This document shows, one piece after another, positions 1 to 64,000 of a DNA stretch of 64,000 nucleotides; the stretch's first letter is position 1; each line of letters begins with the position of its first letter. This DNA comes from Pseudomonadota bacterium. GTDB lineage: Bacteria; Pseudomonadota; Gammaproteobacteria; Burkholderiales; Casimicrobiaceae. The stretch lies in contig JBEPUI010000009.1 of the NCBI GenBank assembly GCA_041691615.1, forward strand, positions 12,888 through 76,887. Reading direction: 5' to 3'. The notes under the pieces were generated by a model that saw only the letters and a program-made list of their open reading frames with translations, was not told where the DNA came from and searched no databases. A program made the translations under genes and the position numbers.

Positions 1-463
1 TCGCGGCATCGCGCAGCATGGCGAGACCGTCCACGCCCTTGCCCTGGAATGCATACGGCGAAGTGCGCGGCTTGAACGCGCCGCCGCGCATCAGGCGCGC
101 ACCGCCGGCCGCCACGGCGTCGGCCGCCGCCGCCATCTGCGGCGGCGTCTCGACCGAGCACGGTCCGGCGATCACCTGCACGTCGTCACCGCCGAAACGC
201 GCGCCGCGCACGTCGACGACGCTGTTGGCCTTGTGCCACTCGCGCGCGACCAGCTTGTACGGCTTGAGGATGTGCAGCGACCGCTCGACGCCCGGCAGCG
301 GATCGAACATCTCGGGGTCGAGCTTGCGCTCGTCGCCGATGGCGCCGATCAGCGTGCGCTCGGCGCCGCGCGAGATGTGCACGTCGAGCCCGTGGCTTCG
401 AATGCGCGCGGCGACCGCGTCGATTTCCGCGCCGCCGGCATCGGGTTGCATCACTACGATCAT
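1..463 (-). CDS. aroF: 3-deoxy-7-phosphoheptulonate (DAHP) synthase, type I-beta with N-terminal regulatory domain; partial, runs off the window start
   Basis: Not in the ORF track (no stop in window). Manual translation from ATG 463: MIVVMQPDAGGAEIDAVAARIRSHGLDVHISRGAERTLIGAIGDE...IAGPCSVE...RGGAFKPRTSPYAFQG, which carries the type I-beta motifs. SD gaaggagg lies just upstream. Confidence 0.93.
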   Translation of the reverse strand, partial: MIVVMQPDAGGAEIDAVAARIRSHGLDVHISRGAERTLIGAIGDERKLDPEMFDPLPGVERSLHILKPYKLVAREWHKANSVVDVRGARFGGDDVQVIAGPCSVETPPQMAAAADAVAAGGARLMRGGAFKPRTSPYAFQGKGVDGLAMLRDAA

Positions 464-493
464 GTCGCCCTCCTTCATCAGGAACTCCGTGCA

Positions 494-528
494 CAAAACA
501 AAACGGGCGGCCTTTTTGGGGCCGCCCG
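494..528 (-). terminator. Rho-independent terminator (attenuator) upstream of aroF
   Basis: Minus strand reads cgggcggcc-ccaaaaa-ggccgcccg (9-bp GC stem) followed by ttttgttttg, about 30 nt before the aroF start. Confidence 0.85.
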
Positions 529-552
529 ATCGATGAAACTAATTCTGAAGAT

Positions 553-675
553 TTACGCGCGCGCGGTCCCCGGGAGTTGGCCCTTATAAAAATACGCGAC
601 GACTTGCCAGCGCGTGCTGCGCTGGGTCGAGATGCCGGATCGGGAGGCGCGCAACGGCGCCGAACGCGAGTTCAT
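553..675 (-). CDS. Putative 40-aa aromatic leader peptide MNSRSAPLRASRSGISTQRSTRWQVVAYFYKGQLPGTARA
   Basis: Manual translation from ATG 675 to TAA 553. Trp codon at 609-607 and Tyr-Phe-Tyr codons at 594-586, directly upstream of the terminator and aroF. Confidence 0.72.
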   Translation of the reverse strand: MNSRSAPLRASRSGISTQRSTRWQVVAYFYKGQLPGTARA

Positions 676-681
676 GGAGTC

Positions 682-711
682 AGTGTCGCATCAAAGCGCG
701 GAGCGCGTCAA
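682..711 (-). promoter_or_regulatory. Putative sigma70 promoter for a leaderless leader-peptide transcript
   Basis: TTGACG (711-706), 18-nt spacer ending TGC, GACACT (687-682), then 6 nt to the leader ATG. No SD before that ATG. Confidence 0.5.
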
Positions 712-1760
712 CGCACCTCGTTGCGCAGCCGGTCGAGCTCGCGCTCGATCGCTTCGGCGACGTAGGTCCGCAGCAGCTCGCCGACATGCTGGTTGATCGT
801 GGCCACCAGTTCGGCGCTGGCGCGATCGACGATGGGCTTGAGGCGCTCGCCCAGCTGCTCGCGCAGTCCGGTATCGGTGAACATGTCGATGCGCTGCAGG
901 ACCTGCATGCGCACTTCGTCGATCAGCTCCGCCGTCGATGCTGCGACAGCGCTCGATGCGGCGGCGCTGGACGCGGCTGCCGCCTCGGCGGCCGCGGCGG
1001 CGGCTCCCTGCGTGTCGTGCGCGCGCGCCCGGTCGATTTCGCGGCTGTCGGCAATCACCGCGATCGACTTCGGCGCGGGGCCCAGCACGCTGTCGTCGCC
1101 TTGCATCGCCTCGTCATTCCAGATCGACGGCACGCCTTCGTCGGCGGCGGCAATCAAGGCGGCATCGATTTCCTCGATGGCGTCGGTCAGCACCGGCACG
1201 TCGGCGAACGCCCTGGCGGCCGGTCGCGACGCATCGATCGCCACGAGCGGCGGCACATCGGCTACCGCGGGCGATTGCCACGACTGCGCGGGTTGCGGCA
1301 GCGAGGCCGACTCGACGCGAGCGGGCGCGTTGACGACCGGCGGCACGATGCGCGCTGCTTCGTAAGCCGGCCGGGAAACGCGCTCAGCCGGCGCGCGTGG
1401 CGACGGATCGTCAAGCACGTGCGGTTGCGGATCGTTCAATGCGCGCGCTGTCGATTGTGCACTCCCGTGCGCCGCAGTTTCGGGCGGCGCGCGAAGCGTG
1501 GGCTCGGTAGGCCCGTCGTTACCGTGCAAACGCGAATCGAGCGACGGTGAAGATGGGCTGGGGGTGTGGGCGGGGGCGGCCGGCGGCGATTGCATCGACT
1601 CGGTCAGCACCGGAAAATCGCCGGGCGCGGCCTTGCGCGTGGTGGTCATCGGCGCCATCGTCCGGGGCCCCATCGCCGGCGACATCGTGTCGCGCGCGCG
1701 GTTTCGCCGCATCAATGCATCGGCCTGTTCCAGCAGTTCTCGCGCAGAGGGCATCGTCAT
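708..1760 (-). CDS. Hypothetical protein, DUF2486-like; long Pro/Ala/acidic low-complexity linker and helical C-terminus
   Basis: 350-aa ORF overlapping the holC stop, with repeated PVLT(E/D) motifs. Position after holC matches the betaproteobacterial pepA-holC-DUF2486 order. Confidence 0.7.
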   Translation of the reverse strand: MTMPSARELLEQADALMRRNRARDTMSPAMGPRTMAPMTTTRKAAPGDFPVLTESMQSPPAAPAHTPSPSSPSLDSRLHGNDGPTEPTLRAPPETAAHGSAQSTARALNDPQPHVLDDPSPRAPAERVSRPAYEAARIVPPVVNAPARVESASLPQPAQSWQSPAVADVPPLVAIDASRPAARAFADVPVLTDAIEEIDAALIAAADEGVPSIWNDEAMQGDDSVLGPAPKSIAVIADSREIDRARAHDTQGAAAAAAEAAAASSAAASSAVAASTAELIDEVRMQVLQRIDMFTDTGLREQLGERLKPIVDRASAELVATINQHVGELLRTYVAEAIERELDRLRNEVR

Positions 1761-2185
1761 TCTCCCCGCTCGGAAAGGTTGTGCGTGCGCAACGCATAGC
1801 CGCGCTCGCGATAGAACCGGTAACGCGTCCGGCCGGCCTCGGCCGCCTCGTCATCGACGCCGACGATCTCGGCCACGCGTTCGAAGCGGCTGAAAAAAGG
1901 CGGTGTCTGCGGATGCAGGTTGATCAATACGGCAGCAGGACCGTCATGTTCCAGCGCGTCGTCGACGATCACCGGCGTTTCCGAGGCATTGGCGCCCGCC
2001 AGCCTGCAGTGCGGGATGAACGACAGTGCCGACTGCGTCCACAGCAGCCTGTCCAGCGCCGCCGTTGCGGCGGCATCCGCAGTGAGCACGCGCACCGACC
2101 CGTGCTGCGCCCACGCCTTGGCGACGATCCGGGCCGCTACGTCGAGCGGCGATGCCACATGTGTGTAGAAATCGATCGCGGTCAT
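1757..2185 (-). CDS. holC: DNA polymerase III chi subunit
   Basis: IDFY...LDRLLWT...FIPHC...LINL...FFSRFERVAEIV...RYRFYRERGY; follows pepA. Confidence 0.93.
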   Translation of the reverse strand: MTAIDFYTHVASPLDVAARIVAKAWAQHGSVRVLTADAAATAALDRLLWTQSALSFIPHCRLAGANASETPVIVDDALEHDGPAAVLINLHPQTPPFFSRFERVAEIVGVDDEAAEAGRTRYRFYRERGYALRTHNLSERGE

Positions 2186-2239
2186 GTCCGAGTCCTGCCG
2201 GGTGCCTTAAGCCATAAGGGCCGCGGTCGTGGCGCGGCG

Positions 2240-3742
2240 CTACTGCGCCACCGGTTCGCCGTGCGTCAGCAGCCATCGCGTCAACAGCGGCACCGGACGC
2301 CCGGTGGCGCCCTTTTCCTTGCCTTCCTTGTATGCGATGCCGGCGATGTCCAGGTGGGCCCAGTCGTACTTCTTGGCGAAGCGTGACAAAAAGCAGGCGG
2401 CGGTGATGCTGCCCCCTGCCCGGCCCGCGACGTTGGCCACGTCGGCGAAGTTGCTCGCCAGCCCTTCCTGGTAGTCGTCCCATAGCGGCAGCTGCCAGGC
2501 GCGGTCGTAGGCATCATCCCCTGCTTGCAGCAATGCGCGTGCCAGCGTGTCGTTGTTGCTGAACACCCCGCAGGCAACGTGTCCCAGCGCGATCACCATG
2601 GCCCCCGTCAGCGTGGCGACGTCAACCACCGCCTCGGGCTCATAGCGCTCGGCGTAGGTCAGCGCGTCGGCGAGGATCAGCCGGCCTTCGGCGTCGGTGT
2701 TGAGCACCTCGATCGTCTGTCCCGACATGCTCGTGATCACGTCGCCGGGCTTGGTCGCTCGCCCGGACGGCATGTTTTCGCAGGCCGGCACCAGCACCAC
2801 GAGGTTGATCGGCGCGTTGATCTCGGCGATCGCGCGCATCGTGCCGAGCACTGCCGCAGCGCCGCACATGTCGTACTTCATGTGATCCATGTCGGTCGGC
2901 GGCTTCAGCGAAATGCCGCCGGTGTCGAAGGTGACGCCCTTGCCCACCAGCACGAACGGCTTGGCCTTGCGCGCCGATTTCATGTATTCGAGGATCAGGA
3001 ACCGCGGCGGCTCGTCGCTGCCGCGCGTGACCGACAGGAACGAACCCATGCCCAGCGCCTCGATCTCCTTGCGTTCGAGCGCCTGCACCTTGATGTCGGG
3101 AAACTCCGCGGCCAGCTTGTGCGCCTGTTCGGCGAGATAATCGGGGGTGCAGACGTTGGCGGGGGTGTTGCCGAGATCGCGCGCGAATTCCATGCCGTGC
3201 GCAATGGCGAGGCCATCGGCCGCGGCGCGTTCGCCATCGGTCAGGTCGGAACGCTGCGGCACCGACAAGGTCAACTTGCGCAGTGGCCGGCGCACCTCGG
3301 TGGGTTCGCTCTTCAGGCGTTCGTAGCGGTAGACGGCGTCCATCGCGACCACGACCGCATGCTCGATGCGCCACGCGACTTCGCGCCGCTTGACCTTTTC
3401 CTCGGTAAGGTAGATGACTGCTTCGTACGACCCGGTTTCGTTGAGCAGCTTGACCGCGGCGCGGATGCCCGCGCGAAACTCCTTGTCGCGGAAATCGCGT
3501 TCCTTGCCGAGACCGACCAGCAGCACGCGGTCGGCCAGCGTGCCGCGAACGTTGTGCAGCAGCAACGTCGCACCGAGCTTACCCTCCATGTCGCCGCGAC
3601 GGATGATTTCGCTCACGTACCCGTTGGACGCACGATCGACGAGTTCGGCCGACAGCGACAACTTGCGGTTGTCGAACACCCCCACCACGACGCAGGCGCT
3701 GCGCTGTTTCTCGGGACTGCCGCTTTTTATGGTAAATTCCAT
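2240..3742 (-). CDS. pepA: Leucyl aminopeptidase (M17)
   Basis: GKGVTFDTGGISLK, MKYDMCG and NTDAEGRL motifs; 500 aa. Confidence 0.97.
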   Translation of the reverse strand: MEFTIKSGSPEKQRSACVVVGVFDNRKLSLSAELVDRASNGYVSEIIRRGDMEGKLGATLLLHNVRGTLADRVLLVGLGKERDFRDKEFRAGIRAAVKLLNETGSYEAVIYLTEEKVKRREVAWRIEHAVVVAMDAVYRYERLKSEPTEVRRPLRKLTLSVPQRSDLTDGERAAADGLAIAHGMEFARDLGNTPANVCTPDYLAEQAHKLAAEFPDIKVQALERKEIEALGMGSFLSVTRGSDEPPRFLILEYMKSARKAKPFVLVGKGVTFDTGGISLKPPTDMDHMKYDMCGAAAVLGTMRAIAEINAPINLVVLVPACENMPSGRATKPGDVITSMSGQTIEVLNTDAEGRLILADALTYAERYEPEAVVDVATLTGAMVIALGHVACGVFSNNDTLARALLQAGDDAYDRAWQLPLWDDYQEGLASNFADVANVAGRAGGSITAACFLSRFAKKYDWAHLDIAGIAYKEGKEKGATGRPVPLLTRWLLTHGEPVAQ

Positions 3743-3844
3743 CGCGATCCCTTCTCTCCGATCCGTCTGTTTCCTTGCGGTTAAGCGGATTGCCGCGAAT
3801 TATCGGCAAATTCGCTCCAAAAAGTCAAAATATTTCCCAGCGTC

Positions 3845-4960
3845 ATGATCTACCGGCGCACGCTCATCCGTGAACTGACCGCGACCGCTTTCGGTCTGTT
3901 CTTGATTTTGCTGGGTATTTTGTTCACCAACCTGGTGTTGCGGCTGCTGGCGCGCGCGGCCGGCGGGACGGTGGCGCCCGAAGGAATCCTCGCGCTTCTT
4001 GGCTTCAACGCCGTCTTTTACCTCAATATCCTGCTGTCGGTTGCGTTGTTCCTGACGGTTTTGCTGACGTTGTCGCGCTGGTACCGCGACAGCGAGATGA
4101 TCGTGTGGTTTACGTCGGGTCAGGCGCTGACCGCGTCGTTGAAGCCCATTCTGTGGTTTTCGGTGCCTTTCCTGCTGGCGATCATCGCGCTGTCGCTGTT
4201 CGTTTCGCCGTGGGCCGAAAAGCGCAAGCTCGAATACGAGCAGCAGCTCGAAAATCGCGACGAAGTGACGCTGCTGGCGCCGGGGTTGTTCAAGGAATTC
4301 AAGCGCGTCAAGCTGGTCGTCTACGTGGAAAGCATCGATACCTTCAACGGCACGATCCGCAACGTATTCCTGCACTCGATCGGCGAAAAACAGGATGAAA
4401 CCACGGTCGCGCGCACCGCGCACCTCGAGGAAGCCAAGAACGGCGATCGCTTCATCGTGCTCGGCGAAGGCCGGCGCTATGAAGGCAAGCCGGGCTCGCC
4501 GGATTACCGGGTCGTGGAGTTCGACAAGCTGGCGCGGCGCATCGAGCCGGCCGAGGCGCGCGCGATCACGCTGTCGCGCAAGGCGATGTCCTCCGAGCAG
4601 CTGGTGGCGGTGGCCGATCCTTCCGAGCGCTCGGAGCTCTTCTGGCGGCTATCGGTGCCCATCGAAGCGCTGGTGCTCGTGCTGCTGGCGATCCCGCTGT
4701 CGTATGTCAATCCGCGAATGGGCCGCTCGTTCAACCTCATTTCCGCGGCGTTCCTGTACATGCTGTACTCGAACTGTCTCAATATCGTGCAAAGCATGAT
4801 CGCGCAGGGCAAGCTCAACTTCTGGGTGGGGCTCGCATTGCCGCACCTGATCGCGCTGGCGCTGGTGTTCGTGCTGTTCCGCCAGCAACTCTCGGTCACC
4901 GGGCTGCTGCGCGGGCGACGCAAGTCGCCGCCGGCCGCCGAGCCCATGGAGCCCTCGTAG
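3845..4960 (+). CDS. lptF: LPS export ABC permease LptF
   Basis: MIYRRTLIRE..., SRWYRDSEM; divergent from pepA and upstream of lptG. Confidence 0.93.
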   Translation: MIYRRTLIRELTATAFGLFLILLGILFTNLVLRLLARAAGGTVAPEGILALLGFNAVFYLNILLSVALFLTVLLTLSRWYRDSEMIVWFTSGQALTASLKPILWFSVPFLLAIIALSLFVSPWAEKRKLEYEQQLENRDEVTLLAPGLFKEFKRVKLVVYVESIDTFNGTIRNVFLHSIGEKQDETTVARTAHLEEAKNGDRFIVLGEGRRYEGKPGSPDYRVVEFDKLARRIEPAEARAITLSRKAMSSEQLVAVADPSERSELFWRLSVPIEALVLVLLAIPLSYVNPRMGRSFNLISAAFLYMLYSNCLNIVQSMIAQGKLNFWVGLALPHLIALALVFVLFRQQLSVTGLLRGRRKSPPAAEPMEPS

Positions 4961-4963
4961 CCC

Positions 4964-6046
4964 ATGCGCCTGCTGCGCCGCTACCTCGGCCGCGAGGTGT
5001 TGCTCGCGACGCTGCTGATCTTCGTCGCGCTGGTCATGCTGTTCGGATTCTTCGACCTGATCCAGGAATTGTCGGACGTCGGCCGCGGTGGCTACACGCT
5101 GTCTACGGCGCTGTTGTACGTGGCGCTGCACCTGCCGTCGCGCATGTATGAATTGTTTCCCGTCGCGGCGCTGATCGGCACGCTGTTCGCCATTTCCCAA
5201 CTCGTTGCCAACTCCGAGTACACGGTGATGCGCGCGTCCGGCGCGTCGCTCGCGCAGGTGACGTGGTCGGTGGTCCGCGTGGGCATCCCGCTGGCGCTGG
5301 CCACGTTCCTCGCCGGTGAATTCGTCGCACCGCCGGCCGAGCGGCTCGCGCAGACACTGCGCGCCTCGCAGGGCGATTCGTCGCAGGTCGTGGCGCAGCA
5401 GTTCGAGAGCGGGTTCTGGTTCAAGCAGGACAGCACGTTCGTCAACATCCGGTCGGTGCTGTCGGACATGACGCTGGTGGGGGTGCACATCTACGAGTTC
5501 GATCGCGATGCGCGACTGACGCGCGTGCGCAGCGCGGAGTCCGGACGCTTCGACGCCAGTCACAACCAGTGGCAGCTGTCCAACATCAGCACCACCGACA
5601 TCAGCGGCGACCGCACCCGCGTGAGCACTGCGCCAACGTGGATGTGGGAGACGGTGTTGCGCCCATCGATCCTCACCGTCTACACGGTCGCGCCGGAGCG
5701 CCTCGAGCTCGACACCCTCTACGACAACATCAAGGTGCTGAGCGGCAATTCGCAGAAGACCTCGCGCTTCGAGATCGCCTTCTGGACCAAGATCTTCTAC
5801 CCGCTCTCGGTGATCACGATGATGATCCTGGCTCTGCCGTTCGCGCATTTCCAGCGCCGTGCGAGCGGCGTCGGATTCCGCATCTTCATCGGCACGATGC
5901 TGGGGCTCGCGTTCTTCCTGATCGGGCGCCTGTTCTCGAACCTGGGCGTGCTGAACGACTGGCCGCCGCTGTTCAGCGCGGTGACGCCGGTCGTGTTCTT
6001 TATCGTGGTGGCGTCATCGATGATGTACTGGATGGAGCGACGCTGA
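4964..6046 (+). CDS. lptG: LPS export ABC permease LptG
   Basis: RRYLGREV..., SEYTVMRASG, YEFD; follows lptF. Confidence 0.93.
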   Translation: MRLLRRYLGREVLLATLLIFVALVMLFGFFDLIQELSDVGRGGYTLSTALLYVALHLPSRMYELFPVAALIGTLFAISQLVANSEYTVMRASGASLAQVTWSVVRVGIPLALATFLAGEFVAPPAERLAQTLRASQGDSSQVVAQQFESGFWFKQDSTFVNIRSVLSDMTLVGVHIYEFDRDARLTRVRSAESGRFDASHNQWQLSNISTTDISGDRTRVSTAPTWMWETVLRPSILTVYTVAPERLELDTLYDNIKVLSGNSQKTSRFEIAFWTKIFYPLSVITMMILALPFAHFQRRASGVGFRIFIGTMLGLAFFLIGRLFSNLGVLNDWPPLFSAVTPVVFFIVVASSMMYWMERR

Positions 6047-6070
6047 CCGCGCGGTGGTGAACCGCCAAGC

Positions 6071-6102
6071 AAAACCGGCGCCCCTGATGATGGGTGCGCC
6101 GG
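6071..6102 (-). terminator. Probable terminator of rplU-rpmA, between convergent lptG and rpmA
   Basis: ccggcgc-ccc/ggg-t-gcgccgg hairpin, followed by ttttgc on the minus strand. Confidence 0.55.
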
Positions 6103-6176
6103 CCGTTTGCTTCGAGATGTGCCGGGTGTTGCCCGGAATGCGAACTGCCTTTGGCGAACTGCCCGCGGCGAACTGA

Positions 6177-6449
6177 CTACGCCGACTTGGCTTGGGCCTC
6201 GAGCACGTTGGCGAACTTGTCCTGCTTCGCGCCCTTGGTGGTGAAATTCACCGTGCCGTCGACCAGCGCGAACAACGTGAAATCCTTGCCCATGCCAACG
6301 TTGACGCCCGGGTGGATCGGCGTGCCACGCTGGCGGACGATGATGCCGCCTGCGCGAATGACTTCGCCGCCGTAGACCTTGGTGCCAAGCCGCTTCGACT
6401 GGGAGTCGCGGCCGTTGCGCGAACTGCCGCCTGCTTTTTTATGTGCCAT
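6177..6449 (-). CDS. rpmA: 50S ribosomal protein L27
   Basis: [22 protein letters not shown]. Confidence 0.98.
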
Positions 6450-6484
6450 GAATGAATATCCTTGCGTTGCGATTGAAAGCGCGT

Positions 6485-6796
6485 CTAGCCGACGATCGCC
6501 TCGATCCGGAGTTCGGTGAAATTCTGCCGATGGCCCTGGTGCCGCTGGTAATGCTTGCGCCGGCGCATCTTGAAAATCTTCACCTTGTCGCCGCGCCCAT
6601 GCGCGACAACCGTCGCCGTCACCGTCGCGCCTGCGACGGTCGGCTGGCCCAGACGGACGCTCTCGCCTTCACCGACCATCAACACCTGGTCGATGACCAC
6701 ACTCGCGCCCACATCCGCCGGTATCTGTTCTACTTTGAGTTTTTCGCCGGGGGCAACCTTGTATTGCTTGCCGCCGGTTTTTATGACCGCGTACAT
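6485..6796 (-). CDS. rplU: 50S ribosomal protein L21
   Basis: [14 protein letters not shown]...KMRRRKHY...GHRQ; start set at ATG 6796 (103 aa). Confidence 0.98.
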
Positions 6797-7073
6797 GAGT
6801 GAAACTCCTTGTTCGTATCTTCGACGCGCCCACTGCGCCAGGGGGCTTCCCCAGGGGCGTCCCGAGCCGCGACGCTTTGCATAGGCGCGCGCCGTGAAAA
6901 GTCTTGAAGTATAACGGGATTTAGCGGGTTTGGTCAATCCGGCCGGCCCCGCCGTGCGCGCGGGCTGCAAGGGTAGAATCACGCTCCGCCCTAACGCTCC
7001 CGCCGCGCCCGATGGGCCGCAGCCAAGGGCACGCCACCGGCGTCTTTCTCGTATTTTTGGCATTTTCCCGCCT

Positions 7074-8042
7074 TTGAGCATCCCTTTCCTGTCCTCCGTC
7101 GTCGCCGCAGACATGGCCGAAGTCGATGCCGTGCTGCGCCGGAGCCTGGCCTCGGACGTGGCACTGGTCCGGCAAATCGCCGAGTACATCGTCGGCGGCG
7201 GCGGCAAGCGGCTGCGCCCGGCGGTGGTGCTGCTCGCCGCAGGGGCGTTGGGCTACCAAGGCCGCGACCACCAGCAGCTGGCCGCGGTGATCGAGATGAT
7301 CCACACCGCGACGTTGCTGCACGATGACGTGGTCGACGAGTCGTCGCAGCGCCGCGGACGCGCCACGGCCAATGCCGCGTTCGGCAACGCCGCTTCGGTG
7401 CTGGTCGGGGACTTCCTCTATTCGCGCGCGTTCCAGCTGATGGTCGCCACCGGCCGGATGCGCGTGCTGTCGATCCTCGCCGACGCCACCAACGAGATCG
7501 CCGAAGGCGAAGTCCTGCAATTGATGAACGTCGGCAACGCCGACATCGACGAGGACGCCTACGTGGGCGTGATTCGGCGCAAGACGGCGAAACTGTTCGA
7601 GGCGGCGGCGCGGCTGGGTGCCGTGCTCGGTGATGCCCGCCCCGAGCAGGAAGACGCGCTTGCCCGTTACGGCATGCATCTCGGCATCGCGTTCCAGATC
7701 CAGGACGACGTGCTCGACTACGAAGGCGACGCCGTCACGCTGGGCAAGAATCTCGGCGACGACCTGGCCGAGGGCAAGATGACGCTGCCGCTGATCCGCG
7801 CACTCGCCACCGCCTCCGCCGCCGATGCCGCGTTCGTGCGCGCCACGCTCGCCAACGGCGAGTCCGCCGACTTCGCGCGCGTGCACGCGCTGCTCGAATC
7901 GACCGGCGCGATCGCCTATGCGCGTGGACGGGCCGCACAGGAAGCTCAATCCGCGGCCGACTGTCTCGCACATCTGGCGCCGTCGCCGCAGGCGACGACT
8001 CTGCTACAATTATCGACTTTCGCGGCGGACCGGGACTACTAG
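7074..8042 (+). CDS. ispB: Octaprenyl/polyprenyl diphosphate synthase
   Basis: [24 protein letters not shown] and [12 protein letters not shown] motifs. The start (TTG 7074) is inferred from the typical length. Confidence 0.93.
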
Positions 8043-8198
8043 AACATCGGGGTCCCAAATCCCGAAATCCCGCGCCGGCGACAGCACTGTTGCCGGCATC
8101 AGCGAGTCGGATTGCACGCGATTCGCGAATGGGCTGCCTCGCCGCGAAGCGCAAGCAAACTGCAAAAGCAAAGCGAGCAACGCAACAACGCCGTCATT

Positions 8199-8275
8199 CG
8201 GGGTGTAGCTTAGCCTGGTAGAGCGCTACGTTCGGGACGTAGAGGCCGGAGGTTCGAATCCTCTCACCCCGACCA
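8199..8275 (+). tRNA. tRNA-Pro (anticodon CGG)
   Basis: cggggtg...ctacg-ttCGGga-cgtag...ggttcgaatcc...caccccg-acca; cloverleaf with encoded CCA. Confidence 0.96.
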
Positions 8276-8430
8276 TTCCCGCATCCTCCGTTTGCGCCCG
8301 GACAATGCGCCGGACGGGGCCGCACGCTTTGCCCGTCGCCGCCACACGCCCTTTCGTTTGAACCCTATAATTGCCAGACCGATGGCTGACGGCACGCGAC
8401 CGTGGCCCGCGTATTCGAGGAGAAATTGAC

Positions 8431-9531
8431 ATGCAAGCACGCTGGATAGGACTCGCCGCTGCGCTGTGCGCGGGCGCCGCACTCGCACAGGCCGTTCCCG
8501 CCGGATACCCGGCCGATTACGCGCAGACGATCGCGGCCGCGAAAAAGGAAGGCAAGGTCGTCATTTACAGCGCGCTCGACACCAAGGCCGCGCAGCCGTT
8601 GATCAAGGACTTCAACGCGCTCTACCCCGACATCAAGGTCGAGTACAACGACATGAACTCGACCGAGTTGTACAACCGCTACATCGCCGAATTCGCGTCG
8701 GGCCAGGGCGGCGCCGACGTGATGTGGAGCTCGGCGATGGACCTCCAGGTCAAGCTCGTCGATGAAGGCAAGGCGATGCCCTATGCGTCGCCGGAAGCGT
8801 CGAAGCTTCCGAGCTGGGCGGTGTACAAGGGCGAGGCGTGGGGCACGACGTATGAACCGGCGGTGTTCATCTACAACAAGCGCCTCGTCACCGGCGACGA
8901 GATTCCGCAGGACCATGCGGCGTTCGCCAAGCTGATCGACAGCAAGGCCGACAAGTACAAGGGCAAGGTCACGACCTACGACATCGAGAAAAGCGGTGTC
9001 GGCTTCATGTTCGTCGTGCAGGACACCAAGTACTACCCGGGGATCAAGGACCTGGAAAAGGGCTTCGGCAAGTCGAGCTATCGCGTCTACGCCAGTACCG
9101 GCAACATGCTCGAAAAGGTCTCGTCGGGCGAGCACCTGCTCGGCTACAACGTGCTCGGCTCGTACGCGCTGGTGCGTGCCAAGAAGGACCCGTCGCTCGG
9201 CGTGGTGCTGCCCAAGGACTTCACGCTGGTGCTGTCGCGCGTGATGTTCATCGGCAAGCAGGCGAAGAATCCCAATGCCGCGAAGGTGTGGACTGACTAC
9301 ATCCTGTCGGTGCGCGGCCAGAAGATGATCGGCGGACCGGTCGAGCTGTTCGCCGTGCGCACCGACGTCGACGCCGAGTACACGGCGGCAACGCTCAACA
9401 AGGAGCTCGGTTCGAATGTCAAGCCGATCCCGGTCAGCTCGGAGATCGTCACCTATCTCGATCCGAAAAAGCGGCTCGACTTCCTGAATGCCTGGAAAGC
9501 CGAAGTGACGGCGGGCGCCGCCGGCAAGTAA
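8431..9531 (+). CDS. ABC transporter substrate-binding protein (FbpA/AfuA-like cluster)
   Basis: Signal peptide, AAKKEGKVVIYS motif, SD gaggag before ATG 8431. Confidence 0.88.
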   Translation: MQARWIGLAAALCAGAALAQAVPAGYPADYAQTIAAAKKEGKVVIYSALDTKAAQPLIKDFNALYPDIKVEYNDMNSTELYNRYIAEFASGQGGADVMWSSAMDLQVKLVDEGKAMPYASPEASKLPSWAVYKGEAWGTTYEPAVFIYNKRLVTGDEIPQDHAAFAKLIDSKADKYKGKVTTYDIEKSGVGFMFVVQDTKYYPGIKDLEKGFGKSSYRVYASTGNMLEKVSSGEHLLGYNVLGSYALVRAKKDPSLGVVLPKDFTLVLSRVMFIGKQAKNPNAAKVWTDYILSVRGQKMIGGPVELFAVRTDVDAEYTAATLNKELGSNVKPIPVSSEIVTYLDPKKRLDFLNAWKAEVTAGAAGK

Positions 9532-9589
9532 CCCTGTTCGACGCTCGCGGCGCGCTCGCTTCATCCCGTCCGCCGCGAGCCTCCCGCCC

Positions 9590-11305
9590 ATGGCCGCCGA
9601 CACGACCTCGATCGCCCCGGTTGCCCGGCTGCAATGGCTGTCGCGTTTTCCGCGCGGGCTGACGATCCTCGTCACTGCGATGGCGGTGCTGTCGCCACTG
9701 TCGCTGATCCTGTACCAGAGCTTCCTCACCGCGCCATTTTTCGAGGCCAACAAGTCGGCCGGCCTCGACGCGTATCGCTTCGTCTTCGACGACTCCGATT
9801 TCTGGCACGCATTCCTCAACTCGGGCGTGCTCGCCATCGGCATGACGCTGATCGCCGTGCCGCTGGGCGCGATGCTGGCGTTCGTGATGGAGCGCACCGA
9901 CCTGCCGGGCAAGCGCTTTCTCGAGCCGATCATCCTGGTCCCGAGCTTCGTGTCGCCGATGGTGCTGTCGTTCGGCTACGTCGTCGCGGCCGGACCCGTG
10001 GGGTTCTACTCCGTATGGTCGCAGGACCTGTTCGGCGCGGCGCCGTGGGGCATCTACTCGATTCCGGCGATGGCGGTGATCGCCGGACTGACGCACGTGC
10101 CCAACGTCTACGTCTACGCATCGGCGGCGCTGAAAAGCCTGGGATCCGACGTCGAGGAGGCCGCGCGCATCGCCGGCGCTAGCCCGTTTCGCGTCGCGGT
10201 CACGGTGAGCCTGCCGCTGATCGCACCCGCGTTGCTGTTCGCGGCGGTGCTCGTATTCTTCCTCGGTTTCGAGCTGTTCGGATTGCCACTGGTGCTGGGC
10301 GACCCCGAAGGCCACCTGGTGCTGTCGACTTATCTCTACAAGCTGACCAACAAGCTCGGCACGCCGTCATATCACCTGATGGCCGCGGTGGCGATCTGCA
10401 TCGTGGCGGTGACGTTTCCGCTGGTATTGCTGCAACGCCACCTGCTGCAGAACGCGCGGCGCTACGCGACGATCAAGGGCAAGGCCGGGCGCATGAAGGA
10501 GCTGCCGCTCGGCCGCTGGAAGTGGGCCGCGATGGCGCTGCTGCTGGCCTGGATGTTCCTGGCCGTCGTGGTGCCGGTCTCCGGCATCACGCTGCGTGCG
10601 TTCGTCACCAACTGGGGCATCGGCGTGACGCTGGTCGACGCCTTCACGCTCGACAATTTCCGCGCCGTGTTCGAGGAGCCGACGCACACGCGAGCCATCA
10701 TCAACACCATCCTGATCGGCACGATCGGCGGCGCGCTGGCCGTGGCCTGCTACACGGCGATCGGGTTCGCCACGCATCGGCGCAACGACGGCTGGTCGCG
10801 CTTCATCGATTACCTGGTGCTGATCCCGCGCGCGATCCCCGGCTTGCTCGCGGGCCTCGCGTTCCTGTGGCTGTTCCTGTTCCTGCCGCCGCTGCAACCG
10901 TTGCGCGCGACGTTGTTCAGCATGTGGCTCGCGTACACCGTCGTGTGGCTCGCCTACGGCATGCGCCTGATCTCGACGTCGATGTTCCAGGTGAGCACCG
11001 AGCTCGAGGAAGCGGCGCGCACGATCGGCGCGACACGGGGCCGGATTTCGCGCGAGATCACGCTGCCGCTGATCCGCCACGGCCTGCTCGGCTCGTGGCT
11101 GCTGGTGTTCCTGATCTTCGAGCGCGAGTATTCGACCGGCGTTTACCTGCTCGCGCCGGGCAACGAAGTGATCGGCGCGCAACTGGTGTCGCTGTGGCAG
11201 GGTGGCGCGATCGACTTGGTTGCCGCGCTGTCGCTGATCAACATCGTGCTGGTTGGCATCGGCCTCGCGCTGGCGCTGCGCTTCGGCGTGCGCCTGCGCG
11301 ACTGA
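9590..11305 (+). CDS. ABC permease, two-module FbpB-like
   Basis: Two EAA loops (EEAARIAGA, EEAARTIGA); many TM segments. Confidence 0.9.
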   Translation: MAADTTSIAPVARLQWLSRFPRGLTILVTAMAVLSPLSLILYQSFLTAPFFEANKSAGLDAYRFVFDDSDFWHAFLNSGVLAIGMTLIAVPLGAMLAFVMERTDLPGKRFLEPIILVPSFVSPMVLSFGYVVAAGPVGFYSVWSQDLFGAAPWGIYSIPAMAVIAGLTHVPNVYVYASAALKSLGSDVEEAARIAGASPFRVAVTVSLPLIAPALLFAAVLVFFLGFELFGLPLVLGDPEGHLVLSTYLYKLTNKLGTPSYHLMAAVAICIVAVTFPLVLLQRHLLQNARRYATIKGKAGRMKELPLGRWKWAAMALLLAWMFLAVVVPVSGITLRAFVTNWGIGVTLVDAFTLDNFRAVFEEPTHTRAIINTILIGTIGGALAVACYTAIGFATHRRNDGWSRFIDYLVLIPRAIPGLLAGLAFLWLFLFLPPLQPLRATLFSMWLAYTVVWLAYGMRLISTSMFQVSTELEEAARTIGATRGRISREITLPLIRHGLLGSWLLVFLIFEREYSTGVYLLAPGNEVIGAQLVSLWQGGAIDLVAALSLINIVLVGIGLALALRFGVRLRD

Positions 11306-11336
11306 CGCTTGCGCCCCCAGGAACCGGGAAATTGCC

Positions 11337-12404
11337 ATGACCGAACTGACTGTCGACGACCTTCACCTGCGCTACGGCGACACGCCGATCCTCAATGGCG
11401 TCGCGCTCACGCTCGAACGCGGCCAGGTCGTGTCGCTGCTGGGCCCGTCGGGCAGCGGCAAGACGACGTTGCTGCGCGCGGTGGCGGGCCTCGAATCGCC
11501 TTACCAGGGGACGATACGCATCGGCAACGCCGCGGTTTTTGACGGCGCGCGCGGCCTCGACGTTCCCGCCGAGCGTCGCAACCTCGGCCTGGTGTTCCAG
11601 TCGTACGCGCTGTGGCCGCACAAGACCATCTTCGACAACGTCGGCTATGGGCTGCGCCTGCGCAAGGTTTCCGCCGCGGACATCAAGACGCAAGTGACGC
11701 GCGTCCTCGAGCAATTGTCGCTCGGCCACCTGGGCGAGCGCTATCCGCACCAGCTGTCCGGTGGCCAGCAGCAGCGGGTCGCACTCGCGCGCGCGCTGGT
11801 CTACAACCCCCCGGTGATCCTGCTCGACGAGCCGCTGTCCAACCTCGACGCCAAGCTGCGCGAGGAAGCGCGCGCGTGGCTGCGCGAGCTGATCGTGCGC
11901 CTGCAGCTCTCGGCGCTGTGCGTCACGCACGACCAGGGCGAGGCGATGGCGATGTCGGACCGCATCCTGCTGCTCAACAACGGCCGCATCGAGCAGCAGG
12001 GCACGCCGCTCGAGATGTACAGCGACCCCAAGACGCTTTTCGCCGCAGACTTCATGGGCAGCAACAACCAGCTGAAGGGCGAAGTCGCCGAAGTCCGCGA
12101 CGGCGTGGCAATGCTCGGTGGCGACGGCTGGAAGCTCGCAGGCGTCACGCGGCCCGGCACCACGGCCGGCAAGCCGGGTGTCGCGATGATCCGCGTCGAG
12201 CGTGTCCGCGTCGCCGCGTCCGCCGGCGACAATCGCATTGCCGCCAAGCTGATCACGTCGATGTACATCGGCGATCGATTCGAGCACCTGTTCGAGCTCG
12301 CGAACTCGCGGATTCGCGCGTACGGCGAATCCGCGCTCAACGCGGGGGCGGCGTATTTCGTCGAATTGCCGCGCGACGCGATCTGGGTCTTCCCCACGGC
12401 CTGA
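11337..12404 (+). CDS. ABC ATP-binding protein (FbpC/PotA-like, with TOBE domain)
   Basis: GPSGSGKT, LSGGQQQRVALAR, LLDEP. Confidence 0.92.
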   Translation: MTELTVDDLHLRYGDTPILNGVALTLERGQVVSLLGPSGSGKTTLLRAVAGLESPYQGTIRIGNAAVFDGARGLDVPAERRNLGLVFQSYALWPHKTIFDNVGYGLRLRKVSAADIKTQVTRVLEQLSLGHLGERYPHQLSGGQQQRVALARALVYNPPVILLDEPLSNLDAKLREEARAWLRELIVRLQLSALCVTHDQGEAMAMSDRILLLNNGRIEQQGTPLEMYSDPKTLFAADFMGSNNQLKGEVAEVRDGVAMLGGDGWKLAGVTRPGTTAGKPGVAMIRVERVRVAASAGDNRIAAKLITSMYIGDRFEHLFELANSRIRAYGESALNAGAAYFVELPRDAIWVFPTA

Positions 12405-12475
12405 ACGGCGCGGGCTGGCGTTCCGGTGCGAAGGCCGCGCTTAAGTCCGCCATTGCGCGGCTGCATCAACTTTCG

Positions 12476-13801
12476 ATGAGCGAATCTCAAACTCCCCCCT
12501 ACCGGATCGTCGTCGTCGGCGGTGGCGCCGGCGGTCTCGAGCTCGCAACGCGACTCGGCAATTCGCTTGGCGCGAGTGGCCGGGCGCAAGTCACGCTGGT
12601 CGATCGCAACGAAACTCACATGTGGAAGCCATTGCTGCACGAAGCGGCGGCGGGCAGCCTCGACGTAAATGCGCACCAGATCGACTTCATGGCGCAGGCG
12701 CATTGGCACCACTTTGCGTTCCGGCTGGGCGCAATCGAGGCGCTGGACCGCGCCAACCGCACGATCACCATCGGCGCAGTGGTCGACGCCGAAGGATTGG
12801 CGATGCTGCCACGACGGCAGGTCGGCTACGACACGCTGATCCTCGCGATCGGCGGCGTGTCCAACGATTTCGGCATTCCCGGCGTGCGTGAAAACGCTTC
12901 CATGCTCGATTCGACCGCGGATGCGGAGCGCTTCCATCGCCGGCTGGTCGCGGCCTGCGCGCGCGCCAATGCTGCCGGCGAATCCGGTGCACGGCCCGAC
13001 GTCAGTGTCGTCATCATCGGTGGTGGCGCGACGGGAGTGGAGCTCGCGGCGCAACTGCGCGACACCACGCGCGTGCTCGCAAGTTACGGCCTCGCGTCGT
13101 TCGATGCGCGCCGCCAGTTCAAGATCAAGCTGCTGGAAGCCGCCGATCGCATCCTTCCGCAAATGCCCAAGCGCGTCGCCGACGCGACCGCCAAGATCCT
13201 CGCCAAGCTCGATGTAGACGTGCTGGTCAACGACCGCGTCGTGCGCATGGACGGCAGCAAAATCGTCACCGTCGCTGGACAATTGCTGGGCTACGACCTC
13301 GCGGTGTGGGCGGCAGGCGTCAAGGCGCCTGACTGGCTCGCCGGCTTCGGCGGACTGTCGACCAATCGCAATCACCAGGTGATCGTCCGCGATACGCTGC
13401 AAAGCGTGGACGACGACGACGTGTTCGCGATCGGCGACTGCGCGCAGTGTCCGTGGCCGGAGAAAGACATTGCGCTGCCGCCGCTTGCGCAGGCGGCGCA
13501 TCAGCAGTCGTCGCACCTCGCGCGGATGATGAAACGGCGCATTGCCGGGCGGCCATTACGGCCGTTCCGCTACCACAACTACGGTTCGCTGGTGTCGCTC
13601 GGCGAGACTTCCGCGGTGGGCAATCTCATGGGCGGCCTGATCGGCGGCGCGATGTTCGTCGAAGGCGTGATCGCGCGCATCATGTACATTTCCAATTACA
13701 CGCTGCACCTGGCGGCGCTGCACGGCTGGACGCGCGTTGCGCTCGGCAGCGTCGGCCGATTCCTGCGCGAGCGCACCGAACCTCGCGTCAAGCTGCACTG
13801 A
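12476..13801 (+). CDS. ndh: Type II NADH dehydrogenase-family FAD oxidoreductase
   Basis: Two Rossmann motifs ([19 protein letters not shown]), FAIGDCA, AQAAHQQ; start at ATG 12476. Confidence 0.88.
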
Positions 13802-13811
13802 CGGGTACGCC

Positions 13812-16433
<2,622 letters not shown>

Positions 16434-16484
16434 CGCCCCCAACAACGCGCGCAGCGGCGACGCATGCAGTGGTGCAACGCCGCT

Positions 16485-17285
16485 TCAGCGCGGCGGTGGC
16501 GTGCGCACGATATAACTGCGCAACTCGCGCAGTCTAGCCTTGACGATCGTCGCGTTGGGCGTGCCCATCCGCAGCAGGATTTTCTGTCCCGCCGGTAACG
16601 CCTGCAGCGCCGGATCGGCGAACACGTAGACGACTTTGGGTTGCTCGAGCGCGACCGGCGCTTGGACGTCGGGCGTCGCCAGCAGCAGGTCGATCACGCT
16701 CACCAGCCGGTCGTTGAAGTAGCCATTGGGATAACCGAGCTCGCGGTACGCCTGCTGGAACAGCGGGTAATCCTGCAGGTAGACGCCGGCGACACGCTTC
16801 AGGTCCATCGCCTGCAAGGCCCTCACGTACAACGCGTAGCGCAGCGCGTTGCCGGCGCCGATCGTCGTGGCCCCTGCGGTCGAGTCCACGATCAGGCTGC
16901 CGGAAGCAGGATCGATGGGAATGATTGTCGGCGAGACGCTTTCACGCGGCAACGCGTCGACGGTGGCCACGAAATTGCGGACGATGCGATCGGCGTGAAA
17001 GAACGCCGGCAGCGTGCCGCCGCTGAACAGTGCGCCCAGCGCATCGCGCATCGCCACGTCGCTGTGATCGAGCGGCACCGGTTGCGCCGTGGTGGCATCA
17101 GTCGCCAGCGGCGCGTCCTCGACCGGATGCTGGATCAACGGTGGCGGTGTTGCTTCGGTGGCCACCGGCGCCGGTGCCTGCACGACCGCCGGCGGCTGGG
17201 GCGGCGTTTGCTGGTGCCACCAGAACCATGCGGCGGCCCCGGCGGCGGCGAGAATCAGGGCTGCGGCGACCAGGGTTCGGTTCAT
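16485..17285 (-). CDS. DUF3014-like membrane-anchored protein
   Basis: N-terminal TM segment; YPLFQQAYRELGYP..YFNDRL and L..GQK.LLRMG are typical of DUF3014. Confidence 0.75.
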   Translation of the reverse strand: MNRTLVAAALILAAAGAAAWFWWHQQTPPQPPAVVQAPAPVATEATPPPLIQHPVEDAPLATDATTAQPVPLDHSDVAMRDALGALFSGGTLPAFFHADRIVRNFVATVDALPRESVSPTIIPIDPASGSLIVDSTAGATTIGAGNALRYALYVRALQAMDLKRVAGVYLQDYPLFQQAYRELGYPNGYFNDRLVSVIDLLLATPDVQAPVALEQPKVVYVFADPALQALPAGQKILLRMGTPNATIVKARLRELRSYIVRTPPPR

Positions 17286-17358
17286 GGCTGGGTTGAAAAA
17301 TAGGAAGGCTTGGTCATGTAGATACGGGGAGCGCGCGTTGGTTCCGTGCCCACGCGCT

Positions 17359-18078
17359 TCAGGACATCTGCAACGCGATGGCGAATGCGGCCCGGTATCC
17401 CTCGCCGGCCGGCTTCGCCGCCAGCATCAAGTCCTTGCCGCCCTGCCGGTAGAGGAAGTCATCGGCGTTGTGCATGAAGCCCCGGCCGCGGCGCGCGTAG
17501 GCGGGTGCCGCGAATACGCGCTCGCTCAGCACGTCGTCGAAATAGAGTTGCGACGTGAATTCCTGTTGCCGGCCGGTCGCGTCCTTTGCACGTATCTTGA
17601 AATGAATGTGCACCGCACGGCCGTCGTACCAGCCGGGATAGATCGTCGCGAATTGCACGCTGCCGTCGGCGTCTGTCATCTGCCCTCCGCGCAGGAAGTC
17701 CATGCCTGCGGTCGTGCGCCGGCCGTCGACGCCCGAATAGCGGCCGTCGGCATCGCTGTGCCACACATCCACCTGCGCATCGCGCATCGGTGCACAACCG
17801 TTGCCGGCAACGCGCGACACCTGGAATTCGAGCTGCAGCGGCACGCCCGATGCGCCGCCGCGGATGTCGCGGCGCTGCAGTGCCTGGTCGACAAAAAACG
17901 GGCCTTCGGTTTGGGCAGGGCGCACCACGCAAGCAGGCGCGGCGCCGCTGCCGCCCATGCCACTCGTGCCGCCCGCCGCGCGAACGGCCTGCGCGGCCAA
18001 CAGTCCCGCCCCGCCGATCAGCGCGAGCGCTCGCCGCCGGGGCAACACCGTTCCCGTGGGTCGATCATCGTCGTGCAT
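17359..18078 (-). CDS. Intradiol ring-cleavage dioxygenase-like protein with Tat-like signal
   Basis: EGPFF, VWHSDADGRY, YPGWY and VHIH iron-ligand motifs; N-terminal PRRRALAL. Confidence 0.8.
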   Translation of the reverse strand: MHDDDRPTGTVLPRRRALALIGGAGLLAAQAVRAAGGTSGMGGSGAAPACVVRPAQTEGPFFVDQALQRRDIRGGASGVPLQLEFQVSRVAGNGCAPMRDAQVDVWHSDADGRYSGVDGRRTTAGMDFLRGGQMTDADGSVQFATIYPGWYDGRAVHIHFKIRAKDATGRQQEFTSQLYFDDVLSERVFAAPAYARRGRGFMHNADDFLYRQGGKDLMLAAKPAGEGYRAAFAIALQMS

Positions 18079-18102
18079 GAGTCGCGATCGCGTTCGACTG
18101 CA

Positions 18103-18579
18103 TCAGTGATGGTGCCCGTGCGCGCCATGCACGTGCCCGTGGGTCATTTCCTCGGCAGTGGCCGGACGCACGTCGACGATCGTCGCGTCGAACCGCAGCC
18201 GCTGGCCCGCAAGTTCGTGGTTGCCATCCAGCACGGCCTTGCCGTCGGCGATGCTGGTAACGCGAAACACGATTTCCTCGCCGTCCTTTTCCGCGACCAG
18301 GTAACCGCCGGTGGACAGGTCGGGTGGAAGCGATGCGACAGGCTCGATGCGGATCAGCGCGGCGTCGTATTCCCCGAACGCGTCGATCGGCTCGAGTGTG
18401 ACCGAGACCTTGTCGCCGGCCTGCTTGTTGTCGATCGCCGCCTCGACCTTGGGAAAGATCCCGGAGTGTCCGCCGTGCAGGTACGCGATCGGCTGGTCGC
18501 CGGTCTCCTCGACAAGCGAGTTCTGGGCATCGAACAACTTGAAATTCAGGGTGACGACGGTGTTGGCGAACGCATTCAT
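18103..18579 (-). CDS. slyD: FKBP-type peptidyl-prolyl isomerase SlyD
   Basis: YLHGG, AFGEYD, LDGNHELAGQRLRF, His-rich tail HGHVHGAHGHHH. Confidence 0.92.
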   Translation of the reverse strand: MNAFANTVVTLNFKLFDAQNSLVEETGDQPIAYLHGGHSGIFPKVEAAIDNKQAGDKVSVTLEPIDAFGEYDAALIRIEPVASLPPDLSTGGYLVAEKDGEEIVFRVTSIADGKAVLDGNHELAGQRLRFDATIVDVRPATAEEMTHGHVHGAHGHHH

Positions 18580-18789
18580 GGGATTTTCTCGTGTAGGACG
18601 GCGTGCTGCCCACGCGCGCACGGGATCGAAAAGCGATTGTAGCGCGCCGCTATAATCGTCCCCGCGCGTTTCTTGATGCACGCAAACCGCCCGATGCGCG
18701 GGCGTGGCCCGTTGCGCGCGAGTCGATCTCGCGCGATCCGGATCGCGTGCAAGCCACGGCGAACCGCAACGACACGTGCAACCAATGCG

Positions 18790-19938
18790 ATGACCACAGC
18801 ACCGCCCACGCCCCCGTCCCCGATGCCCGCGCGCCTGTCGCCCCAGGCGTTCGTCGCCCGCTACTGGCACAAGCGGCCGCTGCTGATGCGCGGGGCGTTG
18901 CCTGGTTTCGACGAGATTTTCACATGGCCGCAATTGCGACGCCTCGCCGAGCGCGATGACGTCGAGTCGCGGCTCGTCGCGCGCGAAGGCTCGCGCTGGA
19001 CGATGACGCGCGGGCCGTTTCCCCGATCCACGTGGCGCGAGCTGCCGCCACGGCAGTGGACGCTGCTGGTGCAGGGCATCAACCTTCACGACCGGCGCGC
19101 CGATCGGCTGATGCGCCGATTCGCGTTCCTGCCGTTCGCGCGCCTCGATGACCTGATGGTGAGCCACGCGGCGCCAGGCGGCGGCGTGGGTCCGCACGTC
19201 GATTCGTACGACGTGTTCCTGCTGCAGGGCGCCGGCCAGCGACGCTGGCGCTACGGACAACAGCGGGATCTGGCGTTCAAGCCACGGCTGCCGCTCAAGA
19301 TCCTGGCGCGCTTCGCGCCCAGCCACGATCATGTGCTCGAGCGTGGCGACATCCTTTACCTGCCGCCGCACGTCGCGCACGACGGCGTGGCGCTGACCAC
19401 CTGCACGACGTACTCGATCGGCTTTCGCGCGGCCGGCGCCACCGAGCTCGCGCAGGCGTTCCTCGACTATTTGCGCGACCGCGTCGACCTGCCCGGCCGC
19501 TATGCGGACCCCGACCTGCGCGCGACGTCCACACCGGCGCGCATCGACCCGCGGATGCAGGCGCGTCTCGCATCGATGCTCCGCAAGGTCCGAGTCAACC
19601 GGCGGATGATCGACGATTTCGCCGGCACGTGGCTGTCCGAACCGAAGCCCGACGTGTTCTTCGTGCCGCCGGCCGTGCCGCTATCACGTGCCGCGTTCGC
19701 GCGCGCGGCCGCGATGCACGGCGTGGTGCTGGATGTGCGCACACAGCTTCTCTACGACGATGCCGCTTTCTACATCAATGGGGTAGCATTGGCGCCGTTG
19801 CGCGCCGCGCGGGCCGCGCTCGCGTCGCTGGCGAACCAGCGCGCGTTGCGGGCAGCGCAATGCAGCGTCCTGCCCGCCTCCACGATCACGCTTTTTTACG
19901 ATTGGTACCGCGATGGCTACCTCGACGTCGACCGATGA
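18790..19938 (+). CDS. roxA: JmjC/cupin 2OG oxygenase, RoxA/YcfD family (ribosomal protein L16 hydroxylase-like)
   Basis: YWHKRPLL, RLDDLMVS, GGVGPHVDSYDVFLLQ, YLPP..AHDG, YSIGFRA. Confidence 0.85.
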   Translation: MTTAPPTPPSPMPARLSPQAFVARYWHKRPLLMRGALPGFDEIFTWPQLRRLAERDDVESRLVAREGSRWTMTRGPFPRSTWRELPPRQWTLLVQGINLHDRRADRLMRRFAFLPFARLDDLMVSHAAPGGGVGPHVDSYDVFLLQGAGQRRWRYGQQRDLAFKPRLPLKILARFAPSHDHVLERGDILYLPPHVAHDGVALTTCTTYSIGFRAAGATELAQAFLDYLRDRVDLPGRYADPDLRATSTPARIDPRMQARLASMLRKVRVNRRMIDDFAGTWLSEPKPDVFFVPPAVPLSRAAFARAAAMHGVVLDVRTQLLYDDAAFYINGVALAPLRAARAALASLANQRALRAAQCSVLPASTITLFYDWYRDGYLDVDR

Positions 19939-20428
19939 GACCCAGCCCGCGCCGCGCGAGGCGACGCTTGCAAGCGTTTCCGAGCAGGTCGCGGCGATCG
20001 ACGAGCTTGTCGGCTACGCGCGCTTGCGCCTGCAGGTGTTCGACATCGACATGGCGTGGGGCGGCTGGGCGGGCACCGCGCGCGTCGATGCGGTGCGCGC
20101 GTTCCTTCGCGCAGCCCCTGGCGCGCGGCTGGAGATCATCGTTCACGACACGCGCTGGCTGGAAACATCCTCGGGGCGCTTCGTGATGCTGCTGCGCCAG
20201 TTTCCGCAGGCGGTGACCGTCTATCGCACCGGCAGCGAGGCCGCCAGCGCGATGGACCCGCTGGTGATCGTCGATCGCGCGCACTGCCTGCATCGCTTCC
20301 ATATCGACCAGCCGCGCGCATCGCTGATGATTTCGCAGCCGGCAGCGGTGCAATCGCTGGCGACGCGCTTCGACGAGATCTGGGCGACCGGCGAGCCCGG
20401 GCTGACGGGAACGGTCCTCGGGCTCTGA
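19913..20428 (+). CDS. Conserved hypothetical protein coupled to roxA
   Basis: 171-aa ORF overlapping the roxA end, with host-like codon usage. Confidence 0.65.
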   Translation: MATSTSTDETQPAPREATLASVSEQVAAIDELVGYARLRLQVFDIDMAWGGWAGTARVDAVRAFLRAAPGARLEIIVHDTRWLETSSGRFVMLLRQFPQAVTVYRTGSEAASAMDPLVIVDRAHCLHRFHIDQPRASLMISQPAAVQSLATRFDEIWATGEPGLTGTVLGL

Positions 20429-20461
20429 CCCGCGCCGAGCGCTCGCCCGCCGCGCCAGGCA

Positions 20462-21187
20462 TCAGGACAGCGGCACGCCGATCCGCGTGGCGACCTCGCG
20501 GTACTTGCCGATCACGTTGCCCAAGTCGCGGCGGAAGCGATCCTTGTCCATCTTTTCGCCGGTTTGCGCGTCCCACAGCCGACATCCGTCGGGCGTGAAC
20601 TCGTCGCCCAGCACGATCGGTCCCTGCAGCGCATCCAGCGGATGTCCGAACTCCAGCTTGTAGTCGACGAGGTCGATACCGGCATCCGCGAACATCGGCT
20701 TCAGCACGGCGTTGACGCGGTGCGTCAGCGCCTTCATCTGTGCAATCTCGTCGGCGCTCGCCCAGCCGAGGATGCGGATGTGGTCGTCGTTCACCAGCGG
20801 ATCGTGAAGCGCGTCGCTCTTGAGGAAGAATTCGAAAATCGGTTCGGCGAGTTTCGTGCCTTCGTCGATGCCATAGCGCTTGGCCATCGACCCGGCACAG
20901 ACGTTTCGCACCACGCACTCGACCGGCAGCATCTTCATCGCCTTCACCAGCGATTCCCGCTCATTCAGCATGCGCACGAAATGCGTCTTCACGCCCGATC
21001 CGGCGAGGCGGCCCATCACGTAGGCATTGAAGCGATTGTTGGTCTCGCCCTTCTGGTCGAGCTTGGCGAGCTTGGCGCCGTCGAATGCGGAGACGTCGTC
21101 GCGGTAATGCATGATCACCAAGTTCGCATCGTCGGTCGCAAACACGGTCTTGGCCTTGCCGCGGTAGAGTTCCTGGCGTTTTTCCAT
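20462..21187 (-). CDS. purC: SAICAR synthetase
   Basis: LYRGKAK, PVECVVRN, DYKLEFG, DEFTPDGCRLWD, DKDRFR. Confidence 0.97.
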   Translation of the reverse strand: MEKRQELYRGKAKTVFATDDANLVIMHYRDDVSAFDGAKLAKLDQKGETNNRFNAYVMGRLAGSGVKTHFVRMLNERESLVKAMKMLPVECVVRNVCAGSMAKRYGIDEGTKLAEPIFEFFLKSDALHDPLVNDDHIRILGWASADEIAQMKALTHRVNAVLKPMFADAGIDLVDYKLEFGHPLDALQGPIVLGDEFTPDGCRLWDAQTGEKMDKDRFRRDLGNVIGKYREVATRIGVPLS

Positions 21188-21282
21188 CGTGGGTCCCGGT
21201 CGGTGTTGCGGTCAATTAGGAGTGAAAGCAGACGCAGCGAGCCGGCGGCCGCGGCCGGCCCGGCCCTGCGTTTTTGCGCGAT

Positions 21283-22050
21283 TCAGGCAAACGAACGCCA
21301 CGCGAATCCGCTGTCCTGCTCGGCGATGCCGATCCAGTCGGACGCGCAATTGAGCGCCGACGCGAGCGCGTTGCGTGCGAGATCGGGGCGGTTATTTTCG
21401 CGCGACAGATGCGCGGCGATGATGTGCTGAAGGCGAGAGCAGTCGAGCGATGCGAGCAGCGCCGCGGAATCGTCGTTGCAAAGATGGCCGAAGCGCCCCG
21501 CAATGCGCTGCTTCAGCGCCGCCGGGTAGCTGCCCGCGTGCAGCATCTCGCGGTCGTGGTTGCATTCGAGCACCAGCGCGTCGCAACCCGACAGGCTCGC
21601 GCGCACATGCGGCGTCGACATGCCGAGATCGGTGAGCACTCCCAGCCGGTGCTCGCCGTCGCCGACGACGAATTGCACCGGCTCGCGGGCGTCGTGCGGC
21701 ACCGGGAATGGCCGTACCTCGAGATCGCCGATCACCAGCGCGTCGTGGCTGTCGAAGCCATAGACCCTGGCAAGGCCGTCGAAGCGGCCCGCCACGGCGC
21801 TCAGCGTTCCGAACGTCAACCAGACACCGATGCCGTAGCGTGCGGCGAGCGCCGCCACGCCGCCGACGTGATCGGAATGCTCGTGCGTGACGAAGATCGC
21901 GGTGATCGAGGACGGCTCGATGCCCAGCCGCGCGAGGCGCGCGGCACAATCGCGCACGCCGAAGCCGCAGTCGATCAGGATGCGCGTGTCGCCCGCTTCG
22001 ACGATCAGGCCGTTGCCTTCGCTGCCTGACCCGAGCGATGCGAAGCGCAT
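21283..22050 (-). CDS. MBL-fold metallohydrolase (YycJ/WalJ-like)
   Basis: LGSGSEGN, THEHSDH, HDA, ECNHD, GHL, AHLS.EN. Confidence 0.9.
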   Translation of the reverse strand: MRFASLGSGSEGNGLIVEAGDTRILIDCGFGVRDCAARLARLGIEPSSITAIFVTHEHSDHVGGVAALAARYGIGVWLTFGTLSAVAGRFDGLARVYGFDSHDALVIGDLEVRPFPVPHDAREPVQFVVGDGEHRLGVLTDLGMSTPHVRASLSGCDALVLECNHDREMLHAGSYPAALKQRIAGRFGHLCNDDSAALLASLDCSRLQHIIAAHLSRENNRPDLARNALASALNCASDWIGIAEQDSGFAWRSFA

Positions 22051-22075
22051 CAGCGATCGACTTTCGCGTGAATGA

Positions 22076-23194
22076 CTATTTGAGCTGGTCCTTCAACAGG
22101 CCCAGGATCTTGTCGCCGACCGGCGTGTTGTCGTGGGTGCCGTTCGCATCCTGCACGCTGACGAGACTGCGCGGCGACGCGTCGGCGACCAGCACACGGT
22201 ACTGCTCGGGCTTGTCCTTGTCGTCGGACTTCCAGAACATGAGCTTCGACAGGAATCCTTTTTCGCGATCCTTCTTCGACATGTCGGCTTCGGGGTCGGC
22301 GTAGCGCACGTAGTAGAGCCCCTTCGAGCGGTCGCGATCTACGACGGTGAAGCCGCTGCGGTCGAGCGCCAGGCCCACGCGCCGCCACGCGCGGTCGAAC
22401 GAATCGTCGACGATCAGCTGTGACGCGCCATCGTTGGCCTTTTCGATATGGGCGCGGTCGGGCTGCGCGGTCGACTGCGCGATCGCCGCTTCGGCCTGCG
22501 GCGCGGGCGTGCCGAAGCGCACCATCAGTCGCGAGAGCATGTCCGCCTCGAGCTCGGGATTCTCGGGCGTCGGCGCCCACGCGAAGGCGGCCGGTGACGA
22601 ATTGTCGATCTTGCCCGTCGGCAATTGCTCCATGCCGCGATGCGAGATATAGATTTCGACGGTACCCTGCTCGGTGCCCACCTCGATGCGCGAGCGGAAC
22701 TTGTCGCGCTTGTAAGTCGAGTAGAACACGTCCAGGTACTTTCCCACGTACTTGCGCAAGAGGTCGTCGGGCACCTGCGCGCGGTTTTCCGCCCAGTCCG
22801 TCTCCATCACCCCCAGCGTCGGCTGCTCGCTGGCGATGACGAACCCCTGCTCGGTCCAGAACTGGCGAGTTTGTGCCCACGCCTGGTCGGCGGTGGCCTT
22901 GACCACCAGCCAGCGCTCGTTGCCGGCGCGTGCGATGCGTGCGTCCGGATTCTTAGGCAGCAACTCGACGTTGCGTGGCCGCGTCGCATCCTGTTGCGCG
23001 AGGCCGCTCGCGGTGTTGACCGTATAGCGATCGTCGAAGCGCGGCGTCGACAGGTCGGGCGGGATTTCCAGCGGCGGCGCGTTGGACACCGATTTGTAGT
23101 CGATGCGCTTGCCGGGAGAGGTCTCGCAGCCAGAAAGCGCCGCCGCCGCGACCAGCAGCGAGAGGAGCGCGGCGTGCCGCGCGAGCGAATTCAT
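22076..23194 (-). CDS. bamC: Outer membrane assembly lipoprotein BamC (NlpB/DapX)
   Basis: Lipobox LSGC, LEIPPDL, METDWAENRA; directly after dapA. Confidence 0.9.
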   Translation of the reverse strand: MNSLARHAALLSLLVAAAALSGCETSPGKRIDYKSVSNAPPLEIPPDLSTPRFDDRYTVNTASGLAQQDATRPRNVELLPKNPDARIARAGNERWLVVKATADQAWAQTRQFWTEQGFVIASEQPTLGVMETDWAENRAQVPDDLLRKYVGKYLDVFYSTYKRDKFRSRIEVGTEQGTVEIYISHRGMEQLPTGKIDNSSPAAFAWAPTPENPELEADMLSRLMVRFGTPAPQAEAAIAQSTAQPDRAHIEKANDGASQLIVDDSFDRAWRRVGLALDRSGFTVVDRDRSKGLYYVRYADPEADMSKKDREKGFLSKLMFWKSDDKDKPEQYRVLVADASPRSLVSVQDANGTHDNTPVGDKILGLLKDQLK

Positions 23195-23222
23195 TGCAAC
23201 CATTGGAGTTGAACTTCCTGCG

Positions 23223-24122
23223 TCAGGCGACAGCGCCCGCTTCACGCATTGCGGCGCGGACGACGTCGTGGAATTGCGGGGAAAGCGGCACCATCGGCAG
23301 CCGCAACGCGTTGCGAATCTTGCCCAGCTGGGCAAGGCCCCATTTGACGGCGATGGGGTTGGCCTCGACAAAGAGCTTGGTATGCAGCGACATCAGGCGA
23401 TCGTTCTGCGCACGCGCCGCGGCGACGTCGCCTGCGAGCGCGCTCGCGCACATCGCTGCCATCGCGCGCGGGGCCAGGTTGGCCGAGACCGAAATCACGC
23501 CATGTCCGCCCAGCAGCATGTACGGCAACGCGGTGTCGTCATTGCCCGAGTAAAACGCGAACTGCGGCTTCGACTTGAGCCGTTTCACGAGCTCGACGTG
23601 GCGCACGAGGTCACCGGTCGCGTCCTTGATGCCCGCGATGTTGGGCAGGTCCGCGAGCCGCACGACCGTGTCGTTGCCCAGATCGCAGCCGGTGCGCCCC
23701 GGCACGTTGTACAGGATCAGCGGCAATTCGGCGCGCTCGGCGATCGCGCGAAAATGCTGGTAGAGACCTTCCTGCGTCGGCTTGTTGTAATACGGGACGA
23801 CCGACAGGCCGCAGGTGGCGCCGACTTTCCTGGCATAGTCGGTGAGGGCAATCGCCTCGGCGGTGCTGTTGGCGCCCGTTCCTGCGATCACCGGCACGCG
23901 GCCGCCCGCGTGCTCGACGGCCGTGCGGATCAGCAACTGATGCTCGTCGACGCTGACCGTCGGCGATTCGCCGGTGGTGCCGACGATGACGATCGCCGCC
24001 GTGCCTTCTGCGATTTGCCAGTCGATCAGCTTGCGCAGCGCCGGCAGGTCGAGCGCGCCGTCGTCCTGCATCGGCGTGACGATTGCAACGAGGCTTCCGG
24101 CGACGGGACGAGATTGCGGCAT
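23223..24122 (-). CDS. dapA: 4-hydroxy-tetrahydrodipicolinate synthase
   Basis: [30 protein letters not shown]. Confidence 0.96.
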
Positions 24123-24172
24123 AACTCGCGATTTTACCTGATTCGACTGCTCCCCCAAGAGGCTGGGGCGGG

Positions 24173-24736
24173 TCACGCCGCCAGCGGTGGCGGCCATGCG
24201 CTGCGTCCGACGGCGGCGATGCGCTGCACGACGGCGTTTGTACCGTACTGCGGCGTCACGCCTTGCTCGAACGCGACCACGGTCATCCGGTCGCGCACCA
24301 ATGCCAGCAACTCGCCGTCGCGCAACAGGTACGCGGGATTGGAGGGACGCCCGAACGCTTCGTTCCCTTCGGCGAACGTTTCATAGATCAGCACGCCGCC
24401 CTCCCCCAGTACCTCGAGCAGGTTGGACAGCCGGGGCCGGTAGAGATAGTGCACGCAGACCACTGCGTCGAAGCGTTCGCCTTGCAGCGGCCAGACGTCG
24501 CCTTCGAGATCGGCGACGCGCGTGACGATTCCCGTGCGGTCGGCGAACGACGCGAGCGCCGCGGCATCGCGGTCGACGGCGAGCACACGCGCACCGCGTG
24601 CTGCCAGGAAGATCGACTGCCGGCCGTGGCCCGCCGCGACATCCAGCACGCGTGCGCCGGGCGCGATCATCGTCGCGTGGCGCTCGACCCACGCGGAGGG
24701 GGACAATCCGAAAAGCGGGTTGGAAACCTGGGTCAT
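24173..24736 (-). CDS. Class I SAM-dependent methyltransferase
   Basis: [19 protein letters not shown]...PSNP.YLL. Confidence 0.82.
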
Positions 24737-25749
24737 TGTCTGCGCGAAGCGTTACGGTTCGTGGAATCGCGGCTGTGCGGTTGCGCCTTGCGGGATCTCG
24801 CGACGGCCGCCGCCGCGACCGGAAGGTCGGCGCGCGTCGCCGCGGCCTCGTCGGCGAGCCACGCGACGAATGCCTGCACATCGGCGCGCGATTCGGCGTG
24901 CGGCGCGACCAGCGCGTAGTAACCGCGGTTCGAATCGTAGCGCTTGGCAAACGGCGCGACCAGCCTTCCGTCGCGCAGCGGCTCGGCAAGCAGCGGCAGC
25001 CGCCCGAGCGCGATGCCCTGGCCCGCCACCGCAGCCTGGATCACCTGGTCGTACATGCGAAACCGGAGCGATCCCGCAGGCTTGAGGTTCGGCTCGCCAT
25101 TGGCCGCCAGCCACGCGGGCCAATTGAGCCACGGCAGCATGCCGTCGGAATCGTCGAGGTGCAGCAGCACGTGCTTGGCGAGGTCGGCGGGCCGCGCCAG
25201 CGGCGTCCGGGGGTCGCGCAGCACCGCGGGGCTCGCCACCGGCAGCAGGCGTTCCCCGAACATTCGCGCCGCGCCCTCCGGAACGTTGCGCTCCGACAGG
25301 TAGCGGACGGCGACATCGACCTCGCCACGTGCGAGGTCGATCGTGCGATCGTCCGCCGAAACGAACACTTCGATGTCCGGATGGCGCACGCGAAATGACG
25401 CGAGCCGCGGGATGATCCACAAAGACGCGAACGACACCGTCGTGGTGAGAATCACGCCCGGTTCGCGCGTGCGTCCACGTGCGACTTCCGCGGCGTCGGC
25501 TACCGCGCGCAGGTTGGCGGTGATCGAGCGGTGGAATCCCTCGCCGGCGGCCGTGAGCACGAGCGCGCGATGGCGCCGTTCGAACAACGCGACGCCCAGC
25601 GCATCCTCGAGCGCCTTGACCTGACGCGACAGCGCCGACTGGGTGACGAACAGCTCCGCGGCCGCGCGGGTGAACGACAGCGTTCGCCCCGCCGCCTCAA
25701 ACCCCCGCAGGAAGTCCAGTGACGGCAGCTCGCGCAACGTTTTATGCAT
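24733..25749 (-). CDS. LysR-family regulator (GcvA-like)
   Basis: LSFTRAAAELFVTQSALSRQVKALE HTH motif; stop overlaps the methyltransferase start. Confidence 0.92.
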   Translation of the reverse strand: MHKTLRELPSLDFLRGFEAAGRTLSFTRAAAELFVTQSALSRQVKALEDALGVALFERRHRALVLTAAGEGFHRSITANLRAVADAAEVARGRTREPGVILTTTVSFASLWIIPRLASFRVRHPDIEVFVSADDRTIDLARGEVDVAVRYLSERNVPEGAARMFGERLLPVASPAVLRDPRTPLARPADLAKHVLLHLDDSDGMLPWLNWPAWLAANGEPNLKPAGSLRFRMYDQVIQAAVAGQGIALGRLPLLAEPLRDGRLVAPFAKRYDSNRGYYALVAPHAESRADVQAFVAWLADEAAATRADLPVAAAAVARSRKAQPHSRDSTNRNASRRQ

Positions 25750-25846
25750 GATCTCTGCGCATGCGAGACGTTCCCATTGGTCGTTTGAAGGAATACGCGG
25801 CGGGCCTTACTGTTCGTTTCATGCGGCATCCATCAAACGGTGCCGG

Positions 25847-25891
25847 GCGGGCACCGGATCCATGAATTCTACGCATCAATCCGGTGCCCGC
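25847..25891. promoter_or_regulatory. Perfect 13-bp inverted repeat upstream of the DUF2917 RBS
   Basis: gcgggcaccggat (25847-25859) and atccggtgcccgc (25879-25891), 19-nt spacer. Confidence 0.55.
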
Positions 25892-25909
25892 AAACTCAAG
25901 GAGAACTCC

Positions 25910-26227
25910 ATGCTTTGCGAAGGCTATACCAAGACACTCGACCTGACCCACGGCGACCTCGTCAAGCTTGACGACGCGCGCGGCACGACGCTTCGCGTTA
26001 CGCGCGGCACGTTATGGGTGACGCAGGAACACGACCACCGCGACGTGATGCTCAACGCCGGCGACGTGTGGACTGTCGAACGCGACGGGCTCACGCTGGT
26101 CGAGGCACAGACCCGCGCCGGTTTGTGCCTGGTCGGCCCGGGTGCCGAACCCGCTCATGTCCGCGAGCGCAGCATCAGCGGCGCCGATCGCTTGCGCTCG
26201 CTCTTTGCGCGGTGGGTCGCGGTCTGA
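25910..26227 (+). CDS. DUF2917-like small cupin protein
   Basis: LRVTRGTLWVTQE....DVML.AGD; SD aaggag; divergent from LysR. Confidence 0.8.
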   Translation: MLCEGYTKTLDLTHGDLVKLDDARGTTLRVTRGTLWVTQEHDHRDVMLNAGDVWTVERDGLTLVEAQTRAGLCLVGPGAEPAHVRERSISGADRLRSLFARWVAV

Positions 26228-26417
26228 TCTGCCGCGGCGCACGGCGCCCGGCGCTCGCGCGGGCGACGCGTGTTCGCCATGCAACGCGATGCGCGTGACC
26301 ACGTATAGGCACAGGGTGCCGGCGAGCGCGGCGCCGCCGCGGTTCGCGCCGCCGCGGTTCGCAACGTCGCTGCGATTCGGCTCGACCATGGCTCGTTCTT
26401 TGACGAACCCGATCGCG

Positions 26418-26453
26418 AATGCAAACGGCGCGATTGCTCGCGCCGTTTGCATT
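26418..26453. terminator. 16-bp perfect hairpin downstream of clpB, probable terminator
   Basis: aatgcaaacggcgcga-ttgc-tcgcgccgtttgcatt, 16 nt beyond the clpB stop. Confidence 0.7.
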
Positions 26454-26469
26454 TCCAGAACCGCATGGG

Positions 26470-29061
<2,592 letters not shown>

Positions 29062-29097
29062 GGGCGGAATCGTCGGCAAAAAGGGATTATCGACCGC

Positions 29098-29125
29098 AGA
29101 TGGGGCGATGGCCTCAATATTCAAC
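29098..29125 (-). promoter_or_regulatory. Sigma32 (RpoH) heat-shock promoter of clpB
   Basis: Minus strand GTTGAA-N14-CCCCATCT, matching the CTTGAA-N13/17-CCCCATnT consensus, 36 nt before the clpB ATG. Confidence 0.8.
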
Positions 29126-29308
29126 CGTTTTTGGCTGTTTCCGGGCGATCCGCGCCCCGCGTGCGACGACCATTCGATCCCCCAAAGCCGACTCGGCGCT
29201 TTGGCGCCCGCGCTGGTGACAGCAGCCGACCGCGAGTCGCACGCCGTGATAAGGTTGGTGACGCCCGGGCGGATCGCATTCCGGCGCTCGAATGACGCGC
29301 GACCCCCA

Positions 29309-29557
29309 ATGTCCGAACTGCCTCCACCCGACTGCGCTGCACCGTTGCCGACACCCTCCGGCGACGCGCCGCCGCGCGCGTCGTTCGGTCAAGTGGTGGT
29401 CGCGGTGTTGTGGAGTTTCTTCGGCGTGCGCAAGGGCCTCGATCTGCATCGCGATGCCGCGTCCATCCGGCCGCTGCAGCTCATCGTCATCGGCGTCGGC
29501 ATGGCCGCGCTGCTGGTCATCGGCTTGTTGGTGCTCGTGCATTTCATCGTGCACTGA
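29309..29557 (+). CDS. DUF2970-like small membrane protein
   Basis: [12 protein letters not shown]...D....P...I..G motif. Confidence 0.8.
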
Positions 29558-29601
29558 ACCCGTCCGCCGCATTCGCGCCACGCCACGGTTCTCGCCTGCG
29601 C

Positions 29602-30846
29602 TTAGCGCGGCCGCGCGACCACCTGCGAAACGATGACTGCGGCGCGGGCGAGCTCGTCGGCCGTGGTGAGGATGTCCGGGCACAGGCGCAGCGATTGGTC
29701 GCGAACGTCGGCCACCAGCCCCAGCCGTTCCAGCGCCACATCGATGCCGGCGCCTTCGGCGACGCGCACCACGACGAATGCCCCGCGATCATCGCTGCCA
29801 CCAATCGCCTCGATGCCTGCATCGGCGAGTGCCTCGACCAATTGCCGCTGCAATCGCAGCGAATGCTCGCGGATGCGGTCGACGCCGATCGCCAGCACCA
29901 ACGCCTGTCCGGCGCGCGACTGGAAATAAGTGAGGACCGGCGGAGTCGATTCGAGCCAACCGTCGCCTCCTTCCGCGAATCGCGGCGGATCCGTGCGCGC
30001 GAACGCGAGCGCCTGCGACTTGGCGAACCATCCGATGTCGAGAGTCGCCGTATGCGAGACCAACACATCCGGCGCCACAAAGAGGAAACATGCGCCAGGT
30101 CCGCCACGCAGGTACTTGTAGCTGCCGCCCACCGCATAGTCGACGCCCAAGGCGGCAACGTCGACGTCGAACACGCCGAGCGAATGGTAGACATCGAGGA
30201 CAATCCTTGCGCTCGACGCATGTGCCGCCGCCACGATTGCCGGCAGGTCGATGATCCGCTGGCCCGTAACGAACATAACCTGGCTCAGCACCACCAGGTC
30301 GCAGCCGCGGCGGATGGCGGCAAGGATGTCATCCGTGCGATAGCGATAGTCGGCGCGCGGCTCTGCCCAGTCGATCGATATCCGGCCGCGGCGCGCGTAC
30401 TCCCGCAAGATCACGTCCAGCGAATCGAATTCGCCGGCGGTGCTGACCACGCGCGCGACGGCGTCGAACGTGTTCAGTACCGCCCGCAATCCCTGTCCCG
30501 CGCTGGACTTGGGAACGATGCAGTCGGCACGCGGCGCGTGCATCAGCCGCGCGAGTCGCGCGCGAAACGCATCGTGCTCGGCCATCCATGCATCCCACGC
30601 GCCGCCCATCCCCGCGTACCAGGGGTCGAGGCCTTCGCGGACATCGTCGGCCATGGCGTCGAGCGGGCGGCCCAGCGAATGATTCGCGAGGTAGATGCGC
30701 CCGGCGTACGCGTCGCGGTGCCGCGCGAAGAGGGGTGCGACGTGGCGTTGCAACGATTGCTCGTCGAGCGCGCCCGCGGGCATCGCCGCGACCGCCCTGC
30801 CAATCGGCGAAGCGTCGCGGGCGACGGGAATCGCAGGTGTGGTCAC
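29602..30846 (-). CDS. kynU: Kynureninase-like class V PLP enzyme
   Basis: [29 protein letters not shown] (PLP Lys), GWFA. GTG start overlapping the kynA stop is inferred; alternative ATG at 30783. Confidence 0.75.
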
Positions 30847-31715
30847 GCCGCCGGCGACGCGGGCGCGCCGATCACGGAACGTACGTCGATGAGCTCCGGG
30901 AAAAAACTCGCGGACAGCGCATTGCGCAGGAACTCGACGCCGGACGATCCACCGGTGCCGCGCTTGTGGCCGATGATGCGCTCGACGGTCTTCATGTGGC
31001 GGAAGCGCCAAAGTTGGAAGCTCTCCTCGACGTCCACCAGTTTTTCGCACATGTCGTACGCGTCCCACCATTTCGCGGGATCCTCGTAAACGATCCTGAG
31101 AACCTGCACCAGCGCGGCACTGCGCACCCATGGCTGCGTGACGTCTCGCGCGATGCATTCCGCCGGCACCGGCAGGCCGCGGCGCGCCAGGTGGCGGACG
31201 AACTCGTCATACAGGGAAGGGGCGTGCAACAGTTCGGAAAGTTCGGCATGCGCGACGGCATCGTGGCGAAACACGTCGAGCATCGCCGCGTTCTTGTTGC
31301 CCAGCAGGAACTCGATCGCGCGATATTGCGCCGACTGGAATCCCGACGAGCTCGCAAGCGCCGGACGCAATGCATCGTATTCGGACGGCGTCAGCGTTTC
31401 GAGCACCGCCCACTGCTCGAACAGTTGCCGCTGGATCAGCTTGACCCGCGCCAGGATCTTGAAATTCGGTTGCAGGCGATCGGACTTGACATGGCGGATC
31501 GCTGCCTTCAATTCGTGGATCAGGAGCTTCATCCACAGTTCCGACGTCTGGTGCTGGATGATGAACAGCATCTCGTCGTGCAGCGGTGTGCCATGAGCAT
31601 CGGACGATCGTGCTTGCTGCGCGGCGAGCAACCGATCGAGCCGCAGGTAAGCGGCATAAGTCAGGCGCCCTTCGAGATCGGTGACGATGCCCGGTTCGAG
31701 CGGTGGATGTGCCAT
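30843..31715 (-). CDS. kynA: Tryptophan 2,3-dioxygenase
   Basis: [48 protein letters not shown]. Confidence 0.96.
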
Positions 31716-31827
31716 GGCTTGAATTAAGCGTCCTGACGATGGCCGAGTATAGACCGCACCCATCGCGGTTCGTCACCGCAATCCGTCGATTGGTCGAACA
31801 CCCGGTACACGGCCGCCCGCGTTTGCT

Positions 31828-33320
31828 ATGATCCGCGCCGCGATGAATTTTAGAGTCCCCCTCGTCGGCGTGCTGCCTGCAATGCTGGTCCTGGTACTGG
31901 CAGGGTGCGAGAACACCGATATTCCCAAGCGCACGCTGGCGCTCGCCGATTGCCACCTGCCGAAGCTGTCGCAGACGTTGCAGTGCGGCTCGCTCGAAGT
32001 GCCGGAGAATCGCGCCAAGCCGCAGGGACGCAAGCTCTCGATTTCGGTGGTGATACTGCCGGCCAACACGCTGTCGCCGAAACCCGATCCGTTGTTCGTG
32101 CTTGCGGGCGGCCCGGGCCAGGCCGCATCGTCGATCGCCGATTTCGCAGCGCTGTTGACCGATGTCCGCACCACACGCGACATCGTGCTGGTGGACCAGC
32201 GCGGTACCGGTCGATCGTCGCCGCTCGAGTGCGAAGCGCTCAAGCCGGAGCGCGACTTGGCGGCGGCGCTCGAAATCGATCCGATTCCGAAGGCCCGCGC
32301 CTGTGCCGCCGAGCTCGCCGGCAAGGGCATCGATCTCGCGCAATATACGACGGACGCGTTCATCGACGACCTCGAGGATGTGCGCGCCGCGCTCGCCTAC
32401 CCGCGCATCAACCTGTGGGGCGGCAGCTACGGCACGCGCGCCGCACAACAATACCTGCGGCGCCATGCGGACGTGATCCGCAGCGTGGTGCTGGACGGGG
32501 TCGCGCCGCCATCGCTGATCGTCAGCCTCGACGTGTGGCCCAGCCGCGAGCACGCGGTCGACGCGGTGATCGCCGCCTGCCGGCAGTCGACACCCTGCAA
32601 TGCCGCTCATCCCGACATCCAGGGGTCGCTGGACGCAATCTCGGCCGCGCTCGGGCCCACCGGCAAGGACATCACGCTTGCGCTGCCGCGCACCGGAAAG
32701 ACTGCAACGGTTCACGTGACCTTCATGGCGGTGCTGGGCGCATTGCAGCCCGTCGTCTACCAGCCGGAAATGGGCTCGATGCTGCCGCAGATCCTCGCGC
32801 GCGCGAAAGTCGGCGACTTCGCGCCGCTGGCGGCGACTTTGTCGCTGCTCGACCAAAGCACCGAAAACGAGCTCAACGCCGCGTTGCACTACTCGGTAAC
32901 CTGCGCCGAGGACGTCCCGCGGATCACGCCGGAATCGCGCGTTCGTGCACTCGCCGGCTTGCGCTCGGCTGGGCTTGTCGAGAGCGTGATCGAAGTCTGC
33001 GGCGTCTGGCCGCGTGGCGCGATGGCTGCCGACTTCGCAACGCCGGTCGCAAGCGAGGTACCCGTGCTGTTGCTGTCGGGCGGCCTCGATCCGGTCACGC
33101 CGCCGGCCTACGCCGACGAGGTGGCGCGCGGCCTCAAGCACGCCAAGTCCATCGTCGCGCCTGGCTACGGCCACATCGTGTCATCGCACGGTTGTGCGCC
33201 ACGTCTCGTCGCCCGCTTCATCGATACCGCCGGGTTCGCCACGCTGCCGCAATCGTGCATCGATCGCCTGCAGCAGAGTACGCGGCCCTATGTCTGGCCC
33301 GACGGACTGGATGCCAAGCC

Positions 33321-33324
<4 letters not shown>
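31828..33324 (+). CDS. Alpha/beta-hydrolase lipoprotein, TAP-like (S33) peptidase
   Basis: Lipobox LAGC, LAGGPG, DQRGTG, GGSYG nucleophile, DPVTP, GYGH. Confidence 0.85.
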
Positions 33325-34064
<740 letters not shown>

Positions 34065-34080
34065 CGATGAGTACCCGGCC

Positions 34081-35253
34081 ATGCTGAATCGAATCATCGC
34101 CGTCGCGCGCAAGGAACTGACCGACGCGTCGCGCGACCGTCGCACGCTGATGATGACGACGATCTCTGCTGCACTGGCGGGCCCGATCTTCCTGATGTTG
34201 ATCTTCAACCTGATCGCCAGCCAGGCTGAAAAGACTCGCGAGATCACGCTGGCGGTGGCCACCGCCGAACGCGCGCCGGCGCTGGTCGACTACCTGAAGC
34301 GCCAGCAGGTGACGATCACCGTCGCGCCGGCCGACTACGAAGCGCGCATTCGCGCCGGCGACCTCGACGCCGCGCTGCTGATCGACGAGAACTACGCGCG
34401 TGACGTTGCCGAAGGCCGCGCGGGCATCGTGCGCCTGGTGTTCGACCGCTCGCGTGATCGTGCACAGGCGGCGATCGCCGAGACCGAGTCGTTGTTGCGC
34501 GGCTATGGCCGGTTTTGGGGTACGCAGCGCCTGCTGTTGCGCGGCCTCGCGCCCACGGTTGTCAACCCCCTCGAGCTGCGCGAAGTGAATCTCGCCACGC
34601 CGCGGCAATCGGGCGCGCTGGTGCTATTCCTCGTCGCGTTCTATGGATTGATGTCGGCAATCATCGGCGGCATGGCCTTCGCGCTCGAAGCCACGGCCGG
34701 CGAGCGCGAGCGAGCATCGCTCGAGCCACTGCTGATGACGCCCGCGTCAACGCTGGAAATCGCCGTCGGCAAGTGGGTGTCGCTGGCGCTGTTCGTGCTG
34801 CTGATCGTGTTCATCACGATCGGAGGGTTCTACATGACGCTCGCCTACGCGCCATTGCCTGCCGTCGGGGTTCCCTTCCTGTTCAGCGCGCGCGACATGT
34901 TCCGATTCATGGCCGTACTGCTGCCGTTGATCGCATTGATGCCCGCCGTCCTGCTGTGGCTCGGCAGCCGCGGCCGGTCGATCCGCGAAGCGCAGGCGAA
35001 CACGCAGTTGCTGCTGTTCGTGATGTCGCTGGTCCCCGTCGCGCAAATGTTCCTGCAACGCAAGGAACCCGACTGGCTGATCTACGTGCCGGTGTCTGCC
35101 CAGTACGTGCTGCTCAACCACGTGCTGCGTGGCGACACGCTGGCCGTTGCCGATATCGCGAAAGCGGCGATCGTGCCGGCGATCCTCGCGGCGTTAGCGC
35201 TGTGGGCGTTCTCGCGAACGTGGTCGCGCGAAGCGGTGCTTGCGGGCAAATAG
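34081..35253 (+). CDS. ABC-2 permease (NatB-like)
   Basis: RKELTD..RD.R, AGERER.SLEPLL.TP, GK. Confidence 0.88.
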   Translation: MLNRIIAVARKELTDASRDRRTLMMTTISAALAGPIFLMLIFNLIASQAEKTREITLAVATAERAPALVDYLKRQQVTITVAPADYEARIRAGDLDAALLIDENYARDVAEGRAGIVRLVFDRSRDRAQAAIAETESLLRGYGRFWGTQRLLLRGLAPTVVNPLELREVNLATPRQSGALVLFLVAFYGLMSAIIGGMAFALEATAGERERASLEPLLMTPASTLEIAVGKWVSLALFVLLIVFITIGGFYMTLAYAPLPAVGVPFLFSARDMFRFMAVLLPLIALMPAVLLWLGSRGRSIREAQANTQLLLFVMSLVPVAQMFLQRKEPDWLIYVPVSAQYVLLNHVLRGDTLAVADIAKAAIVPAILAALALWAFSRTWSREAVLAGK

Positions 35254-35336
35254 GCGATTCGCTGTTCGGATACGCGACGCGAACGCGGCGCGCGACGGCT
35301 GCGACGGGTGGTCGGCGGCACTGGTCCCCCGCGTGC

Positions 35337-37886
35337 TCACGTCAGTTGCCGCAATACCTCGATCGGCGGACGGTCGAGCGTGTCGCGCGTGCCGAGCCAC
35401 CCCGCTGCTGCGACGCAAGCCGCGCCACCGACGAGTGCGTAAAGCCACAGCAATGCGTTGAACGAGAACGGGATATCGAACACCTGCCGCGCAAGCAGGA
35501 AACCGACCACGGACGCCCCCGAGGCAGCGAGCAAGCCTGCCAGGGCGCCAAGCAATAAAAATTCGGCCACCTGCGCGGCATTCAACTGCCGCCGCGACGC
35601 GCCCAACGTGCGCAGCACGGCAGCGTCGAACCGCCGCTCGTCCTGAGTTGAGGCAATCGCCGCCTGCAGCACGAGCAGGCCTCCGGCCAGCGTGAACAGG
35701 AACACGAATTCGATTGCCCGCGACACCTGGTCCATGATGGCCTGGACTTGGCGGATGACATCACCGATGTCGATCACGAGCACGTTGGGATAACGCGCCA
35801 CCAGCTCGCTCACCCAACTCGTACCAGCGGGCGTCGCCGGAACACGCACCGCGCCGAGGTAGGAAGTGGGCAGGTTGTCGAGCGCATGCGGCGCGAACAG
35901 CGTGAAGAAATTCGGTTGGAAACTGTCCCAGTCGACTTTGCGCAGGCTGGTGACGCGCCCCTTCAACGGCGTGCCCGCGATGTCGAACGTCAGCTCGTCG
36001 CCGAGCTTCAGCTTCAGCGACCGGGCGATCCCCTCCTCCATCGAGATTCCGGAGTCGGCACCGGCGTCCGGCTTCCAGAACGCGCCAGCGACGATGCGAT
36101 TGGTCGCAGGCAGCGTCGCCAATGCAGAGAGATTGAATTCGCGCTCGGCGAGCCTTCGCGAACGCGATTCGCCGAACTGGGCGGTATCGAACGACTTGCC
36201 GTTGACCTGCGTCAGCCGCCCACGCACCATCGGATAGAGCGTCGCGTTACGCTGCGACACGGTGGCCATTTGCGCGCGCACGCCGTCGACCTGGTCCGGC
36301 AGCACGTTGACGACGAACTGGTTGGGCGCGTCCGGCGGCAAGCTCGCGCGCCATGTTCGCAGCAAGTCGCCGCGCACGACGGTCAGCAGCAACAGCGCCA
36401 TCAAGCCGAGCGACAGCGCGCCGATCTGCAAGCTTGACGCCAACGGCCGGCGCGACAGGTTGGCGAGGCCGAATCGCCACGTGACGCCGCGCTGCGGCAA
36501 GCGCTTCAGCGCGGCGATCGCCAGCGCCGCAACCAATGCCGAGGTGACCAGCAATCCCGCAATGCCACCGATGGTCAGCATCGCTGTGGTCAGGTCCTGC
36601 GCCTGCCACGCGATCAATCCTGCGAACACCGCCGCGCCCAGCACATAAGCGACGATTCCCCACGCCTTGGGCCTTGGCAGATCGCGGCGCAACACGCGCA
36701 GCGGCGCGGCGCTCGCCAGTGTGAAGAGCGGTGGCAGCGCGAATCCGAACAACATCAGGAGTCCGATGGCGAATGCGCTGATGCCGGGGAGCACGCCCGG
36801 CAGCGGCAGCTCCGTCCGGGTGATCGATTGCAACACCGCGACCAGCAATTGCTGCCCAACGAGCGCGACGACGATGCCGATCGCGCTCGCCAGCAGTCCG
36901 GCCAGCAGGAACTGGATGGCGAATAGCGAGAGGGTGCGCGCACGCGACGCGCCGTGGCATTTCAGGATTGCTGCAGTATCCAGGTGCCGGCGCAGGTAAC
37001 GCGATGCCGCGAGCGCGATCGCAACCGCCGCCAGCATCACGGCCACCAGCGACGAGAGCGACAGGAACTTTTCGGCACGCTCGAGCGTTTGCTTTACTTC
37101 GGGCTGCACGTCGCGGACGTTTTCCATGCGCTGCCCCACCTTGAGCTCGGTGCGGGCCCATGCGATGTAGCTGTCGAGGCGGGATGCCGCGCCGTTGTCG
37201 GCAACGAGCAGGCGGTAGGTCGCGCGGTTGCCCGGCTGCAACAGGTTAGTCGCCGCGAGATCGGCGGCATTGATCAGCACACGCGGACCGCCAGTCAGCA
37301 AGCCCGCCGCGACTTCGGGCTCTTGCAGGACGATTGCACCCACGGCGAATGTCGAGTCACCCAGCGCGATGCGATCGCCGACGTGCAGCTTCAGCCGGTC
37401 GGCGAGGCGCGTGTCCGGCCACGCGACACCCTGCGCCGGCACGCTGGAAGCCGTCGTGCCGGCACTGTCCGCGCCTGCGCCGCCGGCTGCATCCTTCGCA
37501 GTCGAACCGGCGTTGCCGGCGAGCATGATTGCGCCACGCAGCGGATAACCGGAAGTGACTGCCTTGACCGTCGACAGCACCGGAGCAGCGTCTGCGCCGG
37601 TCCTCGCCACCATGCTGTTGAATCGCACGACCGGCGAAGTCGAGAACCCCCGTGCGCTCGCCTGCGCGATGAACTTGTCGGGCAGCGGTCGGTCGGCGGA
37701 AATCATCACGTCGCCGCCCAGCAACAGGTTCGCTTCGCGGGTCAGCGCCGACTTGACGCGGTCGGCGAAGAATCCGACGGTGCCGACGCTTGCCACCGCC
37801 AGCACGATCGCGGCGACCAGCACGTCGAGTTCGTGCGCGCGCCAGTCGCGCGCCAACATCCGCCATGCGAGGCGAATGGTCGCCAT
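35337..37886 (-). CDS. ybbP: FtsX-like ABC permease YbbP
   Basis: RDWRA.E, LLGGD, two FtsX repeats, RKVDWDSFQPNFF. Confidence 0.88.
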   Translation of the reverse strand: MATIRLAWRMLARDWRAHELDVLVAAIVLAVASVGTVGFFADRVKSALTREANLLLGGDVMISADRPLPDKFIAQASARGFSTSPVVRFNSMVARTGADAAPVLSTVKAVTSGYPLRGAIMLAGNAGSTAKDAAGGAGADSAGTTASSVPAQGVAWPDTRLADRLKLHVGDRIALGDSTFAVGAIVLQEPEVAAGLLTGGPRVLINAADLAATNLLQPGNRATYRLLVADNGAASRLDSYIAWARTELKVGQRMENVRDVQPEVKQTLERAEKFLSLSSLVAVMLAAVAIALAASRYLRRHLDTAAILKCHGASRARTLSLFAIQFLLAGLLASAIGIVVALVGQQLLVAVLQSITRTELPLPGVLPGISAFAIGLLMLFGFALPPLFTLASAAPLRVLRRDLPRPKAWGIVAYVLGAAVFAGLIAWQAQDLTTAMLTIGGIAGLLVTSALVAALAIAALKRLPQRGVTWRFGLANLSRRPLASSLQIGALSLGLMALLLLTVVRGDLLRTWRASLPPDAPNQFVVNVLPDQVDGVRAQMATVSQRNATLYPMVRGRLTQVNGKSFDTAQFGESRSRRLAEREFNLSALATLPATNRIVAGAFWKPDAGADSGISMEEGIARSLKLKLGDELTFDIAGTPLKGRVTSLRKVDWDSFQPNFFTLFAPHALDNLPTSYLGAVRVPATPAGTSWVSELVARYPNVLVIDIGDVIRQVQAIMDQVSRAIEFVFLFTLAGGLLVLQAAIASTQDERRFDAAVLRTLGASRRQLNAAQVAEFLLLGALAGLLAASGASVVGFLLARQVFDIPFSFNALLWLYALVGGAACVAAAGWLGTRDTLDRPPIEVLRQLT

Positions 37887-37890
37887 CGCA

Positions 37891-38571
37891 TCAGCCCGTG
37901 CGTTCGTCGCCGACGAGGCGGCCGCCGGCGAGCGACAGGCGCCGCGCGCAGCGCGACGCGAGCGCCGTCTCGTGCGTCACCAGCACCAGCGTGGTGCCGT
38001 GCTCGCGGTTCAAGCGGAACATGAGGTCGGCCACTTCGCCGCCGGTCGCATGGTCGAGGTTGCCGCTGGGTTCGTCGGCCAGTAAAAGCATCGGATCGCT
38101 CGCGAACGCGCGCGCGATCGCGACGCGCTGCTGCTCGCCCCCCGAAAGCTGGCGCGGATAGTGGGTGACCCGATGCGCGAGGCCGACGCGCTTCAACCAG
38201 TCGACGGCGATCGCACGCGCATCCTTGTTGCTGGCAAGCTCGAGTGGAAGCATCACGTTCTCGAGCGCGGTCATCGCCGGCAACAGCTGGAACGACTGAA
38301 ACACGAAGCCCAGCGCGCGCTGCCGCAAAGCCGCGCGCGAATCCTCGTCGAGCGTCGACAACTGCGAGTCGTCGAGCCACACGTCGCCACTGGTCGGCAG
38401 GTCGAGGCCCGCCATCAGGCCAAGCAGCGTGGTCTTGCCTGATCCCGATGCACCGACGATCGCGACCGTCTCACCCCGCTCGACGTCGAAACTCACGTCG
38501 TCGAGGATCGTCAGTGGCGCGTCACCGCTGGTCACGGTCTTGGTCAGCGATCGGGTTCGCAGCAGCGGCAT
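37891..38571 (-). CDS. ybbA: ABC ATP-binding protein YbbA
   Basis: GASGSGKTT, LSGGEQQRVA, ADEPSGNLD; divergent from tesA. Confidence 0.9.
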   Translation of the reverse strand: MPLLRTRSLTKTVTSGDAPLTILDDVSFDVERGETVAIVGASGSGKTTLLGLMAGLDLPTSGDVWLDDSQLSTLDEDSRAALRQRALGFVFQSFQLLPAMTALENVMLPLELASNKDARAIAVDWLKRVGLAHRVTHYPRQLSGGEQQRVAIARAFASDPMLLLADEPSGNLDHATGGEVADLMFRLNREHGTTLVLVTHETALASRCARRLSLAGGRLVGDERTG

Positions 38572-38689
38572 TTGTCGTTGTTCGCGTTGGTTGTCGGCAG
38601 TGGCCCGCGCCCGCGTAGCTCCGGCCGCACGCATGGCGGATTCTACAAAGCCGTTCGAGCGATTGGTTGCGGGCCTTACAATTGCGCTC

Positions 38690-39343
38690 ATGAGTATCGA
38701 TAGATTGCGTCGCATCGTCGTCTTTTCAATCGCCGTGGCCACAGCGGTGGTGCTCGCGCAACCGCTCGCTGCCGCCGCGGCTCCCCGTAATGTCCTGCTG
38801 ATCCTCGGCGATTCAATTTCGGCCGGCTACGGACTGCCGCCCGCAACTGGCTGGGCCACGCTGCTCGCCGCTCGCCTGCGCGACCAGCACTATGCCTACG
38901 ATGTGGTCAACGCGAGCATCAGTGGCGACACCACCGCCGGCGGCAAGGCCCGGTTGCCCGCACTGCTCGCGACCCACCATCCGGCGATCGTGGTGATCGA
39001 ACTGGGCGGCAACGACGGCCTGCGTGGTGGCGACCTCACCGTCACCGCCGCCAATCTCGATGCGATGATCGTCGCCGCACAAAAGTCCGGTGCCAAGGTG
39101 TTGCTGGTCGGCATGCAATTGCCGCCCAACTATGGCGCCCAATACACGTCGCGCTTCGAGGCGCTTTACGGCGCCGCGAGCCGGCGCCACAAGACAGCGC
39201 TGGTGCCGTTCTTCTTCGAAGGCTTCGCCGATCGCAACGAGTTGTTCCAGGCCGATCGCATCCATCCCACCGAGGCCGCGCAGGCACGGCTGCTCGAAAA
39301 CGTGTGGGCCGTCCTGCAGCGCCTGCTCGCCAAGCCGCGTTGA
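38690..39343 (+). CDS. tesA: Arylesterase / acyl-CoA thioesterase I (SGNH)
   Basis: LGDSISAGYG, NASISGDTT, ELGGNDGLRG, DRIHP. Confidence 0.93.
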   Translation: MSIDRLRRIVVFSIAVATAVVLAQPLAAAAAPRNVLLILGDSISAGYGLPPATGWATLLAARLRDQHYAYDVVNASISGDTTAGGKARLPALLATHHPAIVVIELGGNDGLRGGDLTVTAANLDAMIVAAQKSGAKVLLVGMQLPPNYGAQYTSRFEALYGAASRRHKTALVPFFFEGFADRNELFQADRIHPTEAAQARLLENVWAVLQRLLAKPR

Positions 39344-40419
39344 TGCAGTTCGCGCAACGCAAGGTCGGCGTCGACGACATCGCGCGCTTCACCGACCGGC
39401 TCGATGTGCGCAGTCCGGCGGAATTCGCGCTCGATCACCTCCCGCGCGCGCAAAGCGCGCCCGTGCTGAACGACGCCGAGCGTTCCGCGATCGGCACACT
39501 TCACGCGCAGGTGTCGGGATTTGCCGCCCGCAAGGCGGGTGCCGCCATCGTTTCGCGCAACATCGCCACGATCATCGACACCCTAGCAACGGACAAGCCG
39601 ATCGGCTGGGCGCCGCTGATCTATTGCTGGCGCGGCGGCCAGCGCTCGCGTTCGCTTGCGCATGTGCTGGGCGAGATCGGCTTCGGCGCAATGCAGCTCG
39701 ACGGCGGCTATCGCGCCTGGCGGCGACACGTCGTGGCGCAACTCGACGTGCTGCCCGCACGGCTGCGCCTGGTCGTGGTGTGCGGCCTGACCGGTTCGGG
39801 CAAGACCCGGCTCGTCCAGGCACTCGCGGCCGCGGGCGCGCAAGTGCTCGACCTCGAGGCGCTGGCCCGCCATCGCGGATCGTTGCTGGGCGACGATCCG
39901 CGCAACCCGCAACCTTCGCAGCGCCATTTCGAGACCGGCATTTTCGACGTATTGTCGGGATTCGCGCCCGAAAGCCCGATCTTCGTCGAGTCGGAGAGCA
40001 AGCGCATCGGCAAGCTGCAGGTGCCGGAAACGCTGCTGGCGGCGATGCGCGGCGCGCCATGCATTCGAGTCGACACCGCACTGCCGCTGCGCGTGCGCCT
40101 GTTGGTCGACGATTACCCGCACTGGTGCCAGGACATCGATGCGCTCAACGCACGGCTCGCGCCGCTGACCGTGCTGCACGGCAAGGCGACGATCGCGCGC
40201 TGGCAGGAGGCCGCGACGCGCGGCGAGTTCGGCGAGCTCGTGGCCGAGCTGCTGGCAATGCACTACGATCCGAGCTACTCGCGCTCGATCGAGCGCAATT
40301 TCGCCAACATGGCGCACGCGCCGACGATCTCACCGCGCAGCGTCGACCGGGAATGTTTTGCAACGCTGGCGCGAGAGGCCATGACCATCGCCGAGACCTT
40401 CACCACTTCGGGACACTGA
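39343..40419 (+). CDS. mnmH: tRNA 2-selenouridine synthase
   Basis: DVRSPAEF..DHLP, rhodanese YCWRGGQRS, P-loop GLTGSGKT, DLEALARHRGSLLG, ESESKRIG. Confidence 0.92.
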   Translation: MQFAQRKVGVDDIARFTDRLDVRSPAEFALDHLPRAQSAPVLNDAERSAIGTLHAQVSGFAARKAGAAIVSRNIATIIDTLATDKPIGWAPLIYCWRGGQRSRSLAHVLGEIGFGAMQLDGGYRAWRRHVVAQLDVLPARLRLVVVCGLTGSGKTRLVQALAAAGAQVLDLEALARHRGSLLGDDPRNPQPSQRHFETGIFDVLSGFAPESPIFVESESKRIGKLQVPETLLAAMRGAPCIRVDTALPLRVRLLVDDYPHWCQDIDALNARLAPLTVLHGKATIARWQEAATRGEFGELVAELLAMHYDPSYSRSIERNFANMAHAPTISPRSVDRECFATLAREAMTIAETFTTSGH

Positions 40420-40424
40420 AAACC

Positions 40425-41258
40425 ATGCAACTCGCCTATCGGCTGGTCAACGTCTTCGCCGAGTCACCGCTCGCCGGCAATCCGTTGTGCGTCTTCGAGG
40501 ATGGCACCGCGCTCGACGACCCGACGATGCAAGCGCTGGCGCTGCAGTTCAACCTGTCGGAGACGACATTCATCCTGCCGTCGACGCAAGCGAGCGCGCG
40601 TGTGCGGATCTTCACGCCGACGTTCGAAATGCCCTTCGCCGGACACCCCACTCTCGGCAGCGCACACGTGGTTCGCGAACTGCTGCGCACGGGCGACGCC
40701 ATCACGCTCGAAATGCGCGCGGGCATCATCGACGTCGCGGCCACCGGCGATCGCTGGACGCTTTCGGCCAACGCGCCAACCTCGCGCCCGCCAGAATCGA
40801 CACCCGCCCAACTCGCCACGATGCTGCACTTGCGCGTGGAGGACATCGCGGGCTCGCCGCTGTGGGACGACACCGGGTCCGAGCAGCTCATCATCCCGCT
40901 CGCGTCATTCGATGCGGTGCGGCGCGCAGCGCCGGACGCCGCGGCGATGCAGCAATACGCCCGCAACGAAAACCGCGCGATGGCCTACATTTTTGCGCGC
41001 GAAGGCGACCGGGTGCTCGCGCGCTTTTTCTTTCCCAAGCACGGCTCCGTGATCGAGGACCCCGGCACGGGATCGGCCACCGCCAACCTGGGCGGCTGGC
41101 TGCTCGCCTCGGGCGCCGCGCTGCCGCAGCGCGTGACGATAGACCAGGGTGAAGCGGTCGGAAGACCTTGCCGACTGGGCCTCGAGGTCGGCGTCGACAA
41201 GCGTATCCGCGTCAGCGGGCGCGTGATCGAAATCGGCCGCGGCACGATTTCGCTCTGA
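40425..41258 (+). CDS. PhzF-family isomerase/epimerase
   Basis: VNVFAE..LAGNPL, NLSET, RIFTP..EMPFAGHPT, EDPGTGSA. Confidence 0.9.
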   Translation: MQLAYRLVNVFAESPLAGNPLCVFEDGTALDDPTMQALALQFNLSETTFILPSTQASARVRIFTPTFEMPFAGHPTLGSAHVVRELLRTGDAITLEMRAGIIDVAATGDRWTLSANAPTSRPPESTPAQLATMLHLRVEDIAGSPLWDDTGSEQLIIPLASFDAVRRAAPDAAAMQQYARNENRAMAYIFAREGDRVLARFFFPKHGSVIEDPGTGSATANLGGWLLASGAALPQRVTIDQGEAVGRPCRLGLEVGVDKRIRVSGRVIEIGRGTISL

Positions 41259-41412
41259 CGGGTCGCCGCCCGGCGGCGCGCGCCACGTGCCCCGGTCACC
41301 TTCCGCTTCTCGCGACGCAACACCCGGTTACATGCGCAAGTTCCCGGCGCGTCAACAGTGTGCAAACCTCGTGCGTTGCTATCGGGAGCGTCTTCAATAC
41401 AAGGCGGGTTGG

Positions 41413-42942
41413 ATGATGGCGTCATCGTTGCGGATCGTTGCATACGGGTTGAGGGCGGGCGCCATCTTCGCCGGCGCCGCGCTGGGCGTCGCCAACTTCG
41501 CCAACGCTGCAGAAACCGCGCGCGTGGCCGATGCGGCCGAACCCGTGCGCGTAATGTCAGCGGCATCCCTTGGCTTCGATGACGCGCGGCTGCTGCTGAC
41601 ACGCACCGGTTTCGGTGCGACGCCCGCCGAAATCGCAGCGTACGCCTCGCTGACACGAGAGAAGGCGGTCGCGCGCCTGCTGGACGCGACGGTGACGACG
41701 GCAGTGACGCCGCCACCGTCGGAGATCACCGAGGCGGCATCGATGCGCCGCCCGGACCGCGAAGCGTCGGCCGACGAGCGAAAAACGTTTCGCCAGCAAC
41801 AAAATCGCGCGGGCCTCGCGTTGCGCGCCTGGTGGGTCCATGAAATGCTGGTGACGCCGTCGCCACTGACCGAGCGGATGACGCTGTTCTGGCACGGCCA
41901 CTTCGTGTCTAGCCAGCAGAAAGTGCGCCTCACCCCGCTGATGTACCGGCAGAACGTCACGCTGCGCGCCAACGCGGTGGGCAATTTCGCGACGCTGCTG
42001 CACGCGGCGGGCAAGGACCCGGCGATGATGGTCTACCTCGATACGGTGCAGAACCGCACCGGCAAGCCCAACGAGAATTTTGCGCGTGAGGTGATGGAGC
42101 TGTTCACGCTCGGCGAAGGTCGTTACAGCGAGCAGGACATCAAGGAGGCGGCGCGCGCATTTACCGGATGGAGCATCGATCGCGACAGCGGCGCATACGT
42201 GTTTCGGCCACGGCTGCACGACGAAGGCATGAAGACCGTGTTCGGGCACACCGGCCGTTTCGATGGTGACGCGGTGCTCGACCTTATCCTCGCGCGCCCC
42301 GAGACGTCGCAGTTCATCACCTCCGAGTTGTGGCGCGAATTCGTCTCGCCCGATCCCGATCCGCGCGAAGTAACGCGCATCGCCGCCGTTTTCCGCGCGT
42401 CGAACTATGCGATCAAGCCGCTGTTGCGCGAGCTGTTCCTGAGCGACTCTTTTTACGCGAGCGCCAACCGCGCAACGCTGGTCAAATCCCCGGCCGACCT
42501 GGTGGTGGGCACGCTGCACTCGCTGGATATCCTGCCGGCCAATGCATTGCCATACGCCGTCGCCTGCGCGAGCATGGGCCAAAACCTCTTTTCGCCGCCC
42601 AACGTCAAGGGCTGGCCCGGCGGCGAAGCGTGGATCAATACCAACACGCTGCTGGCCCGCAAGCAATTCCTGGAGCGCATCGCGCGAGCCGACAATTTCG
42701 GCGCCGAGGGCAATGGTGTCGCTCCGGCGACGACCACGACCGCGGATCGCGCGACGCACGACATCCGTTTCGACGCCGGCCGCTGGTTCGCGCAGATTCC
42801 CGCCGACTCGGGCGGCGATGCACCAAGCCGCGCGACGCGCGTGTTGCTGCCCCTGCCGGCCGTCGACCCCATCGCCAGCGACATCGACGCGCCGAACGCC
42901 GTCCGCCGCACGCTGCAGGATGCCGCCTACCAACTCGAGTGA
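41413..42942 (+). CDS. DUF1800 family protein
   Basis: L.ERMTLFWHGHF, DPAMMVYLD, PNENFAREVMELFTLG, PPNVKGW. Confidence 0.9.
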   Translation: MMASSLRIVAYGLRAGAIFAGAALGVANFANAAETARVADAAEPVRVMSAASLGFDDARLLLTRTGFGATPAEIAAYASLTREKAVARLLDATVTTAVTPPPSEITEAASMRRPDREASADERKTFRQQQNRAGLALRAWWVHEMLVTPSPLTERMTLFWHGHFVSSQQKVRLTPLMYRQNVTLRANAVGNFATLLHAAGKDPAMMVYLDTVQNRTGKPNENFAREVMELFTLGEGRYSEQDIKEAARAFTGWSIDRDSGAYVFRPRLHDEGMKTVFGHTGRFDGDAVLDLILARPETSQFITSELWREFVSPDPDPREVTRIAAVFRASNYAIKPLLRELFLSDSFYASANRATLVKSPADLVVGTLHSLDILPANALPYAVACASMGQNLFSPPNVKGWPGGEAWINTNTLLARKQFLERIARADNFGAEGNGVAPATTTTADRATHDIRFDAGRWFAQIPADSGGDAPSRATRVLLPLPAVDPIASDIDAPNAVRRTLQDAAYQLE

Positions 42943-42984
42943 TGCGTGCCGCCTGCCAGCTCGAATGATGCGCAAAGGATCGAC

Positions 42985-44172
42985 ATGCAATCCAGCCTGA
43001 CGTCGTTGTCTCGCCGCCGCTTCCTGCAATCGACGTCGGCATTGGCCGTCGTCGCGTCGGCGGGTGCGAAGCTCACGTTCGCCGCCGCGCCGCGCGGCGC
43101 CGGCTACGAGAAATTGCTGGTGCTGATCGAGCTGAAGGGCGGCAACGACGGATTCAATACGCTGGTGCCCTACACCGATTCCGCGTACTACGCGTTGCGG
43201 CCCAAGCTCGCCATCGCGCCCGACGCGGTCGTGCAGCTCACCGATCGCGCGGGCCTGCATCCGGCGCTCGCGCCACTGAAGGCGTTGTGGGACGACAAAT
43301 CTCTGGCAGTGCTGCAAGGCGTCGGCTATCCCGATCCCAACCTGTCGCATTTCCGTTCGATCGAGATCTGGGACACGGCGTCGAAGAGCGCCGAATATCT
43401 GCAGGACGGGTGGTTGACCCGTACGTTCGCCGCATCGCCCACGCCGGCGGGATTCGCCGCCGACGGCGTGATCATCGGCTCGAACGACATGGGTCCGCTC
43501 GCCGGCGGTGGCACGCGGGCGATCGCCCTCGCCGACACTGCGCAGTTCCTGCGCCGCGCGCGGCTCGTGCACGTCGAAGAGGCGCGCGGCAACAAGGCGT
43601 TGCTGCACGTCCTCAAGACCGAGGGCGACATCGTCAAGGCCGCCGCACGCCTCGATGGCGACCACGAGTTCGCCACGGTGTTTCCGGCGACGCCGTTCGG
43701 CAACGCCGTCAAGACGGCCTCGCGCGTGATCGCCAACCGCGCGGGCATCGCCGCGGTGCGCATCACGCTGAATGGATTCGATACGCACGTCGCGCAAGTG
43801 GCGACGCAAGCGCGCCTGCTCACCGATTTGGGGCAGGGGCTGGTCGCATTGCGCTCGGCGCTGCTTGAAATCGATCGCTGGGACTCGACGCTCGCGTTGA
43901 CCTACGCCGAATTCGGCCGGCGCCCGCAGGAAAACCGGTCGGCTGGGACCGATCACGGCACCGCCAGTGTGCACTTCGCGACCGGCGGCCGCGTGCGCGG
44001 AGGTCTGTATGGCGAGGCGCCCAACCTCGCCGCGTTGACGGCCAACACCAACGTCGCGCACGCGATCGACTTTCGCCGCGTCTACGCGACCGCGCTCGAC
44101 AACTGGTGGAACGTCGACGCGCAGGCAACGCTGGGCGGCCGCTTCGCGCCGTTGCCTTACATCAGGACTTGA
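42985..44172 (+). CDS. DUF1501 family protein with Tat signal
   Basis: SRRRFLQ, L.GGNDG.NT.VP, SHFRS..IW, GFDTH, EFGRR..EN...GTDHG. Confidence 0.9.
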   Translation: MQSSLTSLSRRRFLQSTSALAVVASAGAKLTFAAAPRGAGYEKLLVLIELKGGNDGFNTLVPYTDSAYYALRPKLAIAPDAVVQLTDRAGLHPALAPLKALWDDKSLAVLQGVGYPDPNLSHFRSIEIWDTASKSAEYLQDGWLTRTFAASPTPAGFAADGVIIGSNDMGPLAGGGTRAIALADTAQFLRRARLVHVEEARGNKALLHVLKTEGDIVKAAARLDGDHEFATVFPATPFGNAVKTASRVIANRAGIAAVRITLNGFDTHVAQVATQARLLTDLGQGLVALRSALLEIDRWDSTLALTYAEFGRRPQENRSAGTDHGTASVHFATGGRVRGGLYGEAPNLAALTANTNVAHAIDFRRVYATALDNWWNVDAQATLGGRFAPLPYIRT

Positions 44173-44209
44173 TCCGCTCCAGGCCGCCGTTAGATCGCGC
44201 CAGTCCTGA

Positions 44210-44983
44210 TCAGCTCCACGCCGCCAGGAAATCACGCCAGTGCGGCTGGTCCATCGTGATGATGCGAGTGCGCGCCAGCGAGATTTCGGCCGCGTACTCG
44301 CCGGCGGTCAACTCGCCGCGCATCAGCCGGAAGCGCTGGAACAGCAGATACGTGTTCATCACGTCGCATTCGCAGTAGTTGCGCACTTCTTCCTGCCTTC
44401 CCTGCGCGATCGCGTTTGCCACTTCGGCGCCGCCGACGCCGATCTTGCCGGCGAAGCCGCACAGCTTGGACATCGCGTCGAGTCCCGCCGAAGCGCGCGG
44501 CTGGTACGCCGCCAGGACGTCCATCAGGTCGAGATGGCGCGTGTGATACCGCGACAGGTAGTTGTTGTAGCGGAAGTCGCGATCGTCGTCGCCCCAGTCC
44601 CAGTAGCGCGGCGCGGCGACGCTGTGGATCAGCGCGCGGTGATGCAGCACCGGCAGGTCGAAACCACCGCCATTCCACGAGACGAGCTGCGGCGTGAATT
44701 TCTCCACGCCTTCGAAGAACCGCCGGATCAGCTCGGGCTCGGGGTCGCCCACGTCACCCACCGACCACACGCGCAAGTCGTCTTCGCGACGCAGCGCACA
44801 GGCGATCGCGACCACTTTCTGCAGGTGGATGGGTGCGAAGTCGCTGCCCGTCGCGGCGCGCCGCTGCTGCGAAAACCACGCCTGCACCTCGGCATCGGGC
44901 AGCGACGGATCGACATTGTTGAGCTTGCGAATGCCCTCGACGTCCGGCACGGTCTCGATGTCGAATACCAGGATCGGTGTCAT
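44210..44983 (-). CDS. 3'-5' exonuclease, PolB-exo-like
   Basis: VFDIETVPD, SWNGGGFDLPVL, HLDLMD, YCECDV; ATGA overlap with cysM. Confidence 0.88.
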   Translation of the reverse strand: MTPILVFDIETVPDVEGIRKLNNVDPSLPDAEVQAWFSQQRRAATGSDFAPIHLQKVVAIACALRREDDLRVWSVGDVGDPEPELIRRFFEGVEKFTPQLVSWNGGGFDLPVLHHRALIHSVAAPRYWDWGDDDRDFRYNNYLSRYHTRHLDLMDVLAAYQPRASAGLDAMSKLCGFAGKIGVGGAEVANAIAQGRQEEVRNYCECDVMNTYLLFQRFRLMRGELTAGEYAAEISLARTRIITMDQPHWRDFLAAWS

Positions 44984-45879
44984 TCGTACACTCCCGACGA
45001 TGCATAGCGGTCGCCGCGGTCGCAGACGATGAACGCTATTGTCGCACCGGTGCACTCTGCGGCGACACGCAACGCGATCGCGCACGCGCCGCCGGACGAG
45101 ATGCCGCCGAAAATGCCTTCCTCGCGCGCGAGCCGCCGCACGGTCGCCTCGGCATCGGCCTGCGTGACGGGCTCGATGCGATCGATGCGTGCGCGATCGT
45201 AGATGCGCGGCAGGTACGCATCGGGCCACTTGCGAATGCCGGGGATATGCGCACCGTCAGCGGGCTGCGCACCGACGATGACAATCGCGGGATTCTGTTC
45301 CTTTAGAAAGCGCGAGGTGCCCATGATCGTCCCGGTGGTTCCCATCGCCGACACGAAGTGGGTGATCTGTCCGTTGGTGTCGCGCCACAGCTCAGGCCCC
45401 GTGCCGCGATAGTGCGCGAGCGGATTGGCCGGATTGGCAAATTGATCGAGGATCGTGCCGCGGCCCTCGTCGCGCATCTGGTTGGCGAGGTCGCGCGCGC
45501 CTTCCATTCCCTGTTCCTTGGTCACCAGAACGACTTCGGCGCCATAGGCGGTCATCGCCTGGCGCCGCTCGCGCGTCTGGTTGTCCGGCATCACGAGCAC
45601 CATGCGGTAACCCTTGATCGCTGCCGCCATTGCCAGCGCGATGCCGGTATTTCCCGATGTCGCCTCGACCAGCGTGTCGCCGGGCCGGATGTCGCCGCGG
45701 CGTTCGGCCTCGTTGATCATCGACATCGCCGGCCGGTCCTTGACCGATCCCGCGGGATTGTTGCCCTCGAGCTTGGCGAGCATCAGGTTGTCGCGACCGG
45801 CATTCATGCGTTGCAGGCGGACAAGCGGCGTATTGCCGATGGTGTCGGCGAGCGTGCGGTAATCGGGACGTGAAGTCAT
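44980..45879 (-). CDS. cysM: Cysteine synthase B
   Basis: IGNTPLV, KLEGNNPAGSVKDR, EATSGNTGI, GTTGT. Confidence 0.95.
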   Translation of the reverse strand: MTSRPDYRTLADTIGNTPLVRLQRMNAGRDNLMLAKLEGNNPAGSVKDRPAMSMINEAERRGDIRPGDTLVEATSGNTGIALAMAAAIKGYRMVLVMPDNQTRERRQAMTAYGAEVVLVTKEQGMEGARDLANQMRDEGRGTILDQFANPANPLAHYRGTGPELWRDTNGQITHFVSAMGTTGTIMGTSRFLKEQNPAIVIVGAQPADGAHIPGIRKWPDAYLPRIYDRARIDRIEPVTQADAEATVRRLAREEGIFGGISSGGACAIALRVAAECTGATIAFIVCDRGDRYASSGVYE

Positions 45880-45964
45880 CGGCGTTGATGGCGCTGGAGT
45901 CGCCACCGCCGCGAGAGGACGATGCGCGGCAGCGCCAATGATCCGGCCATTTTAGCGTCCCGCC

Positions 45965-45998
45965 AAAAACAAAACCCCGGCAGACTGCGCCGGGGTTT
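45965..45998 (-). terminator. Rho-independent terminator after the comEA-like genes
   Basis: aaaccccggc/gccggggttt stem followed by a T-rich tract on the minus strand. Confidence 0.75.
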
Positions 45999-46019
45999 GA
46001 ACAAAACAGAATCGAGTGC

Positions 46020-46847
46020 TTACTTGGCTGCCTTGGCGGCGTCCTTGTCGGCCTTGGCCTTTGCAGCCTTGTCGGCTTTTGCCTTGGCCTTTTCGTCCTT
46101 GTCGGCTTGGGCTTTCGCAGCCTTCGCTTCCTTGTCGGCCTTGGCCATCGCGGCCTTGTCGGCCTTCGCCTTGGCTTTTGCATCCTTGTCGGCCTTGGCC
46201 TGGTCCGCCTTGCTCATCGCAGGCGCTGCGGCTGCCGGCGCTGCGGCCTTGGCCGCATTCGCGGCCGGCTTGCCCGCCTTGGCATCCTTGGCAGCCTTGG
46301 CGCTGGCGGCTTTTTCTTCCTTGGCCTTCGCCTTGGCTTCCTTGTCGGCCTTGGCTTTTTCCGCCTTGGTCATCGTCGCAGGAGCAGCCATGGCGCCCGT
46401 TGCAGCGGCGGCAGGTGCGCCCTTGCCCATCGACGACGGCGCGGCCGGGGCTGTGGGTGCAGCAGGCACGGCCTTGGTTGCGGGCGCCATGGGTGCTGCA
46501 GGCGCAGCCTTGGTTGCCGGCGCCATGGGTGCTGCCGGTGCAGCAGGCGCGGCCTTGGCTGCGGGTGCCGCCGGCGCTGCCTTGACGGGAGTAGTCGCGC
46601 CACTGACGGCGATGTCGCCCTTGACCTTGCCGAAGATGCCTTCCTTGATGCCGTTGACCTTCATGATGTCGTCGGTCGAACGGAACGGCCCATTGGCTTG
46701 ACGATAATCAATGATCGCCTGAGCCTTGACCGGGCCGATATCCGGCAGTGCTTCCAGTTCTTCCTTGGACGCCGTATTGATGTTGACCGCTGCCAGTGCG
46801 ATGCAAGACCAGATCATCGCGACCAGCGCGAACAAAAAACGATTCAT
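46020..46847 (-). CDS. ComEA-family helix-hairpin-helix protein with long Ala/Lys/Pro repeat tail
   Basis: Signal peptide, VNINTAS.EEL..LPDIGPVKAQAII.YR..NGPF, then about 185 aa of A/K/P/D/E repeats. Confidence 0.85.
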   Translation of the reverse strand: MNRFLFALVAMIWSCIALAAVNINTASKEELEALPDIGPVKAQAIIDYRQANGPFRSTDDIMKVNGIKEGIFGKVKGDIAVSGATTPVKAAPAAPAAKAAPAAPAAPMAPATKAAPAAPMAPATKAVPAAPTAPAAPSSMGKGAPAAAATGAMAAPATMTKAEKAKADKEAKAKAKEEKAASAKAAKDAKAGKPAANAAKAAAPAAAAPAMSKADQAKADKDAKAKAKADKAAMAKADKEAKAAKAQADKDEKAKAKADKAAKAKADKDAAKAAK

Positions 46848-46989
46848 GCAACCTCCGAACCCGAATTAGGCGGAATGCCGCCCCAGCGCGGCGAAAGCCG
46901 CCAGCACGGCCCCCTTAACGGGGAAGTGGGGTCGCGGGTTGACCGATGGGAACTTTTGCCGTGATTTCGAGGTCCGGAGGCGCCGTCCG

Positions 46990-47328
46990 CTATTTTCCGG
47001 TCTTGACGTCGCCGCTCGCCACGCGTGCCGGACGGGCGTCGGCATGCGCGGATTTGGCGGCTGCCGGATGTATCGCCATCGGCGTGACGACGAGGTCGGC
47101 CTTCAACTTCTCGAAGCGCTTGGCGCCGATGCCCTTTACGTCCTTCAGCTCATCGACTTTGCGGAAACCCCCGTGCTGGGTGCGATAGTCGATGATCGCC
47201 TGCGCCTTGGCTGGGCCGATTCCGGGCAGTGCGATGAGCTCGTCGGACGTGGCCGTATTGAGATTGACCGCGGCGCCTGCCGATTGCATGAACAACGCCA
47301 GCGCGAGCGCCGGCAGCAACTTGTGCAT
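46990..47328 (-). CDS. comEA: ComEA-family helix-hairpin-helix protein (short)
   Basis: Signal peptide, VNLNTAT.DEL..LPGIGPAKAQAII.YR, VKGIG; SD ggagga. Confidence 0.85.
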   Translation of the reverse strand: MHKLLPALALALFMQSAGAAVNLNTATSDELIALPGIGPAKAQAIIDYRTQHGGFRKVDELKDVKGIGAKRFEKLKADLVVTPMAIHPAAAKSAHADARPARVASGDVKTGK

Positions 47329-47393
47329 CGTATCCTCCGTTTGACGTGATGTAGGGTTGCCGCGCGGCCGGGTCGCCGGCGCGCGGACAACGG

Positions 47394-48410
47394 TCACGCT
47401 ACGCGGACGGACCCCTCCTTCGATATCAGCCATTCGACGTAGCGGCGCACGCCTTCGCCGACGTCCTGCATCGGTGCGGTGTACCCAGCCTCGCGCAAGC
47501 GCGCGATGTCGGCCTGCGTGAAGCTCTGGTACTTGTCCGCCAGCCCGTCGGGGAACGGCACGTACTGGATCGCGCCTTCGCGCACCAGATCGTCGAGCGC
47601 GGCCGGCGGCTTGCCGTCCGCCGCGCGACACGCGTTGATCGTCGCCATCGCGACGCTGTTGAACGTCGACGCGCCACCGCTGCCGAGGTTGAAGATGCCG
47701 CTCTTCTGCGGCGCGTCGTGGAAAGCCAGGTTGACCTTCACGACGTCGTCGACCGCGACGAAATCGCGCCGCTGCTCGCCCGCGGCATAGCCGCCGGACG
47801 CCTCGAACAGCGTGACGCGCCCATCGCGACGATATTGCTCGTAGGCGTTGAACGCCACCGACGAGCCGCGGCCGCGCTTGTGCGCCTCGCGCGGACCGTA
47901 CACGTTGAAATAACGGAACCCCGCGATCTGCGCCGTTCGATCGGCCAGCAGGCCACGCACGTACTGGTCGAACAGGAATTTCGAATAGGCGTAGATGTTG
48001 AGCGGCGCCTCGTGCTCGCGGCCCTCGCGAAATGTCGTGCCGGCGCCGTACACCGACGCGCTCGACGCATACAGGAACGGAATGTCGTTGTCCTGGCAGT
48101 AGTTGACGAGCGCCACCGAGTACCGGTAGTTGTTCTGCATCATGTAGCGGCCGTCGGTCTGCATCGTGTCCGAGCATGCGCCCTCATGGAACATCGCGGC
48201 GATGTCGTCGTCGAAGTCGCCTTCGCCGAGCCGCGCCAGGAATTCCGCCTTGTCGAAATACTCGGCGATCTCGCAGTCGACGAGATTGGCGAACTTGGCG
48301 GCGTTGGTGAAATTATCGACGGCGATGATCTGCCGCTCGCCGCGCGCGTTCAGCCCCTTGACCAGGTTGGAGCCGATGAATCCCGCGGCGCCGGTGACGA
48401 CTATGTACAT
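47394..48410 (-). CDS. hldD: ADP-L-glycero-D-manno-heptose 6-epimerase
   Basis: [44 protein letters not shown]. Confidence 0.95.
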
Positions 48411-48422
48411 GTTGTTCGCACC

Positions 48423-49517
48423 TCAAAGCTCCAGGTCGACGCGGCCGACTTCGGTGGCGACACAACGCACCCGCGGCGCGACGTTGCACATCAGTTGGTA
48501 GCCGACGGTCGATGCCGCAGCGGCGACATCGTCGATCGGCAAGCCTTCCCCCCACAGCACGACCGGACTGCCGACGTGCGCCTCGGGCACTTCGGTCAGG
48601 TCGACGGTCATCATGTCCATCGAAACGCGCCCCGCCATGCGTACGCGCTTGCCGCACACCAGCACCGGCGTGCCGTTGGGCGCGTGGCGCGGATAGCCAT
48701 CGGCGTAACCGCCGGCGATCACGCCGATGCGATGCGGCCGCGACGCCGTGTAGTTCGCGCCGTAGCCGACGATGTCCTGCGCACGCAGCTCCTGCACGCC
48801 GATGATTTCGGAGCGCAGCGTCATCACCGGTCGCAAGCCGAGCATTTCGGCGGCGTCGAACGGGAACGGCGATGCGCCATACAGCATGATGCCGGGACGC
48901 ACGATGTCGCCGCCGACCTCGTCGTAGCGAATCACGCCGGCGGAATTGGCGATCGAGCGGGGATACGGAAGGCCGCTGCACGCGGCATCGAACACCGCCA
49001 GCGGTTCCTTGATGCCGTCGTCATCTTCGGCGCGGGCGAGATGCGTCATCACGCGCAACGCCGCCACCGAGGGCGCGTGCGCCAGCCGGTCGCACACCGC
49101 GCGTGCATCCTGCGGCGCGAAGCCCAGCCGATTCATGCCGGTGTTGATCTTGACGAAGACCTCGAGCGGCCGTGGCAGCACGGCCTTTTCGAGCATGCGC
49201 AATTGCTCGGCGTCGTGCACGACGGTGGCGAGCCGATGCGCCGCGATCTGCGCGAGCTCGCGCTCCTCGAAGAAGCCCTCGAGCAGCAGCACTCGCCGCG
49301 TGTAGTGCATTTCGCGAAGGCGCAGTGCGCTGTCGAGCTCGAGCAGCGCGAGCCCGTCCGCGTCCTCGAGGGCCGGCAGCACGCGGGTCAGACCGTGTCC
49401 GTAGGCGTTGGCCTTGACGACCGCGAGCACCTGCGCCTTGGGTGCCTTGGCGCGCACCAGCGCCAGATTGGCGCGCAGTGCACCAAGATTGATCTGGGCA
49501 AAGAGCGGTCGAGCCAT
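48423..49517 (-). CDS. alr: Alanine racemase
   Basis: AVVKANAYGHG, KINTGMNRLG, VRPGIMLYG, GYADG, GRVSMDM. Confidence 0.96.
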   Translation of the reverse strand: MARPLFAQINLGALRANLALVRAKAPKAQVLAVVKANAYGHGLTRVLPALEDADGLALLELDSALRLREMHYTRRVLLLEGFFEERELAQIAAHRLATVVHDAEQLRMLEKAVLPRPLEVFVKINTGMNRLGFAPQDARAVCDRLAHAPSVAALRVMTHLARAEDDDGIKEPLAVFDAACSGLPYPRSIANSAGVIRYDEVGGDIVRPGIMLYGASPFPFDAAEMLGLRPVMTLRSEIIGVQELRAQDIVGYGANYTASRPHRIGVIAGGYADGYPRHAPNGTPVLVCGKRVRMAGRVSMDMMTVDLTEVPEAHVGSPVVLWGEGLPIDDVAAAASTVGYQLMCNVAPRVRCVATEVGRVDLEL

Positions 49518-49734
49518 CGGTCACGCGTGTCGTGGCATACAAGACCGCAGCCCGGTCGGCTTCACGATTGGTGCGCCACGCTCCATTCTAGAGCGGGACG
49601 CCCAACAAAACATGGTATAAAACCGCGGGCTTGCAGCGAATGCATTTGATTATACCCAAAGGCACGACCTTGCCGTCCCTGTCCTCACGAAACCGCAGAC
49701 GCCTACGCATTCGCATCGTCCCGATTCCGCCGTC

Positions 49735-51003
49735 ATGAAGCGAGGCTTCTACACGATCCTGGCGGCGCAGTTCTTCAGCTCGCTCGCCGACAACGCGCTG
49801 GTCTACGCCTCGATCGCCCTGCTGGTCGAGATGGCCGAGCCGTCGTGGATGCAACCGGCATTGAAGCAGTGCCTCGCGCTGCCCTATGTGCTGCTGGCGC
49901 CAATCGTCGGCGCATTCGCCGACTCGATGCCGAAAGGCCGCGTGATGCTGCTGACCAACTCGCTCAAGTTCGTCGGCTGCGTGATGATCCTGTTCAAGCT
50001 GCATCCGCTGTTCGCGACGGCGATCGTCGGCATCGGCGCCGCAGCTTATTCGCCTGCGAAGTACGGAATCCTCACCGAGCTGCTGCCGCCCAGCCACCTC
50101 GTCATCGCCAACGGCTGGATGGAAGGTGCGACGGTCGGCTCGATCCTGCTTGGAAACCTGCTGGGCGGAATCCTGTTGAGCCCGAGGATTTCCACCGCGC
50201 TTCTGGGCTTCGACTTTCCCGGCATCGACACCGGCATTGATACGCCCTCGACCGCCGCGGTGAGCGTCATCCTGTTGTTCTATGCAATCGCGGCGTTCGT
50301 CAACTGCTTCATACCCGACACCGGCGTCGACCGCCGCGTGCCGAGCAAGAACCCGCTGTTCCTGGCCCGCGAGTTCGGCCACTGCGTATCGCTGTTGTGG
50401 CGCGACCGGCTTGGCCAGATCTCGCTGGCGACGACGACGCTGTTCTGGGGTGCCGGCGCCACGCTGCAATACATCGTGATCGACTGGACCCGCGCCGCGT
50501 TCGGCTATTCGCTGACCCAGGCGTCGTACCTGATGGGCGTGGTGTCGGTAGGCATCGCGCTCGGCGCCATCGCCGCGGCGCGCCTGGTGCGGTTGCAGAG
50601 CGCCGCGCGCGTTCTTCCGCTGGGCATTGCGATGGGCGTCGCGGTGATGCTCGTCACGTTCGTCACGAGCATTCCATTGGCGCTGGTGTTCATGGTGTTG
50701 ATCGGCGCGATCGGTGGATTCTTCGTCGTGCCGATGAACGCGCTGCTGCAGCACCGCGGCCACGTGCTGATGGGCGCCGGCCACTCGATCGCCGTGCAGA
50801 ACTTCAATGAGAACATCGGCATTTTCGTGATGGTGGGCCTGTACGGAATGATGGCGCACATGGGGCTGTCGGTGTACGTGGCCATCGTGATGTTCGGCCT
50901 GTTCGTGGCCGCATGCATGCTGCTGGTGATCTGGCGGTACCGGCACAACTGCTCTCACTCCGACCTGTCGCACCTAATCGCGATCGAGCGCGCGAACCAC
51001 TGA
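49735..51003 (+). CDS. lplT: Lysophospholipid transporter (MFS)
   Basis: AQFFSSLADNAL, SPAKYGILTE, VVPMNALLQHRG, GHSIAVQNFNEN. Confidence 0.93.
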   Translation: MKRGFYTILAAQFFSSLADNALVYASIALLVEMAEPSWMQPALKQCLALPYVLLAPIVGAFADSMPKGRVMLLTNSLKFVGCVMILFKLHPLFATAIVGIGAAAYSPAKYGILTELLPPSHLVIANGWMEGATVGSILLGNLLGGILLSPRISTALLGFDFPGIDTGIDTPSTAAVSVILLFYAIAAFVNCFIPDTGVDRRVPSKNPLFLAREFGHCVSLLWRDRLGQISLATTTLFWGAGATLQYIVIDWTRAAFGYSLTQASYLMGVVSVGIALGAIAAARLVRLQSAARVLPLGIAMGVAVMLVTFVTSIPLALVFMVLIGAIGGFFVVPMNALLQHRGHVLMGAGHSIAVQNFNENIGIFVMVGLYGMMAHMGLSVYVAIVMFGLFVAACMLLVIWRYRHNCSHSDLSHLIAIERANH

Positions 51004-51013
51004 TTTTTGCGTG

Positions 51014-51311
51014 GGTCGTTGCGAAACGACCGTGAGGTCGTTGAGAAACGACCGTCCGTCGCGTGTTCAGGCGAGCCACAAGTGCGGCCCTTCCGCTTCG
51101 TTCCTCGATCGACGATGGTGATCGTCGACACTCCTCGTCAAGGCGCTACAGGTTCTTCAATTGTGTCGCGCGTGCATATCGGATCGCCGGGTGCATTGTT
51201 ACATCGACAGACGCCAGGTTCGTGGCTGCCCCCGCACTCTTTGTGCGCTGCGGGCTCCGAACTGGCGTCTCGCTCGACGGAAGCTGCGCGAGCGTTGACA
51301 GGCGCTACAGG
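51014..51311. other. Hairpin-rich intergenic segment between convergent genes (candidate ncRNA or REP/MITE-like element)
   Basis: Twin GNRA hairpins at 51014-51031 and 51036-51053; hairpins at 51109-51128 and 51209-51270; 12-bp direct repeat aggcgctacagg at 51141 and 51300. Confidence 0.4.
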
Positions 51312-51808
51312 ATGACCGGCTGATCGGGTAGTTCGTTGCGCGCGGCGTCGGGATCGTGCGCGAATCGCTTCGCGATCACCGCGGCGCTGGCGCGAATGCC
51401 GTCGATCACGCCGTCGACATGCCTGCCGGCCGCGCATGCGCGCTCGATGTCGGCGCAGATCGCCTGCCATTGCGCGTCGAAATCACCGCCCGCAATTGCG
51501 CGGTCGGCAACGATCTCGACATCACGGTCGGCGAGCAGCAGGTATATCAGCACGCCGTTGTTGCGCGCGGTGTCCCACACCTTGAGCAGCCCGAACACCT
51601 CGAGCGCGCGCTGGCGCGGCGTCACATTGCGGTGCACGCGGGCCAGCGGCAGCGCCGATTCGACGGCGAACACGATTTGCCCGCCATGCGCCTTCTCGGT
51701 GTCGGCGATCGCGCGTTCGACGCGCTGCAGCGCATCCGCCGAAAATATCCGCCGCACGGAATGATGATCGGTGACCACATGCTTCAGGAAGCGGGCCGCG
51801 TGCGCCAT
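51305..51808 (-). CDS. TPM-domain protein (DUF477-like, short)
   Basis: GQIVFAVE, RALEVF..LKVWDTARNNGVLIYLL.ADR.VEI.AD. Confidence 0.88.
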   Translation of the reverse strand: MAHAARFLKHVVTDHHSVRRIFSADALQRVERAIADTEKAHGGQIVFAVESALPLARVHRNVTPRQRALEVFGLLKVWDTARNNGVLIYLLLADRDVEIVADRAIAGGDFDAQWQAICADIERACAAGRHVDGVIDGIRASAAVIAKRFAHDPDAARNELPDQPVIL

Positions 51809-52779
51809 CACCAGCCTCCCGACGCGCCGCCGCCGCCGAAGCTGCCACCACCGCCGCTGAATCCACCGCCGCCACTGCCACCAAATCCACCGCCGCCGAA
51901 TCCGCCGCCGCCACCACCGAATCCGCCAGGGAAGATGCCGCCGCGCCCGCCGCGCGTGAGTCCGCCGCCGCCGCCGAAGAACAACATCACCAGCAGCGAC
52001 ACCACGCCCGCGATGCCCGCGAGCGCCAGCGAGCCGACCAGGAACCAAGCGACCGCGCCGACAATGCCGCCGCCGATGGTCGAGCCGAACAGCTTGCCGA
52101 AGATCGCCTTGAGGATCCCGCCGAAGACCGGAATGACGACAAACAGCAATATGAAGATCAGGCCGGGATCGAAGTTCGATGCCTTGCCGCGCTTGCCGCG
52201 CTGGGTCAACGGCGGAGGCGCCGACACCTCGCCGCTCTTCGTGAGTATGTCGGTCACGCGATCGATGCCGGCATCGATGCCGGCCGCGAACTTGTTCTGC
52301 CCGAACAGCGGCGCGACGGTGTCACCGATCACGCCGCGCGCCAACGCATCGGGCAGCACGCCTTCGTACCCGTAGCCGACTTCGAATCGCATCTTGCGAT
52401 CGTTCTTGGCGATCAGGAACAGGATGCCGTTGTCCTGCCCCTTGCGGCCGATCTTCCACGCTTCGGCGACGCGGATCGAATACGACTCGATCGGCTCGGG
52501 TTGCGTCGAAGGCACCATCAGCACGACCAGCTGGCCACCGGTTTTCTGCTCGAACGTGCCGATGCGACCCTCGATCTCGCTGCGCTCGTCGGGTGTCAGC
52601 GTGCCGGTGGCGTCGGTGACCCGAGCAGTCAGTGCCGGAATGGGTGCGAGGCCGCCCGTGGCGGGCTCCCAAGCGGCGAGCGAAGGCATCGCGGCGAGCG
52701 CGAATGCGGCCAGCGCAAGACTACGCAAGCTGCATGCTTTCATCGGAATGGGCGATTCGATCGAGATTGCGGCCGCCAC
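51808..52779 (-). CDS. TPM-domain membrane protein (YgcG-like) with Gly-rich tail
   Basis: RVTDATGTL, AWKIGRKGQDNG, EVGYGYEG.LPD, GGGSFGGGGASGGW; exact start uncertain. Confidence 0.88.
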   Translation of the reverse strand: MAAAISIESPIPMKACSLRSLALAAFALAAMPSLAAWEPATGGLAPIPALTARVTDATGTLTPDERSEIEGRIGTFEQKTGGQLVVLMVPSTQPEPIESYSIRVAEAWKIGRKGQDNGILFLIAKNDRKMRFEVGYGYEGVLPDALARGVIGDTVAPLFGQNKFAAGIDAGIDRVTDILTKSGEVSAPPPLTQRGKRGKASNFDPGLIFILLFVVIPVFGGILKAIFGKLFGSTIGGGIVGAVAWFLVGSLALAGIAGVVSLLVMLFFGGGGGLTRGGRGGIFPGGFGGGGGGFGGGGFGGSGGGGFSGGGGSFGGGGASGGW

Positions 52780-52828
52780 GCCACCTGTTTCAAAGGTGGC
52801 GGGCGGTGCGCATCGGCGACGACGATCG

Positions 52829-53500
52829 CTATTTCTGCGGGGCCGGGGCCGGTACGGCGGGCGCCGAAGGTGCCTGCGCCGGTGTCGCAGGAGCCGGCTG
52901 GCCGGTCGAGCGGTTGAAGTCGACGGTGGGCGGACGGCTGACCGCCGCTTCGTCGGCGACGGTGAAGTTGGGCTTCAACTCCATCTTGAACAGCATGGCC
53001 GTCAGGTTGGTCGGGAACGAGCGCACGGTCGAGTTGAACGCCTGCACCGAATCGATATACCGCTTTCTCGCCACGGTGATGCGATTCTCGGTGCCTTCGA
53101 GCTGCGCCTGCAAGTCGCGGAACAATTGGTCGGACTTGAGGTTCGGATAGTTTTCGGCGACCAGCATCAGCCGCGACAACGAGCCCTGCAACTGGTTTTG
53201 CGCGGCGATGAACTTCTGGAAGGCGACCGGATCGTTGATCAGCTCGGGGGTGGCCTTGATCGCGCCCACGCTCGCGCGCGCATTGGTCACTTCGGTCAGC
53301 ACGCGTTCTTCCTGAGCCGCATAGCCTTTGACCGTGTTGACGAGGTTCGGCACCAGATCGGCCCGGCGCTGGTACTGGTTCAGCACTTCGGACCAGGCGG
53401 CCTTGATCTGCTCGTCCTGCTGCTGAAGCTGGTTGTAGCCGCAGCCGGACAGCGACAACAGCACCAGCACACCGACCAACGCAGCAAGCTTGTTCAACAT
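52829..53500 (-). CDS. lemA: LemA family protein
   Basis: SGCGYN, YQRRADLVPNLV, ENYPNLKS, LEGTENRI. Confidence 0.93.
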   Translation of the reverse strand: MLNKLAALVGVLVLLSLSGCGYNQLQQQDEQIKAAWSEVLNQYQRRADLVPNLVNTVKGYAAQEERVLTEVTNARASVGAIKATPELINDPVAFQKFIAAQNQLQGSLSRLMLVAENYPNLKSDQLFRDLQAQLEGTENRITVARKRYIDSVQAFNSTVRSFPTNLTAMLFKMELKPNFTVADEAAVSRPPTVDFNRSTGQPAPATPAQAPSAPAVPAPAPQK

Positions 53501-53641
53501 GAATCCTCCCCACGATTTAAGCGGTACGGGCAACGCTTTCGCCCGCGATGCGAACTATGGGGGCGGCTTGTGCGGAGCGCAAGCCTCGCACGCCACCCCT
53601 TCCCCATGTTTTCCATCGGCGCACGTCACGACAACGACGCT

Positions 53642-54514
53642 TCAGGCCGCCGCTGCGCGCCTCGCCAGCAGCAGATCCTCCCACGCCTTCGCCTTTTCGG
53701 GCAGGCTGCGCAAGAGATAGGCAGGATGATAAGTCACGACCAGTGGCACATCACCGTAGCGATGCACGCGACCGCGCAGGCTGGCGATCGACGCGTCCTG
53801 CCCCAGGAGCAGCGTCGCGGCACTCTTGCCGAGCGCGACGATGACACGCGGTGCGATCAGCTCGATTTGCCGCAGCAGATAGGGTTGGCAGGCGTTGGTT
53901 TCCGCGGGCTCGGGCGTGCGATTGTTCGGCGGCCGGCATTTGAGGACGTTGGCGATGTAGACCTTGTGGGTGCGCGACAATCCCAAGGCGGCCAGCATGT
54001 TGTCGAGCAGGCGTCCGGCCTGGCCGACGAAGGGTTCGCCGCGCGCATCCTCTTCGGCGCCCGGCGCCTCGCCGATGAAAAGCCAGTCGGCGGTGGGATC
54101 GCCAACGCCGGGAACGGCGAGCTTGCGCGACTTGCACAAGCCGCAGGCCGTGCATGCACGTGCGTCGGCCGCCAGTTCGTCGAGCGACATCGAAGCGATG
54201 CGCGCCAGACGCGCAGGATCGGTCGCGTCCTGCGTCGGCGGGGATAGTGCTTGCGCGTGAAATCCGACGCCCGCGGGCTCGCGCAGCATGGGCACGGGCG
54301 GCGATGAATCGCGTACGTGATTCGACGGCGGGCGTTGGGGCGCGTCCGTTTGATGCGGCGCTTCAACCGCGATCGAAGGACTGGCTGGACCGGTGCGCAC
54401 TCCCATTGGACCGCTGCGCATCCCGACGGGACCGCTGCGCACCCCATTAGGACCGGTGCGCACCCAAAGCGGTGCGAGCTTGAGCTCGCGCAGGACGTCG
54501 TCGCGACTGGCCAT
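53642..54514 (-). CDS. Uracil-DNA glycosylase family 4
   Basis: C..C.LC Fe-S motif, IGEAPG..ED..GEPFVG.AG, KCRPP.NR, TYHPAYLLR. Confidence 0.92.
   Translation of the reverse strand: MASRDDVLRELKLAPLWVRTGPNGVRSGPVGMRSGPMGVRTGPASPSIAVEAPHQTDAPQRPPSNHVRDSSPPVPMLREPAGVGFHAQALSPPTQDATDPARLARIASMSLDELAADARACTACGLCKSRKLAVPGVGDPTADWLFIGEAPGAEEDARGEPFVGQAGRLLDNMLAALGLSRTHKVYIANVLKCRPPNNRTPEPAETNACQPYLLRQIELIAPRVIVALGKSAATLLLGQDASIASLRGRVHRYGDVPLVVTYHPAYLLRSLPEKAKAWEDLLLARRAAAA
54387..54470. repeat. 4 x 21-bp in-frame tandem repeat in the UDG N-terminal linker
   Basis: ggaccg(g/c)tgcgca... units start at 54387, 54408, 54429 and 54450; they encode (W)VRTGP-NGVRSGP-VGMRSGP-MGVRTGP. Confidence 0.85.
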
Positions 54515-54516
54515 TG

Positions 54517-55017
54517 TCACGCGTCGTTGGCCGCGCCGAGCGAGCGCCGCATCACCAGCGCGTCTTCGCACGGCGTCGTCGCGGTCGCGGGATAGTAGCC
54601 ATCGCGCCGGCCCACCATGTTGAAACCCTCGCTCGTGTAAAGCGCCAGCGCCGGAGCGTTGGACGCGCGCACTTCGAGGAAGCATTGCTCGGCGCCGCGA
54701 TCACGCGCCGCGCCCAGGAAGCGCTTCAGCATGATGCGGCCAAGACCGCTGCGCCGATGATCGGGCACCACCGACAGGTTGAGGATCTGCGCCTCGCCGG
54801 GCGCGAGCATCAGCACGCCGAACGCGATAATGCGATGCTCGCGTTCGCCCACCAGCGTCTGGTAGCCGGCGAACAGGGCGTCGCGAAAATTGCCGAGGCT
54901 CCACGGTGCGGCGTGGATCTGCGACTCGAGCGCGGCGACGTAGGCGAGATCCTCGTTCGCCAGCGGCCGCCATACGATGGAGGCGAGCGGCGGATCGAAT
55001 CGCGGCAGCGATGCCAT
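54517..55017 (-). CDS. rimI: Ribosomal protein S18 alanine N-acetyltransferase
   Basis: PWS.GNF, EAQILNLSV, FLEVRASN..A..LY...GF...GRR.GYY. Confidence 0.9.
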   Translation of the reverse strand: MASLPRFDPPLASIVWRPLANEDLAYVAALESQIHAAPWSLGNFRDALFAGYQTLVGEREHRIIAFGVLMLAPGEAQILNLSVVPDHRRSGLGRIMLKRFLGAARDRGAEQCFLEVRASNAPALALYTSEGFNMVGRRDGYYPATATTPCEDALVMRRSLGAANDA

Positions 55018-55022
55018 GGCAC

Positions 55023-55712
55023 CTACAGCCGCAATCCGGCGTCGCGCTCGATGCTGGTCAGCGCGACTCGGTGGCGCACGTACACGGGCAGCGCGTCGCG
55101 CGCCGCGACCGCCTCACCGGCGGCCACTCGCGGCAGCGCCAGCATGCCCACCGCGCGCGCGGTCGGTCGCGCTTCGGTCGACACGCTCAACAATCCAAGT
55201 CGCGTGGCAACCTCGGGATATTGCGCGAATCCGTCGCCCGCGCCGGCCCACGCGCCCGGCGGCGCGCAGACATCGGCAGGCCTGATCACGTCGGGCGCCA
55301 GCACGGCGCTCCAGCCCTGACTCCCACGCTGGTAGGCCGCGACATAGACCTCGCGCATCCGCGCATCCAGCATCGCGAAGACGCGCTCGGTGCCATCGGC
55401 CAGCCACGACGCTTCGGCCAGCGCCTCCAGCGTGCAGACCGGAACCACCGGCAGCGACGCACCCAGCGCCAGGCCCTGCGCGACGCCGCAGGCGATGCGC
55501 ACACCGGTGAATGCACCCGGACCGGCACCGAACGCGATCGCATCGAGATCGCGCAATCGCCAGCCGGCGTCGGCGAGCGCCTCGCGGATCAGCGGCATCA
55601 CGCGCTCCGAATGTGCGTTGCTGGCGAGCTCGTCGCGCAGGTGCCACGAGCCGCCATCGCCGACGGCGACGGAGATCCACGCGGTGGATGAATCGAGTGC
55701 CAGCAGCTTCAT
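55023..55712 (-). CDS. tsaB: t6A biosynthesis protein TsaB
   Basis: [31 protein letters not shown]. Confidence 0.93.
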
Positions 55713-55786
55713 GGCGTGCATTTTACGCCAGCCCGCGTAGCGCTCGCACGGTAAAATGGCAGGCTTTCTGCAAACCCACGCCACGC

Positions 55787-57121
55787 ATGACCACCACCGT
55801 CGACATCGAATCGCTGGACCAGGAAGGACGCGGCATCGCCCGAGTCAACGGCAAAGCGGTGTTCGTCGAAGGCGCGCTTACCGGCGAACGCGCGACGATG
55901 GAAGTCTTCAACAAGCGTCCGACGTACGAGCTCGCACACGCGATGTCGATCGTCAGCGCCAACCCATCGCGCGTGTCGCCGCGCTGCCCACACTTCGGCG
56001 TGTGCGGCGGATGTACGCTGCAGCATGCCGACGGCGCGCTGCAAATGGCGGCCAAGCAGCGAGTGCTGGAGGAAGCGCTGTCGCGCATCGGCCGCGTTCG
56101 TCCGAAGACGCTTTTGCCTCCAGTGCACGGGCCGCAATGGCGATATCGCTACCGTGCGCGGCTATCGGTGCGCGACGTGCCGAAGAAAGGTGGCGTGCTA
56201 GTCGGCTTCCACGAGCGCAAGTCGAGCTTCGTCGCCGACATGCGCGAATGTCATGTGGTGCCGCTGAAGATTTCAGCGCTACTGGTGCCGCTGCGCGAAG
56301 TGATCGGCGCGTTGTCGCTGCGCAACCGGCTGCCGCAAATCGAGGTGGCGGTGGGTGAACGCGGCGGCGCACCGGTCCATGTATTGGTGCTGCGCATCCT
56401 GGACGCGCTCGAGCCCGCCGACGAAGTGCTGTTGCGCGCGTTTGCCGACACGCACGGCGTCGAACTGTGGCTGCAGACCGGCGGCCCGCAAACCGTCGTG
56501 CCTTTCCATCCCGTCAATTCGACGATCAGCTACACGCTTCCCGAGTTCGACATCGACATGCCGTTCGGCCCCGCCGAATTCACCCAAGTCAATCCGTCCA
56601 TCAACGCGGTGCTGGTGCGTCGCGCGATGGCGATGCTGAAGCCACAGCCCGGGGATCGCATTGCCGACTTTTTTTGCGGACTCGGCAATTTTTCGCTGCC
56701 GATGGCGCGACGGGGCGCGCGGGTGATCGGCATCGAGGGCAGCGCAGCAATGGTCACGCGTGCCGCGGAGAACGCCGCGCACAACGGGCTTTCCGATCTC
56801 ACTCAATTCCAACTTGCGAACCTGTTCGCGGCCACGCCCGAGAGCCTGCAGGCATTGCTGCCGTTGAGCAAGGCGCTGATCGACCCGCCGCGTGAAGGCG
56901 CGATCTCGCTCGTCAAATCGTTGCCGGGCGTCGACGATGCCAACGCGCCGACGCGCATCGTCTATGTGTCATGCAATCCTGCCACGCTGGCGCGTGACGC
57001 GGCGGTGCTGGTCAACGAGCGCGGCTATTCGCTGGAGGCCGCCGGCGTGGTCAACATGTTTCCGCACACGGCGCACGTCGAGTCGATCGCGCTGTTCGCC
57101 ACGCCCGATGTCGTCGAATGA
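55787..57121 (+). CDS. rlmD: 23S rRNA m5U1939 methyltransferase
   Basis: TRAM domain, [52 protein letters not shown]. Confidence 0.95.
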
Positions 57122-57153
57122 CGACAGAATCGATGAAGGACGAACTCAGGGCG

Positions 57154-57184
57154 AAAAAAAACGGGGCAAGTTGCCTTGCCCCGT
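57154..57184 (-). terminator. Rho-independent terminator of yccA
   Basis: 10-bp stem acggggcaag/cttgccccgt followed by a T run on the minus strand. Confidence 0.85.
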
Positions 57185-57202
57185 AATGCTGTTGATTCCA
57201 AA

Positions 57203-57925
57203 TCAGTCACGCTGCCCTGAAAATGCCATGAGCAGATTCAGTAAGCTGACGAAAATATTGTACAGGTCCAAAAAGATTTTCAACGTCGCCATCACGTAAT
57301 TTGTCTCGCCGCCGTTGACGATGTTGCTCAAGTCATACAGTACGAAGCCCGAGAACAGCAGCACCGCGACGCCCGACAGCGCAAGGCTGGCAGCCGGCAC
57401 CTGGAAGAACAGGTTGGCCAGCATCGCGACGATCAGCAGCAGTAACCCCACCGACAGGAAGTTGCGCATGAAGGAAAAATCCTTCTTGCTGATCGTGGCG
57501 ATCGCGGCCATGCCGAAGAAGATAACGGCCGTCAGGCCACCGGCGATGCCGACCAGCTGGCCGCCGTTGCGCAGGCCCGCCGCGTGCGTGAGAATCGGCG
57601 TCAGGAAAACGCCGGCGATGAAGGTGAATACAAACAGCGCGGCCACGCCCCAGCTGCTGTTGCGCAGGCGCGTGACCACGAACATCGTGCCCATCATCGC
57701 GGCGAACATCATGAGCGGCGTGGCGATCGGATGCGCGACGAACGCGGCGAAGAAGTTGAGCTGCATGCCGAGCCACGCGCCGGCGATCGTCGGCAGCAAT
57801 GACAGCGCCAGCAGCATGTACGTGTTGCGCATCACGCGGTTGCGATCGGCGGCCGCGGACGGCTGCGCGATCTGGCCGGGCAGCGTGGCCGAGGAACTCA
57901 TCACGGGCTCGAACTTGGTTGGCAT
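57203..57925 (-). CDS. yccA: Bax inhibitor-1/YccA family membrane protein
   Basis: VMRNTYMLL, seven TM segments, GGETNYVMAT..FLD.YN.F..LL; divergent from tRNA-Ser, as in the known yccA-serT order. Confidence 0.92.
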   Translation of the reverse strand: MPTKFEPVMSSSATLPGQIAQPSAAADRNRVMRNTYMLLALSLLPTIAGAWLGMQLNFFAAFVAHPIATPLMMFAAMMGTMFVVTRLRNSSWGVAALFVFTFIAGVFLTPILTHAAGLRNGGQLVGIAGGLTAVIFFGMAAIATISKKDFSFMRNFLSVGLLLLIVAMLANLFFQVPAASLALSGVAVLLFSGFVLYDLSNIVNGGETNYVMATLKIFLDLYNIFVSLLNLLMAFSGQRD

Positions 57926-58109
57926 GCTTTCTCCACTGCGGGCAGGAAAGGGACAAATCGATTGCCCGCGAACCCTTAGAGTACCAAATAATCAGGGGGT
58001 TCCGGCGACGTGATCCTGCGGCACGACCGCTTGCCGCCATGTGGGGGGCATGCAGGGTTGTTCAAGGTCTCGCTCAGCCACGGCGCGTTCGCGGATAATG
58101 CCGTGCACC

Positions 58110-58199
58110 GGAGGCGTGGCCGAGCGGTCTAAGGCACGGGTCTTGAAAACCCGCGAGGGGGCAACCCCTCCGTGAGTTCGAATCTCACCGCCTCCGCCA
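58110..58199 (+). tRNA. tRNA-Ser (anticodon TGA)
   Basis: ggaggcg...cgggt-ctTGAaa-acccg, long variable arm, ttcgaat T-loop, cgcctcc-gcca; 90 nt. Confidence 0.96.
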
Positions 58200-58264
58200 C
58201 GTAAATCTCAGTAACTATTTGTTTCTGCAATGTAATGTAGTTACATTCTTGCGGCAGTTCGGAA

Positions 58265-58284
58265 ATTTACCCGTCTATTTACCC
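58265..58284. repeat. Paired 8-bp direct repeat, candidate integrase arm-type sites
   Basis: atttaccc at 58265 and 58277 (12-bp period). Confidence 0.5.
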
Positions 58285-58363
58285 ACTTTGTATGGCGTGA
58301 GCGCGATCACGGCGTCTGGGGCGGAGGTTTATCCACGAGTGTCCTGCGCGCGCAAGTCAGCGT

Positions 58364-58576
58364 CTAATGGTGTCGCTCATTGCTAGGCGTTGCCGGCACG
58401 TCGTGCGCGTATCGTCTATTCCACTTGTAGATCGCATATTCCGGCGACGGGTCGGACGGCCCGCGTGCACCGCATTCGGGGCACTGCACGGTATATGGCC
58501 CCTCGGAGTGCTCGCTGCCCTCCATAATTTCGCACCTCTCGTGAGTGCAATGGGGGCAGGGGCGAATGGGTTCCAT
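58364..58576 (-). CDS. Lar-family (restriction alleviation)-like zinc-ribbon protein, 70 aa
   Basis: MEPIRPCPHC...VQCPECGARGP......AIYKWNRR matches the Lar pattern PCPxC...CxxCGAxGP...AIxxWNRR. Confidence 0.65.
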   Translation of the reverse strand: MEPIRPCPHCTHERCEIMEGSEHSEGPYTVQCPECGARGPSDPSPEYAIYKWNRRYAHDVPATPSNERHH

Positions 58577-58693
58577 CGGCAAAGGATAGCGCGGCAGGAA
58601 TGGGGTGGGGTGAGCGTGTACTCGCCTGTGGCATCCGCCAAGATACTGGCGAGCTGCCATTGGCAACGTGAGACGCGTGTGCCAGAAAGCACC

Positions 58694-58721
58694 AAAGAAA
58701 ACGGCCCCGCGAGGAGGCCGT
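58694..58721 (-). terminator. Terminator following the displaced tmRNA/tRNA 3' fragment
   Basis: acggcctc-ctcgc-ggggccgt followed by tttcttt on the minus strand. Confidence 0.75.
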
Positions 58722-58733
58722 CATTAGTAGGTT

Positions 58734-58758
58734 TGGTGGAGGTGGGCGGAATCGAACC
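58734..58758 (-). other. 25-bp tmRNA/tRNA-like 3' end fragment (candidate att site)
   Basis: Minus strand ggttcgattccgcccacctccacca: T-loop, 3' acceptor strand and CCA, with no matching 5' half upstream. Confidence 0.7.
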
Positions 58759-58806
58759 ATGGCCTTCCAGCCCTTCGCTATGGTGTTTCTAGTCGACGCA
58801 CCTGCC

Positions 58807-58826
58807 CTTACCACCATTCTTACCAC
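58807..58826. repeat. Paired 8-bp direct repeat, candidate integrase arm-type sites
   Basis: cttaccac at 58807 and 58819 (12-bp period), about 50 bp inside the att-like fragment. Confidence 0.5.
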
Positions 58827-58890
58827 TCCAGAGTGTCACTAGAGGGAAAGTCTGACTGATTCAGACACTTTCCCTAAAAATCAATTGCGA

Positions 58891-60066
58891 TCAGGCCCAC
58901 CATCGACGCCGGCGCCACAGCATTACGGCAATCGTCAGCATCGCGACGCCTATCGCCATGACCGACCCCGTTTGAAGCCACCAATGAATACCCGAATCGA
59001 TGTCGCATGAATAGGTACCTTCGTTCAAATCGTCACAAATGAGTTCCACTGCTGCGCCTTGGCTCCACGGGCCGCGGCCCGGACGCTCGATATGTGCAGT
59101 GATCGGCGGAGAAACGATATTTTCGATCGCGACATCGAGGATTGGCGAATGAAAGGCGGTAACGTGGCCCCCCACGCGCGTGGCGCGAAGCTCGCCTAAG
59201 ATTCCAAACGACGCAGCCACCGTGATTAGCACTCCAAACATCACCAATATCCGCAACAACCATTTCCATCGCTGCGAACGAGGCTGATCGTATCCGGCAA
59301 ACGGCCCCGAGGTGCCGCGCTTCGTGGCCGCCGTCGCGACGCTGCCCACGTTGTCATGGGCGCGGCCCTTCACGGGCAACGAGAACTCGGCGTAATAGTC
59401 GAGGCCGCGCAACGGCGCTCTGACTTCAAGGGACCAGCGGGCGCGGGCGCTCGAATTGGATTGGTTTGTGCCCGCGCCGGTCGCGAGTCCGTTTTCGGGG
59501 ATCACGAGCTCGATCGGAATACCTGCGCTGGAGTGCGTTGAAGCGGGTATGGTCTCGAACCCCTCCCACAGGCAGGACATTCCCGACGTCGATTTACCTC
59601 CCGTCGAGTCCGTCGTGTGCAGGTCGCAGCGCAGGCGCACTTTGAAGTCCCCGAGCGGCGACAGATCTTGACTGGTGCGAACGAGGCCCTTGAGTTTCTC
59701 GCCCAGCCGAGGTGGGCTGACCACTAGCGCCGAGCTGCCGAACTTGCGGAAGCGCAATGAGTGCACCGTTGCGCTGGCAAGCTGAACCGTGCCGAACAGT
59801 CCGGTGCATAGAACGCCGAATAGCGGCAGCGGGTTGAAGTCGCGAGCGTTGATCGCGAAGGCGGCCGGGTAGCCGACCCATAACAGATCGCCCACCACGA
59901 TGGCGATCGCCAGCGCCCAAAAGAAGAACGCGCCCTTGAACGCCTCGGGTCCAGCATCCGGCGCTTCGGCAATGATCGTGAGGGCCGACTCATTCGTCGC
60001 TGAGGTCATGTCGCAACTCGCGTTGAGAGAATGGGATGGAACATCGCCCCTGGTCGGAAGCGACAC
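58891..60066 (-). CDS. Hypothetical multi-pass membrane protein
   Basis: 391-aa ORF with two N-terminal TM segments, a soluble beta-rich region and two C-terminal TM segments; start may be the downstream ATG (MTSATNE). Confidence 0.7.
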   Translation of the reverse strand: MSLPTRGDVPSHSLNASCDMTSATNESALTIIAEAPDAGPEAFKGAFFFWALAIAIVVGDLLWVGYPAAFAINARDFNPLPLFGVLCTGLFGTVQLASATVHSLRFRKFGSSALVVSPPRLGEKLKGLVRTSQDLSPLGDFKVRLRCDLHTTDSTGGKSTSGMSCLWEGFETIPASTHSSAGIPIELVIPENGLATGAGTNQSNSSARARWSLEVRAPLRGLDYYAEFSLPVKGRAHDNVGSVATAATKRGTSGPFAGYDQPRSQRWKWLLRILVMFGVLITVAASFGILGELRATRVGGHVTAFHSPILDVAIENIVSPPITAHIERPGRGPWSQGAAVELICDDLNEGTYSCDIDSGIHWWLQTGSVMAIGVAMLTIAVMLWRRRRWWA

Positions 60067-60254
60067 CTACGCGCGGCTAACGAAGGCGGGCAAGTCAGTT
60101 AGCGACCGATAAGTGTAATCGCGAACACGACCAGCCGACACAATGAAATCGCTATAGTCGATAACAATGCAACTGATCGTGGTTCGGGACTATAGCTGCG
60201 GCTAAGAACCAGCGCCGACACTGCTGGCGTTCTAGCCGGTCCTTCGCTTTCCCT

Positions 60255-60298
60255 GCCATCGCGGCGGGATGGGTGTGGAGTTCGTAGCGGCCGCACAT
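60255..60298 (-). pseudogene. SRAP (YedK/HMCES) family 5' stump, copy 1
   Basis: MCGRYELHTHPAAMA, then loss of similarity; 43/44 nt identical to 63301-63344. Confidence 0.65.
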
Positions 60299-60353
60299 TC
60301 GGAAACACCGCGCATCCACGCCAACTCGACGCGGACACAGCTTTAATGAATTG

Positions 60354-60629
60354 TCACTTTGCAGGCGAAGTGCGGCGTAGCCAAAAGATGAGCCAGCCGA
60401 CGGCGGCTCCAACGACGCCGCCACAAATACCGCCAAAGAAGATGCGCTGGCCTATGAAGTAGGCCACTAGGGCACCTATGCCGTAGCCGCCAAGAATAAA
60501 CCAAGCCACTTGACGATTCCGCGCCGTCTTGAGGGATTGCGCATCGAGTTTTCGGCGATTTTCCCTTTGCGCGACGATGCCAGGCTCAAGAATAGCGTCG
60601 CCGATCTTCTCTGCTTGTGCCTTATCCAT
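60354..60629 (-). CDS. Small hypothetical membrane protein (91 aa)
   Basis: Two C-terminal TM helices with GxxxG motifs; SD-like aggg before the ATG. Confidence 0.6.
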   Translation of the reverse strand: MDKAQAEKIGDAILEPGIVAQRENRRKLDAQSLKTARNRQVAWFILGGYGIGALVAYFIGQRIFFGGICGGVVGAAVGWLIFWLRRTSPAK

Positions 60630-60776
60630 ATGAGCACCCTGTTAAACAATATGACGAATCAGGTATTCGACGTACCGCCCAGCGAATTGCAAGGTGACAT
60701 ACAACTTGGACGACATACGCAGATCGACGGGATAAGGTGCATACCTCATCGCAAATGCTGCACCAATGGCAACAGT

Positions 60777-61904
60777 TCATTGCGACAGGGCATCCATTCG
60801 TGCCTGCATCTTCGCCACGGTAGCCTCAAGCGCCGCGATGCGCGCGTCCTTATCTTGAGTCTCGCTTTCCAGCTTGGCATTCAATCCCTGGATCGCCGCG
60901 AGGGCGACACCTTCGGCGTCGATCAGCGTGATGGACTTGTCGTCGCTACCAAGACCAAAGGCCGCACGGAAGTCCTGCGAGAACGTGCCCATGTGCCGGA
61001 TCTCGGGCGACTCGTTCATGTAGCGCCAGCGCATCACGGGAAGCGCAATAGCCTTGGCTAGCACGTCTTGCGGATCGATGGCGGAAAAGTCGCGTTTAAC
61101 ATCGCGTGAGCTGCTGCAGGCCCAGCTACCGCCGCCGCCCGCAAGCGAACAGCCGACCGTGCCCGACTTGTCGGACAGCATGCGAATGCCGCCGCTGGCG
61201 GCAACGATGAATTCATTGGCGGTGCCGCTAGTAACGTCCAACTGCGTGGAGTCAGCGAAAACGAACGAGCCCGTGGCCGCCGCCGCGGTCCTCGCGCGAA
61301 ACCCGAGCGCGTACGAATAGGCGCCAGCGGCGAAGTTTTCCTCACCGCCGAGTGCCACCGACCCAAACCCGCTCGCTGTATTTACGTCTCCGCCGATCAC
61401 CACCGATTTGTCGCCGCTAGCGACGTTCGAGTCGCCGCCATCGACTGCAGACGCAGTGCCGCTCGCGGTGTTGAATTGCCCACCCGTGACGCTCGAAAGA
61501 TAAGCTGCGCTGTTACCGCTACCGCCGCCGACAAAGGCATAGCCGCCGCTCGCCATGTTACCCAAACCACCGACGATCGCATTGTGGTCGAAGGCCCCGA
61601 CGCCGGTTGTGTTGTTCTCGCCGCTGCCAATGAAATTGGTAAACGTCCCAAGCGAATTGGAGCCGTTTCCGCGTCCCATGCGTTGCAGAAACAGTGCCAT
61701 CTGCAGGCGTGTCACGTAGTCGTTGGGGCAATAGGTCGTTCCAGTGCACCCCAACGTGATCCCTTTATCCTTCAGATAGGTAACAGCAGAGCAATAGGTC
61801 GTATTGGCATTGTCGACATCGGTGAACCCGTCGCAGGACGCAGCGTGAGCGCCATAGGTCAACACGCTGGCGCAGATTCCGACTAAGGTGGACACGATTC
61901 GCAT
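60777..61904 (-). CDS. Exported fibre/adhesin-like protein 1: signal peptide + SLH-like domain + GGxxN repeat head + peptidase S74 chaperone
   Basis: FTDV...KGITLGC...YCPNDYVTRLQMALFLQR; roughly 14-aa VxGGxxNxAxG repeats; SSRDVKRDF...ITLIDAEGVALAAIQGL followed by a coiled coil; SD ggag. Confidence 0.82.
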   Translation of the reverse strand: MRIVSTLVGICASVLTYGAHAASCDGFTDVDNANTTYCSAVTYLKDKGITLGCTGTTYCPNDYVTRLQMALFLQRMGRGNGSNSLGTFTNFIGSGENNTTGVGAFDHNAIVGGLGNMASGGYAFVGGGSGNSAAYLSSVTGGQFNTASGTASAVDGGDSNVASGDKSVVIGGDVNTASGFGSVALGGEENFAAGAYSYALGFRARTAAAATGSFVFADSTQLDVTSGTANEFIVAASGGIRMLSDKSGTVGCSLAGGGGSWACSSSRDVKRDFSAIDPQDVLAKAIALPVMRWRYMNESPEIRHMGTFSQDFRAAFGLGSDDKSITLIDAEGVALAAIQGLNAKLESETQDKDARIAALEATVAKMQARMDALSQ

Positions 61905-61940
61905 GGGTGTTCTCCAGTTGGGCATTAAGTGTGGCGGCAG

Positions 61941-62954
61941 TTAGCGCGGCAGCGCGGATTCGAGCTTGGCCAGCCGCTGCTCCAAGGCATCGATCCGTGA
62001 ATCCTTTGCGCGGTTTTCGCTCTCTAACTTAGCGTTGAGACCTTGGATCGCCGCCAGGGCGACACCGGTTTCATCGATGCTGGTGATGGACTTGTCGTCG
62101 CTGCCCAGCAGAAACGCAGAATGAAAGTCCTGCGACACCGGGCCGAGATGGCGGCTTTGCGCGCCTTCGGTGATGTAGTTCCAAGTCGTGATCGGCATAG
62201 CGCTCACCTTGGCGAGTACGTCGCGCGGATCGATGGCACGGAAGTTCTCTTTAACGGCGCGATCGCTGGTTGCTGACCAGGCCCCGCTGCCCGCAACGAC
62301 ATAGGGTCCCGTCGCCGGTTGGCCGGATGCCACGCCGGTGACGAACCAAACACCGCCGGTCGCGCGCACGTTGAAGGTATTCCTGGCGTCGGCCCATCCG
62401 GGCGTGGACCCGGCAGCGGAAGGTTCGAACACCTCCCCGATGTCATCGGCCCACACGAACTCGCCATCCGCAACGGCGTTCGCATCATGGCCTGCCGCGA
62501 AGCTGAAGAAACCACTGGCGGCGTTGCTGGTGCCCCCGCTGACCGTGCTTCCGTAGCCATCGGCGATGTTGCTGCTGCCCCCGCTGACCGTGCTTCCGAT
62601 GCCACCGGCGATGTTGTAAGCTCCCCCGCCGACGGTGCTATAGCCCCCCGTGCTGGTATTGTGGTCACCGCCGCCGATTGTCGTGGTGGAGTCCCCCAGC
62701 ACGTTGTTCGGACCTCCGCGACCCGCGCGCTGCAGGAACAACGCCATCTGTAGCCGTGTCACATAGTCGTTGGGGCAGTAGTTGCTGCCGTCACCGCATC
62801 CCAGCGTGATCCCCTTGTCCTTCAGATAGGTCACTGCAGAGCAGTAAGTAGTGTTGGCACTGTCGACATCGGTGAACCCGGCACAGGCTGCTGCATATGC
62901 AGGCGCGCTGGAGACCGTTGCAATCGCAACTGCGAGAATGAATAGGAGGCGCAT
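61941..62954 (-). CDS. Exported fibre/adhesin-like protein 2 (same architecture)
   Basis: MRLLFILAVA signal, near-identical SLH block, GG repeats, SDRAVKENF...GVALAAIQGL. Confidence 0.82.
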   Translation of the reverse strand: MRLLFILAVAIATVSSAPAYAAACAGFTDVDSANTTYCSAVTYLKDKGITLGCGDGSNYCPNDYVTRLQMALFLQRAGRGGPNNVLGDSTTTIGGGDHNTSTGGYSTVGGGAYNIAGGIGSTVSGGSSNIADGYGSTVSGGTSNAASGFFSFAAGHDANAVADGEFVWADDIGEVFEPSAAGSTPGWADARNTFNVRATGGVWFVTGVASGQPATGPYVVAGSGAWSATSDRAVKENFRAIDPRDVLAKVSAMPITTWNYITEGAQSRHLGPVSQDFHSAFLLGSDDKSITSIDETGVALAAIQGLNAKLESENRAKDSRIDALEQRLAKLESALPR

Positions 62955-63233
62955 GAGTATTTCCCTGTAGGACGCCCGAACGGGCTGGGAAACAGTCTGC
63001 GCGCGGCTGGCGAACCGGCGCAAGCCTCCGGTGCAGGGGCAGCCGTACCCTAGCGGGCTTGGCCATTCATGATGGGCATCATCGCTTTCCACCGCATAGT
63101 CCCGCTCCCGAATCGGAGCTGCAGGTTGTCGTCCGACCGAAAAATTGATGCGCTGTTGCCGACTTCCGCCGCCTTGCCATCCGGCTGCAGCGTTTCCTCG
63201 AGCCGGCGCCAGTCGAGAGCGGACGACTGGCCG

Positions 63234-63344
63234 CTACTGCGACCGCGCGACGTTGTAGCGCGGCGTCACGTCGGCGGGAGTCGGAATACCGCGGGCGAGC
63301 GCCATCGCGGCTGGATGGGTGTGGAGTTCGTAGCGGCCGCACAT
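63234..63344 (-). pseudogene. SRAP (YedK/HMCES) family 5' fragment, copy 2
   Basis: MCGRYELHTHPAAMALARGIPTPADVTPRYNVARSQ followed by TAG; PRYNVA is the typical SRAP motif. Confidence 0.72.
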
Positions 63345-63354
63345 GTCTGTGCCG

Positions 63355-64000
63355 TTAGCGTGTCAACATAGCAATTTGCTTTTGCATTTGAGCCATCGCC
63401 TCCTCCAGCGCGGCTATGCGCGCATCCTTTTTCTGCAACTGGCCGTCCAGCTTGGCGTTCAGGCCCTGGATCGCGGCCAGCGCCACACCTTCGGCGTCGA
63501 TCAGCGTGATGGACTTGTCGTCGCTACCAAGACCAAAGGCCGCACGGAATTCCTGCGAGAACGTTCCCATGTGTCGGATCTCCGGCGATTCGTGCATGTA
63601 GCGCCAGCGCATCACGGGCAGCGCCAGCGCGCGGGCGAGCACATCCTCGGTATCAATCGGGGAGAAATCGCGCTTCACATCACGCGAGCTGGTGCAGGCC
63701 CAGCTGCCGCCGCCGGCCACGATGGAACAACCGGTCGAGCCGTCCTTGTTGGACAGCATGCGGATCCCGCCGCTCGCCCCCACCAGGAATTCGTTGGGGA
63801 TAGCGGTACTGATGTCGATCTCCGTGTTGTCGCCGAATACAAATGAACCGAATGCCGTCGCTTCCGTTTTTGCTCGGTAGCCAAGCGCAACCGAACGCCC
63901 ACCTGCCGCGGTGTTGTTCGCGCCGCCAGGTACCGTTGAATTGTCGCCGCTGGCGGAATTGAAAAAACCTCCGCCAACCGACGCATACATGCCCGTAGCC
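63355..64000 (-). CDS. Fibre/adhesin-like protein 3 (C-terminal part; 5' end outside the window)
   Basis: GGxxN repeats, SFVFGD..NEFLVGASGGIRM, SSRDVKRDF S74 domain and coiled coil. Confidence 0.8.
   Translation of the reverse strand, partial: ATGMYASVGGGFFNSASGDNSTVPGGANNTAAGGRSVALGYRAKTEATAFGSFVFGDNTEIDISTAIPNEFLVGASGGIRMLSNKDGSTGCSIVAGGGSWACTSSRDVKRDFSPIDTEDVLARALALPVMRWRYMHESPEIRHMGTFSQEFRAAFGLGSDDKSITLIDAEGVALAAIQGLNAKLDGQLQKKDARIAALEEAMAQMQKQIAMLTR

Follow-up and report, generated by a model that had tools for sequence, protein, structure and literature searches.

A probable Tyr/Phe leader-peptide attenuator, predicted to be leaderless, upstream of a DAHP synthase gene in Casimicrobiaceae

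The window analysed here, a stretch of 64,000 nucleotides, comes from a metagenome-assembled genome of the Casimicrobiaceae (Burkholderiales), a family of uncultured betaproteobacteria from soil and sediment. It opens within an aroF-type DAHP synthase gene (1–473; ribosome-binding site GGAGG at 473–469, ATG at 463), which continues beyond the window edge and which, like every leader and terminator feature described below, lies on the minus strand. The complete protein, as encoded in G000:C9, has 352 amino acids and carries two Pfam domains, an N-terminal ferredoxin-like regulatory domain (PF18152, E = 1.9e-22) and the catalytic barrel (PF00793, E = 1.4e-71). It matches the Thermotoga maritima DAHPS (1RZM/3PG9) over its full length (E = 4e-94), and on this sequence evidence the enzyme is assigned to type I-beta, the T. 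maritima type with the N-terminal ferredoxin-like regulatory domain. The genome carries a second DAHP synthase of type I-alpha, which has no leader, so that the leader described here would not govern the whole of the pathway's first step, which qualifies the original prediction of a leader at the first shikimate step. Upstream of the leader, on the same strand as aroF, a gene for a 350-amino-acid protein ends at 708 and has no other terminator of its own.

Between the two genes lies a short open reading frame of 40 codons plus TAA (553–675; ATG 675–673, TAA 555–553), encoding MNSRSAPLRASRSGISTQRSTRWQVVAYFYKGQLPGTARA. It contains Trp23 (TGG, 607–609), which may serve as a further sensing codon and differs among lineages, and Tyr28-Phe29-Tyr30 (TAT TTT TAT, 586–594), the predicted regulatory codons, all of which are rarer synonyms; frame, length and aromatic residues are as the original prediction had given them. 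Orthologous leaders amount to 56 distinct reading frames of 22–47 codons, starting with ATG in 48 and with GTG in 7 cases. Their N-terminal parts are unrelated and the remaining peptide diverges, leaving the aromatic cluster, with Tyr in 55/56 and Phe in 55/56 leaders, as the sole common feature of the peptides. Trp belongs to the cluster in 30/56, and hardly any Trp codon of the leaders falls elsewhere. The proposal that a single leader senses Trp, Tyr and Phe together is therefore supported by conservation for the Tyr and Phe codons, with the Trp codon variable, and the conserved signal is Tyr/Phe. The check on conserved aromatic codons in orthologous leaders, on which the original prediction had been staked, thus clearly favours it.

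The composition of the leaders is enriched accordingly, with Phe and Tyr accounting for 7.0% and 7.8% of the residues, compared with 3.5% and 2.3% genome-wide, and TTT makes up 43% of the Phe codons, compared with 13% in the long open reading frames of the window genome itself. Three leader peptides, searched for exactly among about 15 billion predicted proteins, were absent. As a control for chance, we collected the short open reading frames of the window genome whose end is followed within 70 nt by one of 191 terminator-like hairpins; of these 108 frames, 4 have at least three aromatic residues in four. The coincidence of an aromatic reading frame and a hairpin is thus not rare in this genome, and the significance of the leader rests on its conservation.

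A −35-like hexamer predicted from the sequence, TTGACG (706–711), overlaps the TGA stop codon (710–708) of the upstream gene. It is followed after an 18-nt spacer by GACACT (687–682); the spacer includes the TG (690–689) of the extended −10 element (TGC plus GACACT, 682–690), which is predicted from the sequence and its orthologues. Six nucleotides (GACTCC) separate GACACT from the leader ATG, and a Shine-Dalgarno sequence is absent. The two hexamers, their 18-nt spacing, the 6-nt distance to the ATG and the missing Shine-Dalgarno sequence had been claimed beforehand and are present, and the arrangement recurs in relatives: in 55/55 distinct orthologous promoters the −10 box lies 6–8 nt from the ATG or GTG, again with no Shine-Dalgarno sequence. 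The −10 hexamer is TAGACT in 39 and TACACT in 7 of them and otherwise a close variant, TGn precedes it in 52/55, and many loci have TTGNNN motifs 17–19 nt further 5′. A simple sigma-70 consensus scan called no promoter at the locus because GACACT lacks the consensus T1, and the promoter was recognised only through comparison of the orthologous loci. The fixed distance between the −10 box and the start codon fits a leaderless leader mRNA with a predicted 5′ end at the ATG (675–673). In Burkholderia cenocepacia, about 90 mRNAs are known to be leaderless and to have their −10 box immediately before them (PMC4603805), and by analogy they make a leaderless leader plausible here. No RNA run and no metatranscriptome contig was found to cover positions 421–720.

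The leader stop codon is followed by a spacer (529–552), which in relatives contains few G residues and varies from about 23 to 49 nt, and by an intrinsic terminator (494–528; segments 3 and 4). The terminator consists of a 5′ arm, CGGGCGGCC (528–520), a 7-nt loop (519–513) and a 3′ arm (512–504) that together form nine G-C pairs, and a T-tract, TTTTGTTTTG (503–494), as had been proposed for a 9-bp GC terminator with a U-tract just before the aroF ribosome-binding site. Relatives have 9–12 pairs plus a T-run, and the hairpin energy is −19.8 kcal/mol in the window, with a mean of −24 kcal/mol across relatives. In an alignment of 44 orthologues, 94% of the cells are paired, and the three outer pairs show compensatory changes. 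In nearly all leader-bearing loci the terminator lies only 18–40 nt before the aroF ATG, which leaves no room for a separate aroF promoter, and in many loci the distance is only 18 nt, so that aroF must be transcribed through the terminator. Conservation of the terminator sequence alone is weak evidence, since hairpins of the GGGCGGCC type are also common at the ends of ordinary genes in other Burkholderiales. A repeat element as the origin of the hairpin was rejected, as the hairpin CGGGCGGCC...GGCCGCCCG with its T-run is unique in the genome.

The third part is segment 2 (557–571), the predicted 5′ strand of an antiterminator, which consists of GGGGACCGC followed by GCGCGC and lies 1–18 nt 5′ of the leader stop codon. 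GGGGACCGC (571–563) is complementary to GCGGCCCC (525–518) with one A bulged, a pairing that was anticipated in the original prediction and whose geometry is kept in relatives. Among the orthologues the core GGGCCGC hardly varies, and its pairing with GCGGCCC in the terminator arm holds for 93% of cells. Depending on the lineage, the segment is read as xxG-GGC-CGC or as GGG-GCC-GCG, or it lies 3′ of the stop codon, as in L043, L053, L075 and L107, and it is conserved in each of these settings. Judged from this persistence across reading frames, segment 2 is conserved at the RNA level. Its start is 8–17 nt beyond the final aromatic codon, and no more than about 5 nt separate its end from the stop codon, unless the stop codon falls inside or just before it; the footprint of a ribosome at the stop codon would take in its end. 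The present analysis establishes these parts, their conservation, their spacing and the requirement for read-through into aroF.

Folding supports the alternative pairing in part. Segment 2 is the best duplex partner of the terminator 5′ arm in most leaders, and in 53/53 folds of the nascent RNA the arm pairs within about 20 nt on either side of the leader stop codon, with the partner located upstream of the stop in all but a few. RNAalifold recovered neither the antiterminator helix from the alignment of pre-terminator leaders nor a consensus hairpin from the MAFFT alignment of the stretch that separates segment 2 from the aromatic codons; both results stem in part from register shifts that MAFFT introduces across the variable loops. 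The pairing energy with the terminator arm was −21 to −25 kcal/mol for the leaders and −17 to −20 kcal/mol for shuffled leaders, with 11.6 and 8.1 paired bases, respectively; as GC-rich shuffled RNA also pairs well with the arm, this energy signal is weak. Covarying stems, which the original prediction had put forward as a check, were found for the terminator with its compensatory outer pairs, but hardly for the antiterminator helix, where both strands are nearly invariant, only one or two double changes occur (e.g. GAAGGC/GCCTTC in L077 instead of GAGGGC/GCCCTC) and covariation measures barely exceed the controls. Folding of the entire 249-nt region (463–711) gave a structure no more stable than shuffles (z = −0.74), and global stability is therefore no argument for the element. 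We also considered a second antiterminator helix (CCGAT with ATCGG), which is only 64% paired column by column because lineages differ by one-base register shifts, and rejected it as a general feature; it seems real in one subgroup only.

A small hairpin, P1 (572–583; GGG 583–581 with CCC 574–572), separates the aromatic codons from segment 2. In 47 leaders the mean minimum free energy per sequence of this region is −4.5 kcal/mol compared with −1.9 kcal/mol for shuffles, and 41/47 fold better than their shuffles. The stems vary (CGGA/UCCG, GGGA/UCCC, CGGG/CCCG), and each arm is complementary to its own partner in 54% but to those of other sequences in 26%. These values suggest that P1 may serve as a pause or anti-antiterminator element. 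A convincing classical 1:2 hairpin overlapping the regulatory codons was not found beyond the small P1, and an untranslated leader is consequently predicted to read through.

To describe the distribution of the element, a covariance model was used, which gave one strong match per genome in about 65 of 151 Casimicrobiaceae genomes, spanning four genera, and no strong match in 392 genomes from other families of Burkholderiales. Twelve strong matches from the other three genera were inspected, and each sits immediately before the orthologous DAHP synthase with the ferredoxin-like domain; the leaders of the window's own genus, which were found via protein homology, likewise lie directly upstream of the orthologue. 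Among nine family genomes without the leader, from seven genera, eight also have no orthologue of this DAHP synthase; the element tracks this gene and not the upstream gene. In the window genome, a scan for other leader-peptide attenuators, which looked for repeats of one amino acid ahead of a terminator, returned no convincing candidate and gave no sign that leaderless attenuation is a general habit of this organism. A cmscan of positions 1–2500 against Rfam with E values up to 10 gave only chance-level matches far below the gathering scores, and the leader families (Trp_leader, Phe_leader, His_leader and others), the T-box and the riboswitch models had no match in this interval.

These observations point to a ribosome-mediated transcription attenuator of the DAHP synthase gene, with a leader peptide responding to Tyr and Phe and variably to Trp, a reading to which we assign a probability of roughly 80%. 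The transcription start, the use of the leader by ribosomes and the starvation response are inferred. Transcription would start at the leader ATG or one base earlier, driven by the extended −10 promoter, and yield a leaderless mRNA whose 40 codons are translated while RNA polymerase advances. When charged Tyr-tRNA and Phe-tRNA, and in the window lineage perhaps Trp-tRNA, are plentiful, the ribosome would reach the stop codon and its footprint would extend over segment 2 (571–557), allowing the terminator hairpin (528–504) to form and transcription to end before aroF. When the charged tRNAs are scarce, the ribosome would stall at the Tyr/Phe cluster (594–586) and melt P1, but leave segment 2, about 14 nt downstream, free to pair with the terminator 5′ arm as soon as that is made; no terminator would then form and aroF would be transcribed.

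The conservation of the reading frame, with its own promoter and terminator and its aromatic motif, could alternatively reflect a separate small-protein gene for an aromatic-rich micropeptide with its own function, whose terminator stands before aroF only by coincidence. We regard this as quite improbable. Within the reading frame, conservation is limited to the aromatic codons and to the RNA motif, and in some lineages the latter occurs in different frames or outside the reading frame altogether; the leaders range from 22 to 47 codons, and their N-termini share no relationship. Furthermore, the 18 nt left before the aroF ATG in many loci offer no space for a dedicated promoter, and the element was found only together with the DAHP synthase orthologue.

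A TnaC-like arrest peptide is another way to employ the same reading frame. The nascent peptide would sense free aromatic amino acids in the exit tunnel, and, when these are abundant, a ribosome arrested at the stop codon would cover segment 2 and thereby enforce termination. The distance from the aromatic cluster to the stop codon is fairly constant (about 8–11 codons), and many leaders terminate in Arg-Pro-stop or Arg-x-Arg-stop, endings that can slow release, as in TnaC and Pro-stop contexts. The C-terminal residues, however, fall on the conserved RNA segment and differ according to its reading frame, the stop codon precedes segment 2 in the lineages named above, and apart from the aromatic residues the peptide has no conserved motif. 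As simple attenuation by tRNA charging accounts for all observations, an arrest peptide appears very improbable.

The hairpin could also be the terminator of the upstream 350-amino-acid gene or an insulator, with the short reading frame arising by chance and aroF expressed through constitutive partial read-through. The end of that gene at 708 on the same strand would agree with this, as would the similar hairpins that end ordinary genes in other families and the three other short reading frames before terminators in the genome that carry an aromatic triplet by chance. A chance frame is at odds with the retention of reading frame, aromatic cluster and dedicated promoter across 56 distinct sequences, even as the remaining peptide drifts, a plain terminator would have no use for the conserved segment 2, and the association with the DAHP synthase gene instead of the upstream gene is contrary to a role in ending the latter, making this reading extremely unlikely. 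Equally remote is a switch that answers to a ligand, tRNA or protein, in the manner of a riboswitch, T-box or TRAP system, instead of to a translating ribosome: alternative pairings surround the terminator and segment 2 (GGGGACCGCG) bears a superficial likeness to part of the T-box sequence, but the Rfam search, with the T-box and all riboswitch models, came back empty, no structured aptamer is conserved, the interval from promoter to segment 2 varies in sequence and length, and the sole conserved upstream feature is a translated cluster of aromatic codons in frame with the start codon.

Attenuation by a leader peptide, the mechanism favoured here, is known, and it is without earlier description in the Casimicrobiaceae. 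Like the classical enterobacterial attenuators pheL-pheA and trpL-trpEDCBA, the leader has codons for the end products in its reading frame, a terminator directly before the structural gene, a predicted antiterminator that shares the terminator 5′ arm, and a strand of that antiterminator that would be masked by a ribosome at the stop codon. In those systems a Shine-Dalgarno sequence sits in a 5′ UTR, the regulatory codons repeat one amino acid and the 1:2 pause hairpin is well defined, whereas the Casimicrobiaceae leader is predicted to have no UTR, has no Shine-Dalgarno sequence, mixes Tyr and Phe (and Trp) codons, has only a small hairpin in the 1:2 place and matches neither the Phe_leader nor the Trp_leader family of Rfam.

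The attenuators of Corynebacterium glutamicum are, as predicted here, leaderless transcripts, as Neshat et al. reportedly found in 2014. The closest design is the aroR leader of this organism, which contains Phe-Tyr-Phe, lies upstream of aroF and responds to Phe limitation (PMC11802643, PMC4046766). Both systems place a short mixed Phe/Tyr leader before a DAHP synthase gene (Phe-Tyr-Phe in one, Tyr-Phe-Tyr in the other), and aroR controls aroF by ribosome stalling, as proposed here; aroR has experimental support from Phe limitation, while the Casimicrobiaceae leader is known from sequence. The existence of aroR-aroF (PMC11802643) means that the present design is not unprecedented. The C. glutamicum leader belongs to another phylum and no sequence relationship is detectable, so the two were presumably invented independently; the Casimicrobiaceae leader is also longer (22–47 codons), often includes Trp and is restricted to a single family of Betaproteobacteria. 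The Acholeplasma uORFC-13-1 motif, a predicted uORF with Phe codons directly before a terminator upstream of aroF (PMC8632094), likewise combines a predicted uORF and a terminator ahead of a DAHP synthase gene and is known from comparative genomics only, but it has a ribosome-binding site, encodes Phe by a U-run, occurs in Mollicutes and is unrelated in sequence and structure.

The Casimicrobiaceae leader is a well-defined cis-regulatory element of this family (56 distinct sequences, four genera) that is missing from Rfam, and it indicates that a mixed aromatic leader peptide at the entry to the shikimate pathway arose in Betaproteobacteria as well as in Actinobacteria. For annotators it provides a covariance model and a naming rule for the small leader reading frame; the general understanding of attenuation is unchanged. 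On balance, we lean slightly towards the view that this is the first recognised family of leaderless leader-peptide attenuators in Proteobacteria, characterised by loading at a 5′-terminal AUG or GUG and a mixed Tyr/Phe(/Trp) cluster. Read in this manner, one cluster may gauge several aromatic tRNA pools at once, three segments and a minimal hairpin may replace the classical four, and the actinobacterial aroR design may have been reinvented independently.

If the transcription start is confirmed, the locus would be a clear example, from a proteobacterium, of a leaderless mRNA under attenuation and would be useful for studies of transcription–translation coupling without a Shine-Dalgarno sequence. 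Leaderless leader-peptide attenuators with mapped starts include those of Streptomyces lividans trpL, leuL and ilvL (PMC8079986) and of the Corynebacterium diphtheriae ilvB leader (PMC5784534). In these actinobacterial systems, transcription starts at the leader start codon and a terminator hairpin follows, the same order as predicted here; their starts were mapped experimentally, while ours is deduced from the conserved −10 box. Leaderless mRNAs account for 17–30% of transcripts in Actinobacteria and for a small minority in proteobacteria, such as the about 90 in B. cenocepacia (PMC4603805).

The locus lies on the minus strand of the window, and re-reading that strand confirmed every coordinate of the original prediction, from the promoter, ORF, pairing segment and terminator to the aroF start. 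A -35-like TTGACG (711–706) is separated by 18 nt, including a TG at 690–689, from the -10 hexamer GACACT (687–682), which ends 6 nt before the leader ATG at 675. The leader ORF comprises 40 codons (675–553; MNSRSAPLRASRSGISTQRSTRWQVVAYFYKGQLPGTARA) and stops at TAA (555–553); a TGA in the same frame, six codons ahead of the ATG, blocks a longer reading. A spacer of 24 nt leads to the terminator hairpin, which consists of nine G-C pairs (528–520 with 512–504) and a CCAAAAA loop and is directly followed by TTTTGTTTTG (503–494), with the aroF GGAGG at 473–469 and its ATG at 463. Late in the leader, GGGGACCGC (571–563) is complementary to GCGGCCCC (525–518) with one bulged A. The locus most likely works by ribosome-mediated attenuation, a reading to which we assign a probability of roughly 0.8. 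A ribosome at the leader stop codon would mask segment 2, the 5' strand of the antiterminator, allowing the terminator to form; a ribosome stalled at the Tyr/Phe (or Trp) codons would leave segment 2 free to capture the 5' arm of the terminator, and aroF would be transcribed.

Judged in the window genome alone, the feature is not compelling. That genome contains 191 strict terminator-like hairpins with 108 short ORFs ending within 70 nt upstream of them, and 4 of these ORFs have at least three aromatic residues in four. The 249-nt region folds no better than its shuffles (z = −0.74), and an Rfam search gave no match. The case for an attenuator depends on the comparison with relatives. The source MAG, from freshwater sediment, belongs to the Casimicrobiaceae (Burkholderiales), and orthologous DAHP synthase (DAHPS) loci of the same genus and family have the same arrangement. 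A covariance model was built from 44 orthologous loci, spanning the aromatic codons through the T-run. About 65 of the 151 family genomes, from four genera, each gave exactly one strong match (40–99 bits), and all 12 strong matches inspected from the other three genera lie directly upstream of the orthologous DAHPS. Among 392 genomes from other families of the order, the best matches reached at most 38 bits, and the low-scoring ones inspected were ordinary gene-end terminators. Eight of the nine family genomes without the element that were checked (seven genera) lack this DAHPS orthologue, and in other betaproteobacterial families (Sulfuricella, Nitrosomonas, Methylophilaceae, Gallionella) the orthologue lies directly downstream of a hisC-like gene, with no leader.

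Some family members show decay or loss of the leader (loci L054, L056, L060, L121 and L122; L055, L057 and L068). The promoter and ORF are deleted and the terminator is kept in L056, L121 and L122, L121 also retaining part of segment 2; in L055, L057 and L068 aroF abuts an upstream gene for a 350-aa protein with no intergenic region and is presumably co-transcribed with it.

We recovered 56 distinct leader peptides of 22–47 residues, whose N-terminal parts are mutually unrelated and whose common feature is an aromatic cluster (e.g. AYFY, GYFYF, YAYWYVF, FAYAFYFW, GFYYF, GWYFYY). Because the cluster includes Tyr in 55 of 56 leaders, Phe likewise in 55, and Trp in 30, the conserved signal is Tyr and Phe. 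The expected conservation of aromatic codons is thus borne out, and of the proposed Trp, Tyr and Phe signal the latter two are conserved but Trp is not. Trp, which is present in the window leader (W23, four codons before Y28), is a lineage-variable addition, and its sensing is not a family-wide conserved property. Phe and Tyr make up 7.0% and 7.8% of whole leaders, compared with 3.5% and 2.3% in the long ORFs of the genome; Trp amounts to 1.7% compared with 1.4% overall, with nearly every Trp codon inside the cluster. The rare TTT accounts for 43% of leader Phe codons (13% genome-wide) and TAT for 39% of Tyr codons (29% genome-wide). The window's own regulatory codons (586–594) read TAT TTT TAT, and rare synonyms are favoured among the regulatory codons both here and in the orthologous leaders. 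Such codons could sharpen sensitivity; the E. coli leu leader, with its rare CUA codons, is a reported case. Exact look-ups of three leader peptides gave no match among about 15 billion predicted proteins, in line with the expectation that standard annotation misses the leader.

A few leaders deviate. At L012 and L076, on one MAG contig, start codon and aromatic codons are in different frames, and aroF is frameshifted after codon 10. The assembly is a long-read one with low estimated completeness, and an indel error is probably to blame rather than biology. In L081 an ATG overlapping a premature TGA (GCATGAGC) reopens the aromatic frame, and L070 carries ACG at the start position, its next in-frame ATG lying four codons further on; each would need initiation away from the 5' end.

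Among 55 distinct promoter regions, the -10 hexamer is TAGACT (39), TACACT (7) or a close variant, preceded by TGn in 52, so that the element is an extended -10. The distance from its end to the start codon (ATG in 48, GTG in 7) is 6 nt in 16 cases, 7 nt in 37 and 8 nt in 2. Such spacing is expected when transcription begins at the start codon or one base ahead of it, and a Shine-Dalgarno sequence would not fit in. In Burkholderia cenocepacia, leaderless mRNAs have been documented whose -10 box lies directly upstream (PMC4603805). On this spacing, a leaderless start of the leader mRNA is reasonably likely; the RNA runs located do not extend over the leader.

In the terminator, 94% of cells are paired in a 13-pair helix across 44 aligned orthologues, with compensatory changes at three outer pairs and far lower values in all slid-register controls. 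In many loci the T-run is only 18 nt from the aroF ATG, and the Shine-Dalgarno sequence falls within this gap, so that aroF can be transcribed solely by read-through. The hairpin was ruled out as a genomic repeat, as it is not repeated in the genome. At L132–L135, from other Burkholderiales families, hairpins sharing the core ACGGGCGGCC…GGCCGCCCGT and a T-run are ordinary gene-end terminators, and this stem seems to be a generally favoured terminator of the order.

The segment 2 core GGGCCGC is complementary to GCGGCCC of the terminator 5' arm, with 93% of cells paired. The two strands hardly vary and covariation is accordingly minimal, with a single clear double change (GAAGGC/GCCTTC in L077 vs GAGGGC/GCCCTC in relatives) and loop-dependent extensions such as GCGGA/TCCGC in L009; RNAalifold did not recover the helix. 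The nucleotide motif persists however it is read: as xxG-GGC-CGC (…EGR…) in most leaders, as GGG-GCC-GCG (…PGAA…) in L013–15, with an inserted A in the window, and downstream of the leader stop codon in L043, L053, L075 and L107. This is a better argument for the antiterminator than covariation. Segment 2 starts 8–17 nt past the last aromatic codon; its end lies at most a few nucleotides from the leader stop, except where that stop falls within segment 2 or immediately ahead of it. When the nascent RNAs of 53 distinct leaders were folded with the ribosome stalled at the last aromatic codon and the 3' arm not yet made, the terminator arm found its partner no more than about 20 nt from the leader stop in either direction in all 53, on the upstream side with few exceptions. 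Shuffled controls of this GC-rich RNA also paired substantially with the arm, and pairing energies alone therefore prove little. The stretch from the aromatic codons to segment 2 contains a small hairpin, P1, whose stability exceeds that of shuffles in 41 of 47 leaders. Its stem sequences differ and it has no alignment-level support; it may be a counterpart of the classical 1:2 element. In genus g25 (L077, L115–L118; genomes of 1.3–2.4 Mb with lower GC) the leader (…YAYFYFYF/Y…) is followed by GTCGGCGGC, a mimic of the terminator 5' arm, which could pair with the 3' arm, and the alternative pairing may differ from that of the rest of the family.

Four other explanations are disfavoured: that a plain terminator follows a chance ORF, that the ORF is a micropeptide gene in its own right, that the leader is an arrest peptide like TnaC, and that a ligand or protein sets an RNA switch. 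The conservation pattern, the missing room for a promoter of aroF, the retention of segment 2 irrespective of frame and the absence of an aptamer-like conserved structure count against them as a group.

The proposed attenuator most closely resembles that of Corynebacterium glutamicum, where aroR precedes aroF; the aroR leader contains Phe-Tyr-Phe, and the system responds when Phe is limiting (PMC11802643, PMC4046766). For Acholeplasma, a uORF motif has been predicted in front of aroF (PMC8632094), and leaderless attenuators have been mapped in Streptomyces and Corynebacterium (PMC8079986, PMC5784534). Our literature search found no description of this element in Betaproteobacteria, and it is presumably an independent invention of an already known design. 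The feature first proposed is real and well conserved and its reading is supported, but the emphasis on Trp and on novelty is not.

The aroF gene extends beyond the window edge; the complete protein, taken from the assembly, has 352 aa, with a DAHP_snth_FXD ferredoxin-like domain (PF18152) followed by DAHP_synth_1 (PF00793), and matches the Thermotoga maritima DAHP synthase 1RZM/3PG9 over its full length (E = 4e-94). Enzymes of this type are feedback-inhibited mainly through Tyr and Phe. A second, type I-alpha DAHP synthase (AroG/F/H-like, ~350 aa) is encoded outside the window (G000:C36:741-1871, a contig of the same genome), with no leader ORF or terminator upstream, and a type II enzyme is absent from the genome. 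The leader therefore governs one isoenzyme and not the whole entry step of the shikimate pathway, and the organism has two isoenzymes under different control. The next gene downstream, valS, carries a separate TATAAT box, which makes aroF monocistronic. Upstream of the leader are pepA, holC and the gene for the 350-aa protein; pepA, holC and valS adjoin one another in E. coli, and in Casimicrobiaceae the 350-aa gene and aroF are placed between holC and valS. The 350-aa protein (708–1760, minus strand) is Ala/Pro-rich with no Pfam match, its C-terminus (…YVAEAIEREI/LD…W/LR) is kept in relatives, and the stop codon of its gene overlaps the -35 box of the leader promoter.

Follow-up and report, generated by a model that had tools for sequence, protein, structure and literature searches.

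Cell-encoded fibres that end in an S74 domain are known from Bdellovibrio bacteriovorus, whose mosaic adhesive trimeric (MAT) proteins of the S74 subgroup, such as Bd3182, are surface-located and self-cleave at the S74 serine (Caulton et al. 2024, PMC10769870). The fibres described here (A, B and C) are likewise chromosomal and non-phage. As in MAT, a signal peptide precedes a family-wide conserved N-domain thought to tether the fibre to its producer (the MAT authors presume a surface anchor; PMC10769870), a C-terminal S74 chaperone-protease closes the chain (the MAT motif is S-D-x3-K, and the domain cuts itself off), and the genes form a mosaic family with multiple copies (21 in Bdellovibrio and 8 in this genome). 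The MAT fibre body is trimeric, as we infer for fibres A–C. However, the MAT N-domain is a beta-rich fold of ~130 aa with no PDB relative, whereas ours is a helix-loop-helix SLH domain of 56 aa that contains four cysteines; MAT fibres, compared here by description, are triple beta-helices of about 55 nm, whereas ours are stubs of about 240 aa with a UspA1-type beta-roll; and the present host, unlike Bdellovibrio, is not known as a predator.

One SLH per chain is a feature shared with the OmpM, SlpA and Omp-alpha tethers and with Veillonella adhesins such as VtaG (10.64898/2026.01.22.700529; 10.1101/2021.05.31.446380). OmpM and the Veillonella trimeric autotransporter adhesins are single-SLH trimers (10.64898/2026.01.22.700529), so each trimer holds three SLH modules. 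OmpM-type tethers place the SLH at the N-terminus, ahead of a trimeric stalk; in Veillonella adhesins, which have trimeric-autotransporter heads, the SLH is C-terminal and periplasmic. These proteins have an outer-membrane beta-barrel and occur only in Terrabacteria, SLH/CsaB being 'practically absent in the Gracilicutes' (10.64898/2026.01.22.700529; 10.1101/2021.05.31.446380). In contrast, our fibres are barrel-free and betaproteobacterial, and we assign their trimerisation to a removable S74 domain.

The remaining parts also have relatives. Moraxella UspA1 (PDB 3pr7, 3ntn), Yersinia YadA and Fusobacterium CbpF share the 15-residue GGxxNxAxG repeats, but the fibres lack their YadA_anchor barrel, neck, stalk and type Vc secretion, and the polarity is inverted, with an N-terminal anchor and a C-terminal free tip. 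K1F endosialidase (3gw6), the T5 L-shaped fibre and MyRF ICA (7dc3) share the S74 Pfam match, the Ser-x4-Lys dyad, the terminal position and a helical tail after the protease core; phage S74 proteins differ from ours, which are cell-encoded, have a Sec signal and carry a beta-roll head in place of a triple beta-helix. Like Bacillus anthracis Sap and Paenibacillus alvei SpaA (PMC6081394), the fibres keep the GIIxG glycine and the TRAE-type arginine, and, as in those hosts, a pyruvyl transferase and a UDP-GlcNAc 2-epimerase (ManNAc supply) adjoin SLH proteins; they differ in having a single SLH per chain rather than three in tandem, cysteine at Trp13 and two extra cysteine pairs. Unlike hosts with Gram-positive SLH/CsaB display, this one is a diderm without LCP ligase and with a Wzm/Wzt exporter of the O-polysaccharide or capsule type. 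We found no description in the literature of SLH, adhesin-type head and S74 combined; each part is known.

Architecture of the fibre proteins

The window, the whole 64,000-nt stretch of DNA analysed, comes from the MAG of an uncultured sediment betaproteobacterium of the Casimicrobiaceae lineage (3.6% estimated contamination), in which fibre genes are spread over five contigs and SLH matches over twelve. Three co-oriented paralogs occupy positions 60777-64000 on the minus strand; coordinates within fibre A are translation-checked.

60777..61904, minus: fibre A, 375 aa (Pfam, translation, AF2 model, fold matches, repeats)
61842-61904, minus: fibre A signal peptide
61674-61841, minus: fibre A SLH domain
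about 61113-61673, minus: fibre A linker and 15-residue head repeats
61110-61112, minus: fibre A S74 nucleophile, Ser265
60780-61112, minus: fibre A predicted released chaperone and helix
61941..62954, minus: fibre B, 337 aa (Pfam, translations, ORF list)
62265-62267, minus: fibre B S74 Ser230 (translation)
63355..64000, minus: fibre C, C-terminal 214 residues in the window (ORF list, Pfam, translation)
63688-63690, minus: fibre C S74 Ser309 (translation)

The common plan is a Sec signal, a four-Cys SLH domain, head repeats, Peptidase_S74 and a long helix. The first-pass annotation had described signal and SLH in A and B; the same holds for fibre C, whose complete gene can be read from the contig (L001 6243-7502, 419 aa). 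The fibre A ORF spans 60777-61925, with a likely start at Met8 (61904) and a predicted mature chain of about 243 aa. Fibre B has the shortest head and starts at MRLLFIL, its 383-aa GTG ORF being probably over-extended; it lies 36 nt upstream of fibre A, and the two are therefore probably co-transcribed.

The SLH assignment made at first pass is borne out by several lines of evidence. Against a Pfam cut-off of 20.8 bits, fibre A scores 22.8, above it, and B and C score 19.7 and 19.4; in a six-frame genome search all three exceed it (26.4, 23.1 and 23.4 bits). The family profile matches the SLH domains of SbsB (4aq1, E 1e-6, all three repeats aligned) and Sap (3pyw, E 0.035) in the PDB, and BLASTP aligns the N-domain with the three SLH repeats of a metalloprotease in the same genome (E 8e-13, 5e-10 and 4e-5), which itself matches SLH at E 4e-11. 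When modelled alone (pLDDT 74.7), the N-domain had no structural neighbour in the PDB by Foldseek. We confirm the four cysteines and the motif C-x-G-F-x-D-V...G-I-T-L-G-C...Y-C-P...T-R-L-Q; the cysteine pattern recurs in 81 of 88 aligned homologues, and the SLH glycine (GITLG) and arginine (TRLQ), whose roles are described in PMC6081394, are invariant (88/88). Trp13, one of three known ligand residues and a ligand contact in SpaA (PMC6081394), is replaced by an invariant cysteine.

The head repeats are of the UspA1/YadA type, in 5-9 copies. The likeness to trimeric autotransporters proposed earlier stands, with two corrections: the period is 15 residues rather than ~14, and the family profile matches the UspA1 head (PDB 3pr7, E 6e-36) much better than generic YadA. 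Foldseek with the fibre A AF2 monomer model (pLDDT 87.6) returned the UspA1, CbpF and EibD heads. No Pfam scan gave a YadA_anchor barrel at E <= 1, in agreement with the first reading. Public data contain about 115,000 representative clusters with the head plus S74 module.

Peptidase_S74, likewise named at first pass, exceeds its gathering score of 22 bits in all three fibres (A 23.9, B 39.4, C 30.2; full-length C 28.5). The motif (SSRDVK or SDRAVK) has the Ser-x4-Lys spacing, and Ser265, Arg267 and Lys270 are invariant in 88/88 homologues. MyRF ICA (7dc3) is matched by the family profile (E 0.009) and, together with endoNF CIMCD 3gw6, by Foldseek with the fibre A model; residues 327-374 are predicted to form a C-terminal helix (pLDDT >95).

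Relatives and genomic context

The genome holds eight mosaic, cassette-like fibre paralogs, three on an island and five in ordinary chromosomal contexts; a related genome has four copies amid PEP-CTERM, Calx-beta and GGDEF genes. A hydrophobic core and small-x-small cleavage site occur in all 88 homologues, and a positive n-region in 87. A phage search matched 2 of 50,697 records, in the S74 part only (closest 39.5% identity over 80 residues), and IMG/VR contigs yielded no N-domain. These observations uphold the earlier view of a non-phage family.

Carriage on an island is also confirmed. Fibre genes A–C lie within a ~12.9-kb island of lower GC, bounded on the left by the last 14 nt of tRNA-Ser(TGA) (58186-58199, CACCGCCTCCGCCA) and on the right by an exact 14-nt copy at L001 13943-13956, ~95 nt past the integrase start. 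Pfam and PHROG scans found no capsid, tail or terminase genes on it, as the first-pass annotation had said of phage structural genes nearby; the flank nevertheless carries a P4-type integrase and a primase-helicase, besides a Lar-like gene.

58110..58199, plus: tRNA-Ser(TGA) (ARAGORN)
58364..58666, minus: Lar-like restriction-alleviation zinc-ribbon protein, 100 aa, island cargo (phrog_599, E 4.8e-12)
58734..58753, minus: perfect copy of the final 20 nt of the tmRNA gene (ssrA) of this genome (exact match C14:20101-20120)
58891..60066, minus: hypothetical membrane protein, 391 aa, no known family
60254..60298, minus: SRAP (YedK-like) gene remnant, first 15 codons, MCGRYELHTHPAAMA (44-nt repeat D7, translation)
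60354..60629, minus: small membrane protein, 91 aa, downstream of fibre A (phrog_594, unknown function, E 1e-4)
63300..63344, minus: second SRAP gene-start remnant, adjoining the 3' side of fibre C (repeat D7 98% identical, translation, tblastn)

The ssrA-end copy, which corresponds to the 3' end of the genome's only tmRNA gene and is followed by a hairpin with a T-run, suggests a mosaic or re-targeted island. Intact SRAP genes immediately follow fibre paralogs on contigs C46 and C25, and the 91-aa protein has a 100% identical copy in a related assembly (L002), likewise after a fibre gene. The 391-aa protein has no Pfam or PHROG match and no paralog in the genome or fetched loci.

SLH proteins and a pyruvyl-transferase cluster

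SLH, which the first-pass annotation called unexpected in Betaproteobacteria, is rare in the order, occurring in 2 of 201 genomes, and is expanded in this Casimicrobiaceae lineage (18 matches here and as many as 51 in a related MAG). The csaB-type partner that the first-pass annotation proposed to look for exists, on another contig (C8) beside multi-SLH genes. This cluster encodes two 3xSLH proteases, a single-SLH protein, UDP-GlcNAc 2-epimerase (E 2e-108), GT4 glycosyltransferases, a methyltransferase, PS_pyruv_trans (E 2e-25) and Wzt/Wzm, and two other genomes share its core of pyruvyl transferase, epimerase and SLH proteins. Pyruvyl transferase lies 8-25 kb from multi-SLH genes in six of eight SLH-bearing genomes, and in 6/6 having the gene; within the genus it occurs in 2/2 genomes rich in the fibre/SLH-like N-domain family (this one counted) and in 1/8 others. 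Two SLH-bearing family genomes (G208 and G225, the latter 78% complete) gave no PS_pyruv_trans match, so a pyruvylated ligand is not universal. LCP ligase is absent from 6/6 SLH-bearing betaproteobacterial genomes searched; the classic route via a peptidoglycan-linked polymer is therefore missing.

Discussion

The first-pass interpretation is partly supported. Our preferred reading, which we hold to be probable with considerable room for doubt, is that the fibres are cell-owned, exported, trimerise via S74, cleave themselves and are anchored by SLH to a glycopolymer of their own envelope. Each chain would be exported by Sec, with signal-peptide cleavage 1-2 residues ahead of the first cysteine, and disulfides between the cysteines would form outside the cytoplasm. 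The C-terminal S74 intramolecular chaperone would set three chains in register, and three UspA1/YadA-type beta-roll heads would pack into a short trimeric stub of about 5-9 turns. The chaperone would then cut itself off at Ser265 (fibre A) with Lys270, freeing a fragment of 107-122 residues and exposing the distal tip. Trimerisation may also join the three single N-terminal modules into the three-fold unit that SLH requires, tying the fibre to the cell's own glycopolymer. As ligand, a pyruvylated polysaccharide containing ManNAc is most likely; its candidate source is the pyruvyl-transferase / UDP-GlcNAc-2-epimerase / Wzm-Wzt cluster beside multi-SLH genes, here and in SLH-bearing relatives.

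Counting against this reading are the exchange of Trp13 for cysteine, the lack of a PDB neighbour for the N-domain model, the two SLH-bearing genomes with no PS_pyruv_trans match, the missing LCP ligase and the outer membrane: no dedicated crossing route is encoded beside the fibre genes, and the fibres have a Sec signal only, with no barrel, lipobox or adjoining secretion genes. Together with the short mature chain of fibre A and the periplasmic location of SLH in all characterised diderms (10.1101/2021.05.31.446380), this pattern would suit trimers that remain periplasmic, their SLH unit bound to peptidoglycan or a peptidoglycan-associated polymer as in OmpM/SlpA, and their short stubs acting as envelope struts or periplasmic binding modules instead of surface adhesins. 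We consider such an arrangement unlikely, though worth serious attention. Heads of the trimeric-autotransporter type are extracellular adhesin modules; the genome's other SLH proteins comprise metalloproteases of secreted type and a multi-domain protein of 1644 aa (protease-like, by eye only); the pyruvyl transferase is grouped with a Wzm/Wzt exporter; the genome has a type II secretion (T2SS) component, GspL; and here too an LCP ligase for joining polymer to peptidoglycan is wanting.

It seems improbable that the fibres are released and cross-link flocs or biofilms in soluble form, with the disulfide-locked SLH-like module as a lectin or sorting tag that recognises glycans, pyruvylated or not, on matrix or on other cells. 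The exchange of Trp13 in the canonical ligand site and the extra disulfides could mark a derived SLH subtype, the N-module stands ahead of many unrelated passenger domains, and two genomes with the module have no PS_pyruv_trans match; but in six genomes the pyruvyl-transferase cluster shows tight linkage to SLH genes, within the genus the pyruvyl transferase co-occurs with the N-domain family, and the GC...CP loop is common to canonical 3xSLH proteins of the same genome. Receptor-binding proteins of a phage or satellite, in which a P4-like island gives a helper phage alternative tail fibres, would fit the tRNA-integrated island with its P4-type integrase and primase-helicase, the mosaic paralogs, S74 as a hallmark of phage fibres and a weak PHROG tail-fibre match (phrog_1980, E 5e-5), but we reject this very improbable prophage reading because five of the eight paralogs are not on an island, signal-peptide features mark all relatives (and four cysteines most), and the family is almost missing from phage collections; the island lacks virion genes as well, and a virion has no use for an SLH anchor.

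If the fibres are indeed anchored to their own envelope, the head may act as an adhesin in cell-cell, particle or floc attachment, and the eight mosaic paralogs would present differing tips. The first-pass suggestion of an undescribed system goes too far for cell-owned S74 fibres and single-SLH trimers, both already described. What appears new is the SLH-fronted subfamily, together with its SLH/pyruvyl-transferase setting in a proteobacterium.

Architecture of the fibre proteins

Three co-oriented paralogs, which we call fibres A, B and C, share a Sec signal, a single N-terminal domain with four cysteines, a repetitive head, and a C-terminal Peptidase_S74 domain with a helix. The window corresponds to C9:12888-76887 of the assembly. 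The contig extends 7.1 kb past the window, and gene C is complete there (locus L001), encoding 419 aa. The likely starts of A (MRIVST, 375 aa) and B (MRLLFIL, 337 aa) agree with the gene calls in protein databases, and all sub-feature coordinates were verified through translation.

Fibre genes in the ORF listing
60777-61925, minus strand: fibre A ORF
61941-63092, minus strand: fibre B ORF
63355 to past the window end, minus strand: fibre C ORF

The first-pass annotation had proposed that all three proteins end in an S74 chaperone with a Ser-x4-Lys autocleavage pattern. The profile search bears this out: PF13884 exceeds its cut-off of 22 bits at each C-terminus (A 23.9, B 39.4 and C 30.2 bits, the last 28.5 at full length), and the Ser and Lys of the dyad (SSRDVK / SDRAVK) are invariant in 88/88 sequences. 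Searched against PDB, a family profile of 32 homologues matched the MyRF ICA domain (7dc3, E 0.009) and also a phage depolymerase tailspike. For A, an AF2 monomer was modelled from an alignment of 88 sequences; its mean pLDDT is 87.6, with values >95 in the helix at 327-374. Foldseek matched this full model to the MyRF ICA domain (7dc3, probability 1.00, target-normalised TM-score about 0.5) and weakly to the endosialidase chaperone endoNF (3gw6).

The head is best matched by that of UspA1 (3pr7; profile E 6e-36, and E 3e-36 with a larger alignment), and the Foldseek matches of the full A model in PDB include the heads of UspA1, CbpF and EibD. The early description of YadA-like repeats of about 14 residues was right as to type; the period is 15 residues, in 5-9 copies. 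An ice-binding beta-roll was not favoured, as LbR_Ice_bind scored below its cut-off (19.9 vs 30 bits) and the UspA1 match is far stronger; a fold match to the ryegrass IBP reflects only a generic beta-roll. The proteins had also been described as lacking an autotransporter barrel, and YadA_anchor indeed gave no Pfam match at E <= 1 in A, B or C, the C-terminus being occupied by S74 and the helix.

The N-terminal domain and export

The sequence evidence for the N-domain as an SLH module is strong. With hmmscan, PF00395 scored 22.8 bits in A, 19.7 in B and 19.4 in C against a cut-off of 20.8, and in a six-frame search of the genome the three domains reached 26.4, 23.1 and 23.4 bits, all above it. 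PDB sequences were searched with the profile of 32 homologues and with a second profile of 88 sequences. The first found the SLH region of SbsB (4aq1, E 1e-6) and the SLH of Sap (3pyw, E 0.035), and the second aligned the N-domain with all three repeats in the SLH region of SbsB. When the fibre A N-domain was compared by BLASTP with the three SLH repeats of a metalloprotease from the same genome, the matches had E values of 8e-13, 5e-10 and 4e-5. These PF00395, SbsB and BLASTP matches uphold the initial identification of the domain as SLH. The C-terminal 3xSLH region of the metalloprotease (SLH E 4e-11) retains the HWA and TRAE motifs and has a G-C...[FY]-C-P loop in common with the fibre N-domain. 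Because the loop also occurs in this canonical protein, the cysteine pair is a lineage trait of SLH modules here.

Three ligand-contact positions of SLH modules have been defined in SpaA: Trp13, the glycine of GIIxG (SLH-Gly29) and the arginine of TRAE (SLH-Arg43) (PMC6081394). The equivalents of the glycine (G52 of fibre A, in GITLG) and the arginine (R66, in TRLQ) are each invariant in 88/88 sequences. Trp is not conserved at the first position, where the fibre N-domain invariably has Cys (C38); the 3xSLH protease of the same genome keeps Trp13 in 2/3 repeats. With two of the three ligand positions invariant and Trp13 replaced by Cys, we file the N-domain as a derived, disulfide-rich SLH. 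Modelled in isolation by AF2 (pLDDT 74.7), it shows strand, helix, long loop and helix, the order expected of SLH. Foldseek returned no PDB neighbour for this isolated 56-residue model, and the search with the full-length model was dominated by the head and S74. The missing neighbour is unsurprising, since a 56-residue module of this kind would be compact only as a trimer.

A heuristic check of the 88 aligned homologues found a hydrophobic core in 88/88, a positively charged N-region in 87/88, and in 88/88 a small-x-small signal-peptidase I site 1-2 residues ahead of the first Cys. All four N-domain cysteines are present in 81/88. Most mature chains have even numbers of cysteines, which would fit an oxidising compartment. 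Lipoprotein anchoring was rejected because Pro, Asn or Ile frequently precedes the first Cys, and so forms no lipobox, and because the signal-peptidase I site is universal among the homologues.

Paralogs and mosaicism

Identity among paralogs varies by module, from 60-88% in the N-domains to 39-58% in the heads and 41-79% in the S74 regions. Fibre A is closest to B at its N-terminus (88%) and to C at its C-terminus (79%). At a locus of a relative, L002, a stretch of 560 nt spanning a fibre 3' end, the gene for a 91-aa protein and an SRAP remnant is 97% identical to the window, and the fibre bodies are only 70-88% identical; one L002 copy has a B-like 5' end and a C-like 3' end. These shifts in identity between modules, together with the chimeric copy, support recombination of the paralogs with one another.

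After fibres A and C, at 60254-60298 and 63300-63344 (minus strand), lie two remnants of an SRAP (YedK-like) gene that cover its first 15 codons and are 98% identical over 44 nt. Intact SRAP genes follow paralogs on two other contigs, directly at C46:25420-26124 and also at C25:13430-14068. A fibre plus the SRAP start seems to have been copied as a unit. We did not see the fibre-SRAP pairing beyond this genome and its closest relative.

A genome profile search found 8 Peptidase_S74 copies. The genome carries five further full-length fibre paralogs, two on contig C46 and one each on C16, C25 and C53; their neighbourhoods, from ORF calling on the assembly (206 contigs, 3.79 Mb), consist of ordinary genes. 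Four copies in a related assembly adjoin PEP-CTERM, Calx-beta, BTAD and GGDEF genes. No conserved partner gene was found adjoining the fibres: the 391-aa membrane protein to their left is without a paralog elsewhere, and the 91-aa protein with the SRAP remnant recurs only in the closest relative. A scan of 60-64 kb for promoters and terminators gave nothing exceeding shuffled expectation. Among public runs, the sequence was found in one DNA run only, a freshwater sediment metagenome, and in no RNA run.

An integrative island and the phage question

Left of the fibres are the 91-aa membrane protein, the 391-aa membrane protein and a Lar-like gene, which codes for anti-restriction cargo of a kind typical of mobile elements.

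Feature of the left flank
58364-58666, minus strand: Lar-like restriction-alleviation gene (phrog_599, E 5e-12), between tRNA-Ser and an ssrA fragment

Right of the window, the contig encodes two hypothetical proteins, a primase-helicase (605 aa; AAA_25; phrog_239, E 3e-29), a CHC2 zinc-ribbon protein, two more hypothetical proteins and a P4-type tyrosine integrase with Arm-DNA-bind_3, Phage_int_M and Phage_integrase domains. The last 14 nt of tRNA-Ser (58186-58199) are exactly repeated about 95 nt beyond the integrase start, and GC is 0.59-0.63 in the island vs 0.63-0.69 upstream. Given the integrase, the lowered GC and the tRNA-end repeat that marks the opposite boundary, we conclude from the sequence that the fibres are cargo of an integrative island of ~12.9 kb, as the first-pass annotation had suspected.

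That annotation also took the family to be non-phage, the contrary reading being that the fibres belong to a prophage tail module. Fibres of a phage would be expected beside virion genes and in phage genomes, and this is not what was seen. Across all genes of the island, Pfam and PHROG recognised only the integrase, primase-helicase, CHC2 zinc ribbon and Lar-like protein; genes for capsid, terminase, tail or baseplate were absent. When 50,697 phage records were searched by tblastn, two records of one phage matched, over 80 residues of S74 only, and IMG/VR contained no relative with the fibre N-domain. The prophage reading is unsupported, given the lack of virion genes, the ordinary contexts of the paralogs and the near-absence from phage collections.

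The genome has a single tmRNA gene, and its terminal 20 nt are duplicated exactly near the left end of the tRNA-Ser island (58734-58753, minus strand), where a hairpin and a T-run follow. The ssrA gene itself is at C14:19755-20120, with a remnant of a fibre C-terminal coil <700 nt downstream (C14:20777-20905). This suggests an earlier location of the fibre-bearing element at ssrA, or else its recombination with an ssrA island. Separately, ARAGORN placed a tRNA-Gly(GCC) at 56444-56516 (minus strand), probably a false call; it lies antisense within a long ORF (55511-57121) whose product looks by eye like a 23S rRNA methyltransferase.

Distribution of the fibres and their modules

The best named relatives are Casimicrobiaceae and MAGs labelled 'uncultured beta proteobacterium'. 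The taxonomic spread of the architecture proved patchy, the fibre being present in 22/61 genomes of the family and in 2/9 other genomes of the genus; the head and S74 module alone spans many phyla, archaea included. Searched by itself, this module retrieved 115,714 representative clusters at E <= 1e-3, a number falling to 17,789 at E <= 1e-30, and it is mostly terminal in proteins of 450-3,800 aa. The initial view that SLH is unexpected in Betaproteobacteria held, with SLH in 2/201 genomes sampled across the order. Where present it is expanded, with 18 matches in this genome and 5-51 in five named MAGs. Among eight related genomes tested, five have 8-11 S74 genes and the other three 2-3.

The genome of one uncultured beta proteobacterium (MFD05705.bin.2.149, G259) has 51 SLH matches in 4.3 Mb, mostly in ORFs of 400-490 aa, vs only 11 S74 domains, and the single-SLH tag would thus front many other types of cargo. 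A second family with a four-Cys single-SLH module occurs in the present assembly (C8:71048-71749, C44:14047-14718, C45:24835-25545, C47:7114-7884 and C1:88591-89421), where the SLH is followed by a ~150-aa domain of no assigned family, ending NRNG(T/S)SxPF in most copies. This SLH-plus-tail cassette also forms the C-terminus of a 1644-aa multi-domain protein, protease-like by eye, at C44:9048-13982. Another genome of the family encodes ~10 tandem S74-ending proteins (635-948 aa) without the SLH N-domain (G202:C60:100301-126190).

A candidate anchor system

A pyruvyl transferase of the csaB type had been suggested as a partner to look for beside the fibres. The search found PS_pyruv_trans, but on contig C8 beside multi-SLH genes. 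There, within 20 kb (67571-86363), two metalloproteases with C-terminal 3xSLH and a single-SLH protein are encoded together with a UDP-GlcNAc 2-epimerase (E 2e-108), GT4 glycosyltransferases, a methyltransferase, a 1279-aa multi-domain glycosyltransferase and a Wzt/Wzm ABC exporter. There is just one PS_pyruv_trans gene in the genome (E 2e-25). It adjoins the epimerase, which would supply ManNAc, and lies 8-12 kb from the 3xSLH genes. The core of the cluster (pyruvyl transferase, epimerase and SLH proteins) recurs in genome G257 and in the more distant G259; with C8, loci L092 and L093 carry this conserved cluster. In 6/6 genomes possessing a pyruvyl transferase, it is 8-25 kb from multi-SLH genes. 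Within the genus, the pyruvyl transferase is found in both genomes where the fibre/SLH-like N-domain family is abundant (G211 and the present one) and in 1/8 others. Strict co-occurrence of csaB and SLH appears not to be universal, because G208 and G225 carry the N-module and gave no match to PF04230.

The C8 cluster is our candidate for supplying the SLH ligand in this proteobacterium. The genome has no LCP ligase; one was found in none of six SLH-bearing betaproteobacterial genomes and in every SLH-using control genome, and a T2SS component is present. Considering the missing ligase, the Wzm/Wzt exporter and the T2SS component, we infer, as a leaning only, that the SLH ligand would be on LPS or capsule and not on peptidoglycan.

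Discussion

The earliest characterisation of cell-owned fibres that use the phage S74 chaperone dates from 2024 and concerns a single predator (PMC10769870). These mosaic adhesive trimeric (MAT) fibres of Bdellovibrio are at the cell surface, and their conserved post-signal N-domain is presumed by the authors to be the anchor (PMC10769870). One of them, Bd3182, cleaves itself at the S74 serine, and the S782A mutant does not (PMC10769870). Like MAT fibres, those described here have, as known from sequence, a signal peptide, a family-wide N-domain, a fibre body (trimeric in MAT) and a C-terminal S74, which is optional in MAT. They differ from MAT, compared by its description, in that the N-domain is a 56-aa two-helix SLH and not a ~130-aa beta-rich domain, and on this ground they are not members of the MAT family. 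In other words, by analogy we consider the locus to work like a MAT-type cell-owned fibre, yet outside that family. The UspA1/YadA-type head is common to these proteins and the trimeric autotransporter adhesins (type Vc), whereas the YadA_anchor barrel is missing here.

In the mechanism that we propose, the chains would leave by Sec export, S74 would bring three of them into register, and the three beta-roll heads would pack together. S74 would then cut itself at Ser265, using Lys270, the three N-terminal SLH modules would assemble into one polymer-binding unit, and the C-terminal tip would become exposed for adhesion. By analogy, every step has a characterised precedent in other systems. For the anchor, trimers in which every chain contributes one SLH are known from OmpM and the Veillonella adhesins (10.64898/2026.01.22.700529; 10.1101/2021.05.31.446380). 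No paper among the 15 of 19 matches listed in a literature search contained both S74 and S-layer homology, and one automatic JGI annotation assigns both domains to a homologue.

To our knowledge, SLH/CsaB-type display is held to be practically confined to Terrabacteria. We raise only tentatively, as a reading we think rather unlikely, that such display was acquired by one Casimicrobiaceae lineage and related uncultured Betaproteobacteria, where it may act outside a classical outer membrane. The ligand would then be a pyruvylated ManNAc-containing O-polysaccharide or capsule delivered via Wzm/Wzt, not linked to peptidoglycan. The disulfide-locked single-SLH module would be a general surface-display tag for dozens of cargoes, with as many as 51 SLH proteins in a single genome of 4.3 Mb. 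S74 fibres would be a cargo class with its own removable trimerisation device, completing the three-SLH anchor.

The fibres described here join the assembly logic of MAT to a different anchor (SLH) and a different head (trimeric-autotransporter type), both well understood. At about 240 aa when mature, the proteins are small enough that expression and crystallisation should be easy. They would allow a direct test of whether three lone SLH modules, gathered via a removable chaperone, form a functional unit that binds wall polymer. Moreover, the sole annotation of the head and S74 module is 'tail fiber domain-containing protein', and since it occurs in about 115,000 clusters, any function assigned here would carry over widely. 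The locus also points to an SLH plus pyruvyl-transferase system within Gracilicutes, where SLH/CsaB came out as 'practically absent' when 1,093 genomes were surveyed (10.1101/2021.05.31.446380). If the ligand turns out to be an outer-membrane polysaccharide, this would be a new mode of protein display on Gram-negative cells.
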